Of a stretch of 64,000 nt of DNA, positions 1-64,000 are shown piece after piece. The stretch's first letter is position 1. Every line of letters begins with the position of its first letter. The notes under the pieces are model-generated. The model made no database searches. It worked only from the letters and a program-made list of their open reading frames with translations, and was not told where the DNA came from. The position numbers and the translations under genes were made by a program. Location: positions 8,680,001 through 8,744,000 of the forward strand of contig NC_043021.1 in NCBI RefSeq assembly GCF_006345805.1. The letters run 5' to 3'. Source of the DNA: Octopus sinensis (Eukaryota).

Positions 1-199
1 AAGTCCCATTAACATAGAATTCTAAGTTCTATGTTCTAAATCTACCAAAATTAATTCTGATTTTAGTGTTTCTTCATTGGTTCATTAGAATACAGTTTAA
101 CACATGTGGATCACACAAAATATCGTGAGTTGGAAATTTGAGAGAATTATCATTGTTTATAAACATTTTCTGATGCTGGTTTAATTTATTTTGTGGCAA

Positions 200-420
200 A
201 CCAAGGGAAAAGTACACAGTTTAGTAGGACCCGCTTTACAAGATTCCGGGTTTACGAGTTTTATTTTTCAAGTACAAGATCTAAATTTTAAACAAAGTGC
301 AAAAGTTTCTACTATCATAACAAATGCTTCAGCGTGTTACCGAGAAATTTATAGAGACCGAAAAAAAAGCTTCTTCTAAGAAAACAACTCTAGACTTGTT
401 TTTAAAAAAGAAATCTACAA
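200..420 (+). mobile_element. Degenerate Tigger/pogo-like transposase C-terminal remnant
   Basis: Two overlapping ORFs joined by a frameshift in an A-run give QVQDLNFKQSAKVSTIITNASACYREIYRDRKK/ASSKKTTLDLFLKK, like the Tigger-type C-terminal ACYREI...TLD motif. Confidence 0.55.
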
Positions 421-520
421 GTCCGTCTACGTGTGCTTGTGAATCGGCGATCTCGTCTACAAGTGGTGTGCGCGAGTCTAGTGCGAGCGAAGGTTATTCA
501 GAAAACTATTATATTCATAA

Positions 521-767
521 TATTGGGTTGGTGCATAATTATTGCGGCTTTTTTTTTTTTTCAACAAATTTTATTCAACAAAAACAAAAACAACATGTGA
601 CAAAAACATCTTTAAATGATTATTCCGAAGCATATTCACCATCTACTTCAATTACTGTTTCCCATTTTCTTGGTAGACGGTCAGACCCTCATTTAAAGAT
701 ATTTTTGTTAAATATTATTATTGGTTTTGTTGAATAAAAGCCGCAATAATTATGCACCAACCCAATA
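521..767. mobile_element. Mariner-type MITE (Hsmar1/MADE1-like TIR)
   Basis: TA-flanked inverted repeats TTGGGTTGGTGCATAATTATTGCGGCTTTT / AAAAGCCGCAATAATTATGCACCAACCCAA; no ORF. Confidence 0.85.
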
Positions 768-1173
768 TTTTTTTTTTTTATAAATCATTTTAACATTCTT
801 TTTATTTTACATAAGATCATCTTTAATACAAATGATTCTTCACTTCATTAAAAATAATTAAAAATTACTTCAGTTAATTAGAACTAAGAATTGTTAACTA
901 CAGCAGATTTTGACCTTAAGGCATCCGAAAATAAAAATAGTGTAAGGTGTTTAGTTTGATTTATGCGTTCAAATCAACTGACTCAGGGCCCTTTCTGTAT
1001 GGACACTGATCGCTTAAACTTTCATTAAAATGTATACAATGCTTACATTTGTAAACAATTTGTAAACATACAAGCATTTCTGAACAATGCACATAGTTGT
1101 AATTTATTTTTAAACGTACGTCCATTTTTAACGTTTTGTAAATATGCAATAATTTGTAAACAACTTATTGGAT

Positions 1174-1541
1174 TGGAAGCACTCCGTCGGTTACGACGAC
1201 GAGGGTTCCGGTTGATCCGAATCAACGGAACAGCCTGCTCGTGAAATTAACGTGTAAGTGGCTGAGCACTCCACAGACACGTGTACCCTTAACGTACTTC
1301 TCGGGGATATTCAGCGTGACACAGAGTGTGACAAGGCTGGCCCTTTGAAATACAGGTACAACAGAAACAGGAAGTAAGAGTGAGAGAAAGTTGTGGTGAA
1401 AGAGTACAGCAGGGATCACCACCATCCCCTGCCGGAGCCTCGTGGAGCTTTTAGGTGTTTTCGCTCAATAAACACTCACAACGCCCGGTCTGGGAATCGA
1501 AACCGCGATCCTACGACCGCGAGTCCGCTGCCCTAACCACT
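1174..1541 (-). mobile_element. tRNA-derived SINE, family C (slightly 5'-truncated)
   Basis: Near-identical to 26765-27145 and 39797-40179; tRNA-like head with B-box GGTTTCGATTCCC. Confidence 0.85.
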
Positions 1542-1843
1542 ATAAACTATATACTACATCTAAATGTACATATATTTGTAAATGGCATAAATATTTGGAA
1601 TTTATTTATAATCATAATACCAGTTGTAAACAATTTGGAAACGTAAATTCATTTGTAAATAATGTAAATATGTATAAACAATGTAAATATATACAAACAA
1701 TTTCTAAACGTACATACACCTGTAAACCATACAAATGTGTGTAAACAAGATGCAAATATACATTATTTGTAAATAATAAATGTACTTGTAACCAATTTGT
1801 AAAAATACATAGATTTACAAATTGTTCCAAAATATTTATATTG

Positions 1844-2413
1844 TATTGGGTTGTCCGGAAAGTTCGTGCCGATTAATAGTAGCTTGCATTTCGACTTATT
1901 TTAGATCATGGTTGAGTCCATAAAATAGGATTTGACTACACCTCCATTTAGAGCACAGTTTAAGCTATCTTTTCGTGGAAGAAGATTTTATGTTCCTATA
2001 ACTTGTGTTAATTCTGTAACCCTTTAAAATGGAAGAGAAGAAAGTGCATTTTCGGCAGTTGATGCTTTGGGAACCAGACAAAAATTGCTGCATCTCGGCT
2101 GGGATGTGTTACCCTACCCTCCATATTCACCAGATATTCCTCCTTCGGATTTCCACTTATTCAGGTCTCTGCAGAATAGTCTTAATGGTAAAAATTTCAA
2201 TTCCTTGGATGACGTAAAAAGATAGCTTGATGAATTCTTTGCCATGAAACCACGTCAATTCTGGGAAGGGGGCATTTTCAAGTTAATGCAAAGATGGAAA
2301 CGCATTGCGCAAAAAATGGTTCATATTTGGTTGATTAAAAATGCAATGGCATGTATTTATTGATCTTTTTCTTTCCTTTAAAAATTGGCACGAACTTTCT
2401 GGACAACCCAATA
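1844..2413 (+). mobile_element. Internally deleted mariner transposon
   Basis: TA-flanked ~28-bp TIRs (TTGGGTTGTCCGGAAAGTTCGTGCCGATT, 2 mismatches). N-terminal MEEKKVHFRQLMLWE is fused to C-terminal WDVLPYPPYSPDIPPSDFHLFRSLQNSLNGKNF (YSPD-x-x-PSD motif); has an in-frame stop and a frameshift. Confidence 0.9.
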
Positions 2414-2695
2414 AAAATGTAAATATTTGCGTACAACTCATAATAATATATACAAATGAAATTAATTTGTAAAATTACCCACGTTTGTAAATAATGCAAA
2501 TACATATACGCAATTAGCAGACATACATACATTTTTAATGCAAATATGTATAAATAATTTGTAAACATTCCTTTGTAAGCAATTTAGTAGCATAGTAACT
2601 ATTCGTATAATGTAAATATGTGTAAAGAATTTTTAAACATGTAGAGGTGTAAACGTGTGTAAAATGTTTCTAAACATAGATATTTTTGTAATATG

Positions 2696-2926
2696 TACGA
2701 GGGTGAGGTGAAAAATTCCTTACTTAGGGTAAAAGAAAATCCCTTCGGATCAGTAAATTATGATTTTATTAAGTATATTCCCCTTCTCAGATTCAAAAAC
2801 GTATTGCGGTGGTCCTTCAGTTTTTCTAAGTCCTGTAAAAAAAAAAAAAAAACTCGGAGCGTTGCACCTCCAGCCAGGCCTTTTGCAATACCCTTAAAGC
2901 CAGGGACTTATCAGTAACCACTCGTA
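2696..2926 (-). mobile_element. Degraded mariner-type MITE
   Basis: TACGAG...CTCGTA termini with diverged TIRs; short transposase-tail-like remnant on the minus strand. Confidence 0.6.
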
Positions 2927-2979
2927 AGTATTGTAAAATATGTGAGAGCATTTTATGTGTGTATGTATATATATATATA

Positions 2980-3209
2980 TTTCTTTACTACCCACAAGGG
3001 GCTAAACACAGAGGGGACAAACAAGGACAGACAAACGGATTAAGTCGATTACATCGATCCCAGTGCGCAACTGGTACTTAATTTATCGACCCCGAAAGGA
3101 TGAAAGGCAAAGTCGACCTCGGTGAAATTTGAACTCAGAACGTAACGGCAGACGAAATACAGCTACGCATTTCGCCCAGCGTGCTAACGTTTCTGCCAGC
3201 TCGCCGCCT
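2980..3209 (-). mobile_element. tRNA-derived SINE, family A
   Basis: Reverse complement of AAGGCGGCGAGCTGGCAGAAACGTTAGC...GAGTTCAAAT head plus GTCGACTTTGCCTTTCATCC body; many copies in the window. Confidence 0.85.
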
Positions 3210-3213
3210 TATT

Positions 3214-3253
<40 letters not shown>

Positions 3254-3444
3254 CTATCCTTCCATCCATCCACTCATACATACATACATACACACACACA
3301 CACAAATATATATATATATATATACATATACATGTAGCCAATTTGTAAACCATCAATTACAGGTAAGCAATACTTAAACAGAATGTTTAAGGCTTAACAT
3401 AAACGCCAACAACGGTAGATGGAATATTGCAGCACTGTTTGTCT

Positions 3445-3446
<2 letters not shown>

Positions 3447-3506
<60 letters not shown>

Positions 3507-3546
3507 ACACACACACACACATAAAGAGAGAGAGAAAGATTGAGAG
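3447..3546. repeat. (CA)n/(GA)n microsatellite
   Basis: Direct reading. Confidence 0.95.
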
Positions 3547-4292
3547 AGGTTGAGAAGAAAGTGCCATTCTTGCTACATTCACCCATCTTTTTTTAAAACT
3601 TCGCTAGACAAAACTTGCCTCTCTACTCTCACTTTCTTTTCAAGTGGTACTTGAAGAAGTTGATGAATAGACCAGAGAGGAAAGTGTTTGTCTCCAATCC
3701 TTTCAGACGCGTCCACCAGATACATTCTTTCGCCATAGCCACAAGGATGATGAAAATAGCTCTTCCTCCCGTTTGAAGGAAGGAGGCGTGACAATATTGA
3801 CGATAGACTAGCTGATAAACCGATCGTCCCACACGTGACAGCAGTTGTTCGACATAAGCCCACAGGTCGGAAATTGTTGGACACTGAACGAGTGCGTGCA
3901 GAACGGTTTCGTCGCTCTGACCGCATCTCGGCAGGTCGGCCCCGTGTTTCTGAGCCGGTCTGTAGAGCTTATCCCGAACGGGTAGCGCTTCTCGGTAGCA
4001 CTGCCAGGCCAGGGATCTCTGGAAGTTGTCCTGGGCCCTGGCCCGAAGTCGTCCCGAACGGCGGGTCAGGTACTCCTCGTCGACGTCCAGGTTCGCCCGA
4101 GCTCGTCGTCGTACCTCCCCTCCACTAAACCCTATAGAATGCTTTGGTTGTGTTGAAGTCACTTAAGGTCGACCCAGGTACGGCAGAGTTGCTTGAGAGC
4201 AACGCGACACTCGCGGTGCCATTCGCCCTTCCTCGGCCTCTTTTTGATCCACGACGGCAGTTCGTCATGAGACGAGCTGCGGGAAAGCGTGC
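3547..4292 (-). mobile_element. Tx1/L1-clade LINE ORF2 3' fragment (frameshifted)
   Basis: FQRSLAWQCYREALPVRDKLYR and zinc knuckle (C)PRCGQSDETVLHALVQC, ending KYHLKRKVRVERQVLSSEV; homologous to 47050-47780 and 47950-49910. Confidence 0.8.
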
Positions 4293-4369
4293 CTAGATAG
4301 ATAGATAGATAGGTAGTAGATATGTAGGTAGATAGAAAGATAGATAGATAGATAGGTAGGTAGGTAGAT

Positions 4370-4449
<80 letters not shown>
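4293..4449. repeat. (AGAT)n microsatellite
   Basis: Direct reading. Confidence 0.95.
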
Positions 4450-4770
4450 GTGTGAATGTCGACTATATATAACATCTTTTAAATATATATTAAGTCACGT
4501 TATGAAAATATCAAAAAAAATCTGTAAAGAAATCACAAGATCCCTACTAACCGAGATGTTGTTCAAAATGAATCCGCATCGGTTCCCTAATTTTTCAGTT
4601 ACCAAAGTTATAAGAAATTTATATTGTCTTATGAATAATGAAAAAAAAAAAAAATTTACTAACGTAAAGTCATTTAGATTACGGTATGAGATTGGCGCAG
4701 CGGATTTCAAAGTTACCAATACAGTACAGTTATGAGTAAATATGTACAGGTAAACCATATTCTATGATGT

Positions 4771-5004
4771 TAAGGCGGCGAGCTGGCAGAAACATTAGCA
4801 CGCCGGGTGAAATGCGTGGCCGTATTTCGTCTGCCGTTACATTCTGAGTTCAAATTCCGCCGAGGTCGACTTTGCCTTTCATCCTTTCGGGGTCGATAAA
4901 TTAAGTACCAGTTACGCACTGGGGTCGATGTAATCGACTTAATCCCTTTGTCTGTCCTTGATTGTCCTCTCTGTGTTTAGCCCCTTGTGGGTAGTAAAGA
5001 AATA
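4771..5004 (+). mobile_element. SINE family A, full length with 15-bp TSD
   Basis: TSD CATATTCTATGATGT at 4756-4770 and 5005-5019. Confidence 0.92.
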
Positions 5005-5240
5005 CATATTCTATGATGTACATCAGTGGCTCTCAACAGGGGTCCACATGGCCCTTGGGAGTCCATTCAAGATTTTGTTAAGATCTAACTGCAATAAATT
5101 GGTTATAATTCTGCAGTACACAAAACATTTTAGCAACTTTTTTTCTTATACAATTTCTAATAGTATTTAATCATAAAATTTTAACAGGATGTTTTTTTAA
5201 AGACTGATTAGCTTCGAGGGTCTACCCTAGTAAAATAGGA

Positions 5241-5603
5241 GTAAGTAGCTTGCTTACCAACCACATGGTTCCGGGTTCAACCCCACTGCGAGGCACCTTG
5301 GGCAAGTGTCTTCTACTATAGCCTCGGGCCAACCAAAGCCCTGTGAGTGGATTTGGTAGACGGAAACTGAAAGAAGCCCGTCGTATATATGTATGTATAT
5401 ATGTATGTGTGTGTATATGTTTGTGTGTCTGTGTTTCTCCCCCAACATCGCTTGACAACCGATGCTGGTGTGTTTACGTCCCCGTAACTTAGCGGTTCGG
5501 CAAAACACACCGATAGAATAAGTCCTGGGGTCAATTTGCTCGACTAAAGGCGGTGTTCCAGCATGGCCGCAGTCTAATGACTGAAACAAGTAAAAAATAA
5601 AAG
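5241..5603 (+). mobile_element. Bipartite SINE family T (tRNA-like head, internal TA/TG microsatellite, 3' module)
   Basis: Matches about 15 other copies; B-box-like GGTTCAA/GTCCC; tail GACTGAAACAAGTAAAA. Confidence 0.85.
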
Positions 5604-5606
5604 ATT

Positions 5607-5645
<39 letters not shown>

Positions 5646-5647
5646 CG

Positions 5648-5741
5648 CGACGAGTTTCTTTCCATCTCCGTCTACCAAATACACTCACAAGGTTTTGATT
5701 GGTCTGAGGCTATAGAAGAAGACACTTGCCCAAGGTGCCAC
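5648..5741 (-). mobile_element. SINE family T, partial 5' module
   Basis: Diverged reverse complement of the family T head/body. Confidence 0.65.
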
Positions 5742-5789
5742 TCAGATATCACACGCACTCACATATGCACTCCATTATGTTAATATCGC

Positions 5790-6218
5790 AAGGCGGCGAG
5801 CTGGTAGAATCGTTAGCACGCCGGACGAAATGCTTAGCAGTATTTCGTCTGCCGCTCCGTTCTGAGTTCAAATTCCGCCGAGGTCGACTTTGCCTTTCAT
5901 CCTTTCGGGGCCGATAAATTAATTACCAGTTACGCACTGGGGTCGATGTAATCGACTTAATCGCTTTGTCTGTCCTTATTTGTCCTCTCTATGTTTAGCC
6001 CCTTGTGGGCAATAAAGAAATAAGAAACGTTAGCGTGTTGGGTGAAATGCTTAGCAGTATTTTGCCCGTCGCTACGTTCTGAGTTCAAATTCCGCCGTGG
6101 TCGACTTTATCTTTCATCTTTTCAGGGTCGAATAATTAAGTACCAGTGAAACATTAGGGTCGATGTAATTGACTAGTCCCCTCCCCCAAATTTTAGGCCT
6201 TGTTCTTATTAGTAGAAA
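5790..6218 (+). mobile_element. Two tandem SINE family A copies (5790-6021 full; 6022-6218 5'-truncated)
   Basis: Repeated GAGTTCAAATTCCGCC and GTCGACTTT motifs. Confidence 0.8.
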
Positions 6219-6947
6219 TGATTATGTTAGTATCGCCTGAATCGCTACTAATTTCTACATTCTCAGTTTCTCTCTCTCCTTCATATACACTCTTTCTCTC
6301 ACACCGCCATTTACACAATTATTTCTGCGCATAACCAACACGAATTCTTTGCTCAATACATAGTCTTCTGCCAGAAGGCATCTATCAATAACGCCATCCG
6401 TTCAGCCAATATTTTGCATATTGGGTTTATAACATATACAGACATATTTGTTCTCCAACTCTGATCTGAAATTAAACAGCAGTAACACCGAAGCTCGCAT
6501 TGGATGATGTAATCTTAGATTGGAAAATTAGATATACAATGTCTGAATAAAATACAGGATGGTCGCGATTGGAACACCACTGATCATAGGTCTGATGGAC
6601 CGCCTTTGGTCATAGGTCTTTGGATTTAGTCTAATCCCAGGTTAAACATCACCAGAAGCTTAAGTTTCTTTCTTTACTAAGCTGTTTGTATAAGGAAGTC
6701 CATGCCGTTGATTTAGTATTTCTGTTATCTTCAAAGATATCTTCTGTGAATCAATTTTCATCAGTTTAGGCAAAAACTGTTCAAAATTGATGTTTCTCAA
6801 TAATTCCGTCTTTAAGTTGTCTTCATTTTTCTCCCTTTTTTCTTGCTATTTATCCCGCTCAATTCCTTGACGTTTCTAAAAGTTCATAGATTCCATACCA
6901 TAAAAATATATCCCCCCCCCAGTCTTTAGGAATTGATATATATATAT

Positions 6948-7162
6948 TCTTTTCTACTCTAGGCATAAGGCCTGAAATTTTGGGGGAGTGGGACTAGTCG
7001 ATTAGTTCGACTCCAGTACGCAACTGGTACTTAATTTATCAATCCCCGAAAGGGTGAAAGGCAAAGTCGACCTCGGCGGAATTTGAACTCAGAACGTAGC
7101 GGCAGACGAAATACTGCAAAGCATTTCGCCCGGTGTGCTAACGTTTCTGCCAGCTCGCCGCC
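6948..7162 (-). mobile_element. SINE family A
   Basis: Reverse complement of the family A consensus. Confidence 0.85.
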
Positions 7163-7255
7163 CTATAACGAATGATATTACTGTCATGATATTGGTTTCA
7201 AATTTTGACACAGGGCCACCAATTTTAAGGGAGGAGCAAGTCGGTTGCATCGACC

Positions 7256-7295
<40 letters not shown>

Positions 7296-7296
<1 letters not shown>

Positions 7297-7545
7297 CAAA
7301 CATGGGACAAGAACGCAAAACATCCAGACAGTTAGGTGATACAAAAATGGGACAACAAAACATCCAGATAGACGATACAAAGAAAACAAGGACGGGTTAT
7401 TCGGAGTTTTCTTTCCTCAGTCGAGTTCCACATTATCTTTGCAATTTCGGCTGGTTATGCTCGAGATTGCTCCCAATCTGACCAGCCGCAAGGAAAAAAC
7501 TAAGCTAAGAGCACTAGATTCCTTGGAAGAAAGCAGCGATATACG
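7296..7545. mobile_element. Probable Penelope-like element terminal fragment next to (TA)n
   Basis: Shares ATGGGACAAGAACGCAAAACAT...GACGATACAAA...GGACGGGT with 51942-52040; the family assignment is inference. Confidence 0.45.
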
Positions 7546-7625
7546 CACATACATACGTTCAAACACACACAGATACACATACACATAGACATATACACAA
7601 GCTCAGACAATGAACTTCCATACCC

Positions 7626-8040
7626 TTTACTCTTTTACTTGTTTCAGTCATTTGACTGCGGCCATGCTGGAGCACCGCCTTTAGTCGAGCAACTCGACCC
7701 TGGGACTTATTCTTTTTGTAAACCCAGTACTTATTCTATCGGTCTCTTTTTGCCGAACCGCTAAGTGACGGGGACGTAAACACACCAGCATCGGTTGTCA
7801 AGCAATGCTGGGGGGACAAACACAGACACACAAACATACACGCACACACACACACATATATATATACACATATATACGACGGGCTTCTTTCAGTTTCCGT
7901 CTACCAAATCCACTCACAAGGCTTTGGTCGGCCCGAGGCTATAGTAGAAGACACTTGCCCAAGGTGCCACGCAGTGGGACTGAACCCGGAACCATGTGGT
8001 TGGTAAACAAGCTACTTTACCACACAGCCACTCCTGCGCC
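7626..8040 (-). mobile_element. SINE family T, full length
   Basis: Head GGCGCAGGAGTGGCTGTGTGG to AGTAAAAGAGTAAA tail on the minus strand. Confidence 0.88.
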
Positions 8041-8252
8041 TATACAAATACTTTTTTATGAAATTTCACTAGCAAGTTATTGATTAACATGAATTCATTG
8101 CAGAGGGCGTGTAATGGCACTGAACTCGTGACTACACGCTTGTGAATTGAACTTCTTAATCATAGAACCATGATTAACGCACCTATTTGATCTCATTAAA
8201 TTCTCATTCATTTCCACAATCACTTTGGTTCTTAAATTAGCATATATTACTT

Positions 8253-8462
8253 TTATATGTGTGCGAGTGTGTTTCGGTGTGAGTGTCTGTATGAGCGTGT
8301 GAGCGTGTGTGTAAGTATGTGTGGCGTGATGAGTGTGTTTATGTATCTATGAGCATGTGTGTATGCCTCCGTATATGCATCTGTACGCTCAGTGTAATGA
8401 GTCTGCATGCGTATGTGTGTGCATGCGTATGTGTATTTGTATATATGTGTGTATGAGTGTGC

Positions 8463-8498
<36 letters not shown>

Positions 8499-8585
8499 GC
8501 ACACACACACACATATATACATACACATATACACACACTCACACAGACATATATATATATATATATACACACCATATATATATAT

Positions 8586-8616
<31 letters not shown>

Positions 8617-8690
8617 CACACACTATATATATATATATACACACACACATATATATATATATACACACACACATATATATATATATATAT

Positions 8691-8747
<57 letters not shown>

Positions 8748-8863
8748 TATATATATATATACACATATATATATATATACACATATATATATATATACAC
8801 ACACTATATATATATATATATATATATGCATACAAATATATATGTGTATTTATATATATGTGC

Positions 8864-8946
<83 letters not shown>

Positions 8947-8985
8947 GTATGTAGGTAGGTATGTATGTATGTATATATATATATC
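8253..8985. repeat. Compound (TG)/(TA)/(CA) microsatellite
   Basis: Direct reading; source of several spurious YI-rich ORFs. Confidence 0.95.
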
Positions 8986-9161
8986 AGTCTGTCTCATAGT
9001 TCTTGTGTGTATATGTTTATTTTCAGCTATCTTAGTTATCTTCATCTTATTTAGCCTTTTCTGATTGATTCAATTCCCACTTTATTTGTTTATAATTACA
9101 ATTCATTTATATATCAGACTTTATATTTATTCAAAATAATTATATTATAGTGATTAAATAA

Positions 9162-9341
9162 TTATAAATCTAATTCTTTCGTAATACTCTTGCCGACATA
9201 TTTGATTTTATGCTTGTCTCTATCTCCTAGTGTTTCTGTCAGTCTGCGTGAACGATCTAATTTTCTTTCTGTATTCTCAAGATCTTCATCGAGGAAAGCG
9301 ACATGAAAAGTCAAAGCTTCCATGCAAGATTTATAAAATAA
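9162..9341 (-). other. Candidate terminal coding segment, heptad coiled coil resembling the Hv C-terminus
   Basis: Stop-to-stop frame LFYKSCMEALTFHVAFLDEDLENTERKLDRSRRLTETLGDRDKHKIKYVGKSITKELDL* with a/d hydrophobic periodicity; no in-frame splice acceptor found. Confidence 0.25.
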
Positions 9342-9606
9342 TCATTTCTAGCCTAATTCTGACTTTTCTTGTTATGTAAAAGCAGGTTTAGAAGAAGAAA
9401 TTTGGTATATTTCTCCTCCTGGAGGTAAAGATGATTATTTAAGATTTCCTGGTGATATATTAAGCTATTCTACGTCTGCGATTACAAGTGCAAAACAAGA
9501 AAAATATGTATTTAATGCATGCTGCACGGCACCTTAGCTTCGGACAGACTAATATATTGTGTGTGAATTTGGTTCATGGAAACTGTGTGGAACCGTCGTC
9601 TGTTTG

Positions 9607-9607
<1 letters not shown>

Positions 9608-9669
<62 letters not shown>

Positions 9670-10449
9670 GTCTGTCTGTCTGTTTATCTATCTACCTGTA
9701 TGTCTATGGATCTATCTGTCTGTCTGTCTGTCTATGTATCTAACTATCTATCTGTCAGTCAGTCTGTACATATGCACATGCAAGCACACACATGCACACA
9801 CACGCACTCACAGACACACGCACACATCTTTTACCTTTTATCGTGTACTTGTTTCAGTCAATGGACCGAGGCTATGCTGGAGCACTGCCTTGATGCTGAG
9901 GTACGGCTCCTTGCGTTTGTATCTGTCCCCTACCACTTCCACACAGACGGTATTGTGTTGTTTACATCTCCTTAACTTCGCGGTTCGGTAAAAGAACGAT
10001 CGATCAAATAATTACTGAGCTTGATTTGTTCAACTTAGAGCCTTCAAGGTGGTGCCTCAGCATGGCTGCAGTCCAATGACTGAAGCAAGTAAAAGGTCAA
10101 AGCGTAATTTGCTTAAAATTGATGATTCAATCCATAACAACTCTGTTCCATGACTTGGTGTTCTTATTCATGTTTTTTGTTTGTTTGTTTTTCTGTTGTT
10201 GTTCTTACCTAAGGATCCGGTTATGAAGAGTCTTACGCAAGCAACCTTCTGACAATTATCGTCTTATTTTCGCCTACAGCCATCGCTTGTGACGAGAAGC
10301 GCTGTGCAGTGAGGAAGTGACTGGCAGCTGTTGCCAAAGTGTGTCGAAACTACGTATTCTTAGCGAGACAGCTGATGAGGGGTAATTTACGCTTATTTGT
10401 TGTTTAACCTTGTCTTGTGTGTGTTTTTGCCATTTGTGCATATTACTTT

Positions 10450-10523
<74 letters not shown>

Positions 10524-11309
10524 GTCTGTCTGTCTGTCTGTTTATCTATCTACCTGTATGTCTATGGATCTATCTGTCTGTCTGTCTGTCTATGTATCTA
10601 ACTATCTATCTGTCAGTCAGTCTGTACATATGCACATGCAAGCACACACATGCACACACACGCACTCACAGACACACGCACACATCTTTTACCTTTTATC
10701 GTGTACTTGTTTCAGTCAATGGACCGAGGCTATGCTGGAGCACTGCCTTGATGCTGAGGTACGGCTCCTTGCGTTTGTATCTGTCCCCTACCACTTCCAC
10801 ACAGACGGTATTGTGTTGTTTACATCTCCTTAACTTCGCGGTTCGGTAAAAGAACGATCGATCAAATAATTACTGAGCTTGATTTGTTCAACTTAGAGCC
10901 TTCAAGGTGGTGCCTCAGCATGGCTGCAGTCCAATGACTGAAGCAAGTAAAAGGTCAAAGCGTAATTTGCTTAAAATTGATGATTCAATCCATAACAACT
11001 CTGTTCCATGACTTGGTGTTCTTATTCATGTTTTTTTTTGTTTGTTTTTTTTCTGTTGTTGTTCTTACCTAAGGATCCGGTTATGAAGAGTCTTACGCAA
11101 GCAACCTTCTGACAATTATCGTCTTATTTTCGCCTACAGCCATCGCTTGTGACGAGAAGCGCTGTGCAGTGAGGAAGTGACTGGCAGCTGTTGCCAAAGT
11201 GTGTCGAAACTACGTATTCTTAGCGAGACAGCTGATGAGGGGTAATTTACGCTTATTTGTTGTTTAACCTTGTCTTGTGTGTGTTTTTGCCATTTGTGCA
11301 TATTACTTT

Positions 11310-11371
<62 letters not shown>
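9608..11371. repeat. Near-identical tandem duplication, 860-bp period, two copies, bounded by (CTAT)n
   Basis: GCTTATTTGTTG at 10391 and 11251; copies differ visibly only in repeat and homopolymer lengths; each contains a diverged family T remnant. Confidence 0.92.
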
Positions 11372-11373
<2 letters not shown>

Positions 11374-12291
11374 CCTATATCTCTCTCTCTATATATATAT
11401 ATATATGTATACATACATATTATGTTTAATATACTCATTCGCACACATACAAGTATACACACGCACAGATATAGATGTGTGCGTATAAATATGAGATTAA
11501 ACGAAAATTGGCGCAGCAATATGAAACCTGATCCTAAGAGTTTATACGGAAATTGGTTTCCCTCCCTAAAGCCAAACGCACTGAAGACAACTAACTCTAC
11601 ACTTCAAAGAACTCAACGTAAAGTATGGAGAACGTACAGCTTCCTCTTACACATATCGCTCACAGCAAAAAAAAAACAAAAAAAATCCAGAACATTGAAC
11701 ATTAACAAAACTCGTATGGAACTGTAATTATGGTAATTTGAGATTTGAGATCAACATATTTTGCAGCAAATATATCAAAAATATATATAGATATGTATAG
11801 ATATTTTATTGCATTTTTTTTCTTTTGGGTTACTTTTTCTTGTTTTTTGTATTGTTGAGTTTAAGAGACGTTCAGCAATGCGTTTCTCATTTCGATTCAA
11901 GTGTGGTGTTAATTAAGTAAAGTTGTACTCCGTTATTTCTGTTATACACCAAAAAACTTGAGTGATATCAACAGAAATTTTCAGACGTTGGAGAGATATT
12001 TCAGGACATATATAGCTGCCCGACTCATAGGACATATGGTTGCACGAGTCCTGAATCACATGGCATATAGCCACGTGTATCACTAAAAGAAAACCCACAG
12101 GACTCACACCAAAAGAGCCAAAGGTTTGGATATGTCCAAGGAACTCGATTCTTGTATTTTCTGTTGTCACCCCTGTAGAGAGGATAATAAACAGACACCC
12201 TTCAAACCTATAAACAACAAACACAAGGAAATATTTCCACTACGGCCAGAATACTTAAGGGGTCGCTGGACTTGTGGGAAAAAAAATCAAT

Positions 12292-12710
12292 AGTGGCTGT
12301 GTGGTAAGTAGCTTGCTTACCAACCACATGGTTCCGGGTTCAGTCCCACTGTGTGGTACCTTGGGCAAGTGTCTTCTGCTATAGCCCCGGGCCGACCAAT
12401 GCCTTGTGAGTGGATTTGGTAGACGGAAACTGAAAGAAGCCTGTCGTATATATGTATATATATATATATGTATATATATATATGTATGTATGTGTGTGTG
12501 TTTGTGTGTCTGTGTTTGTCCCCCTAGCATTGCTTGACAACCGATGCTGGTGTGTTTACGTCCCCGTCACTTAGCGGTTCGGCAAAAGAGACCGACAGAA
12601 TAAGTACTGGGCTTACAAAGAATAAGTCCCGGGGTCGATTTGCTCGACTAAAGGCGGTGCTCCAGCATGGCAGCAGTCAAATGACTGAAACAAGTAAAAG
12701 AGTAAAAGAG
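12292..12710 (+). mobile_element. SINE family T
   Basis: Family consensus. Confidence 0.87.
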
Positions 12711-13040
12711 AAAGAGAGATTACGCACAAGTAAACCTTAGAAAAACGAACGAACAAATTAGACTATGTCGTCTCTAATATATATAAAAAAAAAGACAGGA
12801 TGGTTACGGTAGGAACGCTTGAGTATAAATATTTCTTATTATCATTCTTTTAACTAGAACCGCATTAACATTATATAACGTGATTTTATATTATTTTAGA
12901 CGGTTGGGCATGATTTGAACGAAATTTAGCTGCTATTTCTAACAGGTGAAATGATCACATGGCCACTCCATCGGTAAATGCATGTATATATATGCATATG
13001 TATGTATGTATGTATGTATGTGTATATGTGTGTGTGTGTA

Positions 13041-13212
13041 TGTGTTTGTCCCCTACTATCGCTTGACATTTGGTGTTGGTGTGTTTACACCCCCGTAACC
13101 TAGCGGTTCAGCAAAACATATCGATAAAGTACTAGAGTCGATTTGTTCGACTAAAACCCTTCAAGGCGGTGCTCCAGCATGGCCACAGTCAAATGACTGA
13201 AACAAGTAGAAG
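13041..13212 (+). mobile_element. SINE family T, 3' module only
   Basis: Starts at the TG microsatellite, lacks the tRNA head. Confidence 0.7.
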
Positions 13213-13695
13213 ATAAACGGTAGCGTGACTCTAAAAGAACTTCAATATTTCTCTCTTTCCGTCTGTCTCTCTCCCTCCCTCACTTCTCCCCCACTCTCTC
13301 TCCACTGCAGATTAAATGCCAAGAAGAAATTGCCATTGGTAATAAATAGAAAAATATACAATCTATATTTATGAAAAATGCATCAGTTACATTTTTCTTC
13401 TTAATTTGTTTTGACTATCAGGCAGAATGTCAGTCAAGATCATTACCCTCATTGGCCGACCACTACAAAGAATACTGTACCATATTAACACTACGCAACA
13501 ATATACCTAAAGGCACTACATATGACACCCTTCATCGCTGTTGTCGCCTTTGCTGTTATTATCGTTGTTATCAATGCTTAACCCCAAGTCGACTCTGGTT
13601 AAGCTTGGTGAATCGCACGTATGATGGTGCTAAAACTGCTTTCACAAATAATTCTGGTTTGACTACATAGATGACATTCTATTAAAGATAAAATA

Positions 13696-14104
13696 TCTTT
13701 ATATATAAAAGTCAAGTTGTGTGTCTGTCTCCTACGATTTAGATTCCTAACTACTCCCACATTTTGCGGTGCAGTTTAGCCAAAACCGGGTATCTTATAG
13801 TCGTGATTCATATCGAGCCCTTCTGGGTATTAGCGCGCGTCTACGATGAGTCTACGATGAGTCTACGATTTAAAAAAAAATTTACCATCATTTTTTTCCA
13901 TTTTAATGCATTTTTTTCGCTATTATATAAGGGAAGTAACTCTCTAAAAATGTCTACGATGAGTTAACGATTTAAAAAAAAATTACCATCATTTTTTTTC
14001 CATTTGTAATGCATTCTTTTGCTATTTTTTGACTATAACTCTCTAAAAATGCTTATATAGTTATTTCCCTTACAAGCCCGAGCAACGCCGGGCGATACTG
14101 CTAG
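13696..14104 (+). mobile_element. Non-autonomous Helitron
   Basis: A|TC 5' end, subterminal CCCG..CGGG hairpin, CTAG|T 3' end; second copy at 57121-57519. Confidence 0.85.
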
Positions 14105-15511
14105 TTAAAGATAAAATATTAAAGATAAAATATCTATTAAAGATAAAATATAAGATCTACAATAATGTACAACTTACATTTTGTCAGAAAGTACTGCTGT
14201 TACAAACAAAGAGCCAACTGCCTAAAATAGGTCAGTCACTAATGGTACATTAGAGTACAGCTTACATATGACAGAGAGTATTGTCCTTGCATTGAAATGT
14301 ACTTATGTATCAGATGGCACAGATACAACATTGAAGTACATATGCAACATCGAAGTACTTACACATGTTAGTACTGCTGTCACATCAAAGTACATTTTGC
14401 ATATGCCATTAAAGTACAGCTGACATCGAAGCAAGCTTAATTTGGTCAAACGGTACAACTGTTGCGTTGAAATGTAGCATATAGTATATACACAGACTGG
14501 TTACTTAGAATTTATGCAATACAAATTAAAAGCTCCAGTTCAGATTGGTTCCTTATTTCCCTGGGATTGGTCGTGTGATGTAAACGCCTCTGATGAGAAT
14601 GCAACAAGTTCCGAAAATCGATTAAAGTTTTCATTTTTTTCAATCTACAGAGAAATGGCTAAATTTGTCTTGCTTGTACGTCTATCACATACATCAGCTT
14701 GTACTGCTGCTGTTACATTGAAGTACAGCTTATAGATTTCAGATAGGGTTGTTACATTGTAGTACTGTCACTATAAAGTACTATAACAGTAAAGTACAGC
14801 TTAAATATGTACCGCTACTCTACTGTAACACAGCCCAAGCAGATTTACAGCAACTTTGTAAAATACAGTTTACGTGTGTCAGACAATGTTACTTTTACAT
14901 TGAACTGCAGTCTACATACCAAGCTTTTTTCTTTCCCCACTCTTACGCTCACTCACTCACTCTCTCTCTTTCTCTCATTCATTATCTATTCCACTTATCT
15001 ATCTCTTTCGTACTGGTTTTATATCCCCTCTCTTTCTCACCCTCTCTTTCTTACCGTTGTCTCTGAACTAGTTCTATTCACACCTATTGCACCGACATCA
15101 ATTCGACACATTCATTCTCTTTCCCTCGTCACCTCTTTAATATGCAACCTCTTATGCATCCGTATTAAATGCTTCATCCAATATTTATTTTCTGCAGGTC
15201 TACAGGTCGCTGAAAACAACTCTCTCCAATCTGGTATTTTTTTCTACAAAAAAATTCACATGAACCATCTTCTAGTTCCACCAGTCGTGGATGGAAGATT
15301 TGCTCTCCTAGTGACTAATTAGATCAAACAAAACCAATATATGGGTGAAATTTTAGAAATGAATACCAAAATACACTTCTTTCTGTAAAATATGGGCAAA
15401 TATTCCTTTATACACCAGTAAATAACTCAACCATGTTTGAGCACTTATTGAAAGTAAGACTGGATAAAATGTTTAATAGCGAGTTGAGGAGGTGGAAGTT
15501 TAGTAACCATA

Positions 15512-15900
15512 GGCGCAGGCGTGACCGTGTGGTAATACGATTGCTTCCCGACTACCTGGCTCCAGGTTCAGTCCCACCGCGTGGTACTTTAGGTAAGTCT
15601 CTTCTACTATAGCCTCGGGCCAGTCAAAGCCTTGTGAGTGGATTTGGTAGCCGGAAACTGAAAGAAGCCCGTCGTACACACATATATATATGTATATGTT
15701 TGTGTCTGTGTTTGTCCCCACCGCCATCGTTTGACAACCGATGTTGGTGTATTTACGTCCTAGTAACTTAGCAGTTCGGCAAAATATACCGATAGAATAA
15801 GCATTAGGCTTACAAAGAATAAGTCCTGGGGTCGATTTGTTCGACTAAAGGCAGTGTACCAGCATGGCCGCAGTCAGGTGACTGAAATAAGTAAAGGAAT
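15512..15900 (+). mobile_element. SINE family T (diverged)
   Basis: Family consensus with more substitutions. Confidence 0.8.
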
Positions 15901-15913
15901 TAGAAAGCGGTAA

Positions 15914-15961
15914 GGTTGAAGCCGGGTGGGGTTGAAGCCGGGTGGGGTTGAAGCCGGGTGG
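15914..15961. repeat. 16-bp minisatellite x3 (GGTTGAAGCCGGGTGG)
   Basis: Three exact tandem copies. Confidence 0.9.
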
Positions 15962-16140
15962 AGATAACCAAAGGTTCCTGCAAGGTTAACTAAACAGTTT
16001 AGAAATGAATAAAAATGAATGTTAACTTAAAAGCAATCTCTCATCTAATAACGAGAGAAAGAAAAATGACAATCATACTAACATGAAACAATGGAGAAGA
16101 TAGCTTCAGATATTTTTGTCTGATCAATTGTGATCGTGTG

Positions 16141-16356
16141 GAGGGTGTTGAACGCATGATCGTAAGGTTGTGGTTTCGATTCCTGGACCGGGCGATGCGT
16201 TGTGTTCTTGAGCAAAACACTTCATTTTCACGTTGTTCCAGTCCACTCAGCTGGCAAGAATGAGTAATCCTGCGACAGACTGGCGTCCCGTCCAGGTGGG
16301 GAATTTCTAAGCCACTGAAACCGGCCCTTATGAGTCTGGCATGGCTCGAGAAGGAA
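16141..16356 (+). mobile_element. SINE family B (V-domain-like GCGA(T/C)(G/A)GACTGGCGTCCCGTCCAG core), 5'-degraded
   Basis: Homologous to 48609-48867. Confidence 0.75.
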
Positions 16357-17819
16357 CATTTATTTTTATTTTTTTAAATTGTGATCGTATTTATTAACCG
16401 GATAAGATAACAATATTTAGTTACGACGCTTTGCGTACTGAGTTCAAATATATTCGAAATAAACATTTTTTTTTTCCGAGTTCTGGGACCTACAAAGCCG
16501 GCACCTACTCGTGATATTTCAGCCATCCGTTCAGTAAGTGAGAAGTTGCCGAACAGCCTATACCTATGGATGTCTACGGATCCCTATGGAGGTCTGTCTA
16601 CGGACACCGCTTGCAAAAGGCTACTCAATATAAACGGTCATTAACATTATAATGGTTGAGTGTGTCTGTGTGTATCGATGTATAAATATATTAACTTATG
16701 ACCAACTTTTTACTAATCTCAAACCACACGGAAAAAGATATGAACACAAACCGATTGATTATAAACAGGATAAATGGAACTGTATATTGACAGAGATATA
16801 TTTTCCAAGGGGTATCTTCTATCGTGGCCACGAATTGGTGAGGCTTTATAAGATTTGGTGGAAACTCCTCAGCAAGACCCCCTCCTGATCTAGAGAGTTA
16901 AAGTGTCTCTATAGTGCCTCTAGAAGATTCTTTTCTATGTATTGTAACCATTCAAATTTTATCACCGGTCTGCGGATAATTTCTTTCCTATCTCCCACCA
17001 GGCACAAGAGGCCCTAGATTGGGTCATACCCTTCCTCTTCTGACAAACACTTAAAAGCAAAATCTCATTTTTCATTCTCATATTTTTCTAATACAAAGCT
17101 GTCTTTTTTCTTTTCTCCAAAACCGAATTATTTAAATTTTTCTCAACTATTGAGACATATTCTTGAAAGATGAAATAGAATGGAAATAAATTCCTTAATA
17201 GTGTACCAAAACCCAAAAGTATACAGGAAGAGCAAATGAGATGTAATGGAAATTAGTTTCTAATAAACAACACGAAATACTTTTGGTAGATTATTTAGCA
17301 TCCATCCCTTTTTACTTATTTAGCACGTATTCCTATACGCAGAATCAGATATAATTCTGAATAATTCGAGGATTCGTGTCGTTATAAAACGACTTAGAAT
17401 TATGATGGAAGAGCAAATGAACTATGATAGATATTTACGTCTATTTGAGGAAAAATACCATCTAATTGTAAATCGTTAGCTTAGCATTCTATCAACTGGA
17501 ATGTCCTTGTCAATTTGTATCAATTATTTTAACTGTTTTCTCCCGCGAGACAGGAAGTAGCAGATATTTCGGAGATATGGTATGTGTGTGCTCAGTAGTT
17601 TTAAAAGTGCAACAACACAAATGAAGAGAAATGAGAACTGACGAAAGAAACTGAGTGACAGACTCCCACTCAGTATATATATATATATGTGTATGTATAC
17701 ATAAATATATAAACATATGTATGTATGTATGTATGTATGCTTATATATACATATATTAGAATAATATAGTTTGTATGACGCATTGCCTTGGCTGAAACTA
17801 AAAAACATTTATGCGTGTT

Positions 17820-17848
17820 TGTATATATATATATATATATTATATATA

Positions 17849-17926
<78 letters not shown>

Positions 17927-17983
17927 CAGACAGAGACATTAATAAACAGACAGATAGATAGATAGATTCACACACAAACATAT

Positions 17984-18070
<87 letters not shown>
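17820..18070. repeat. (TA)n/(GA)n compound microsatellite
   Basis: Direct reading. Confidence 0.9.
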
Positions 18071-18074
<4 letters not shown>

Positions 18075-18250
18075 ATCCAACAAGAAACACAGAAAAAAGA
18101 GAAAAAACACAGCAACGCAGGACGTGGAACAATTAAAGTATTATTGACGCTCAGGAAAGAAGGGAAGGAGGGTTTAACGTTTCGAGCGGAGCTCTTCGTC
18201 GGAAACAAGGAGAAGGAAAGATCCCAAGGAGGGAAGACAGAGGAGACAAT
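18071..18250 (-). mobile_element. Penelope-like terminal fragment with hammerhead-like motif at 18172-18206
   Basis: Minus strand GTTT-CCGACGA-A-GAGC TCC GCTC-GAA-ACGT-T-AAAC: stem I GTTT/AAAC, stem II GAGC/GCTC, palindromic ACGT stem III. Confidence 0.6.
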
Positions 18251-18281
18251 ATTTGAGCTGGTGGTGCTTAAGAGATCACAC

Positions 18282-18316
<35 letters not shown>

Positions 18317-19161
18317 GGAGACAGACAGAGACATGGACAAACAGACAGATAGATAGATAGATTCACACACAAACATATATATATATATACACCACAAAAC
18401 CCACATCTGAAACAAATGATAATGCAAGCAATCCTAATATCTTAATGGGAAGAGGAAATGAGAGCCTGCAAAATCCCTGTCTTTCGAAATTACACATCGA
18501 TCTGTTTCTCGGGCCTACTCGCGAGACTACGGATAATGATCCGTTATACAGGTAGCCAACAAGGTTTGTACTGTTTAGTAAAAAAAACGATCAAATAAGA
18601 TATTGTGAATTTCCTCTTGCATTTCCGTAGAGCAATGGTCATAACAATAATAACAATAGTGACAATCGTAAATGAAATGAAATGATAGCAGGGATCAAAA
18701 TTACTCGTCGATTTCACTTACCAAAGTTTTTTTTTACCTCTTTACCCAGTCATATTTGTTACTTACTGCTTGCTAATCAGTGATGTTTGTAATAACAGAA
18801 CTACCAAGCATATTTCGAAATCAGACACAAGTAGCATAAAGAATTAAAAACACACAATGTAATAATTAGTTTTACGCTGTAAACTTCTCCAACAGGTTTC
18901 GCATTTTCAGCTCCTTTCTCCTTTTCTCTTCTTGTTTCTAGACGAATGACCATGCTTCTTCAGAGCGTTGACTTCTACTTCTTGGTTGCAGCGTAAAATT
19001 AATTAGTTTGTTTTCTTGATTGCTTTTATTATTTTCTGGATGGCATTATCCTTTACGATATACAATTATTACACAGCTGAGAACTTAAATCCAGATTACA
19101 TGGGATTAATACTGATTAATATGAAAAATAAAATAGATAGAACAGAACATATATCTCTTAC

Positions 19162-20456
19162 CTCAAGCACCATAATAAAGAGTATGACAATGCTCCCTAT
19201 ATGTATTCCCTGGGAGATGTGGTGTACCCGTTCATACTCATCTTCGTAGTACTGAGCTTCTTTCCTGTAATCCCGACTGTCATTCTCCTTGCCAACGTAA
19301 TGGCCGAACAGATAAAAACTTTCCTTGATGTTGTTTATATGTAACACAAACAAAGGAGGTTCCGACACATTCCCAGAATGCAGTTTATTTTCTTCTGTTT
19401 GTAATCGCGCTTTCTTAGAATCATCGTATCCACTGATGTGCGGTGAACCCGGTTTGATCCTAGTGTTTTGGGGTAAATCCTTAGTTACTGTTCTGTTGTC
19501 TGCTCCTTTCGCATAGTATCTGGTGTCGCTGTATTTGCGTTCCACTGTTTTCTGTCTTTGTGCTTCTTTCATTGTAATGTCCCGTGGACTTTTCATTGCT
19601 TCCCTAGTAATCATAGAAGGCTTTGTTATGCTAATAATGTTATTATTAATATTATAATTAAAATTATCATCATCATAATTATTATTATCATCACTATCAC
19701 TACTACTAATATCACTACTATTAACACTAGTAATACTACTATTAGTACTACTACTGCTACTATTTTCAATAATAATAGTAGTATTGCTACTGTTAATAGA
19801 AATACCACTGTTACTATCAGTCGTACTACCACTACTACTATTACTAGTACTACTAATCGTAGTAACAATATCACTGATATCATTACTAATAAGACTAATA
19901 CTACTATTGCTTTCGCTACTATCGTTATTAATATTATTATGACTACTACTACTGTTTTTATGACTGTTACTACTTGTATAAATATGACTACTACTACTAC
20001 TACTATTGCTAATGTCTTTACTGTTAGTGTTTGTTTTACTGTGTTTATTTGTGTTTTTGTTATTGTTGTTATTAACTTTGTATTTTTGATGTGTGAGGTT
20101 TTGCTTTTTGCCCGTAGAGGGCGTTGTAGTTCTTGAAACTGCTAGGTTGTTTGCAGTCCCATCATTCTTAAAGGCACTGATAAGCGTCACGTGATCATTT
20201 GAGTTATGTAAATGGCGCCGTTCCGTGTGACGCTGCGTGGTGGCGGTCGTGTCACATGTGCAGTTCCCAGTTGTTGTTGACACTTTTGTGGAATCCTCTG
20301 GATTTGGAAATACTTTATGCAGAGCCATACTTTCTCTGAGCTTTGAAAATACTGATTCAAAACTTTTACCTTTAAAAGATTTGAACTCGTCTGGATATGA
20401 GGTTTTAAGGAAGTCTACAAACTTTGCAAGTTCAGCTTCTTCATTCTCAAATCGAA
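19162..20456 (-). CDS. Internal coding exon of a putative Hv (voltage-gated proton channel)/TMEM266-like voltage-sensor-domain protein: giant S1-S2 loop plus S2 helix
   Basis: Acceptor ttttctttttccag|TT at 20457/20456 and donor GAG|GTAAGA at 19162/19161; 1295 nt = 2+431x3, open throughout. Ends ...ISQGIHIGSIVILFIMVLE, matching the H-x-x-S-I-x-I-L-x5-E register of Hv1 S2 (HYMSITILVFFMME). The frame stays open through a triplet-repeat tract full of stops in other frames. Exon reality is better supported than the family call. Confidence 0.65.
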
Positions 20457-22140
20457 CTGGAAAAAGAAAAAAAAAGAAACAGAAATAGAAAAAAATGTAC
20501 GAAAAGATTAACAAGAAGATTTAAATTAGATAAATAGAATTAAGCACTTTATCAAGGATTGACACAATAAATTCCTTGTTTACTATCAAAATTCTTGGAT
20601 CTTGTTTAAATATTGATCTGTTTCTCAAAAGCAAAGAAACGACCAGAGAAATGGCAAGACGTTTACTATTTCTCGATAAGCTCTGAATGAGGTTGGCGGC
20701 AATTTTCAGAACTCTTAGACATTAAATGTAAACAAATGTGAAAGAGGAAAGAAAACAACAATATTATTCACTTCTATAGAATTGCTTGCTTGAGTAGAAT
20801 TATATTATCACAAGATTTCTGCTTCTTCTTCTTCTCCCTTTCTCTCTCTTAAGGAACTGTCTTACAATTAAAACTGTTTGCAATTGGTTTCTTTCAAATG
20901 TAAATGTAGTCGCTGCTTACAATTAAGTTCTATATTACATATCCTTTACACGCTATCGAATCTTCAAGAAGATAATTATACAATCTCAGAGAGAAAATGT
21001 CTAATCGATTTCTATTTTAATGAGTTTTATTAATGACTTAATGAGAGTTTTAAATAAATGATACTCCCAAGCGGATGTAAATATATGATACAGTTCATAT
21101 TTACATAACTCCCACTTATGCAAATATGAAGTATTCCATAATTGTGCCCTTTGAGAGTGTGCCATTCCAGAGAGATATTTTGACGATAGAGAAAGAAATG
21201 CAGAGATATTTATAGTGAGAGACAGGGTCCCACAGTGAGTATTTATGAAAACGCCTCTGCTTCACTGTTATCGTTTAAAATCACAGTTTTACAAACAGTA
21301 AGAATTGAATTAGATACATCCAATAATAGTTTAACATTGTCTTCCAGTTGTAATATAAGAAGAATGAAATAAAATGCGATTTGAAAGAAGCATAAATATG
21401 TTGCATAAAATATACGATTCTCAGTCCGTCCGTTCGTCTCTCCGTCCGTCACATGCTATCTTCAGATCAGAATGATTTTCAAGTAATTTATTTGGAGAAA
21501 CGAAATAAAAATAGTGAGTTTATTCAATTTATTTATTGAATTCATGTGCGCAGCGTAAGGAAAAATAAGGTTTGTGTTTGTTTTTGGTCAAAGTTTATTT
21601 TTTGTTTGCACGCTACCGAAAAAAAAAAACAAAAAAAAACAAACATGCCCATGAATATTTCATTCTCATATACAAAAATAGATTATGTGATGAAAGGCAA
21701 AAGATGAAGTTAGGGAGATAGGGAGAAGGAAGAGAACGATAATAAAAATAACAACAGATTTACTACAGCTTTCAACCAGTAGGAAAAAAGTTACTTAAGT
21801 TGTAAATGTAGTTTGATTTATTGAACACAGTTTCTAGTGTCTCTTGAAACCACTTACTTTTGAGGTGGATAGGTAAGCTATTTTACAAGAACCGTCTGTA
21901 AATTCAAAAGTCAATTCTTATCGTTTGTAAAGTAAATAAGATATTTATCTTTACTTAAATATTTGTAGATATACAAATATGAAATTTGAGAAACAAAAAT
22001 TACGAAAACATTCCGTACCATGAATAAAATATAATTCAACGAGACTTAACAATTTAGCACTTTTTGTCCATAAGAAGTTTTGGCAAAGATATTTTACTGA
22101 AGCGTTGCATTAATATCAGGACAATTAATATAAATACTAA

Positions 22141-22480
22141 TAGTTATCGCCAAGCTAACATGGCAGTCCAGAAAAATAGAACGAATGCTGCCGTTGATTA
22201 GCTCCACTGAATTTAGGTAAATAATCCTTCGAACAGTCGGTCAGCAGCGACGCCTGTTGGATTCGGCTACTCCACATTGATAAGAGGCGAGGACACCTGG
22301 AAACTAGTCTCTGGATGCCAGACCAGCAAGGGGAAGCTGCTGACCTCCCCTGTTCGAAGGTTATAATGGACACAGGTTTGTGTGTCACACAGCTAGCTAG
22401 AGACGATGGCCTCTTAGAGCTAATCAACGGCAGCATTCGTCCTATTTTTCTGGACTGCCATGTTAACTTGGCGATAACTA
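22141..22480. mobile_element. MITE with 64-bp TIRs
   Basis: 22141-22204 and 22417-22480 are inverted repeats with 2 mismatches; TA at both ends. Confidence 0.88.
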
Positions 22481-23551
22481 TTAATACCCAGTACTGCTGC
22501 CGTAGTCTCCTTTAGAGAGAATTAGAAATAATGATATTTCTACAATTATTATAAAAATTTCCCCTTAACATCGTCAGCTCCGAATATTACTAACACACAC
22601 ATACACATAGTTACTCATGTGAAAGATTTTATATGGACAAATAACATATTAGAAATAGCATCCACATTTCTTTCAAATCAGCCAGAAAGACACATAAAAT
22701 GATTAAAATAGAAATCTGACTAAGAATGATGCTTATAGAGAAGTCATGTAAATAAATGTAAATATTGTAGAATGTATATATTGAATTTGCAGAATATGAA
22801 ATATCTTTAACATACATGTTTTCAGTCAAAAATATGTAAATACAATATATTAAACCTTTGCGGAATTGACAACGTAAATTTCAATAATCTATCCAATTAT
22901 ATGGCATCTAATATAAAATTTGTTTTTCTGGAAATGAAAATAGAAAGCTAAGAACTTTCTAATTCTTTCAAAGAGCTTTTGTATTTAAACAGAATGTATA
23001 CCTTTATATTAAATATAGCATTTTAAATTAACCAAAAAGAAAAATTAGTTAAAAATTTTACCATCTCACCGTCAGCAAAGAGACGAGTAACGAACCAGTA
23101 AACATTAATGGTACTTTTCATTAACTTGGTATCTGCCCAGCTTATATATTTAACAGTTAGTTATTGTTTTTACTGTTTCATTGGGTGCAAATATCGAATA
23201 CAGAACTAATTGTGTTGTTCTGTGTTCGATCCCGTGGTACATAAGTTTCAATAAGTTTTGTGCCATAGCCTGAGGTTTACCAATACCGTGTGAATTGAAT
23301 TTGGTAGATGAAAATTCTACTGACATATGCTATGTATGTATATCTCTACATAAAGTAAACTTCTGTTCCCTCAGGTATTCTGGGCTTTTGTCACAGTGCA
23401 TAGTCAGAAAGCAACTGTCACTCTCGCCAATTCGTAACTCAAATTAATTTCCCATTTAATTGGCTGAAAATTACAATTGTATTTCTATATCGAAAACAAT
23501 ATTTCGTTCCTTCATTCCTTTTTTTTCTATCAGGGCTGTTTTTCCTTTTCC

Positions 23552-23916
23552 TTTTACCCTGCGCACGTAAGCGAAAGCAGAATATTCTAATCACTCGTGT
23601 TTGTCTGTTTGTCTGTGTGTTTTAAAAATTACCGGAAAACGGCTGAACGGATTCTCACCAAATTTGGCAGAAATAGTCATTGGATCAGTGGTTCGAACTC
23701 ATTAAATTTTAGTTTGACTGTCTTCAAAAATAGTGGACGGGTGAATCAAAATGTTTTTTCTTTGTTACACATGCATAAAAAAAATAAGCAGGGGAAATAA
23801 CTCTTGATGTAATTTTGTTAAAATATGAATTCGTCTGAAAAAATATGTTTATTAAATTAAATTTTATTTTATCCTTGCGTGCGCGCAGGGTTGGTATCGC
23901 CCCCCGCCCCGATGCC
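23552..23916 (+). mobile_element. Helentron-associated (HINE/DINE-1-like) non-autonomous element
   Basis: Subterminal inverted repeat ACCCTGCGC (23556) / GCGCAGGGT (23883-23891), internal GTCT/GTTT repeats, 3' hairpin GGTATCG..CGATGCC, T-runs at both ends. Confidence 0.6.
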
Positions 23917-25608
23917 TTTTTTTTTCATTTTTTTGTTGTTAGTCATTCCCGTTTTTACCTTCTGAAAATTACGAATCTATTATTTCTTCCTGTCGCTTAC
24001 ATCATTAATTTTTCTTTCGTTTTTTTCTTTCCATCAATATCTCAAACTTGTGTTTCAAATCCGTTTTAAATAGTATTCAGCTTTTCGGTTACATTTTCAC
24101 GGTGATTACATTAAACGGTTGGCAACCCAGTGAAATATACTTTCTGCACACTAAACTCTACACGTTTGGTAACTTTCTCCCTCATACCAAACTCTGTCAC
24201 TTCTCGCAGTGGTCATCCAGCATGCAAGAAATACGACCTACATGACTATATTCTCAACCAGCCGTCAATTACTGCTGCCATCCGAAATAGCGCTACTTCA
24301 CCAAACAAATTACACCCACTATACTTACAATCACACTACTCACACTAAATATCTTCAGTATTTGATTCCAAGTTTCGCATTTTAAGCTCTTCCATGGTTT
24401 GCTTCGATATAACATTTTTGCTTGTAATATTTAATCCCCCTTCGTCAGCAGTTAGAAATAGTAGCCCCATAATCAAGAAATACATGTCAATAGTTTTAAC
24501 ATCCATTTGATTAAAGGATTTTACTTCAGTCTGTTTTGAAAGAAAAAAAAAACTTTTGTTAAATTATTTCTATTTATGAAATAAATTTGTCATAAAACGT
24601 TTACTTTTCTTCGGTCGCTATTATAACATAAATAATTCATTTGTTGATAAGATATTATATTTTTCAACTACATTTTCTCTGAAACCTTCAGTATAATATT
24701 GCTAGAGATTACTTCACCATAAGAAACACTTCCCAATGAATCACCGATATAGAAAATTGTTTAGCAGAAATAGTTTTAAATTGAGTTGCAACTGTGACCA
24801 CCTTCCTCCTTAGCATGAAAACATCTTCACCTTATAAAATGTAAACCAAACAGATTAACTGAGACTAATTGCACAAGCAGAAACATAATCTGTGTCCCCT
24901 TTAATTAGTCACGTAATGAAGTTAATTGTTGTTTAATTTAATTTTATACACGTCGTTTATGATTATCAGAAATTCAGATATAACCAGACAAAAATAATGC
25001 TTGGTTGAGAAGGACGGTATCTCTTACGTGTAAGAATAATAAAATACACAAGAGTAGAACATTTCTTTTTATTCGACAAATTATAAGGAAGTCGGTAGAG
25101 AATGCACACATATTTTCTGTTGTACAACACAAGTAAATCCAAAAGCAACCTGATAATGCTGATACAGATGATTACTAGACTACCTATAAATAAATATTCA
25201 GCGACATGTCGGTGTGTCTAGCTGTGAAATTAACCACAACAAGAGCCATTTCGGCTGCTTAGAATGGACATCAGCCAGTTTCATTTTTACTTATATCATC
25301 AAGATCCGCTTACCTCCACCCCACTTCTCTGGACATTAAAATAATTGTAACTTAAAGCTACTTATTAAAGTGTAAATTAGTATGCGGTGTCTAGACAAAA
25401 CTCATTTGCATATTGGTAGCTGGGTTTTTGTTTTTCACTAAATTCCTAACGTATTAACACAGTGTGCGTTGTTACTACGTGTGTGTATGTATGTGTCCAT
25501 ACATACACGTATACCTTCAGTTACATGCATGCATGCATGCATACACACATACAGGTTAGAAACCGGTTCTTTCTTTATCGGCAAGAAATCTTGAAATAAA
25601 CTGAATAA

Positions 25609-26027
25609 GGACGCAGGAGTGGCTGTGTGGTAAGTAGCTTATTTACCAACCACATGGTTCCGGGTTCAGTCCCACTGCGTGGCACCTTGGGCAAGTGTCT
25701 TCTACTAAAGCCTCGGCTCGACCAAAGCCTTGTGAGAGGATTTGGTAGATGGAAACTGAAAGAATCCCATCATATATATGTATATATATATATATATGTG
25801 TATGTGTGTGAATATGTTTGTGTGTCTGTGTTTGTCCCCCCAACATCGCTTGACAACCGATGCTGGTGTGTTTACGTCGCCGTAACTTAGCGGTTCGGCA
25901 AAAAGAGACCGATAGAATAAGTACTAGGCTTACAAAGAATAAGTCCTGGGGTCGATTTGCTCGACTAAAGCCGGTGCTCCAGCATGGCCACAGTCAAATG
26001 ACTGAAACAAGTAAAAGAGTAAAAGAG
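25609..26027 (+). mobile_element. SINE family T
   Basis: Family consensus. Confidence 0.87.
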
Positions 26028-26536
26028 AATGACATACATCTGTGTGTGTGTGTACATATGTATGTATGCATAGACGTGAATCCCGATGAATTGTCAGGTA
26101 ACAATGAATCAGGTGAATTTGAATCTCATTACAAGCTATTGAAAAGCCTTCCATGTGTCTTAATTTCACAGTGATATTCGTAACACATAGCAACGAGGAA
26201 TCAAAGAATAAACGTTTCCTTGTCTTCTCTATTTTTGTTCTGTGCAGTTCCACATCTCGGTCTGACGTGTATCAGTTCAAATTCTTCAGTAGAATATCGA
26301 TAAGGTTGCAATAAGAGTTTGCTGTCTGAAAGGGGTACTTTCAGTGGGACCATCTTGAATGGGACCTTCTCAAAAAAATAATGCAGCCGATTCAATAGAA
26401 ACATATCCTTATTACTTGAAGGGTACCTTATTTGTCAACCCTGTAAAGGTGAAAGGCAACGTTGACCTTCAACTCAGAGAATATAGCCCCTGAACAAATA
26501 ATGTATGACTTTCTACACGGCACTCCACCAATCTGT

Positions 26537-26690
26537 GGAGGCACATGGCCTAGTGGTTAGAGCAGCGGACTCGCGGTCGAGGGATTGCGGGTTCAAATCT
26601 CAGACCGGGCGATGTGTGTGTTTATGAGCGAAACACATAAGCTCCACGCGGCTCCGGCAGAAGGTAATGGCGAACTTCTGCTGACTCTTT
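26537..26690 (+). mobile_element. SINE family C' (variant head, 3'-truncated)
   Basis: GGAGGCACATGGCCTAGTGGTTAGAGCAGCGGACTCGCGG...GGTTCAAATCTC tRNA-like head; homologous to 59775-60065. Confidence 0.75.
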
Positions 26691-26764
26691 CTGGATTTCA
26701 CACACCGCCCTTCACATATGATATGTGTATAAATATGTATGTATGTATGTATGTATGTATGTGT

Positions 26765-27145
26765 GGGGGCGCAATGGCCCAGTGGTTAGGGCAGCGGACT
26801 CGCGGTCATAGGATCGTGGTTTCGATTCCCAGACCGGGCGTTGTGAGTGTTTATTGAGCGAAAACACCTAAAAGCTCCACGAGGCTCCGGCAGGGGATGG
26901 TGGTGATCCCTGCTGTACTCTTTCACCACAACTTTCTCTCACTCTTACTTCCTGTTTCTGTTGTACCTGTATTTCAAAGGGCCGGCCTTGTCACTCTCTG
27001 TGTCACGCTGAATATCCCCGAGAACTACGTTAAGGGTGCACGTGTCTGTGGAGTGCTCAGCCACTTACACGTTAATTTCATGAGCAGGCTGTTCCGTTGA
27101 TTCGGATCAACCGGAACCCTCATCGTCGTAACCGACGGAGTGCTT
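26765..27145 (+). mobile_element. SINE family C, full length
   Basis: tRNA-like head GGGGGCGCAATGGCCCAGTGGTTAGGGCAGCGGACTCGCGG (A-box TGGCCCAGTGG; Arg-like TCG in the anticodon-like loop); tail GTAACCGACGGAGTGCTT. Confidence 0.88.
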
Positions 27146-27207
27146 AAGAAAGAAGAATGGTATTAACTACTCTCTTGTGTTTTAATTTTTCTATATTATC
27201 TTGTTAC

Positions 27208-27425
27208 AGGCGGCGAGCTGGCAGAATCGTTAGCGCGCCGGGCGAAATGCTTTGCAGTATTTCGTCTGTCTTTACGTTCTGAGTTCAAATTCCGCCAAGG
27301 TCGACTTTGCCTTTCATCCTTTCGGGGTCGATAAATTAAATACCAGTTGCATACAGGGGGCGATCGAATCGACCAGCCCCCCCTCCCCCAAAATTTCAGG
27401 CCTTGTGCCTAGAGTAGAAAAGAAT
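27208..27425 (+). mobile_element. SINE family A
   Basis: Family consensus. Confidence 0.82.
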
Positions 27426-27499
27426 ATTATCTTGTTACTGACTATCTTATGGTTTTCCACTACCAATTTTTCACATTCCGGTATAACTATTTACTGGTT

Positions 27500-27612
27500 G
27501 TGACGTATATTTGCCATTTGAATATGGCTAACCCTTAAGGGTCGACGCTACTGTAGCTTGTAGCCCCAGGAGGACAGGGGTTAGCCATATTTAAATGGCA
27601 AATATACGTCAC
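27500..27612. mobile_element. Miniature foldback element, 35-bp TIRs
   Basis: GTGACGTATATTTGCCATTTGAATATGGCTAACCC (27500-27534) and its inverse (27578-27612), 1 mismatch. Confidence 0.8.
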
Positions 27613-28324
27613 GATGTGTTGCAGCTACTGTTTATAACTCGCTCAAAGATTTATTATCATTTACTGGTTCCTTTAAAAATATTAATATTTAATTTTTTTC
27701 TGTTCTTAATACTTACTATTTTTGATATAATCCTGTTCTATATTAATACTGCATTACGATATTTTGATTAGGATTTCATTTGCTGTTTTATTCTGTTTAA
27801 TGAGAAATTAATCAGTTTCTTTAATTACACGTCTTCATCTCTTCCTATTTTAGTCTCTCTTCCTATTTTTCACGATCCGCTTCTTGTATTTGTTCTATCT
27901 ACCTTTCTCTTTCATGTTTTCTTACTCATTTTTTTCCCTCATCATCTGAATTCCTTTGATGTTACTCTTGACATACCCATCCCGTTTAACTAATGATCCT
28001 GTGTGATGTCATTGTGCTAATTCAAATACCATCCTCTGTGCTCAGACAGCCATCTTACATTATATATCCTTCATTTCGCCTTACTAAACCTGGCATTACT
28101 TTCGGTTTGTCAAGTAGTATACAAGATTGTCAGTTCTTTTTGATCAATTTACTCTGCACTTTTCTACAAGTATGTCAAAATGATTAATTTCTCGCAACAA
28201 CACTTTGAGCCGCTCCCATTGTTGTATTTATAAAGGCATTAATCTTAGTGCAAGCATGTTGCATCGTTTTCAGTGTGATGATGAGATGACAGAATTGGCT
28301 TACATTTAATATCACATGGAAATT

Positions 28325-28535
28325 AAAGCAGCGAGCTAGCAGAATTGTTACCGCGCCTGAAAAATGCTTAAAGGTATTTCTTCCGACTTAACGTCCTGAG
28401 TTCAAATTCCGCCTTGGTCGATTTTGCTTTTCATCATTTCAATAAAATAAGTACCAGTTAAACTCTGGAATCGATGAAATCGATTTAACCCCGTCCCCAA
28501 AATTGTTGCCCTTGTGGCAAATTTGAAACCAATAT
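28325..28535 (+). mobile_element. SINE family A (old, diverged)
   Basis: GAGTTCAAATTCCGCC and TAAGTACCAG motifs retained. Confidence 0.65.
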
Positions 28536-28559
28536 CACATGAAATTATATTATCATTGA

Positions 28560-28967
28560 GGCGCAGGAGTGGCTGTGTGGTAAATAGCTTGCTTACCAAC
28601 CACATGGTTCCAGGTTCAGTCCCATTGCGTGGCACCTTGGACAAGTGTCTTCTACTATAGCCTCGGGCCGACCAAAGCCTTGTGAGTGGATTTGGTAGAC
28701 GGAAACTGAAAGAAGCCCGTCGTATATATGTATATGTGTGTGTGTGTGTGTGTGAGTTTGTATGTCTGTGTTTGTCCCCCCCAACATCGCTTGACAGCCG
28801 ATGCTGATGTGTTTATGTCCCCGTAACTTAGCGGTTCGGCAAAAGAGACCGATAGAATAAGTACTGGGCTTACAAGGAATAAGTCCCGGGGGTCGAGTTG
28901 CTCGATTAAAGGCGGTGCTCCAGCATGGCCGCAGTCAAATGACTGAAACAAGTAAAATAGTAAAAGA
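28560..28967 (+). mobile_element. SINE family T
   Basis: Family consensus. Confidence 0.87.
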
Positions 28968-29093
28968 ATATATTGAGTTCTACATCCAAAATGATTTATC
29001 CAACACATCTATTGGGGGCGATCCTTGCCGGACAATAGATGTAATACCAATAGCTTCATTCTTTTATTAACTTTACACACAAACACACAAACA

Positions 29094-29144
<51 letters not shown>

Positions 29145-29290
29145 AAGCATATATACACTGATATAGACATGCGTTTTTTTTTTTGTATATCATGCATGAT
29201 ATACACATAAATATGTACATACACAAATATATATGTATATATCTAAATTCGTGTGTGCACATATATACGAGGGGTGTACAGAAAGTTTTG

Positions 29291-29489
29291 TGTGTCTGTG
29301 TTTGTCTCCCACCATCGCTTGACAACCGATGTTGGGTGCGTTTACGTCCCCGTAACTTAGCGGATCGGCAAAAAAGAGACCGATAGAATAAGTGCCAGGC
29401 TTACAAGGAATAAGTCCTGGGTTCGATTTGTTCGAAGAAGGGCGTTGCTCCAGCATGGCCGCAGTCAAATGACTAAAACAAATAAATGA

Positions 29490-29490
<1 letters not shown>
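29291..29490 (+). mobile_element. SINE family T, 3' module only
   Basis: No tRNA head upstream. Confidence 0.72.
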
Positions 29491-29533
<43 letters not shown>

Positions 29534-29534
<1 letters not shown>

Positions 29535-29820
29535 GAGGCGCAATGGCCCAGTAGTTAGGGCAGCGGACTCGCGGTTTCGATTCCCAGACCGGGCGTTGTG
29601 AGTGTTTATTGAGCGAAAACACCTAAAGCTCCCCGATGCTCCTGCCGGGGGAGGGGCGATCCCTGCTGTACTCTTTCGCCCCAACTTTCTCTCACTCTTT
29701 CTTCTGTTGGCCTGCTCGCTTAGCCAGCGGGGTGGCGTCATTCGAAGGCTAAAACAATGCGAAGCACATTGTGACCAGCGATGTGTAGCAACATCTGATA
29801 GTCTGGTCGGTCACGTGATC
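29534..29820 (+). mobile_element. SINE with family C head and a different 3' tail
   Basis: Matches family C up to CTTTCTCTCACTCTT, then diverges (GTTGGCCTGCTCGCTTAGCCAGCGG...). Confidence 0.75.
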
Positions 29821-29857
29821 ATGTGATATATATACCTATATATATATATATAGGTAT

Positions 29858-30010
29858 CAATGGGCTTCTTTCAGTTTCCGTCTACCAAGTCCGCCTACGA
29901 GGCTTCTGTCAGCCTGAAGCTATTGTAGAAGAGACTTACCCAAGTTGCTGCATGTGGGACCGAACCTCAAACCATGTGGTTGCGAAGCAAACATCTTACC
30001 CCACAGCCCC
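29858..30010 (-). mobile_element. SINE family T, diverged 5' module
   Basis: Head-to-head with the copy starting at 30110. Confidence 0.65.
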
Positions 30011-30109
30011 CTACAACTCAACCACACCATATAAACATATCACTGTGATATGCATGTATTTGACTTATGAAAGCTGTCAACGCATGTGTGATAGTCCGTG
30101 ATTACCTAC

Positions 30110-31873
30110 GTAGCTTGCTAACCAACCACATGGTTCCGGGTTCAGTCCCACTGCGTGGCATCTTGGGCAAGTGTCTTCTGCTATAGCCCCGAGCCGACCA
30201 ATGCCTTGTGAGTGGATTTGGCAGACGGAAACTGAAAGAAGCCTGTCGTATATTTGTATATATATATGTGTGTGTGTATGTGTGTGTGTTTGTCCCCCTA
30301 GCATTGCTTGACAACCAATGCTAGTGTGTTTACGTCCCCGTCACTTAGCGGTTCGGCAAAAGAGACCGATAGAATAAGTACTGGGCTTACAAAGAATAAG
30401 TCCCAGGGTCGATTTGCTCGACTAAAAGGCGGTGCTCCAGCATGGCGGCAGTCAAATGACTGAAACAAATAAAAGAGTAAAAGAGTAAAGAGTGTGTGCC
30501 TGGTAAGGCTGTGTGCCTGGTAAGGCTGTGTGCCTTTACGTATGTTCGTCTGTACCTGTGTTCATCTCTGAGCGTAAACTTTGAATTTGTGCAAGTCCTA
30601 AGGATTTGAATAGCGAGCTGTCAGTGAACGATTATGCGCGCCTGTGAATAGATCAGGAATATATATAAGAAAACAAAAGGGCATGTGTCTATGGCTATGG
30701 CTGTATATGTATGTTTAGGAGTGCATGTGCGTATAAGAATGCATAATTATGTGCGTATTGCGAGTTATACGTCATGATTTTATGTGGTTACACATACGAA
30801 CAAGAGTACATATATACACAAATACATACACAAACACTACACACACACACACAATATATATATATATATATATATAGGCGCAGGAGTGGCTGTGTGGTAA
30901 AGAGCTTGTTTACCAACCACATGGTTCCGGGTCAGTCCCACTGTGTGGCACCTTGGGCAAGTGTCTTCTACTATAGCCTCAGGCCGACCAAAGCCTTGTG
31001 AGTGGAATTGGTAGAGGAAACTGAAAGAAGTCCGTCGTATATATATATATTATGTATGTGTGTGGTGTGTGTGTGTGTGTGTGTGTGGTGTTGTGTGTGT
31101 GTGTTGTGGTGTCTGTGTTTGACCCCCCCTAGCATTGCTTTTAACCGATGCTGGTGTGTTTACGTCATCCGTCAACCTAGCGGTTCGGCAAAAGAGACCG
31201 ATAGAATAAGTAATGGCTTACAAAGAATAAGTCCCGGGGTCGATTTGATCGACTAAAAGGCGTGCTCCAGCCTGGGCCGCAGTCAATGACTGAAACAAAT
31301 AAAAGAGTAAAGAGTGGGTGCCTGGTAAGCGTGTGTGCCTTTACGTATGTTCGTCTTGTACTATGTTTATCTCTGAGCGTAACTTTGATGAATTTGTGCA
31401 AGTCCTTAGGATTTGAATAGCGAGCTGTCAGTGAGAACGATTATGCGCGCCTGTGAATAGATCAGGAATACATAAGAAAACAAAGGGTATGTGTCTATGA
31501 CTATGGCTGTATATACACGTTTAGGAGTGCATGTGCGTATAAGAATGCATAATTATGTGCGTATTGCGAGTTTACGTCATGATTTTATGTGGTTACACAT
31601 ACGAACAAGAGTACATATATACACAATACATACACAAACACTACACACACACACACAATATATATATATATATATATAAGGCGCAGGAGTGGCTGTGTGG
31701 TAAATAGCTTGTTTACCACCACATGGTTCCGGGTTCAGTCCCACTGTGTGGCACCTTGGGCAAGTGTCTTCTACTATAGCCTCAGGCCGACCAAAGCCTT
31801 GTGAGTGGATTTGGTAGACGGAAACTGAAAGAAGTCCGTCGTATATATATATAATATATGTATGTGTGTGTGT

Positions 31874-31907
<34 letters not shown>

Positions 31908-32480
31908 TGTGTCTGTGTTTTTGACCCCCCCTAGCATTGCTTGACTACCGATGCTGGTGTGTTTACGTCATCCGTCACCTAGCGGTTCGGCAAAAGAGAC
32001 CGATAGAATAAGTACTGGGCTTACAAAGAATAAGTCCCGGGGTCGATTTGATCGACTAAAAGGCGGTGCTCCAGCATGGCCGCAGTCAAATGACTGAAAC
32101 AAATAAAAGAGTAAAGAGTGTGTGCCTGGTAGGCTGTGTGCCTTTACGTATGTTGTCGTCTGTACCTATGTTTATCTCTGAGCGTAAACTTTGAATTTGT
32201 GCAAGTCCTTAGGATTTGAATAGCGAGCTGTCAGTGACGATTATGCGCGCCTGTGAATAGATCAGGAATACATAAGAAAACAAAAGGTATGTGTCTATGA
32301 CTATGGCTGTATATACACGTTTAGGAGTGCATGTGCGTATAAATGCATAATATGTGCGTATTGCGAGTTATACGTCATGATTTTATGTGGTTACACATAC
32401 GAACAAGAGTACATATATACACAAATACATACACAAACACTACACACACACACACACAATATATATATATATAATATATA

Positions 32481-32524
<44 letters not shown>

Positions 32525-33300
32525 CGCAGGAGTGGCTGTGTGGTAAATAGCTGTTTTACCAACCACATGGTTCCGGGTTCAGTCCACTGTGTGGCACCTT
32601 GGGCAAGTGTCTTCTACTATAGCCTCAGGCCGACCAAAGCCTTGTGAGTGGATTTGGTAGACGGAAACTGAACTGAAAGAAGTCCGTCGTATATATATAT
32701 ATATATATGTATGTGTGTGGTGTGTGTTGTGTGTGGTGTGTGTGTGTGTGTGTGTGTGTGTGTTGTGTGTCTGTGTTTTTGACCCCCCTAGCATTGCTTG
32801 ACTACCGATGCTGGTGTGTTTACGTCATCCGTCACCTAGCGGTTCGGCAAAAGAGACCGATAGAATAAGTACTGGGCTTACAAAGAATAAGTCCCGGGGT
32901 CGATTTGATCGACTAAAAGGCGGTGCTCCAGCATGGCCGCAGTCAAATGACTGAAACAAATAAAAGAGTAAAGAGTGTGTGCCTGGTAAGGCTGTGTGCC
33001 TTTACGTATGTTCGTCTGTACCTGTGTTTATCTCTGAGCGTAAACTTTGAATTTGTGCAAGTCCTTAGGATTTGAATAGCGAGCTGTCAGTGAACGATTA
33101 TGCGCGCCTGTGAATAGATCAGGAATATATATAAGAAAACAAAAGGGTATGTGTCTATGACTATGGCTGTATATACACGTTTAGGAGTGCATGTGCGTAT
33201 AAGAATGCATAATTATGTGCGTATTGCGAGTTATACGTCATGATTTTATGTGGTTACATATACGAACAAGAGTACATATATACACAAACACTACACATAC
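30110..33300 (+). repeat. Tandem array of four ~0.8-kb units, each a family T SINE plus a ~370-bp spacer
   Basis: SINE starts at 30110, 30877, 31680 and 32523; shared spacer GTGTGTGCCTGGTAAGGCTGTGTGCC...CACAAACACTACAC. Confidence 0.92.
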
Positions 33301-33424
33301 AATATATATATATGTATATATATGTGTGTGTGTGTCTGTGTGTGTTGGATCTCATCTTTACTCCCTCGCTATATCTCAGACAGTATTCGGCCTAAAATTT
33401 GTTGCAAACGTCGAGCAGTTTTGT

Positions 33425-33427
33425 CTG

Positions 33428-33513
<86 letters not shown>

Positions 33514-33560
33514 CTACTATCTATCTATCTATCTATCTCGCTCTCTTTCTCTCTCCTTGT
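33425..33560. repeat. (CT)n/(CTAT)n microsatellite
   Basis: Direct reading. Confidence 0.9.
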
Positions 33561-33809
33561 TTCACTGTCTCTCTGTGCATGTGTAAATGTATCTGATCGT
33601 GTGTGTGTATGTGTGTATCTATGTATGTATGCATGTACGTACGTGTAAGTGCGTGTGCGCGCACACGCGTGAATGTGTGTGCGCTCGTGTGAGTGCGTGT
33701 GTGTGGAGCTGGCTGCGTACGCGACATCACTTTTGAATCGACGTGTCGTTCTTAAAACCGTGCCATTGTGAATATAACTGCAAGTACAGATGCGCGTAGG
33801 TGTGCGTGC

Positions 33810-33855
<46 letters not shown>

Positions 33856-34178
33856 GCACACACACACATGTATATGTGTGTATGTATGTATTTACATTTA
33901 CATTTATTACCGGTTTCATAAGCGACATGTGATGTCACGTGTGCAGTGAGAAGGTGGATAAATAATGATGGCGCGAGCACCATAGATTGGGTGTTGGTGA
34001 CGTAATAATCAATGTTCATTTAGAATGTGAAGCTGTTTGCTACATTAGCTTAGCTTTCTGTACAGATCACATTACTGGTGAGGCTTACCTACACGCACGC
34101 ACACACAGACACACACACACATTCATATACACGTGTGTGCGTGTGTGTTTATATATATATATATATTTTCTTATTATA

Positions 34179-34230
<52 letters not shown>

Positions 34231-34367
34231 TGTAATTTTATATGTATCTATATATTAGAAAGCTTCACTGTGGCTGTAATAAGGTGTTTACATTTTTTAT
34301 TGCAGCCACAGGAGGGCTTTCTCGTATTTACTTTTAAATTAAAATCAATTTTTTCATATTTATGCTG

Positions 34368-34381
34368 TATCTATCTATCTG

Positions 34382-34469
<88 letters not shown>

Positions 34470-34530
34470 CCTCTCTCTCTCTCTCTCCTCTCTATCTATC
34501 TATCTATCTATCTACCTACCTATCTCTATA
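34368..34530. repeat. (CTAT)n microsatellite
   Basis: Direct reading. Confidence 0.9.
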
Positions 34531-34653
34531 GATATGTATATCAGTATACATATATTCATACACATACAAAATATATGTGTAGTATAGATACATACATACA
34601 TCCGTGCATACACACACGTATACGCAGACCGAGAGAGACAGAAAGAGAGATAG

Positions 34654-34690
<37 letters not shown>

Positions 34691-35120
34691 TAAAGAGAGA
34701 GAGAAACAGGGAGAGTGAGAGGGGAGGAAGAAAAATAAAGAGAGTAAGAGAGATGTAAAGTAATTTTGGTTTCTGTATGTATTCTTGGATGCGAGAGAAT
34801 TGGTGTAAACGGTTCTGTAGCAGAAGTAGGTTTTTATGTAGAAATCTACAGTAATTTCAATTTTGCGTGTAGATACACTAGAATGGTTTGTATACGTAGT
34901 CTATAGGTTTATGTCTTCTCTCGTTCTCTCTTTGACTTTCTGTTATTCTGTTATTCTGTTATTCTGTTATTCTCTCTGTATTACTCTTTTCTATTACAGA
35001 CGCATAAATTCTCTATTTCTCCGTTGTCTTCTCCCTCAATATATCGCTTTTTGTTTTTCTACACAAATGGACACACACTGCTTCTATGTACACTCGTAGA
35101 CACACATAAATGACAATATA

Positions 35121-35172
<52 letters not shown>

Positions 35173-35224
35173 TACATGCATTCGTTTGCAAATCCATATA
35201 TAGTGTGCACCCAAGCTCACTCAG

Positions 35225-35330
35225 ATAATAGATAGATAGTTAGACAGATGGATCGATAGATAAATAGATAGATAAATAGAGAGATAGACAGACAGACAGA
35301 TAGACAGACGGATGGATGGATGGATGGACG

Positions 35331-35424
<94 letters not shown>

Positions 35425-35446
35425 CAGATAGATAGTTGGATGGACG

Positions 35447-35497
<51 letters not shown>

Positions 35498-35634
35498 GGA
35501 TGGATGGATAGATAGACAGATAGATAGATAGATGGATGGATGGATGGATGGATGGATATATAGATAGATAGATAGATAGATAGATGGATGGATGGATGGA
35601 TAGATAGACAGACAGATAGATGGATGGATGGATG

Positions 35635-35665
<31 letters not shown>

Positions 35666-35814
35666 GGATGGATGGATGGATGGATGGATGGATGGATAGA
35701 TGGATAGATAGATGGATAGATAGATAGATAGATGGATGGATAGATGGATAGATAGACAGATAGATAGATGGATGGATAGATAGACAGACAGACAGATAGA
35801 TCGATCGATCGATC

Positions 35815-35868
<54 letters not shown>

Positions 35869-35880
35869 CAGACAGACATA
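35225..35880. repeat. (GATA)n/(GGAT)n mosaic microsatellite
   Basis: Direct reading; source of the IYLS ORFs. Confidence 0.95.
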
Positions 35881-36202
35881 TGCTCTGCTGCAAATGTTAG
35901 CAACCAGAGAAGCACAAATTAAGCGCGAGCATAATATGCATCCGTCTATTTTATAGTTGGATTATTGTGGAATCTCTCCCTTGAACACCGGACTGGATCC
36001 TAACAGAAACAAATAAAACTGACCTAAAACTCAATGAAATGAAATTTGCATAAACGTGTCTATCGACGTGACCAGAAGTGATCTGGACAAATGATACCCG
36101 GCATTTTGAGATACAGTTCAATAAATAAGGGCATGGGTTTCCCCCCCCAAAAAAGGAAAAATAAAACAAGGTCGTGGGATAATTGGAATGACAATTCTTT
36201 TC

Positions 36203-36390
36203 CTCTTTTACTTGTTTCTTGTCAATTATTTGATTGCAGCCATGCTGGAGCAACGCCTTTAGGTCGAGCAAATCGATCCCCTGAGATTTATTTCTTTGTA
36301 AGCCTAGTACTTACTTCTATCGATCTCTTTAACCGAGCGGGGAAGGTAAACCACCAGCATCGGTTGTCAAGCGATGTTGGGACAAACACC
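36203..36390 (-). mobile_element. SINE family T, 3' module
   Basis: Diverged reverse complement. Confidence 0.7.
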
Positions 36391-36419
36391 GCCACACACA
36401 CACACACCACACATATTTT

Positions 36420-36574
36420 AAATATATATACTAAATATATATAATATATAATTATATATATATATATATATATACATATATATACACATATATACATATA
36501 TATATATATACTTAAATATACATAATTTATATACATAATATACATATATATATATAACATATATATATATATAC

Positions 36575-36608
<34 letters not shown>

Positions 36609-36653
36609 CATTATATATATATATATAATAAATAAGTATATCTATATAATATA

Positions 36654-36701
<48 letters not shown>

Positions 36702-37032
36702 GTATATATATATGTATATAGTATATATGTATATATATATGTATATATGTATATATATATTTTATATAATATATGTATATATGTTATATATATACGTATA
36801 TATGTATATATATATGTTATATATATATATAGTATATGTATATATGTATATATGTATATATGTATGTATATATATTGTAATATATTATGTATATATATGT
36901 ATATATGTATAATATATATATATATGTATATATATATATGTATATATGTATATGTATATATGTATTATATATATATGTATGTACATATATGTATATGTGT
37001 GTGTGCGTGTGTATGTGTATGTGTGTGTATAC
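36420..37032. repeat. Degenerate (TA)n/(TATG)n tract
   Basis: Direct reading. Confidence 0.92.
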
Positions 37033-37127
37033 ACTTACATCATGAGGATATGCTGGTGTAATTGGGATGGCTCTTTTTGTATTGTTTTTTTCTGTTGTTC
37101 TTTAATCTCGTCCCGATATGGAAGAAC

Positions 37128-37245
37128 GCAGCAGCAGCAATAGCAGCAGCAGCAGCAGCAACCACAGCAGCAGCAGCAGCAGCAGCAGCACCACACAGCA
37201 GCAGCAGCAGCAGCAGCAACCACAGCAGCAGCACAGCAGCAGCAG
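37128..37245. repeat. (GCA)n triplet repeat
   Basis: Direct reading. Confidence 0.9.
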
Positions 37246-37544
37246 AAAGACGGCTTGAATGGTTTATAATGGATGTTGTCAATTTAGATTATCAAACGTT
37301 TATATTATAATTAGCCAGAGATAGATAAGGAAGAAGAAGACGTGGGGAGGGGTGGGAGCGAGGTAGGTGGATAGCTGGGAGGGTAGGCTGTTAGGGTGGG
37401 TGGGTGGGTGGGTAGGTAGGTAATTAAGTAGGTGGGTGGGTGGACGGGTAGTTAGGGTGGCAAATGAGCAGATAAAAATAGGAATAGTTCGATCGAAGAA
37501 GGTTTGCTGGTGGATCGATGGGTGTATAAATAGATGTGCGCGTG

Positions 37545-37633
37545 TGACTGTATATACATACATGAATACATACATACGTACATACATATATATCTATATA
37601 TATACACACACAATCACACATGCGCATATATAT

Positions 37634-37670
<37 letters not shown>

Positions 37671-37700
37671 ATATACATACATACATATATATATATATTC

Positions 37701-37732
<32 letters not shown>

Positions 37733-38010
37733 TATACACACATACATACACTCACATGTATATATATATGCGTGTATCTATACAAAGGCACATAAACGCG
37801 CGTGTACACAAACACACACACACACATATATATACATACATACATGCATACAATATATACACACTCACATATAAGCGTATATATATGTATGTATATATAT
37901 ATATATATAATATATATATACACACATACACTCACATGTGTATATATGCGTGTATCTATATAAAGGCACATCAACGCGCGTGTACACAGACACATATATA
38001 GGTGCATGTA

Positions 38011-38051
<41 letters not shown>

Positions 38052-38065
38052 ACATCTATGCACAC
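37545..38065. repeat. TA/CA microsatellite with an internal ~80-bp duplicated unit
   Basis: CACTCACATG...AAAGGCACAT..ACGCGCGTGTACAC occurs twice (~37745 and ~37925). Confidence 0.85.
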
Positions 38066-39240
38066 ATATACCGTGAGAAAGAGAGAAAGAAAACAGAGAA
38101 ATACAGAGCGGGGGTGGTGAAGAAGGAGAGAGAGAGAGTGAGAGAAGGAGGAACAGTGTGTGTAGGAGATAAATTGATGGCTATAAATAGGCTCAGAGAA
38201 AAACAAAGATATTGCAACATATAGATATATCTAATATATATATATGCGTGTAAAATATACCAGAAAATTGTATACGCACACACACAGATATATATACCTG
38301 CATACACACGTGGAGATACATACAAATTTAAATATATACATTCATATATATACATACACAAGTGCATAGGTATACACATATATCCGGTTGCGCTTTTGTG
38401 TTCTGCCCCTTTCTCAAATTAAATGTCGGAAATCTCGTGTATATATTTGTTGAAAAGGTTTATTGACTTGAAGATCGTGTTAAATGTAGATATAACACAA
38501 TTTATATATGTTAACAATGAGCACTGATCGATAGATTGGGGTGCCAGGAAAACACAATGGACTTTTGTGATCATTGACAGATAGGCTTAGAAATTTTTAA
38601 GGAATCCTTGAAGGGTAGTATTATACTACGAAGAATATGAGAGAGAGAGAGAGAGAGAGAGGGGGGGAGGAATTGAGTGAGGGGGAGAGAGAGAGATGGG
38701 GGAATGTTGTATTTTTAAAAATTTATTTAAAACATCACTTTACATTTAGTTTATACTAATTTTTGTGAGTGACTGCATTCTCTATCAATCAATCGAATCG
38801 ATCTCGATCGATCGATCAATCAATCAATTTATTTATCTATCTATCTACTTATTATTCCTTTACAAGAAGTGGCCGACACTTCGAAGTTGCTGTCAACAAC
38901 ATTCTTATATAAGAATAATGGATTTATACTCTACAAAAGCACGGGGTAACCCATCAGGTTAATGATGCAAAATTGATTTTTTTTTTATTATAAGTAAACA
39001 TAAAAACAAACATTAATATCTTTCTATCTATCTGTCTGTCTGTTTGTCTGTTTGCTCGTCTATCTCACTCTCATTATACATACATACATACATACATACA
39101 CACACATATATACATAATGTTGGTGTGTGTGTGTGTGTGCATATATATATATATATATATACATATATATATACATATATAGCAAATATGAAAATGGAGA
39201 ACAAATATGTGTTTCATCAACTTTTAGACATAAAATTATG

Positions 39241-39668
39241 GGATCTTTTCGCTTTGACCGGCAGTTTTTTAAAATAATTTCCTCGTAACTAAACACATTT
39301 AAACTTCGTATACTGGTAGAATGTGTTTATAAAACATTATTTTCTCTTGGCTTTATTGAGAAAATTCTATGGTTTGTAAGATATTTGTTGGTTTTTTTCT
39401 TCAATTTCTGCAAGTTCAACCAATCAATGACGTCTATTGAGGTAAAAAAAACATTCTGTACTGTATGAATATGTCCCTCGTTTAAGAAACAGACTGGGTT
39501 TATTTCTGAAGATACCCTACCCCACCCCTAACCCACCCTAACCAGCCCTAACTAACCCTAACCCTAAAGCAGATTGAAATGCAATAGATCGATACTAGGG
39601 TCATAATTATGGGGGACAATTTCATATGACACCGTTAGAAAAAACTGCCGTTCAAACCGAAAATATCC
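39241..39668. mobile_element. MITE with 30-bp GG-terminal TIRs and 8-bp TSD (Merlin-like), containing CCCTAA repeats
   Basis: TIR GGATCTTTTCGCTTTGACCGGCAGTTTTTT and imperfect inverse at 39639-39668; TSD AAATTATG at 39233-39240 and 39669-39676. Confidence 0.82.
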
Positions 39669-39796
39669 AAATTATGTTAACTTATTTATTTATTTACTAA
39701 ACTGATAATTACAATAATATACATACATATAACATATTATTCTTTACATATAAGATATAAGATATAGTAACATACATATATGCATACATACATGGA

Positions 39797-40179
39797 TGGA
39801 AGCACTCCGTCGGTTACGACGATGAGGGTTCCGGTTGATCCGAATCAACGGAACAGCCTGCTCGTGAAATTAACGTGTATGTGGCTGAGCACTCCACAGA
39901 CACGTGCACCCTTAACGTAGTTCTCGGGGATATTCAGCGTGACACAGTGAGTGACAAGGCCGGCCCCTTGAAATACAGGTACAACAGAAACAGGAAGTAA
40001 GAGTGAGAGAAAGTTGTGGTGAAAGAGTACAGCAGGGATCACCACCATCCCCTGCCGGAGCCTCGTGGAGCTTTTAGGTGTTTTCGCTCAATAAACACTC
40101 ACAACGCCCGGTCTGGGAATCGAAACCGTGATCCTATGACCGCGAGTCCGCTGCCCTAACCACTGGGCCATTGCGCCTC
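39797..40179 (-). mobile_element. SINE family C, full length
   Basis: Near-identical to 26765-27145. Confidence 0.88.
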
Positions 40180-40423
40180 TACACACATACATACATACAT
40201 ACATACATACATACATACATACATACATACATACATACAGGCCTACATATCCTGTACCTGTTTTCCGTCAGCAAACTATAAGCTGTTCACTATCCTCGTG
40301 CATGGAGTATACGTAGATATTCCATGACAATAGGATGAACTCGTGGAATGTAGTTGAGCACTACTCGCTTTCGGTTTGCAGATAGGAGAGTTCCATTAGA
40401 AAGGGATTACTATGTATGTATAT

Positions 40424-40627
40424 CTCTTTTCTTTTCTCTTTTACTTGTTTCAGTCATTTGACTGCTGCCATGCTGGAGCAACGCCTTTAGTCGAGCTAAT
40501 CGACACCAGGACTTATTCCATGAAAGCCTAGTACTTATTCTATCGGTCTCTTTTGCCGAACCACTAAGTTACAGGGACCTAAACAACCAAGCATCGGTCG
40601 TCAAGCGATGCTGGGGGGACAAACACA

Positions 40628-40690
<63 letters not shown>

Positions 40691-40841
40691 GATGAGCTTC
40701 TTTCAGTTTCCGTCTACCAAATACACTCACAAGGCCGTGGTCGGCCCGAGGCTATAGTAGAAGACACTTGCCCAAGGTGCCATGCAGTGGGACTGAACTC
40801 GGAACCATGTTATTGGGAAGCAAGCTTTTTGCCACACAACC
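40424..40841 (-). mobile_element. SINE family T (diverged)
   Basis: Family consensus. Confidence 0.8.
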
Positions 40842-40851
40842 CTATATATAG

Positions 40852-41210
40852 GGTGAACGTGCATTGCTCAGTAGTTAGAGCGTCGGGCTTACAATCATGA
40901 TGTAGTGAATTCAACTCCCGACCAGGCTCTGTATTGTGTTCTTAAGCAAGATACTTCATTTCACGTTGCTCCCGTTCACTCAGCTGTAGAAATGAGCTGC
41001 GACGTCACTAGTGCCAAGCTGTATTGGTCCTTGCCTTTCCCTTGGATAACATCGGTGGCATGAAGATGGGAGATTGGTATGCATGGACTTCCACAAAAAT
41101 TGCTGGCCTTCCTCAAAGACAACCTTGCCCAGACTTGTGCCTCGGAGGAGAACTTTGTAGGTGCAATCCCATGGCCATCGATGACCGAAGGTGTCGGGGT
41201 CTTTACACTT
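40852..41210 (+). mobile_element. Old SINE with family B-like head/core and a distinct tail
   Basis: TTGTGTTCTTAAGCAAGATACTTCATTTCACGTTGCTCC..TTCACTCAGCTG is shared with family B; the rest is unrelated. Confidence 0.6.
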
Positions 41211-41212
41211 CA

Positions 41213-41250
<38 letters not shown>

Positions 41251-41315
41251 TTTACTCTTTTACTTGTTTCAGCCATCCGTGTGTGTGTCTGTGTGTGTGT
41301 GTGTGTGTGTGTATA

Positions 41316-41492
41316 GTGATAATTTACAAAAGACGAAGACGGGTGTGTAAACAACAAACAGATGTTTTAGTTTAACGCTCGGGAAATGCGAAAGTCTTTT
41401 ACGTTTCGAACCTACGCTCTTCGACAGAAAGGAACACAGAAAGAAGCATGGAGAGAAAATAGAAAAAATGTTTAGTGGCTAGCGATCCATCA
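41316..41492 (-). mobile_element. Penelope-like terminal fragment with hammerhead-like motif at 41396-41431
   Basis: Minus strand CTTT-CTGTCGA-A-GAGC GTAG GTTC-GAA-ACGT-A-AAAG; same family as 54232-54445; abuts (TA)n. Confidence 0.55.
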
Positions 41493-41502
41493 TACATATA
41501 TG

Positions 41503-41591
<89 letters not shown>

Positions 41592-42796
41592 TGTATATGC
41601 ACATACGTAAATTGATGTATACATAAATTTCTGAAATCTGGTCATGTTTTATGCTATAAATGATTGGAAGAATTTTTATCTTGAATAACTAACCAAAGTT
41701 CCAACTCTAACAAACGAATGCTACATAAATGAACCACGCAACATCAAACAGGGTTTGCTATATCCTCTCATTGTTGAATTGTGATGTTGAAGAGTATTCC
41801 TAAATCCATTATCATATTTATTACTCATTACCATCGAAACTAATGGAATTAATAAATTCTTTCCCTTCAGCTGAGTAAACTCTTAGAATGATTTGCTATA
41901 GATATTCTCCAGGAATCAATAGTTCTTGCGCAAGGTAAGCGAAGTCATGTCTTAATTTCAAGAACATAAATCTCGCTTTTAACGTCTCTAAACGGTGTTG
42001 AGCAAATAGTTCTCACAGAGACAAAACTGTTCCATAAACGATGATCTTTTTTTGCAAATAAAGTTAATGACAAGCTGTTTCTCGTTTAGTGAGACAATAA
42101 ACCATTTGATAGAACCGAGAATTGCCGAAGCTATTAAGGTTAGAGTAATCTTTGCTTATAATATCTCGTCACCAATTACTTTTTATCGGTCATTAGTGGG
42201 GTACCACATTAGTAATTGATTTTTGTTTTTTGTCCTGCTGGCAAAGATCTGCTTACAAGTAATATAACCCTTTTAAAATGTTGTTCATTATGTCCCCTAT
42301 AGAGTTAAAGATCAATTTGTTAATAGTTAAAATGTTGCTTTTCTTCGTCTACTCAATGGGATATAGATATATATTTGGTGGAAAAATACCTTGATACAGT
42401 ATACTGAATTAACAAGTCAAGAACTATTATTGAAATTATTTCAATTGTTGGAAGAATAATGCACACAACAAACGCTTTGAAGTAGCTTAACTATGGAGCA
42501 ACCACGAAGACAAAATATATTATATCATTCTGCTACAGCACAACTCGGTCATTTTTTAACATATGCTGCGATACGTCGTTATTTTCATTAAAAAAAGAAA
42601 GTGTTTGATTGATCTTGAACACACATACACTACATCCCAGTGAACGAAGTACAGTAGCTAAGCCTCTGAGATGAGGATAGTAACAATATAACATCTTGGG
42701 CATATATAATTTTCTACGGCCTCGGTCGAAAGTAACTGCACAGAAGACCGTCGGACGGATTGTATCTGTAATTCAAAGGATATAACCTTGTATCTA

Positions 42797-42852
<56 letters not shown>

Positions 42853-44358
42853 TGTGACGCCGATTTAGCCTGAGAATTACAAGGGTATACTTATTTGTGA
42901 AATGTTCCACCAGTTACCCCTTACTAAAGGTTTAAGGAGCAAGCAATCGCACAACTGAATCCTCCACAATTATAAGGACTACGGAGATTAATACATCTAC
43001 ATTATACACCATATTTGATTTAGACATGTCCGACGCATGTTTCTGCTACATGGACATCAAGCAATTACATTTTCATTCATTTACATTCGTCTGGTTATTA
43101 GTCTTTACAACTTTATTCAAGGCTCAGCCATCACGTAGTCTGAAGCGTGCTAAGAATATCTAGGTTTTTCTAGCATTGTATTTGGTAGATGACTATAGGT
43201 TTAGAGTGTAAGGAATGTGAATGGAAGATTTGGAAACCTGATACAACCATAAAAACCGCTACCGTGTTGACCCTATATTGACCCTAGGTTTAGATTTCAA
43301 ATGAAGATTGCTAGACCTTAAATTAGGTTAGTGTATATTTTTTAGCCACAATCCTTAGGTGGATTAGAGATTAATAATAATAAGTTTCAGAGATATTGCG
43401 TACAGTTACTGGTTACTAATTCAGATATAATTTAGGTATGCAAGACATGTAGAACTTACTTGCGAGACCACCTGAATCTATATTTGTATAAATCAAGTTT
43501 TAATTTGCATGGAAGAATTTTTATATATGTAGTTTTACGTATGGAAAATACTAATTACTACTTGATATAGGCAAAATAGATATTACACTAATATTTACCA
43601 TGTAAACATAAGCACCTCCTATTTACGTAGTGCTTATTTAACTGAAAATATATTTTATTTGCTGTCGGCGAAACCTCTGTCTCTTACCTCCCTTTCAGGC
43701 GTTCATTATCAAATGCGCTCTTTGTTTTCTAAACACAATAGGATGCTATTTGAGAGACATTGATGTTGTTTTCTCGCAGGATGATCACGTGATACTCCAT
43801 CTCAAAGTTAGACATTATGATGTGTTTCTGCTATTTTTATTCTTGTAATTTATTTCTACTAGCAGGATAGGCTATGATACTTAAGTAGAACAGTGCGATG
43901 TCCTATCATGGTTCGCTGTCTGCGATGAAGAATGACTGCGTGAATCAAATTAGAAAACCAATCTCTTTATGCCCATCTCTGTCTCTCATCCTCTCACCTC
44001 TTTCTCTCCCTATCTCTCTCTGTCTCTCTCTGTCTCTCTCTCTCTCTCTCTTTCTCCCTCATACTGATGCCTACAATGACTCGCTTTTGTTTTTGAACGA
44101 TATTTCCACCACAAAGTATATAATAAGATGGCCAAGATGCCGAAAGCAACTTAAATGAAATGTTACGGTGCAAATATGAAAAACCAACTCTTTTAGAAAA
44201 TGATGATAAAAAATTTCTTCATAGCCTGAGTTTACAGATGAAACAATCAGCTTTTAGCGAAAGACTGACATTATTTTATATGACAGACAACAGCTTCAAT
44301 AAACTACATTATGGCTTAGTCACGAAGGATGGGTAGTATCCACGGCCTTCTAACTTTC

Positions 44359-44484
44359 TCATCATCATCATTGTTCGACCGTGGTCGAGACAATGGAATT
44401 TACCATGCTACGCCAGACTTCACGGTCCATCATGGCATTATGGAGGTCCTTTTGCTTGATGCCTGTATCCCTGGAGATTACATC
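44359..44484 (-). mobile_element. RTE-like LINE 3' end with (TGA)n tail
   Basis: DVISRDTGIKQKDLHNAMMDREVWRSMVNSIVSTTVEQ* then TGA repeats; second copy at 58397-58519. Confidence 0.72.
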
Positions 44485-44722
44485 TAACTTTCTAGGTGCC
44501 CCTCAAACTTTTGAAATGTCAGTTTTCTTTAAGGAAAACGACAAAAATGGAAGCAGTGAGGGAGATCTGAGCAAGCTTACGATCGACTCAGTATTATATA
44601 ATACGAATGTTATAATGACTTGTCCAAGTGAAAAGTGATTCTATAATAGGAATGCGTGTAATGTTTAAGTTGTAATCGACACAAAGACATGGGCAGGTTA
44701 CCATGTACTATGAAGTGACATA

Positions 44723-44887
44723 GGCGCAGGAGTGGCTGTGTGGTAAGTAGCTTGCTAACCAACCACATGGTTCCGGGTTCAGTCCCACTGCGTGGCATCT
44801 TGGGCAAGTGTCTTCTGCTATAGCCCCGGGCCGACCAATGCCTTGTGAGTGGATTTGGTAGACGGAAACTGAAAGAAGCCTGTCGCA

Positions 44888-44952
<65 letters not shown>

Positions 44953-45163
44953 GTGTGTGGTGTGTGTGTGTGTGTGTGTATTGCTTGACAACCGATGCTG
45001 GTATGCTTACGTCCCCGTCACTTAGCGGTTCGGCAAAAGAGACCGATAGAATAAGTACTGGGCTTACAAAGAATAAGTCCCGGGGTCGATTTGCTCGATT
45101 AAAGGCGGTGCTCCAGCATGGCCGCAGTCAAATGACTGAAACAAGTAAAAGAGTAAAAGAGAG
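44723..45163 (+). mobile_element. SINE family T
   Basis: Family consensus; part of the 3' module start is deleted. Confidence 0.85.
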
Positions 45164-45385
45164 TTTCTTCATCATACCTCTGCAATCCATTCGCTGATCC
45201 AATTCCATTGTATCTCTGAAGTGCAGTGGAATGGACACGTTATCCTTTAATAAAAATAATGCAGTATTCCAGAACTTACTAATAATTCAAGCTATGAAGT
45301 TTCTGTTCTATGAAGGTTCTGTTTTTTTTAATAGATTACCAATCTTGAACATGTCTTTCTTGAAGAACACACACTTTGTGACGTG

Positions 45386-45387
45386 AT

Positions 45388-45422
<35 letters not shown>

Positions 45423-45775
45423 AAGAAAAAAAGAAAGAAAGAAAGAAGGAAGGAAAGAAGGAATGAATGAAGGAAGGAAGAAAGGAAGGAATGAAGGAAG
45501 GAAGAAAGACAGAAAGGAAGAAAGAAAGGAAGGAAGGGAGAAAGGAAGAAAGGAAGGGAGGAAGAAAGGAAGAAAGAAAGAAAGAAAAGAAGAAAGAAAG
45601 AAAGGAAGAAAGGAAGGAAGAAAGAAGGAAGAAAGAGAAAGAAAGAAAGAAAGAAAGGAAGGAAAAAAGAAAAGAAGACAGGAAGAAAGAAAGGAAGGAA
45701 GAAAGAAAGGAAGAAAGAAAGGAGGGAAGAAAGAAAGAAAGGAAGGAAAGAAGGAAAGAAAGGAAGAAAAAGATG
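45386..45775 (+). repeat. ~390-bp polypurine (GAAA/GGAA)n tract
   Basis: Direct reading. Confidence 0.95.
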
Positions 45776-46316
45776 TTTTAATAAATCGTAGATACATAAG
45801 TAATAGATTTTAAAAAAAACAAAAAAAAACAAAAAAAAAACAAAAAAACCCCAAAACGATAGAAGACACGTTAATCTACTTACAACGTATTGCCTGTAAA
45901 TCGACCATCAATTCGGCCAGGACACAAATACATTCCACAACAACTAAAGCGCAGACCAGGATCAAAACAGGCCGACTGTGAAGAGACTTTAGCGTTTTCG
46001 ATCTGCAACTGTAAAAATAAAAATAAAAATAAAAATAAAAATAAAAATAAAAAAGAAACGGTGAACAACAACAAAGGACTATTTGTGAGTTATCACTGGG
46101 CTGGGTATTTTTTTAATAGAATTGGCTTGAGTCGGTTTTGATTGTCGTAAAAAAAACCCAATGTAACTGATACGATCAGATTTATTTATTTTTTTTAAAT
46201 ATTATTATTATTATTATTATTAAATATTACAATCGATATTACGAGTTAATTTTTTTTTTGTTTTTTTCATCTTTTATGAAAAATATTTCATTCATTTAAT
46301 TATGTAGAGAGGATTT

Positions 46317-46349
<33 letters not shown>

Positions 46350-46371
46350 ATGATAATAATAATTATAATTT

Positions 46372-46598
46372 ATTTCTTTACTACCCACAAGGGGCTAAAC
46401 ACAGAGGGGACAAACAAGGACAGACAAAAGGATTAAGTCGATTATATCGACCCCAGGGCGTAACTGGTACTTAATTTATCGACCCCGAGAGGATGAAAGG
46501 CAAAGTCGACCTCGGTGGAATTTGAACTCGGAACGTAACGACAGACGAAATACCGCTACGCATTTCGCCCGGCGTGCTAACGTTTCTGCCAGCTCGCC
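46372..46598 (-). mobile_element. SINE family A
   Basis: Family consensus. Confidence 0.85.
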
Positions 46599-46684
<86 letters not shown>

Positions 46685-46735
46685 CACTGCTAATGATAAT
46701 AATAATAATAATAATAATGATAATAATAATACAGT
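46598..46735. repeat. (AAT)n/(ACT)n microsatellite
   Basis: Direct reading. Confidence 0.92.
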
Positions 46736-46852
46736 AATACAGTAACCATCAGAGCATCACAACAAATCACAGCACATACCCAAGGCACATAGAGCTGCGC
46801 TCGGTAGTGAAGTGAAAGCACGTTATAAAAATAAAACTACTGAATGATGATG

Positions 46853-46892
<40 letters not shown>

Positions 46893-47049
46893 GGGAGAGG
46901 AGAAGGATTTCTTTTATTTGGCTTCAAGGGTTTATATTGTGGGCAATATAAGTGGCAGAAATACAACACACAAAAAGCGGGGTTACATCGATCAAAAAAG
47001 AAATCAACAACAATAAAGACATATAAAAATATAAACAAAAATTTCAGCG

Positions 47050-47780
47050 AGAAAAATATTCCTCAACAACGTAACACAACGTAACACAAGGTTAACTTCA
47101 AACGAAAAGGGTCCCTTCCCCCACATTACTCTGTCGACTGAACGGCATCAAAGGTGACCTCTCTCAGTTTCTTTATACTTAGAAAAAGCATACCCAAGAG
47201 AGGTCCGTTAAGATTCAGCAGCCTTGTCCTTCGAAGCCTTCTCTCTATAAACACAAGAGAATCCATTGATTCTCTCTTTTATCCTCATTTCTCTCCTCAA
47301 AGTGCTACTCGGAGTAGTTGGTTAGAGCTTGACACAGTAGGAAAATGTCTGTCGTCAAAGCTTTCTGATGAATCCAACACAATAAAAAAAAAACTCTTTT
47401 GCCACAGTCATCCAGCAGAGAAAAAAGGTTCCTTGTTTGCAAAGACTCGATGAACAGCTGGATTTGTCCTGCACAAGACAGCAACTGTTCGACACAAAAC
47501 ACAAACCCAGAATTCCCCAATGCATGGACATTGAACGATAACGTTTCGTTCCACCGGACGCATCTGAACAGGTTTGACTGTTGGCGCTTCTATGCCTGTA
47601 TACCTTGTCTCGAGCAGGTACTGCCTCCTACAGTATTGCCATGCCAAGGAATTTTGAAAGTCGTTTATAGTCCCCCAAACTGGAAGCCTTTTAGAAGAGG
47701 CTTACCAGACCATTTTCTTTGGCGCTGTGTCAATCTTGAGCAACATCTGGTTGTTTGCAATAGATGGATTTCTTGATCAA
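47050..47780 (-). mobile_element. Tx1/L1-clade LINE ORF2 3' fragment, heavily decayed
   Basis: NDFQNSLAWQY motif homologous to the element at 3547-4292. Confidence 0.7.
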
Positions 47781-47949
47781 TAATAATAATAATAATTTCT
47801 TTTATTTGTCACCAGAGTTAAAGATGATGGGGACAACACAAAAACAAACATAAAGTGTGGCAGTGTTTACATATAATTAAATGATAGAAAAACACGAAAA
47901 TATGCAAGTAATAAAACAAAAGTTGCTGTGTGTTGTATACAACAGTAAA

Positions 47950-49910
47950 AGGAGAAAAAAGGGGGAAAAAAGGACGATAGTGATATGGTCTCGTGATATA
48001 GGAGGACTTCTAGGGTTAAACGAGGAATTCCACCATCCAAGATCTCCCTGAATACCAAAGCAAGTACTCTCTCCAATTCTTATTCTCCAAATCACAGATC
48101 TACACTTAGAGCAGTGCCATCCACTTTTTAAATAAATTCACTCGAGAACACCGTTTCCTCTCTACACTCACTTTTCTACCAGAGTGGAATGCCTCTGTCC
48201 TCATTCCTTGCAACCTCGTCCACCAGACAACCTTTTACGCAATCGCCACCAGCGAAAGGAAAACTGCCTTACTTGCCCTATTAAAAGAAGGCAGCAGAGC
48301 AAATATCAGCTGATAGACGGATTCGTTCCACACATTGTCAACTCTACAAGTCAGTTATGTGCGGATATTGAACGTTGTTCTGTGCGCACTTCGGACAAAC
48401 CAATCTGACAGCACGTCCATGTCTGTAGAGTTTATCTTGAACCTGTAGTGCGCCTCGGTACCACTGCCAGGCCAAAGACGCCTGGAAATTAGCCCTGGTT
48501 GTCCCCAACCGGAAAGTCCTGCAGAACAGTCTAGCCAGTTTGTTTTCGTCGACGCCCAGATTCTCCCTAAGAACGTCGTCATATTTTCTTTTCACTAATC
48601 CTCTATATGTGGAGGCGCGTGGCTTAGTGGCTAGGGTGTCAGCATCATCATCGTAAGATTGTAGTTTCGATTCCTGGACCGGGCGATGCGTTGTGTTCTT
48701 GAGCAAAACACTTCATTTCACGTTACCCCAGTCCACTCAGCTGGCAAAATGAGTAACGCTGCGATGGACTGGCGTCCCGTCCAGCTGGGGAACACATACG
48801 ACATTGAAACCGGGAGCCGAGCCCATGAGCCTGGCTAGGCTTTCAAAGAGCGCATTCATTTATTTTTATCCTCTATATATTGCGAGATGGAACGTCCACT
48901 GATCCCATTGTCCGACTGGTACAAATCTGTCAGCGCCTGACGACACTTGAGGTACTAGGCATCCAGTCTCGGTCTCCCTTCACGCAAGACAGCAGCTCCA
49001 TCAAAGACACGAGCTGTAGTCCTGGGTGAACGGGGTTCGTACACATTCACCGTCTAGGAATTGTTGCAGGTGCCGTAACCTGAACGCGTGTCTGCGCATC
49101 AGAAGTCACCATGCAGTGGGTACTGGTAACAGACTGACCGCCTCACAACTGGAACATGTCTCTTCCACCTGAAAATAAATAAGTGATGTTACAAGCTGAT
49201 CAAGAGATAATCGAAGCAGGGCACGGCAGCCATAAATAACGATGAGGGTGATGTAGGCATTCGCCACTTCTGCCCGATCTTTTAGGGACAGCTTTCTCTG
49301 TGCCCATTTCTGGGTAAGACTGGTCACCATGTTCGTCAATTCGGCCCAGTTCTTATCGACCTGGAGTTCGCCACCAAACCAGACTCCAAGCAGTTCAAAT
49401 GGTCCATCAGCTCAGTTGACAACGACGCTTGCTCACGACATCGACTTGCCTCTCCACGTGTCCAGCTACAAGCCTACCGACTTGCCGACGTAGATTCTGG
49501 CACCTGCAACAAACTCTTATTCCTTTAGAATGGTACCGACTGTCTCCATCCCCCAGACACCATGACTGTGACGTCGCCCGTGTACGCCAACACTGCCCTC
49601 TTGTATCCCTGTGCGAAAGGGATGCCCCTCAACTGTTCCCACTTCTGCAACAGTGACTCAAGGTCCAGCACGTACAGAAGGGGCGACAGCAGGCAGCTCA
49701 GACGAACTAAGCGTGCGATGCGAATCGGTTTCGATAGGTAGCCGTTTACTTTGAACACCAAAGCACCAATCTTTGTGCATTGCAGCGATCAGCCCCTGAA
49801 AGCGGGTCCGGAAGCAGTCGTTTTATGGACAGTTTCCAAGTAGAAATGGTCGACCTTAACAAATGGATTGATCCAAACTGATCAGAGCATCACCAAAGCC
49901 AGCTTTAGTC
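47950..49910 (-). mobile_element. Tx1/L1-clade LINE ORF2 remnant (RT to C-terminus), interrupted by a SINE
   Basis: LSPLLYVLDLESLL and AYTGDVTV (degenerate YADD), KWAQRKLSLKDRAEVANAYI, YRGLVKRKYDDVLRENLGVD, FQASLAWQWYRGAL; multiple frameshifts. Confidence 0.8.
48609..48867 (+). mobile_element. SINE family B inserted in the LINE, 11-bp TSD
   Basis: TSD ATCCTCTATAT at 48598-48608 and 48868-48878; tRNA-like head. Confidence 0.88.
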
Positions 49911-49924
49911 CAATAATAATAATC

Positions 49925-49959
<35 letters not shown>

Positions 49960-50093
49960 TGTATTTGAACATACTAATAAGTGGTATGAACATGAACTTA
50001 TAAAGTACTAGTAAGTAAGAAATACAAGATGTGAGACTTTAACATTCAGACTCACAGAGTAATAGAAGCTAGAAGGCCTGATTAATAATAATA

Positions 50094-50138
<45 letters not shown>

Positions 50139-50146
50139 CAATAATG

Positions 50147-50190
<44 letters not shown>

Positions 50191-50221
50191 TAATAATAAT
50201 AATAATGACAATAATGATAAT

Positions 50222-50275
<54 letters not shown>

Positions 50276-50277
50276 TT
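49911..50277. repeat. (AAT)n microsatellite blocks
   Basis: Direct reading. Confidence 0.9.
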
Positions 50278-50279
50278 CA

Positions 50280-50422
50280 AATTTTCACACAAAGTCAGAA
50301 TTTTCGGGGGAGGGATAAGTTGATTAAATTATCCCCAGTACTCAGCTGGTACTTATTATAACGGCAGACGAAATACGGCTACGCATTTCGCCCAGCGTGC
50401 TAACGTTTCTGCCAGCTCGCCC
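50280..50422 (-). mobile_element. SINE family A with internal deletion
   Basis: Head and CTGGTACTTA segments juxtaposed. Confidence 0.7.
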
Positions 50423-51131
50423 TCTTTTATGCCGTATCTTATATCAACGCTGGTATTGTTTAACCCTAGTTAATGCCTGATCGGACAGACCTCTGACGAA
50501 AGCATTCTATTTGTCATTGTCCTCCCTTTTTTCCAATATACAATCCAACGAATGCAGGATCACATAATGCAACATACCGTACTTTTCAGACAAGAGGACG
50601 AGGTTTGAGGAAGACAGAATTGCTATTTCTGTTTGACCGAATGACAAAAATAGATTCCCCTGATTTGCTCGTTCTAATAATGTTATTAATCTTGGTATGG
50701 TTTTAGATTTTATATTTACTTTGATAAAACCAACAGATTTCTGCGAGAGAAAAAAAATGCAGTCCAGAGCAAGCAATTAGAAAAAACTCAATTTTCAACA
50801 GCGGGAAGTTGACAAAGAGAAGAAATAGTTTTCTCCTTTATATTTCATGTCTTAATGTTGGTGAAGAAAATGGGCGCCATCTTAACTAGGTTGTGATATA
50901 TGTGTCGCAGCCACGCAAACATCACTCGTTTATAATAAATACCGAATTGAAAAGGCGGCGATTTTGCTGGGAAGCGAAGTTCTCCATCGACAACGCCACT
51001 ACACCTATCAAATTCCTACTAACTTAATGAAAACCATTTTACTCGAGTACTTTTAAATAGCTTAAAAGCTAAATTGTCTCAGTATATATGCATATGTGTG
51101 TGTATTCATATACATATGTATGTATAGCTAA

Positions 51132-51185
<54 letters not shown>

Positions 51186-51186
51186 G

Positions 51187-51220
<34 letters not shown>

Positions 51221-51398
51221 TGGGTGGATGGATGGATGGATGGCTGTGATAGTAGGAAAGGAAAGGGGGAAGAAAAATGGTAGAATAGGTAGCTACACCC
51301 ACACATTGCAGAATATATGCGTTTTATGGTTTTCTAATTCTCTCACTCCAGCCTACTTTCTCTCCCTCCCTCCCGCTCTCTTTCTTTCTCTCTCTCTT

Positions 51399-51439
<41 letters not shown>

Positions 51440-51575
51440 ACACATAGTTCATTTAGGTTGATCCAATTGCTTGTTACTCTGCAGTTTTCTGCAGGAATAG
51501 AAACGAGATCTAAGATAAAATAGAATACTTATTACTCCACCAACGAATATATCATGCATATAAGTATACACGCAA

Positions 51576-51621
<46 letters not shown>

Positions 51622-51647
51622 ACGTATATATATATGTATGTATATAT

Positions 51648-51697
<50 letters not shown>

Positions 51698-51703
51698 TAT
51701 ATA

Positions 51704-51912
51704 CCGGAGTAAACACATAAATGTGAAACAAGGTGGAAAAAAAGAGTACTCAAATACTAGTGGTAGAGTAATATGCTTTATTTAAAGCAGCAGAAAATTC
51801 AACAAAATCTGTTACTCTGAGTTTCTCGTTGCCGTTCATCAACTGTCTGATGAACGGCTACGAGAAACTCAGAGTAACAGATTTTGTTGAATTTTCTGCT
51901 GCTTTAAATAAA

Positions 51913-51918
<6 letters not shown>
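51704..51918. mobile_element. Penelope-like terminal fragment with inverted duplication (71-bp arms)
   Basis: 51771-51841 and 51848-51918 are inverted, 2 mismatches, 6-nt loop; (TA)n on both sides. Confidence 0.75.
51843..51880 (+). ncRNA. Minimal type I hammerhead ribozyme motif
   Basis: Stem I CTGT/ACAG, core CTGATGA (51847-51853), short stem II CG-GCTA-CG with an A.A base, GAA-A, stem III ACTC-A-GAGT, GTA cleavage triplet (51874-51876). Confidence 0.65.
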
Positions 51919-51945
<27 letters not shown>

Positions 51946-52134
51946 AAATGGGACAAGAACGCAAAACATTGAAATAGACGATACAAAAAACGGACGGGTC
52001 ATTCGAAGACTCTAATCTTCAGTCAAGAACCGGATCACATACATGCCTGTATATACATATATGCATATATCGAGATCAGCGTCAGCTTGTCACTGGAAAA
52101 AGAAGTATATAGTATTTTGCTGGTGATTGTCACT

Positions 52135-52171
52135 CGCTGATGACGGGTTACTACCCAGAAATCTGGGTCCG
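52135..52171 (+). ncRNA. Degenerate hammerhead ribozyme-like motif
   Basis: CG-CTGATGA-C-GGGT TACT ACCC-A-GAAA-TCTGG-GTC-CG; only a 2-bp stem I. Confidence 0.4.
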
Positions 52172-52392
52172 TCTGTATCACGTAAGGCTAGAGATGGGAA
52201 CGATGATTTCTCTTCGCAAATACTAATCGGACACGGACACAGACAGTATGTCGTTAGCCAGCTGGAGATGTCTTCCTGGGGCTATAAACAACAGTAGCAT
52301 CTTCCCCTGTGGCTCCGCCACATTTAGGTGGGAAATATACTTCAGGATTCCGTGCTGCTACTGTTTACATCTAGCTCAGAGATTTATTGTTG

Positions 52393-52437
<45 letters not shown>

Positions 52438-52953
52438 ATATATATAATATATATATATACCCCGTAGTTTTCAGTATATTGGACAAGACACACACCTACT
52501 CCGTAGAGTACGTTATATGATTTTCTTTTCTTTTACTTAAGTTCTTCTTAAGGGACTTCAAGCCGATCGCGAACAAAGCAACACGATTTTTGAATTAAGA
52601 GAGCTCTTGGTGTTTGTAAATATATATATCCACTACAATTCTACAATTATCTATTGTATTGATCAAAAGATTTTAACTAACTACGTTTTTATAGTACCAT
52701 TCACCATCATCTCTGTATATCCCCCCTTAGAGAGGTGTGAGCGTCAACAACCATGTTTTCATATATTTTTAAAAGGTCGCATTGGATTTTTAAAAGGTTG
52801 CATTGTTACCTAAATGTATATTTTACCTGAAAAGAAGGTATGGTTAGGGAAGGACTACTTTTCAAAATGGGTTAAGTCATTCACAGTTAATCAGGTTAAT
52901 ATTCAGAGCATTTGGCAAATCATGCCAAAGCAACTTCAGAGAGAAACAAAATA

Positions 52954-53369
52954 TTTACTCTCTTTTACTCTTTTACTTGTTTCAGTCATTTGATTGTGAC
53001 CATGCTGGAGCATCGCCTTTAGTCGAGCAAATCGACCCCAGGACTTATTCTTTGTAAGCCTAGTACTTATTCTCTCTTTTGCAGAAACGCTTAGTAACGG
53101 GGACATAAACACACCGGCATCGGTTGTCAAGCGATGTTGGTGGGACAAACACAGACACACAAACATATACACATATATACATATATATATATATATACGT
53201 ATATACGACGGGGTTCTTTCAGTTTCCGTCTACCAAATCCACTCACTAGGCTTTGGTCGGCCCGAGGCTATAGTAGAAGACACTTGCCCAAGGTGCCACG
53301 TAGTGGGACTGAACCCGGAACCATGTGGTTGGTAAGCAAGCTACTTACCACACAGCCACTCCTACGCCT
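52954..53369 (-). mobile_element. SINE family T
   Basis: Family consensus. Confidence 0.87.
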
Positions 53370-53661
53370 ATTTGTTGAAATCACATGCAATAAATCTAGG
53401 CATGTAAATGTATGCTCAAGATTTAAAAGCATCTGGAAATATGTGAATGAATATATGCATTTTTATGCCTTTGTAGATAAATACATATATGAGTTCTTAC
53501 GAGCATAAGAATACATTCTTTAGTTGCACATATGTGTGTATATATATTCATATATCTATACGTAATGCATATTATATGTATATGTATACATAAAAGTCCA
53601 TATTCATATACATACATAAATATTTATATACAAATAAATACATACGTATAAGTCACACACA

Positions 53662-53714
<53 letters not shown>

Positions 53715-53782
53715 TAATATCATATATATATATATATATATATATATAGTATATATCCTATATATATATATATATATATATA

Positions 53783-54018
53783 CGAGCAAAACGCCCCCCG
53801 TCCAATGGACGGTGCTGAGTTGTCAAACAAATGCACGTTCTCACGGCTTTATGGATCGCATTCTCACCTGGAATCGATTTTCGTAATTCTTTCAAGACCT
53901 ATACACGCCCTAATACTGTCGGTATCTACATATCAAATTTGAGCGCAATCGGATGGAGGATGCCCGAAATCCTAGAAGAGACACATACAGACGGACAGAA
54001 CGGAGTTTATATAATAGA
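53783..54018 (-). mobile_element. Short non-autonomous Helitron (second family)
   Basis: Minus strand A|TCTATTATATAA 5' end, perfect hairpin CCGTCC-ATT-GGACGG near the 3' end, CTCG|T terminus (deviant from CTAG). Confidence 0.65.
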
Positions 54019-54231
54019 TGTCTTGCAAACAACTTGCACATGCAAGTGCTACCAGTTAAAAGCTCCGTATACCGGAAGCTAGCAAGTGTATGGGGTCATC
54101 AGGAGAGAATGCGCGCCGTTTCGGGGCCTACCTCTCGACGGCATCAATGCGCACCGGCCCCCCTCACTGATATGAGGCCCTGCTTACTAGATATATATAT
54201 ATATATATATAAATCATCATCATCATCATCA

Positions 54232-54445
54232 TGTTAACCGTGTTAATTTCTATACGTTTTTTTTTTTCTTTCTTCGTTTTTTTTCATTCTCTTTCCATTT
54301 TCCCCTCTTAATTCTTTCTGTCGAAAAGAGTAGGCTCGAAACGTAAAAGACTTTTCTATGCTTCCCGAGCGTTAAACTGATACACCTTGTTGTTCCTACA
54401 GCTGTCTTCGTCTGCAAATTTGAAATATATGTCACAGAGCCTCCG
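54232..54445 (+). mobile_element. Penelope-like terminal fragment with hammerhead-like motif at 54314-54349
   Basis: CTTT-CTGTCGA-...GCTC-GAA-ACGT-A-AAAG; homologous to 41316-41492. Confidence 0.55.
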
Positions 54446-54686
54446 AAAACATAAACACTGCCTGGATATCAATAGTAATAACCCGGAGCGAAATATTTGT
54501 ATAGTATATTCATTACGCCACGCCCAAAACTGCTTGTTACCACATCAAAGTAAAGAATTGGTATTAACCCATAATTACGAAAAAAGTACCCATACAGCAA
54601 AGAACTTTCTCCCAAAAGCTACATTGTGACCCTAAACATTGTAATACGAAGGAACAGATGAACTAAATATATTAAGGAAAAACCAA

Positions 54687-55140
54687 GGTGCAGGAGTGGC
54701 TGTGTGGTAAGTAGCTTGCTTACCAACCACATGGTTCCGGGTTCAGTCCCACTGCGTGGCACCTTGGGCAAATGTCTTCTACTATGGCCTCCGGCCGACC
54801 AAAGCCTTGTGAGTGGATTTGGTAGACGGAAAATGAAAAGAAGCCTGTCGTATATATATATATAATATATAATATATATATATATATATATATTATATAT
54901 GCGTGGTTGTGTTTTGTGTTTGTGTGTCTGTGTTTGTCCTCCTAGCATTGCTTGACAACCGAAGCTGGTGTGTTTATGTCCCCGTTACTTAGCGGTTCGG
55001 CAAAAGAGACCGATAGCATAAGTACTGGGCTTACAAAAGAATAAGTCCCGGGGTCGAGTTGCTCGATTAAAGGCGGTGCCCCAGCATGGCCGCAGTCAAA
55101 TGACTGAAACAAGTAAAAAGAGTAAAAAGAGTAAAGAGTA
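54687..55140 (+). mobile_element. SINE family T
   Basis: Family consensus. Confidence 0.87.
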
Positions 55141-55418
55141 ACTTAAAACATATAGCCAATACAATCAACATGGACTGCTAGATATGTCGTTTATCAATCC
55201 ATGTCATATCACACACATGATACCACAACGAAAACAAACCTAATAAAAACAAGTGGAACAGCATATCTTATAACCAACGTCCTCAAACAATTCACAAGGA
55301 AGAAGACAAGCATAGATCAATGTCTCTAAAGTTTGTTCAATATTAGAAAAGAAAATAACCGAATATACGAGTTTGTGTGTGTGTGTGTATATATCTGTGT
55401 ACGAATGGAAGTTTGTCA

Positions 55419-55419
<1 letters not shown>

Positions 55420-55457
<38 letters not shown>

Positions 55458-55866
55458 AAATGGTTTTATATAGATGGATATATGTATATATGGTTGTGTA
55501 TATGGGTATATTTATAAGTGTGTTTATATATGCGTGTGTATAAACATACGTACGCGAATGTATATAAATATTTCTTTATATGTATGTGTATATATATGAG
55601 GATGTGTATGCATATGTAGATATACGTGTTGATAGGTAATACATGTGCATACATAGATATGGATATATACTATATATATGTATATGTTTATATATATATA
55701 TATACTATATATATATATATATAATATAGATATATAAATATATATATATACATATATATGTATAAGTATATATACATAGATATATTCTATGCAATATATA
55801 TATATATATATATACAATATATATGTATAAGTATAATACATAGATATATATCTATGCATATATATA

Positions 55867-55901
<35 letters not shown>

Positions 55902-55991
55902 CTATATATATATATATACACATATATATGATCAAGTTATATACATAGATATATATCTATGCAATATATATATATATGTATATGGATATAT

Positions 55992-56041
<50 letters not shown>

Positions 56042-56138
56042 TATGTATAAGATATTACATAGATATATATCTATGCAATATATATATATATATATACACA
56101 ATATATGTATAAGTATATACAATAGATATATATCTATG

Positions 56139-56191
<53 letters not shown>

Positions 56192-56279
56192 ATATTATAT
56201 AGATATAATACATATATATGTATGTCGTATATACATAGTATATATCTATGCATATATATATATATGTATATGGATATAT

Positions 56280-56329
<50 letters not shown>

Positions 56330-56426
56330 TATAGTATAGTATATATACATTAGATATATCTATGCCAAATATATATAGATATATACACATATATGTATAA
56401 GTATATACATAGATATATATCTATGC

Positions 56427-56466
<40 letters not shown>

Positions 56467-56650
56467 CTATCTATATATATATATATATATAGATATATAG
56501 ATATATATATATATATATATACATATATATCTATATATAATAACATATATATATATATATATATATATGCATATATTTATATATATATATAACATATATA
56601 TATATAATTATAATTTATGTATGTATGTATATGTATATGTATGTATATAT

Positions 56651-56696
<46 letters not shown>

Positions 56697-56830
56697 TATG
56701 TATAAGTATATATACATGATATATCTTTGCAATATATATATATATACATATTTATGTATGTATGTATATGTATATATGTATGTATATGTACATATATATA
56801 TATATATATATATAATATATATATATATAT
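55420..56830. repeat. 1.4-kb degenerate (TA)n with higher-order units
   Basis: Recurrent ATATGTATAAG..TA..ATAGATATAT..CTATGCAATATA blocks. Confidence 0.9.
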
Positions 56831-57120
56831 CCTTATAGAGGCACATCAGTAAAAGAAAGAAATCGGCTATTTGCATTTATTTGGATATGGAATCATGAAC
56901 ATGGTGTTACTTACAAGCATATGTATATTTATATATTTACCAATAGGCACGCGGGAAATAAATTATGATAATTCAATGAATATTTTAAAGTAACATTACT
57001 CTGTATCAATCTTATCCTTTAAAAAAATCCAGTTTAAATTACTTAAAAGAAAGCTAATAATAATGATAATAACTTCGACTTCACTCTGACCTCTGCATTC
57101 TACGATAAATTGAACCGATA

Positions 57121-57519
57121 TCTTTATATATAAAAGAGTGATTGTGTGTCTGTCTCCTATGATTTAGATTCCTAACTACTCCCACATTTTGCGGTGCAGT
57201 TTAACCAAAACCGGGTATATTATAGTCGTGATTCATATCGAGCCCTTCTGGGTATTAGCGCGCGCCTACGATGAGTCTACGATTTAAAAAAAAAATTACC
57301 ATAATTTTTTTCCATTTTAATGCATTTTTTTCGCTATTATATAAGGGAAGTAACTCTCTAAAAATGTCTACGATGAGTCAACGATTTAAAAAAAAATTTA
57401 CCATAATTTTTTTTTCCATTTTTAATGAATTTTTTTGCTATTTTTTGGCTATAACTCTCTAAAAATGCTTTATAGTTATTTCCCTTACAAACCCGAGCAA
57501 CGCCGGGCGATACTCCTAG
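57121..57519 (+). mobile_element. Non-autonomous Helitron (same family as 13696-14104)
   Basis: A|TC...hairpin...CTAG|T. Confidence 0.85.
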
Positions 57520-58149
57520 TTATTCATAAACATTCTTTTGGAACCCCCGAAATAGCGTAATTTCATCTTGTGTCATGAGTGGCTGGAAAAACTTCAACTA
57601 ACAAAAATTGTGACCTGAAAATGACATGTCAGCCAAGTGAAACCTTTAAAAAACTTCTCCTTTACTTAACATTCCTTCACTGAACCTAAACAATAATAAA
57701 ATTCCTTTTATCAAACCAGGAGTCTCCACCATCTCTTTCTCTCCACCCAAACCTATAAAAAAATATATACTTTTCTTCTACCCTTCTCTACTCCTTTGCA
57801 CAGAACCTGTTCTGTCCGCATAAGCTGCACTTAATTTGCATTTACATTACTCCAACTTCCACCCAGACACTCTGCCAAAAACTATATCTAAAGTCAGAAA
57901 TACTGAAGTAAACCAGACCTTGACGACTATTAAACCAAATCTTCGAAGCCACGTTCAACCCATTCCTTGTAAACAGAAGCACACATACACACACAAGAAG
58001 CTAGGCCTAAATTTGACGATTTTAGGTCTCGTTTTGTCGGAGGGTAGCTTCACGTATTGGTGAATAGTCAACGGCGTTGGAGAGCATGTAGATTAAAATT
58101 ATAGTTGAGAAAAAATTAGCTAGCATGGACGGGCTGGAAGATTGGAATA

Positions 58150-58883
58150 GATTTTCCTGTATCGTAATGATTCGCGTCAGGTATCAAAATATCGGCACCA
58201 CAACCACCCCTCAATGTTCTGTAAACACTGTAAAGGTTGTAAGACGTGACATGGACATCATGAAAACCACATCCTCCAAAACTGTGATGGTAATTGGAAG
58301 TGCTTCCGGCGAAGATGACATTATACCACCTCACATATTTAAACAAAAGCTTAGGCTCAACTTAGACGGCTATGTAAAGCTGCTGCAGACTATTTATCAT
58401 CATCATTGTTCGACCGTGGTCGAGACAATGGAATTTACTATGTTACGCCAGACTTCACGGTCCATCATAGCATTACGGAGGTCCTGTTGCTGGATGCCTG
58501 TATCCCTGGAGATTACATCAAGGTAGGAGAGTGTGCGCCCTCTGGTATTGCGAGTAGATGGCTTCCAGAGGAGAAGAGTAGAAATTACTTCTTTTTCAGA
58601 CTATAGTCAAACCCTGGTTGAAGAGATTTGCTACTGGTGACCCTGATCATGGGGCTGTTCGAAGATCTTTTCCAGAAGACAGTGAGGAACGCACGTGCCT
58701 GGTTCAAGAACCGTTTTGAGATTCTAGTGGAAGCTGAGAGCGGTTACTTTGAGTAAACCGCTATCACTCGGCCATAATCTGGATAGTGTTTTGATTTTTT
58801 TAAATACTTTAATTTTTTAATGGGATATTGTGCTTTCTTTCCCTGTTATACAGACTACCAAATATTGCCCGAACATCCTGTAT
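58150..58883 (+). mobile_element. Deleted and decayed maT/DD37D-like Tc1-mariner transposon
   Basis: KTVMVIGSASGEDDIIPPHIFKQKLRLNLDGYVKLLQT and C-terminal AWFKNRFEILVEAESGYFE*; right end ...CCCGAACATCCTGTA; left TIR not found. Confidence 0.65.
58397..58519 (-). mobile_element. RTE-like LINE 3' end nested in the maT remnant
   Basis: Homologous to 44359-44484. Confidence 0.72.
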
Positions 58884-59774
58884 GTATGAATGTATGAAAG
58901 TATGTATATATTCACACACACACACATATGTATATATACACATACGCATATATATATATGACCTTCGAAACGTGGAGTAGATGAAATTAAGGCGACTGAA
59001 GAAGGGGAATTTTCCTTGTTTTGTATGTCCTGTACTCTATTTTTTGGTTGTTTTAAAAAAAATGTCCATTTCCTTGGTTTTGTGTTTATGTTTCATTCTC
59101 ATTGTGTTCGACGTTTTTTTTTGGTGTCCTGTACCCATATATGCATGTATATATACATGTAGAGGTAGGTACGTACATATATGTATGTATATATGCATAT
59201 GTTTTATTTATTTATTAATTTATATAAATGTATATATATATATTGTTGTTGGCATCCTTTTTGTCTCGGGAGACAATGGAGTTGCACATAAAATAATCTA
59301 GTCCGGCTTTTACATTTCATGTCCTAATATATCTCCTGCTGTGGCTGTGTAGTCCTATCCTGAACAAACACTCCTTCTGGCAGGTGCCGCAAATGTAGCA
59401 AAGACTTTGCTTGGCGTATGTTTATATATATATTTAAACATATATGTGTGTATATGTGTGCGTGCGTGCGTGCGCATACGTGTATGTGTGATCAACTCTA
59501 CCATTTGTTGCATTGAGCACTTAGTCCGTCGCAAAAGGAAAATATATTTTATATGAAGCGAAGTTTTGTGTGTGAGCTTGTGTCGTATGTATATAGGCTG
59601 TTCGCTCTCCCCGACCCCCACCTACCGCCTACAAACATGTCATAACATGACAAAACTAACGAGCAGCGAAACTACGGAATCACTAGCTTGTTTTTTCTTG
59701 TAACAAAATGGTAGACTCTACTAAAGTTTCCAAAGAATTCCGTCAACTAATGTCAGGCTGTATTCATACATTGT

Positions 59775-60065
59775 TTGTTCCTTCTGGAGCCACGCCTGGC
59801 TCATAAGGGACGGTTTCCCGGTTTCCTTGGCGTATAGGTTCCCCACCTGGACGGGTCTCCGGTCCGTCGCAGGTGAACTGCAAGATGTAGGAGAAAAGAG
59901 TGAGAGAAAGTTGTGGCTAAAGAGTCAGCAGAAGTTCGCCATTACCTTCTGCCGGAGCCGCGTGCAGCTTAGGTGTTTTCGCTCATAAACACACACATCG
60001 CCCGATCTGAGATTCGAACCCGCGATCACGAGTCCCCTGCTCTAACCACTAGGCCATGTGCCTCC
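59775..60065 (-). mobile_element. Chimeric SINE: family C' head with family B-like tail
   Basis: Head matches 26537-26690; tail CCCGTCCAGGTGGGGAA...GAAACCG..CCCTTATGAG matches 16141-16356. Confidence 0.75.
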
Positions 60066-60340
60066 ACGTATTCATACATAACTATACATAACATCAATCA
60101 TATAAATATTTACACACACACAATTAACACACAAACATACATGCACACATATTCACACACATTGCCTTACGCAGTATTTACAATTCAAGTATTATTTAGT
60201 TTAAATAGATTTAGTCAAAATTAGGCTACAGTTACTAGGACACTGAAAACACCAAGTCCATAAAAGATGTGAGATGTTTCCAGTGTAATTCATATTATTA
60301 TTATTATTATTATTATATTATTATTATTATTATTATTATT

Positions 60341-60900
60341 GAGTGAGAGATTAGTGCATGCCATCAAAGTGACACTGGGGTAAAATATACGAAGCCCAGT
60401 ATACCCATCATGACTACCCGTCTGATAAGGGTACACTAGGTACATGCATCACAACCACATGTGCGCAACATGGTGATCTCATATCAAGATAAACAGCACA
60501 TGACCTTGCAGGTGGGGGCCCAGTTAGAATTTTCTTCAGGTCGAGTAGCCCATCTTGCTCAAAAGGTCCCTGAATAAGGGTTGCTTTAGGATGTTGAACG
60601 AAACACCTATGTTTCCAGAGGTGAATTATCCAAACTCCAAAGAATCCCGCTCAACACATGGCTATGATGCCCCCCCCCCCACTACTTCTGCTCCTGATCA
60701 GAGATGCACATATCGTCAGCCACTAAGGGACATGCTCAACTGGTTAAGGTCAAACAACTGACAGGCAAATCTGTGGTATTGAGCAGAATATTTGCTGTAG
60801 CCCATCTTTTATACCAAGACAAAACAATGTACATGATAACACTTCCAATCAGTTAAGATCAGAAGCCATGAGAGCCACTGCCTGGTACTGCATCAGGGCA
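60341..60900 (+). repeat. Unclassified ~560-bp interspersed repeat, copy 1
   Basis: Colinear similarity with 61111-61575; followed by (ATT)n. Confidence 0.7.
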
Positions 60901-60933
60901 TTTATTATTATCATTATTATTATTATTATTATT

Positions 60934-61106
60934 AAGGCGGTGAGCTGACAGAATCGTTAGCTCGCTGGACGAAATACTTAGCGATATTTCGTCCGTCGCT
61001 ACGTTTTGAGTTCAAATTGCGCTGAGGTCGATAAAAATAAGTAGCAGTTGAAAACTGGAGTTGATGTGATCGAAATCCCCCCTCCCCACAAAAATCCAGG
61101 CCTTGT
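60934..61106 (+). mobile_element. SINE family A with internal deletion
   Basis: Head plus GAGTTCAAAT box. Confidence 0.7.
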
Positions 61107-61110
61107 GCAC

Positions 61111-61575
61111 ACAGCACACGCCATCAAAGTGGCACTAGGGTTGCAAATATGGGAAGCCCAATGTACTCTTTATCACTGTACGTCTGCTAAGGGTATACCA
61201 GGCACATGCAACACAACCATACGTGTGCGACACGGTGACCTCATATCAGGATATACAGCACATGGCCATTACAGGTGGGGCCCAGGTAGAATTTTTCCTC
61301 AAGGAGCCCATCCTGCTGAAAAGGGCTCTGAATAGGGTTTGTATATGGATGATGAATGAAGCACACGTTTCCAGGGGTGGGGTGGAGTGGAATTATTCAA
61401 ATCCCCATGAAATCTGCTCAACACATGGCTATGATATTCCCCCCCCCACTACTCCTGTTCGTGATCAGAGATGCACATACCGTCAGCCACTAAGGGACAT
61501 GCTCAACTGATTAAGGTCAAATAACTAACAACACAAATCTGTGGTATTGAGTAGAATATTTGCTGTAGCCTATCT
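61111..61575 (+). repeat. Unclassified interspersed repeat, copy 2 (3'-truncated)
   Basis: Shares GCCATCAAAGTG..., CAGGTGGGGCCCAG and GATCAGAGATGCACATA.CGTCAGCCACTAAGGGACATGCTCAAC with copy 1. Confidence 0.7.
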
Positions 61576-61700
61576 ACTACTACTACTGCTGCTGGTACTA
61601 CTGTTTCTGCTGCTGCTGCTGCTACTACTACTACTACTACTACTCCTACTACTACTACTGCTGCTGCTGCTCTTGCTACTGCTGGTACTACTACTGCTGG

Positions 61701-61736
<36 letters not shown>

Positions 61737-62250
61737 ACAGTTCCGTAGTTATCGTTGTCTTGCTACTAGACTCCTCGATGTTGTTGCTCTTGTTGCTGCT
61801 GCTGTTGTTTGTTGTCGCTGCCGTTGCTACTACTGCTACTGTTGATCATTCTGTTGTTGTTGTTGTTGCTGCTGACGCCGCCAGTGCAACAGCAGCAGCA
61901 GCAGCAACAGCAGCAGTTGTTGTTGTTGTTATTATCACCGCTGCCGTTGACGATAGTAAACTGCCTTTTTGCTGTAAGCTTTCTTCTCTTGTTGTTAGTT
62001 AGTTAGTTAGTTACTATTACTACTACTACTGCTCTCTGGCAACTAATAGTCAGCTGCTATTATATCTACGCCGTTCGTGCCGTTGTTATTGTTGTTAGTA
62101 CTATTATCACCGACGTTACACATCCACCAATCAGCTGCCATTGTTACAGCTACTGTTGATAGTACTACTGCTATTACAGCTGCTAGTCAGCTGCTCTTTC
62201 TGTGCTGATGTGGTAGCAGCAGCAGCAGCAGTAGTAGTTGTTATTATTTC
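61572..62250. repeat. Mosaic CTA/CTG/GTT/GCA triplet-repeat tract
   Basis: Direct reading. Confidence 0.85.
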
Positions 62251-62546
62251 TACAGTAAAAATCAATACACATCAGTTGACTAATTCCACAGTTTATTTTT
62301 AGAAGTTCTTCTTTGCCATTCAAATTTTCTTCTCTGCCATTCAAATAGCCCAGCCAAAATCTCGTTCTTATTTTCGGTCTCCATACAGTTCTTATATGCT
62401 GTCTGTCTACTCTCTTCTAGTATATTATATCATATTAATATTATATTATATTATATTATATTATACTATATTATACTATATTATATTGTGTGGTATTGTG
62501 CCTTCTTATTGTTCGTCTGTCCCTTGTGTTGCTTGTCCACTAGGTT

Positions 62547-62646
62547 GTGTCCCTACCGTGTCCACTGTTGTATCCCTACCGTGTCCACTGTTGTGTCCCC
62601 CAGCGTGTTCACTATGTTATGTCCCCACCGTGTTCACTATGTTGTG
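62547..62646. repeat. ~23-26-bp minisatellite x4
   Basis: GT(G/A)TCCCTACCGTGTCCACTGTT units diverging rightwards. Confidence 0.8.
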
Positions 62647-63051
62647 TTGCCATTGTATAGTGTTCATTATTCTGTGTCTCCCTTACATTGTGTTACGTCT
62701 CCACGCCATTGTAATATGGTGGATTGGCAAAATTGCTTGAGCGTTGGTCAAAATGTCTTGCCCGTCAACGTTGTCTTTTTTTCTTCCTGGATCGATATGA
62801 AAATACACCAGTGAAGCATTTTTGACCTTCTCTCTTCAAATTTTAAGCAGTGCACTTACTGTAGAAAGAATTATTGTGTCGTAGTGTGTTGTGCAGGCCA
62901 CACTTTTATTGACGCCATTTTACAGTTAAATTTAATATTTTCAGTTCTTTCCATCTCAGTTTTAAGTCTTGTATAAGCGTATGCCTGAGTATAAATGTGA
63001 TGAAATATCTGTTAATCTTTATCTGTTTATGTATGTATGTATGTATGTATG

Positions 63052-63110
<59 letters not shown>

Positions 63111-63639
63111 TGTGTGTGCAGCGCCAATTTTTTTTTCAATACAGAAGCTTAGTTGTCTGTCAAATTATCCAACCTAATACATTTTTGGATCCACAAGCAA
63201 CGAGTGAGTGAGTCTCTGCCAGAGTTGAACTTACGTGATATTAGCTTCTTTGCATACAGGGAAAAAGACATGATAATCTTGGCTGGAATACTTTTGATCA
63301 AAAGTGCGTTCCGTTGAGGTTGACCAGGGGTTAAACAACAACAATTTGAAAACATATGAAGACTAGGGTACTGGGCGTGCTCCTTGATGTTACTCCTGTT
63401 TAGCCCTATATTGTCCGTGATCCAGTAAATCCATCATGAACTCCATCTCCTGGGATCTCGAAGACCTGAATATTTATCAATATTGGTTTCAAATACTAAC
63501 GCAAGGCCAGCAGTTTCGGGGTAAGGAATAAGTCGATTATATCGACCCCAGTGTTTAACTGGTACTTATTTTGTCGAACTCGTAAGAATTTGAACTCAGG
63601 GTAAAGGTATTTATCTGCCTTCATTCTTTTAATGTCGAG

Positions 63640-64000
63640 AGGAGTGGCTGTGTGGTAAGTAGCTTGCTAACCAACCACATGGTTCCGGGTTCAGTCCCAC
63701 TGAGTGGCACCTTGGGCAAGTGTCTTCTACTATAGCCTCGGGCCGACCAAAGCCTTGTGAGTGGATTTGGTAGACGGAAACTGAAAGAAGCCCGTCGTAT
63801 ATATGTATATATATATGTATGTGTGTGTTTGTGTGTCTGTGTTTTTCCCCCCACCATTGCTTGACAACCAATGCTGGTATGTTCACGTCCCGTCACTTAG
63901 CGGTTCAGCAAAAGATACTGATAGAATAAGTACTAGGCTTACAAAGAATAAGTCCTGGGGTCGATTTACTCGACTAGAAGGCGGTGCTCCAGCATGGCCG
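63640..64000 (+). mobile_element. SINE family T, running off the window end
   Basis: Family consensus. Confidence 0.85.

What the first reader, a model, noticed from the sequence alone, without database searches (positions are those of the whole stretch)
19162..20456. Hv-like voltage-sensor protein with a ~410-aa mucin-like extracellular S1-S2 loop
Seen: a spliceable 431-codon exon with a helical-looking start (RFENEEAELAKFVDFLKTSYPDEF), a ~150-aa Ser/Asn/Thr tract (19620-20080), roughly 15 N-x-S/T sequons, and a terminal helix in exact register with Hv1 S2. Established: in human Hv1 the S1-S2 loop is extracellular and only about a dozen residues; molluscs have several Hv paralogues, some with enlarged loops (from memory, verify). 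Inference: a cephalopod Hv-family paralogue whose outer loop became a large glycosylated domain through triplet-repeat expansion, possibly a tether or chemical/mechanical sensor.
Basis: partly seen in the sequence, partly recalled or inferred. Interest (0 to 1): 0.75.

Follow-up and report, generated by a model that had tools for sequence, protein, structure and literature searches.

The report
Mollusc proton-channel gene with giant outer loop

Summary
Window 20456..19162 (minus strand) is an open exon of 1295 nt (431 codons) with good splice sites. It starts with a predicted helical segment, contains a Ser/Asn/Thr triplet-repeat tract, and ends in register with Hv1 S2. A matching S1 exon lies 25 kb upstream (46008..45884) in a compatible phase.

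An exhaustive HMMER search found 21 relatives in gastropods, bivalves and a nemertean. The full-length ones have S1, an S1-S2 loop of 139-601 aa, S2, S3 and an S4 reading LLLPWRVVR. That S4 is the mark of the published "unconventional" HV3 proton-channel family (Aplysia AcHV3; Chaves et al. 2023). An Aplysia orthologue is printed in that review's supplement.

The large loop is therefore ancestral to the family. Triplet repeats explain only about 150 of the 422 residues here. The 15 N-glycosylation sequons are what the composition predicts. The two ends of the loop are conserved and predicted to be structured; the middle is disordered and hypervariable.

The S2b-S4 exons are not in the window, so completeness and proton conduction are inferred from orthologues. 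Verdict: a new member of a known kind, of modest interest.

The parts
50546..50740 (-). Upstream exon candidate, starting at cag|AAATCTGTT. It matches residues 1-65 of the near-identical gene model P0001. Its coding status and 3' splice donor are unresolved.
   Evidence: tblastn gives 81.5% identity to P0001 residues 1-65. None of the GT donors examined by eye (TACG|GTATGT, TAT|GTGATC, GATT|GTATAT) puts it in the phase that the S1 exon needs (my reading).
45884..46008 (-). S1 exon, 125 nt: acag|T TGC AGA ... CGT T|gtaagt. It encodes CRSKTLKSLHSRPVLILVCALVVVECICVLAELMVDLQAIR plus the first base of a Phe codon.
   Evidence: Sequence. It is the top tblastn hit of human Hv1 in the window. P0001 and the Haliotis, Physella and Aplysia orthologues all carry the same segment starting at CR.(K/Q)TLK.
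45897..45971 (-). Transmembrane helix S1 (PVLILVCALVVVECICVLAELMVDL).
   Evidence: Hydropathy peak. It aligns to Hv1 S1 in 3wkv and 5oqk, which are the only two PDB hits.
45933..45935 (-). GAA codon giving Glu at the position of the Hv1 selectivity-filter Asp112.
   Evidence: Gap-free register with human VVLDALLVLAELILDL. Glu at this site is a known proton-selective natural variant, EtHV1 (PMC10377628).
20457..45883 (-). Intron of about 25.4 kb between the S1 exon and the loop exon. It is rich in microsatellites.
   Evidence: Phase match: T|TT gives Phe. The junction peptide ..LQAIRF|RFENEE.. is found in P0001 and in RefSeq models of Haliotis, Physella and Aplysia.
19162..20456 (-). The exon of the finding: the S1-S2 loop plus the outer two-thirds of S2.
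   Evidence: for the sequence. Homologues. The same acceptor (tttcag|TTCGG..) and donor (GAG|gtatgt) are seen in an independent genomic contig, L001.
20326..20454 (-). Conserved N-terminal loop module, RFENEEAELAKFVDFLKTSYPDEFKSFKGKSFESVFSKLRESM. It is predicted helical and, in the Haliotis model, is a direct outward continuation of S1.
   Evidence: Alignment A1 consensus RFENEE.E..KFVD.LK..YP..F..F.G.T.E. AlphaFold2 pLDDT is 78-86. In the Haliotis orthologue a single helix runs over residues 53-102.
19620..20080 (-). Ser/Asn/Thr/Ile/Asp low-complexity tract made of degenerate AGT/AAT triplet repeats. It is predicted disordered and differs in length between the window and P0001.
   Evidence: TRF arrays. 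In-frame indels of 1-3 aa relative to P0001. pLDDT below 50. No counterpart in other species.
19599..19694 (-). In-frame 96-nt segment with GT...AG ends (GTGATG...GGGAAG) that is missing from P0001. It is a candidate internal intron ('exitron') or a gene-prediction artefact.
   Evidence: Of the offsets tested, it is the only 96-nt removal that reproduces P0001's ..SSSDTMKSPRD...
19207..19353 (-). Conserved C-terminal loop module: a beta-hairpin (LFVLHINNIKESFYLFGH), then a helix that runs straight into S2. It includes a nearly invariant His (exon residue 411).
   Evidence: A1 consensus FVL.INN.KESF.LV..Y....Y..EY.RIH..S..IH. AlphaFold2 predicts strands 368-374 and 379-385 and a helix 396-430. 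The same elements appear at pLDDT 68-90 in Haliotis.
19162..19206 (-). Outer part of transmembrane helix S2 (IHIGSIVILFIMVLE). The His at 19203..19201 corresponds to Hv1 H140, and the Glu at 19164..19162 to Hv1 E153.
   Evidence: The intron directly after this Glu codon is seen (as E|V read-through) in eight independent single-exon ORFs.

Best explanation
[quoted passage not shown] More exactly, it belongs to the subfamily typified by Aplysia LOC101852977 (XM_013090418), Haliotis LOC124141029 and Physella LOC131938628.

Shown here:
- One exon encodes S1, with Glu at the selectivity-filter position.
- After a 25-kb intron, the exon of the finding encodes a 422-aa S1-S2 loop and the outer part of S2, with the His and Glu of Hv1 in register.
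- The loop has three parts. A conserved helical N-module prolongs S1 outward. A conserved C-module (a beta-hairpin plus a helix) prolongs S2 outward. Between them lies a disordered, hypervariable spacer.
- In this lineage the spacer was lengthened by AGT/AAT triplet slippage.

Inferred from orthologues:
- The missing exons, further downstream and outside the window, encode the rest of S2, S3 and an S4 reading LLLPWRVVR (first gating Arg lost, Pro before the Trp), followed by a long cytoplasmic tail.
- Such a protein would be a proton-selective pathway with weak voltage dependence and a leak component, as measured for AcHV3.
- The loop faces the outside or an organelle lumen. Its spacer would act as a probably glycosylated, length-tolerant linker rather than as a new sensor domain.
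For: The near-identical gene model P0001 joins S1 to this exon exactly as predicted.

An exhaustive phmmer search found 21 relatives at E = 8e-41 to 7e-4. Those that carry a name (10 of the 20 looked up; the rest are unnamed contig ORFs) come from molluscs, plus one nemertean. The full-length ones carry S1-S4 with LLPWR(V/I)(V/I)R.

blastp places the window closest to Haliotis (51% identity, 7e-36), then Physella and Aplysia XM_013090418, and less close to AcHV3 (36%) and human Hv1 (35% over S1).

Against the PDB, the Haliotis orthologue hits human Hv1 at 3e-10, mouse Hv1 at 4e-8 and Ci-VSP at 3e-4. The window's own S1 hits only the two Hv1 entries.

Both intron positions are conserved at the DNA level in another genome, and in eight single-exon ORFs.

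Loop lengths across the family are 139-601 aa.

The literature describes the HV3 family, its very large and variable S1-S2 loops, the xPWRxxR motif and AcHV3 currents (PMC10377628 and PMC10911540). Glu at the filter position keeps proton selectivity.

AlphaFold2 predicts structured ends and a disordered centre.
Against: - S2b, S3, S4 and the C-terminus are not in the window, so a complete sensor in this genome is unproven.
- P0001 also stops at the end of this exon.
- No start codon or first coding exon could be fixed.
- No transcript data were available, and P0001 looks like a genome-based model rather than a cDNA.
- No member of this Glu-type subfamily has been recorded electrophysiologically. 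The only functional data are for the paralogue AcHV3.
- The S2 Phe of the charge-transfer centre (hHv1 F150) is Met here.
- Pfam Ion_trans does not reach threshold on the window protein or on the closest orthologues.
Confidence: 0.85

Rival explanations
1. The protein is a voltage-sensor-only or otherwise non-conducting Hv derivative, working like TMEM266/HVRP1 or like the 'structures evolved from HV channels' mentioned in the review. The conserved extracellular modules would serve a non-channel role such as adhesion, ligand binding or partner recruitment.
For: In the orthologues the first S4 Arg is lost and a Pro is inserted. The S2 charge-transfer Phe is replaced by Met. The extracellular N- and C-modules are at least as conserved as the helices. 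The review itself warns that some mollusc Hv duplicates may no longer be channels. No recording exists for this subfamily.
Against: The stated minimal requirements for proton selectivity are present: a carboxylate in mid-S1 plus an Arg counter-charge in the orthologues' S4, and the S4 Trp (text). AcHV3, which has the same xPWRxxR S4 and a 299-aa loop, conducts protons.
Confidence: 0.2
2. One reading: a cephalopod-specific innovation in which a short Hv loop grew into a large glycosylated domain by triplet-repeat expansion and acquired a tether or chemo/mechanosensor role.
For: The triplet tract is real and varies in length between the window and P0001. It raises the sequon count to 15, against 4-8 in orthologues. 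No equivalent tract is seen in other species.
Against: Loops of 139-601 aa with the same end modules and intron positions exist in gastropods, bivalves and a nemertean. About 270 of the 422 residues are not repeat-derived. The sequons match the compositional expectation. The tract is predicted disordered.
Confidence: 0.1
3. The locus is a truncated or decaying gene copy (S1 plus loop only), or the long ORF is partly intronic and is not translated as one piece.
For: No S2b-S4 exons lie within 19 kb downstream. The P0001 model ends at the same exon. No start codon was found. A 96-nt GT-AG segment inside the exon is skipped in P0001.
Against: The upstream intron is already 25 kb, so a downstream intron longer than 19 kb is unremarkable. 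The 431-codon frame is intact in a 37% G+C sequence. The unique parts differ from P0001 by only 3 of about 290 residues, and all indels are in-frame. The skipped segment is a multiple of 3, so both forms stay in frame.
Confidence: 0.07

Closest known systems
Aplysia californica LOC101852977 (XM_013090418), Haliotis rufescens LOC124141029 (XP_046364842) and Physella acuta LOC131938628 (XP_059152717). These are uncharacterised HV3-type paralogues; the Aplysia sequence is printed in the supplement of PMC10377628.
   Same: - S1 reads VV(V/I)EC.CVL.ELMVDLQGI(R/K), with Glu at the filter position.
- The junction peptide is F|RFENEE.
- The N-module (FV..L+..YP..F) and C-module (FVLEINNVKESFFLVAEY...EY.KIH) are shared.
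- S2 has the form (I/L)H..S(L/I).IL(S/F).MV.E (Ser in the orthologues, Phe in the window).
- Both intron positions match.
   Different: The central spacer is unrelated in sequence and differs in length: 199 aa loop in Haliotis, 585 in Physella, 601 in Aplysia, 422 here. Only this lineage has the Ser/Asn triplet tract, followed by a roughly 110-aa charged segment (residues 287-398). S2b-S4 cannot be compared because they lie outside the window.
AcHV3 (Aplysia, XM_005094218), the only functionally characterised 'unconventional' HV3 channel (PMC10911540).
   Same: A very large S1-S2 loop (299 aa) described as lacking obvious organisation. The xPWRxxR-type S4 is shared with the window's orthologues. 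The YP-containing N-module is recognisable. Identity over S1 plus the N-module is 36%.
   Different: AcHV3 has Asp, not Glu, in S1. It lacks the RFENEE and FVLEINN motifs. It is a paralogue, not the orthologue.
Human and mouse Hv1 (HVCN1; PDB 5oqk, 3wkv).
   Same: S1 and S2 align without gaps. The acidic filter residue, E119/D123-type acidic residues, the H140-type His and the E153-type Glu are all conserved. Hv1 is the best solved-structure match.
   Different: The loop is 15 aa in Hv1 and 422 aa here. Asp is replaced by Glu, and F150 by Met. In the orthologues the S4 reads LPWRVVR instead of RLWRVAR.
Ci-VSP and TMEM266/HVRP1 (non-conducting voltage-sensor proteins).
   Same: The four-helix voltage-sensor fold. 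Ci-VSP is the next-best PDB hit of the Haliotis orthologue (3e-4).
   Different: No phosphatase or other Pfam domain was found in the orthologues. The S1 carboxylate and S4 Trp, which the review says are absent from Ci-VSP, are present here. TMEM266 was not compared directly.

Membership tests
Voltage-gated proton channel (Hv) family | An acidic residue (Asp or Glu) in mid-S1 at the Asp112 position. | tested here: met
   Glu codon at 45935..45933, in gap-free register with hHv1. Glu is accepted as a filter residue.
Voltage-gated proton channel (Hv) family | Four-helix sensor S1-S4 with no pore domain. | tested here: inconclusive
   S1 and the outer part of S2 are in the window. No S2b, S3 or S4 was found in the window by regex or by tblastn with orthologue segments. 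The orthologues have all four helices.
Voltage-gated proton channel (Hv) family | S4 signature RxWRxxR. | tested here: inconclusive
   Not encoded in the window. The orthologues have LPWRVVR, so the Trp and two Arg are kept and the first Arg is lost.
Voltage-gated proton channel (Hv) family | Closer in sequence to Hv1 than to other voltage-sensor proteins. | tested here: met
   The only PDB hits of the window protein are Hv1 (E about 0.6-0.9, weak). The Haliotis orthologue hits Hv1 at 3e-10 against Ci-VSP at 3e-4 and Nav at 0.08.
Voltage-gated proton channel (Hv) family | Proton-selective, voltage- and pH-dependent conductance. | not testable with these tools
   This needs patch clamp. The only available data are for the paralogue AcHV3.
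Mollusc 'unconventional' HV3-type subfamily (Chaves et al. 2023) | [quoted passage not shown] | tested here: met
   422 aa by the same rule that gives 298 for AcHV3 (published value 299) and 15 for hHv1.
Mollusc 'unconventional' HV3-type subfamily (Chaves et al. 2023) | S4 motif xPWRxxR. | tested here: inconclusive
   Outside the window. Present in every full-length relative recovered (P0002, P0003, P0005, P0018, P0020-22).
Mollusc 'unconventional' HV3-type subfamily (Chaves et al. 2023) | Large intracellular C-terminal domain. | tested here: inconclusive
   Not in the window. The orthologues have about 200-350 aa after S4.
Mollusc 'unconventional' HV3-type subfamily (Chaves et al. 2023) | Orthology to catalogued members. 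| tested here: met
   The best matches are Haliotis, Physella and Aplysia XM_013090418. The end modules and both intron positions are shared.
Mucin-like (PTS) domain | A Pro/Thr/Ser-rich repetitive tract. | tested here: not met
   Over exon residues 141-290 the counts are Ser 52/150 (35%) and Thr 14/150 (9%), but also Asn 18%, Ile 13% and Asp 8%. Pro is only 3% of the whole loop. The spacers of the Physella and Aplysia orthologues are closer to PTS composition (Pro 9%).
Mucin-like (PTS) domain | Dense O- or N-glycosylation. | not testable with these tools
   15 sequons are present but not enriched over composition (13.0 +/- 2.9).
Voltage-sensing phosphatase (Ci-VSP type) | A cytoplasmic phosphatase domain after S4. 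| tested here: not met
   No phosphatase domain passed Pfam's cut-off on six full-length relatives; the only phosphatase-related entry was a sub-threshold PTPlike_phytase match on P0020 (E 0.1, 13 bits against a 27-bit cut-off). This part of the protein is not in the window itself.

The most novel reading that the evidence does not exclude
The S1-S2 'loop' of this subfamily is not just an unstructured insert. Its two ends form a conserved extracellular turret found from molluscs to a nemertean. S1 and S2 each continue about 20-25 residues beyond the membrane, joined by a helix hairpin, a Cys-x-Cys motif, a beta-hairpin and a nearly invariant extra His two helical turns above the Zn2+/pH-sensing His. 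This turret could gate or tune proton access in response to pH, metal or a ligand. The middle would be a freely evolving, slippage-prone and possibly glycosylated spacer. The published description of the AcHV3 loop is 'lacks obvious organization'.
Probability: 0.3. Interest if true: 0.5.

Novelty: new member of a known kind. Interest (0 to 1): 0.28.

Why it matters
The finding adds one probable cephalopod member to the recently recognised, expanded Hv family of molluscs. Only one giant-loop member of that family, AcHV3, has been recorded.

The useful extra is anatomical. Comparing 16-19 relatives shows that the giant loop consists of two conserved, probably structured end modules around a hypervariable spacer, and that the exon borders are fixed. 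This gives clean boundaries for deletion and chimera constructs to ask what these loops do to proton-channel gating.

It does not overturn anything known about Hv channels.

Tried and rejected
- Search for S4 or S3 in the window: regex for RxxRxxR and (P)WRxxR in all frames, and tblastn with the S2b-S4, N-terminal and C-terminal segments of the orthologues at very permissive settings. Nothing was found.
- Pfam on the window protein and P0001: no family.
- The search for homologous proteins: one search returned only P0001; one search failed on a parameter limit; (short S1+S2 query) found no candidate; (Haliotis S2b-S4, aimed at finding a cephalopod C-terminal half) returned four gastropod or unnamed fragments. 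No second cephalopod sequence was obtained, so loop length across cephalopods could not be compared.
- The look-up of encoding contigs and a metagenome-contig scan for P0001's DNA: nothing. P0001 could therefore not be compared at the nucleotide level, and dN/dS was not computed.
- First coding exon and start codon: the P0001-matching exon at 50740 cannot be spliced in frame to the S1 exon through any of the GT donors examined by eye. P0001's residues 62-70 correspond to the reverse complement of the preceding codons, which suggests an artefact in that model. Left unresolved.
- Foldseek of the Haliotis model against the PDB: no significant match (best E = 0.17). The top hits are all voltage-sensor channels, but the model's disordered regions spoil the comparison.
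- I considered using the 81% identity of the upstream exon as a neutral yardstick to claim strong purifying selection on the loop. I rejected this as unsafe, because that part of P0001 may be mis-modelled.
- Species assignment: only a UniParc number (UPI00071E2900) is attached to P0001. 'Octopus' remains a guess.
Full report
1. What is in the sequence

The feature is on the minus strand. Reading the reverse complement, a polypyrimidine tract and cag precede TTCGATTTGAGAATGAAGAA at 20456. The frame then stays open to TTGGAG|gtaagag at 19162. The exon is 1295 nt: two bases that finish a codon, then 431 codons, ending in phase 0. It lies inside a 472-codon ORF, much the longest in the window. All other ORFs of 130 aa or more are translations of microsatellites or small fragments.

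- The tract at about 19620-20080 consists of degenerate triplet arrays, AGT (Ser) and AAT (Asn) on the coding strand.
- There are exactly 15 N-x-S/T sequons. Shuffling the same residues gives 13.0 +/- 2.9, so the sequons are a by-product of composition.
- The last 14 residues, HIGSIVILFIMVLE, align without gaps to human Hv1 H140-E153.

2. The rest of the gene in the window

Read in context, this is a 125-nt exon at 46008..45884. It encodes CRSKTLKSLHSRPVLILVCALVVVECICVLAELMVDLQAIR and ends one base into a codon. That T plus the TT at 20456 makes Phe, so the two exons join in frame across a 25.4-kb intron.

This is Hv1 S1 in gap-free register, with Glu in place of the selectivity-filter Asp112. 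The E119/D123-type acidic residues are kept. In a phmmer search of the PDB, the only two hits were the mouse and human Hv1 structures. Both were weak (E about 0.6-0.9) and both lay on S1.

Hydropathy shows only two membrane-grade segments, S1 and the exon's last 15-20 residues. The roughly 420 residues between them are therefore a loop. The basic flank before S1 and the acidic flanks on the loop side fit the usual Hv topology, with the loop outside or lumenal. That topology is an inference.

No S4-like or S3-like coding segment exists anywhere in the window. The upstream intron is already 25 kb, so a downstream intron of more than 19 kb is not surprising. Completeness of the gene nevertheless cannot be shown from this window.

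3. Relatives

The word-indexed protein search found one near-identical protein, P0001 (508 aa, UniParc UPI00071E2900, no species name). It contains ...LMVDLQAIRFRFENEE..., which is exactly the predicted junction, and it ends at ...FIMVLE, exactly the exon end.

P0001 differs from the window by 3 substitutions in about 290 unique residues, by in-frame 1-3-aa indels inside the repeat tract, and by a 32-aa gap. Among the offsets tested, that gap corresponds to a single 96-nt removal, 19694..19599, which begins GT and ends AG. P0001 is therefore probably a genome-based gene model that spliced out a small in-frame intron, not an independent cDNA.

An exhaustive phmmer search of 1.84 billion representatives with P0001 gave 21 further relatives, at E = 8e-41 to 7e-4. 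The named ones are Haliotis (several species and isoforms), Physella, Batillaria, Elysia, Plakobranchus, Mytilus, Mactra ('Voltage-gated hydrogen channel 1'), Potamilus and the nemertean Tubulanus.

The full-length proteins show the whole architecture:
- a short N-terminus, then S1;
- a loop that begins RFENEE...;
- S2, of the form (I/L)H..SL.ILS.MV.E T.IKLFC;
- S3, FEVFDAFIV..SFALDF;
- S4, LVLLLPWRVVRIVNSF;
- a long tail.

The Haliotis protein hits human Hv1 at 3e-10, mouse Hv1 at 4e-8 and Ci-VSP at 3e-4 in the PDB.

Eight hits are single-exon ORFs that read ..V|RFENEE at the start and ..MV.E|V.. at the end. In one of them, contig L001, the DNA shows tttcag|TTCGG at the start and GAG|gtatgt at the end. 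Both intron positions of the window's exon are thus conserved in other genomes. The Haliotis isoforms differ in first exon and C-terminus but never in the loop, and all start the S1 exon at CRQQTLK, the same border as 46008.

4. Comparison with what is known

Chaves et al. (PMC10911540; review PMC10377628) describe exactly this kind of protein. [quoted passage not shown] They count four putative Hv genes in Octopus bimaculoides.

AcHV3 has a 299-aa loop that 'lacks obvious organization'. It gives proton-selective leak currents with very weak voltage dependence.

The review's supplement prints seven Aplysia sequences. One of them, XM_013090418, reads ...VVVECACVLAELMVDLQGIKFRFENELEE... It has a roughly 600-aa loop with a poly-Ser run, then ...FVLEINNVIDSFLLVAEF..., S2-S3, and an S4 printed as LLLPRVVRIVNSF, presumably with a lost W.

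By blastp the window is closest to Haliotis, Physella and this Aplysia gene, and more distant from AcHV3 itself.

Measured by one rule, loop lengths are: window 422, P0001 387, Haliotis 199, Physella 585, the Aplysia orthologue 601, AcHV3 298, Mytilus 139, Potamilus 179, AcHV1 15 and human 15.

A Glu filter residue is a known natural variant that keeps proton selectivity (EtHV1).

5. Anatomy of the loop

The multiple alignment (A1) shows two conserved modules:
- N-module: RFENEE.E..KFVD.LK..YP..F..F.G.T.E.....L, followed by a C.C motif.
- C-module: FVL.INN.KESF.LV..Y .... Y..EY.RIH..S..IH.AS..ILS.MVLE.

Nothing between the two modules can be aligned.

AlphaFold2 on the window exon (16-row alignment; overall mean pLDDT 47.6) predicts N-module helices at pLDDT 78-86 and a disordered centre. 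It also predicts a beta-hairpin (residues 368-374 and 379-385) and a helix over 396-430 that runs into S2.

On the complete Haliotis orthologue (mean pLDDT 60.7; 80-90 in the sensor), S1 continues as one helix for about 24 residues beyond the membrane. The hairpin and an outward extension of S2 are predicted at pLDDT 68-90.

These are predictions from shallow alignments. Whether the modules pack together was not testable here.

In the window lineage the spacer contains the Ser/Asn/Thr/Ile/Asp triplet tract and a charged segment of about 110 aa (residues 287-398) that has no counterpart elsewhere. Pro is nearly absent, so the tract is not a classical PTS mucin domain. The Physella and Aplysia spacers are closer to one.

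6. Most likely mechanism

Shown: an Hv-family S1 with a carboxylate filter residue; the S2 His and Glu in register; a loop of about 420 aa with conserved ends.

Inferred from orthologues: an S3 and an S4 with Trp and two Arg, lacking the first gating charge.

Inferred from AcHV3: a proton-selective pathway with shallow voltage dependence and a leak component. Its site of action, plasma membrane or an acidic organelle, is open; the review notes intracellular retention motifs in several mollusc Hv proteins.

The spacer most likely acts as a length-tolerant, possibly glycosylated linker. The conserved turret-like ends are the better candidates for any regulatory role.

Replacement of the S2 charge-transfer Phe by Met, together with the S4 changes, leaves a real possibility that this subfamily is not a conventional voltage-gated channel.

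7. Verdict

The evolutionary inference (loop created by triplet expansion in cephalopods) and the novelty claim are not supported. This is a new, probably cephalopod, member of a published family. Interest is modest, and lies mainly in the conserved-module view of the loop.

Noticed in passing
window 19599-19694 (minus strand): An in-frame 96-nt segment with GT...AG ends inside the exon is exactly what the near-identical model P0001 lacks (32 aa). It could be a real small 'exitron' or a gene-predictor artefact.
   Followed up: partly
window 50540-50580 (minus strand) and P0001 residues 55-70: P0001's residues 62-70 (LQRMQDHII) match the plus-strand translation of the very codons that encode its preceding residues (GMLHSVIL). 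That gene model therefore contains a foldback (inverted duplication) just before the S1 exon. In the window, this upstream exon cannot be spliced in frame to S1. The true start codon of the gene remains unknown.
   Followed up: partly
window 19171-19173 (Met428 of the exon translation); also P0002 and other relatives: The S2 phenylalanine of the gating charge-transfer centre (human Hv1 F150) is Met in the window and in the Haliotis orthologue P0002 (..SIMVIE), the only relative aligned residue by residue to Hv1.
   Followed up: no
window 19222-19224 (His411 of the exon translation): A second His, seven residues (two helical turns) outside the Zn2+/pH-sensing His of S2, is nearly invariant (90% or more of sequences) across the 16 aligned sequences.
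   Followed up: no
P0021 (Tubulanus polymorphus XP_074660947): A nemertean relative has S4 LVILLPWRVIRIVN, with the Pro before the Trp. The 2023 review states that this Pro is missing from nemertean large-loop Hv channels.
   Followed up: no
window 9625-11332: An 858-860-bp unit is repeated in tandem at 98-100% identity (300-nt blocks compared). Each unit carries a (TCTA/TCTG)-type microsatellite. It lies in the presumed intron downstream of the exon.
   Followed up: partly
window 3629-4162 (minus strand): An ORF fragment matches the zinc-binding domain of reverse transcriptases (zf-RVT, E = 2e-5, just below the Pfam cut-off). It is a probable non-LTR retrotransposon remnant.
   Followed up: partly
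window 8253-9064, 33250-38055, 45308-45832, 61541-62002: Long microsatellite blocks give spurious ORFs of 130-240 aa in several frames. One block (CTTT/CCTT-type, 45308-45832) starts about 50 bp after the S1 exon's donor site.
   Followed up: no
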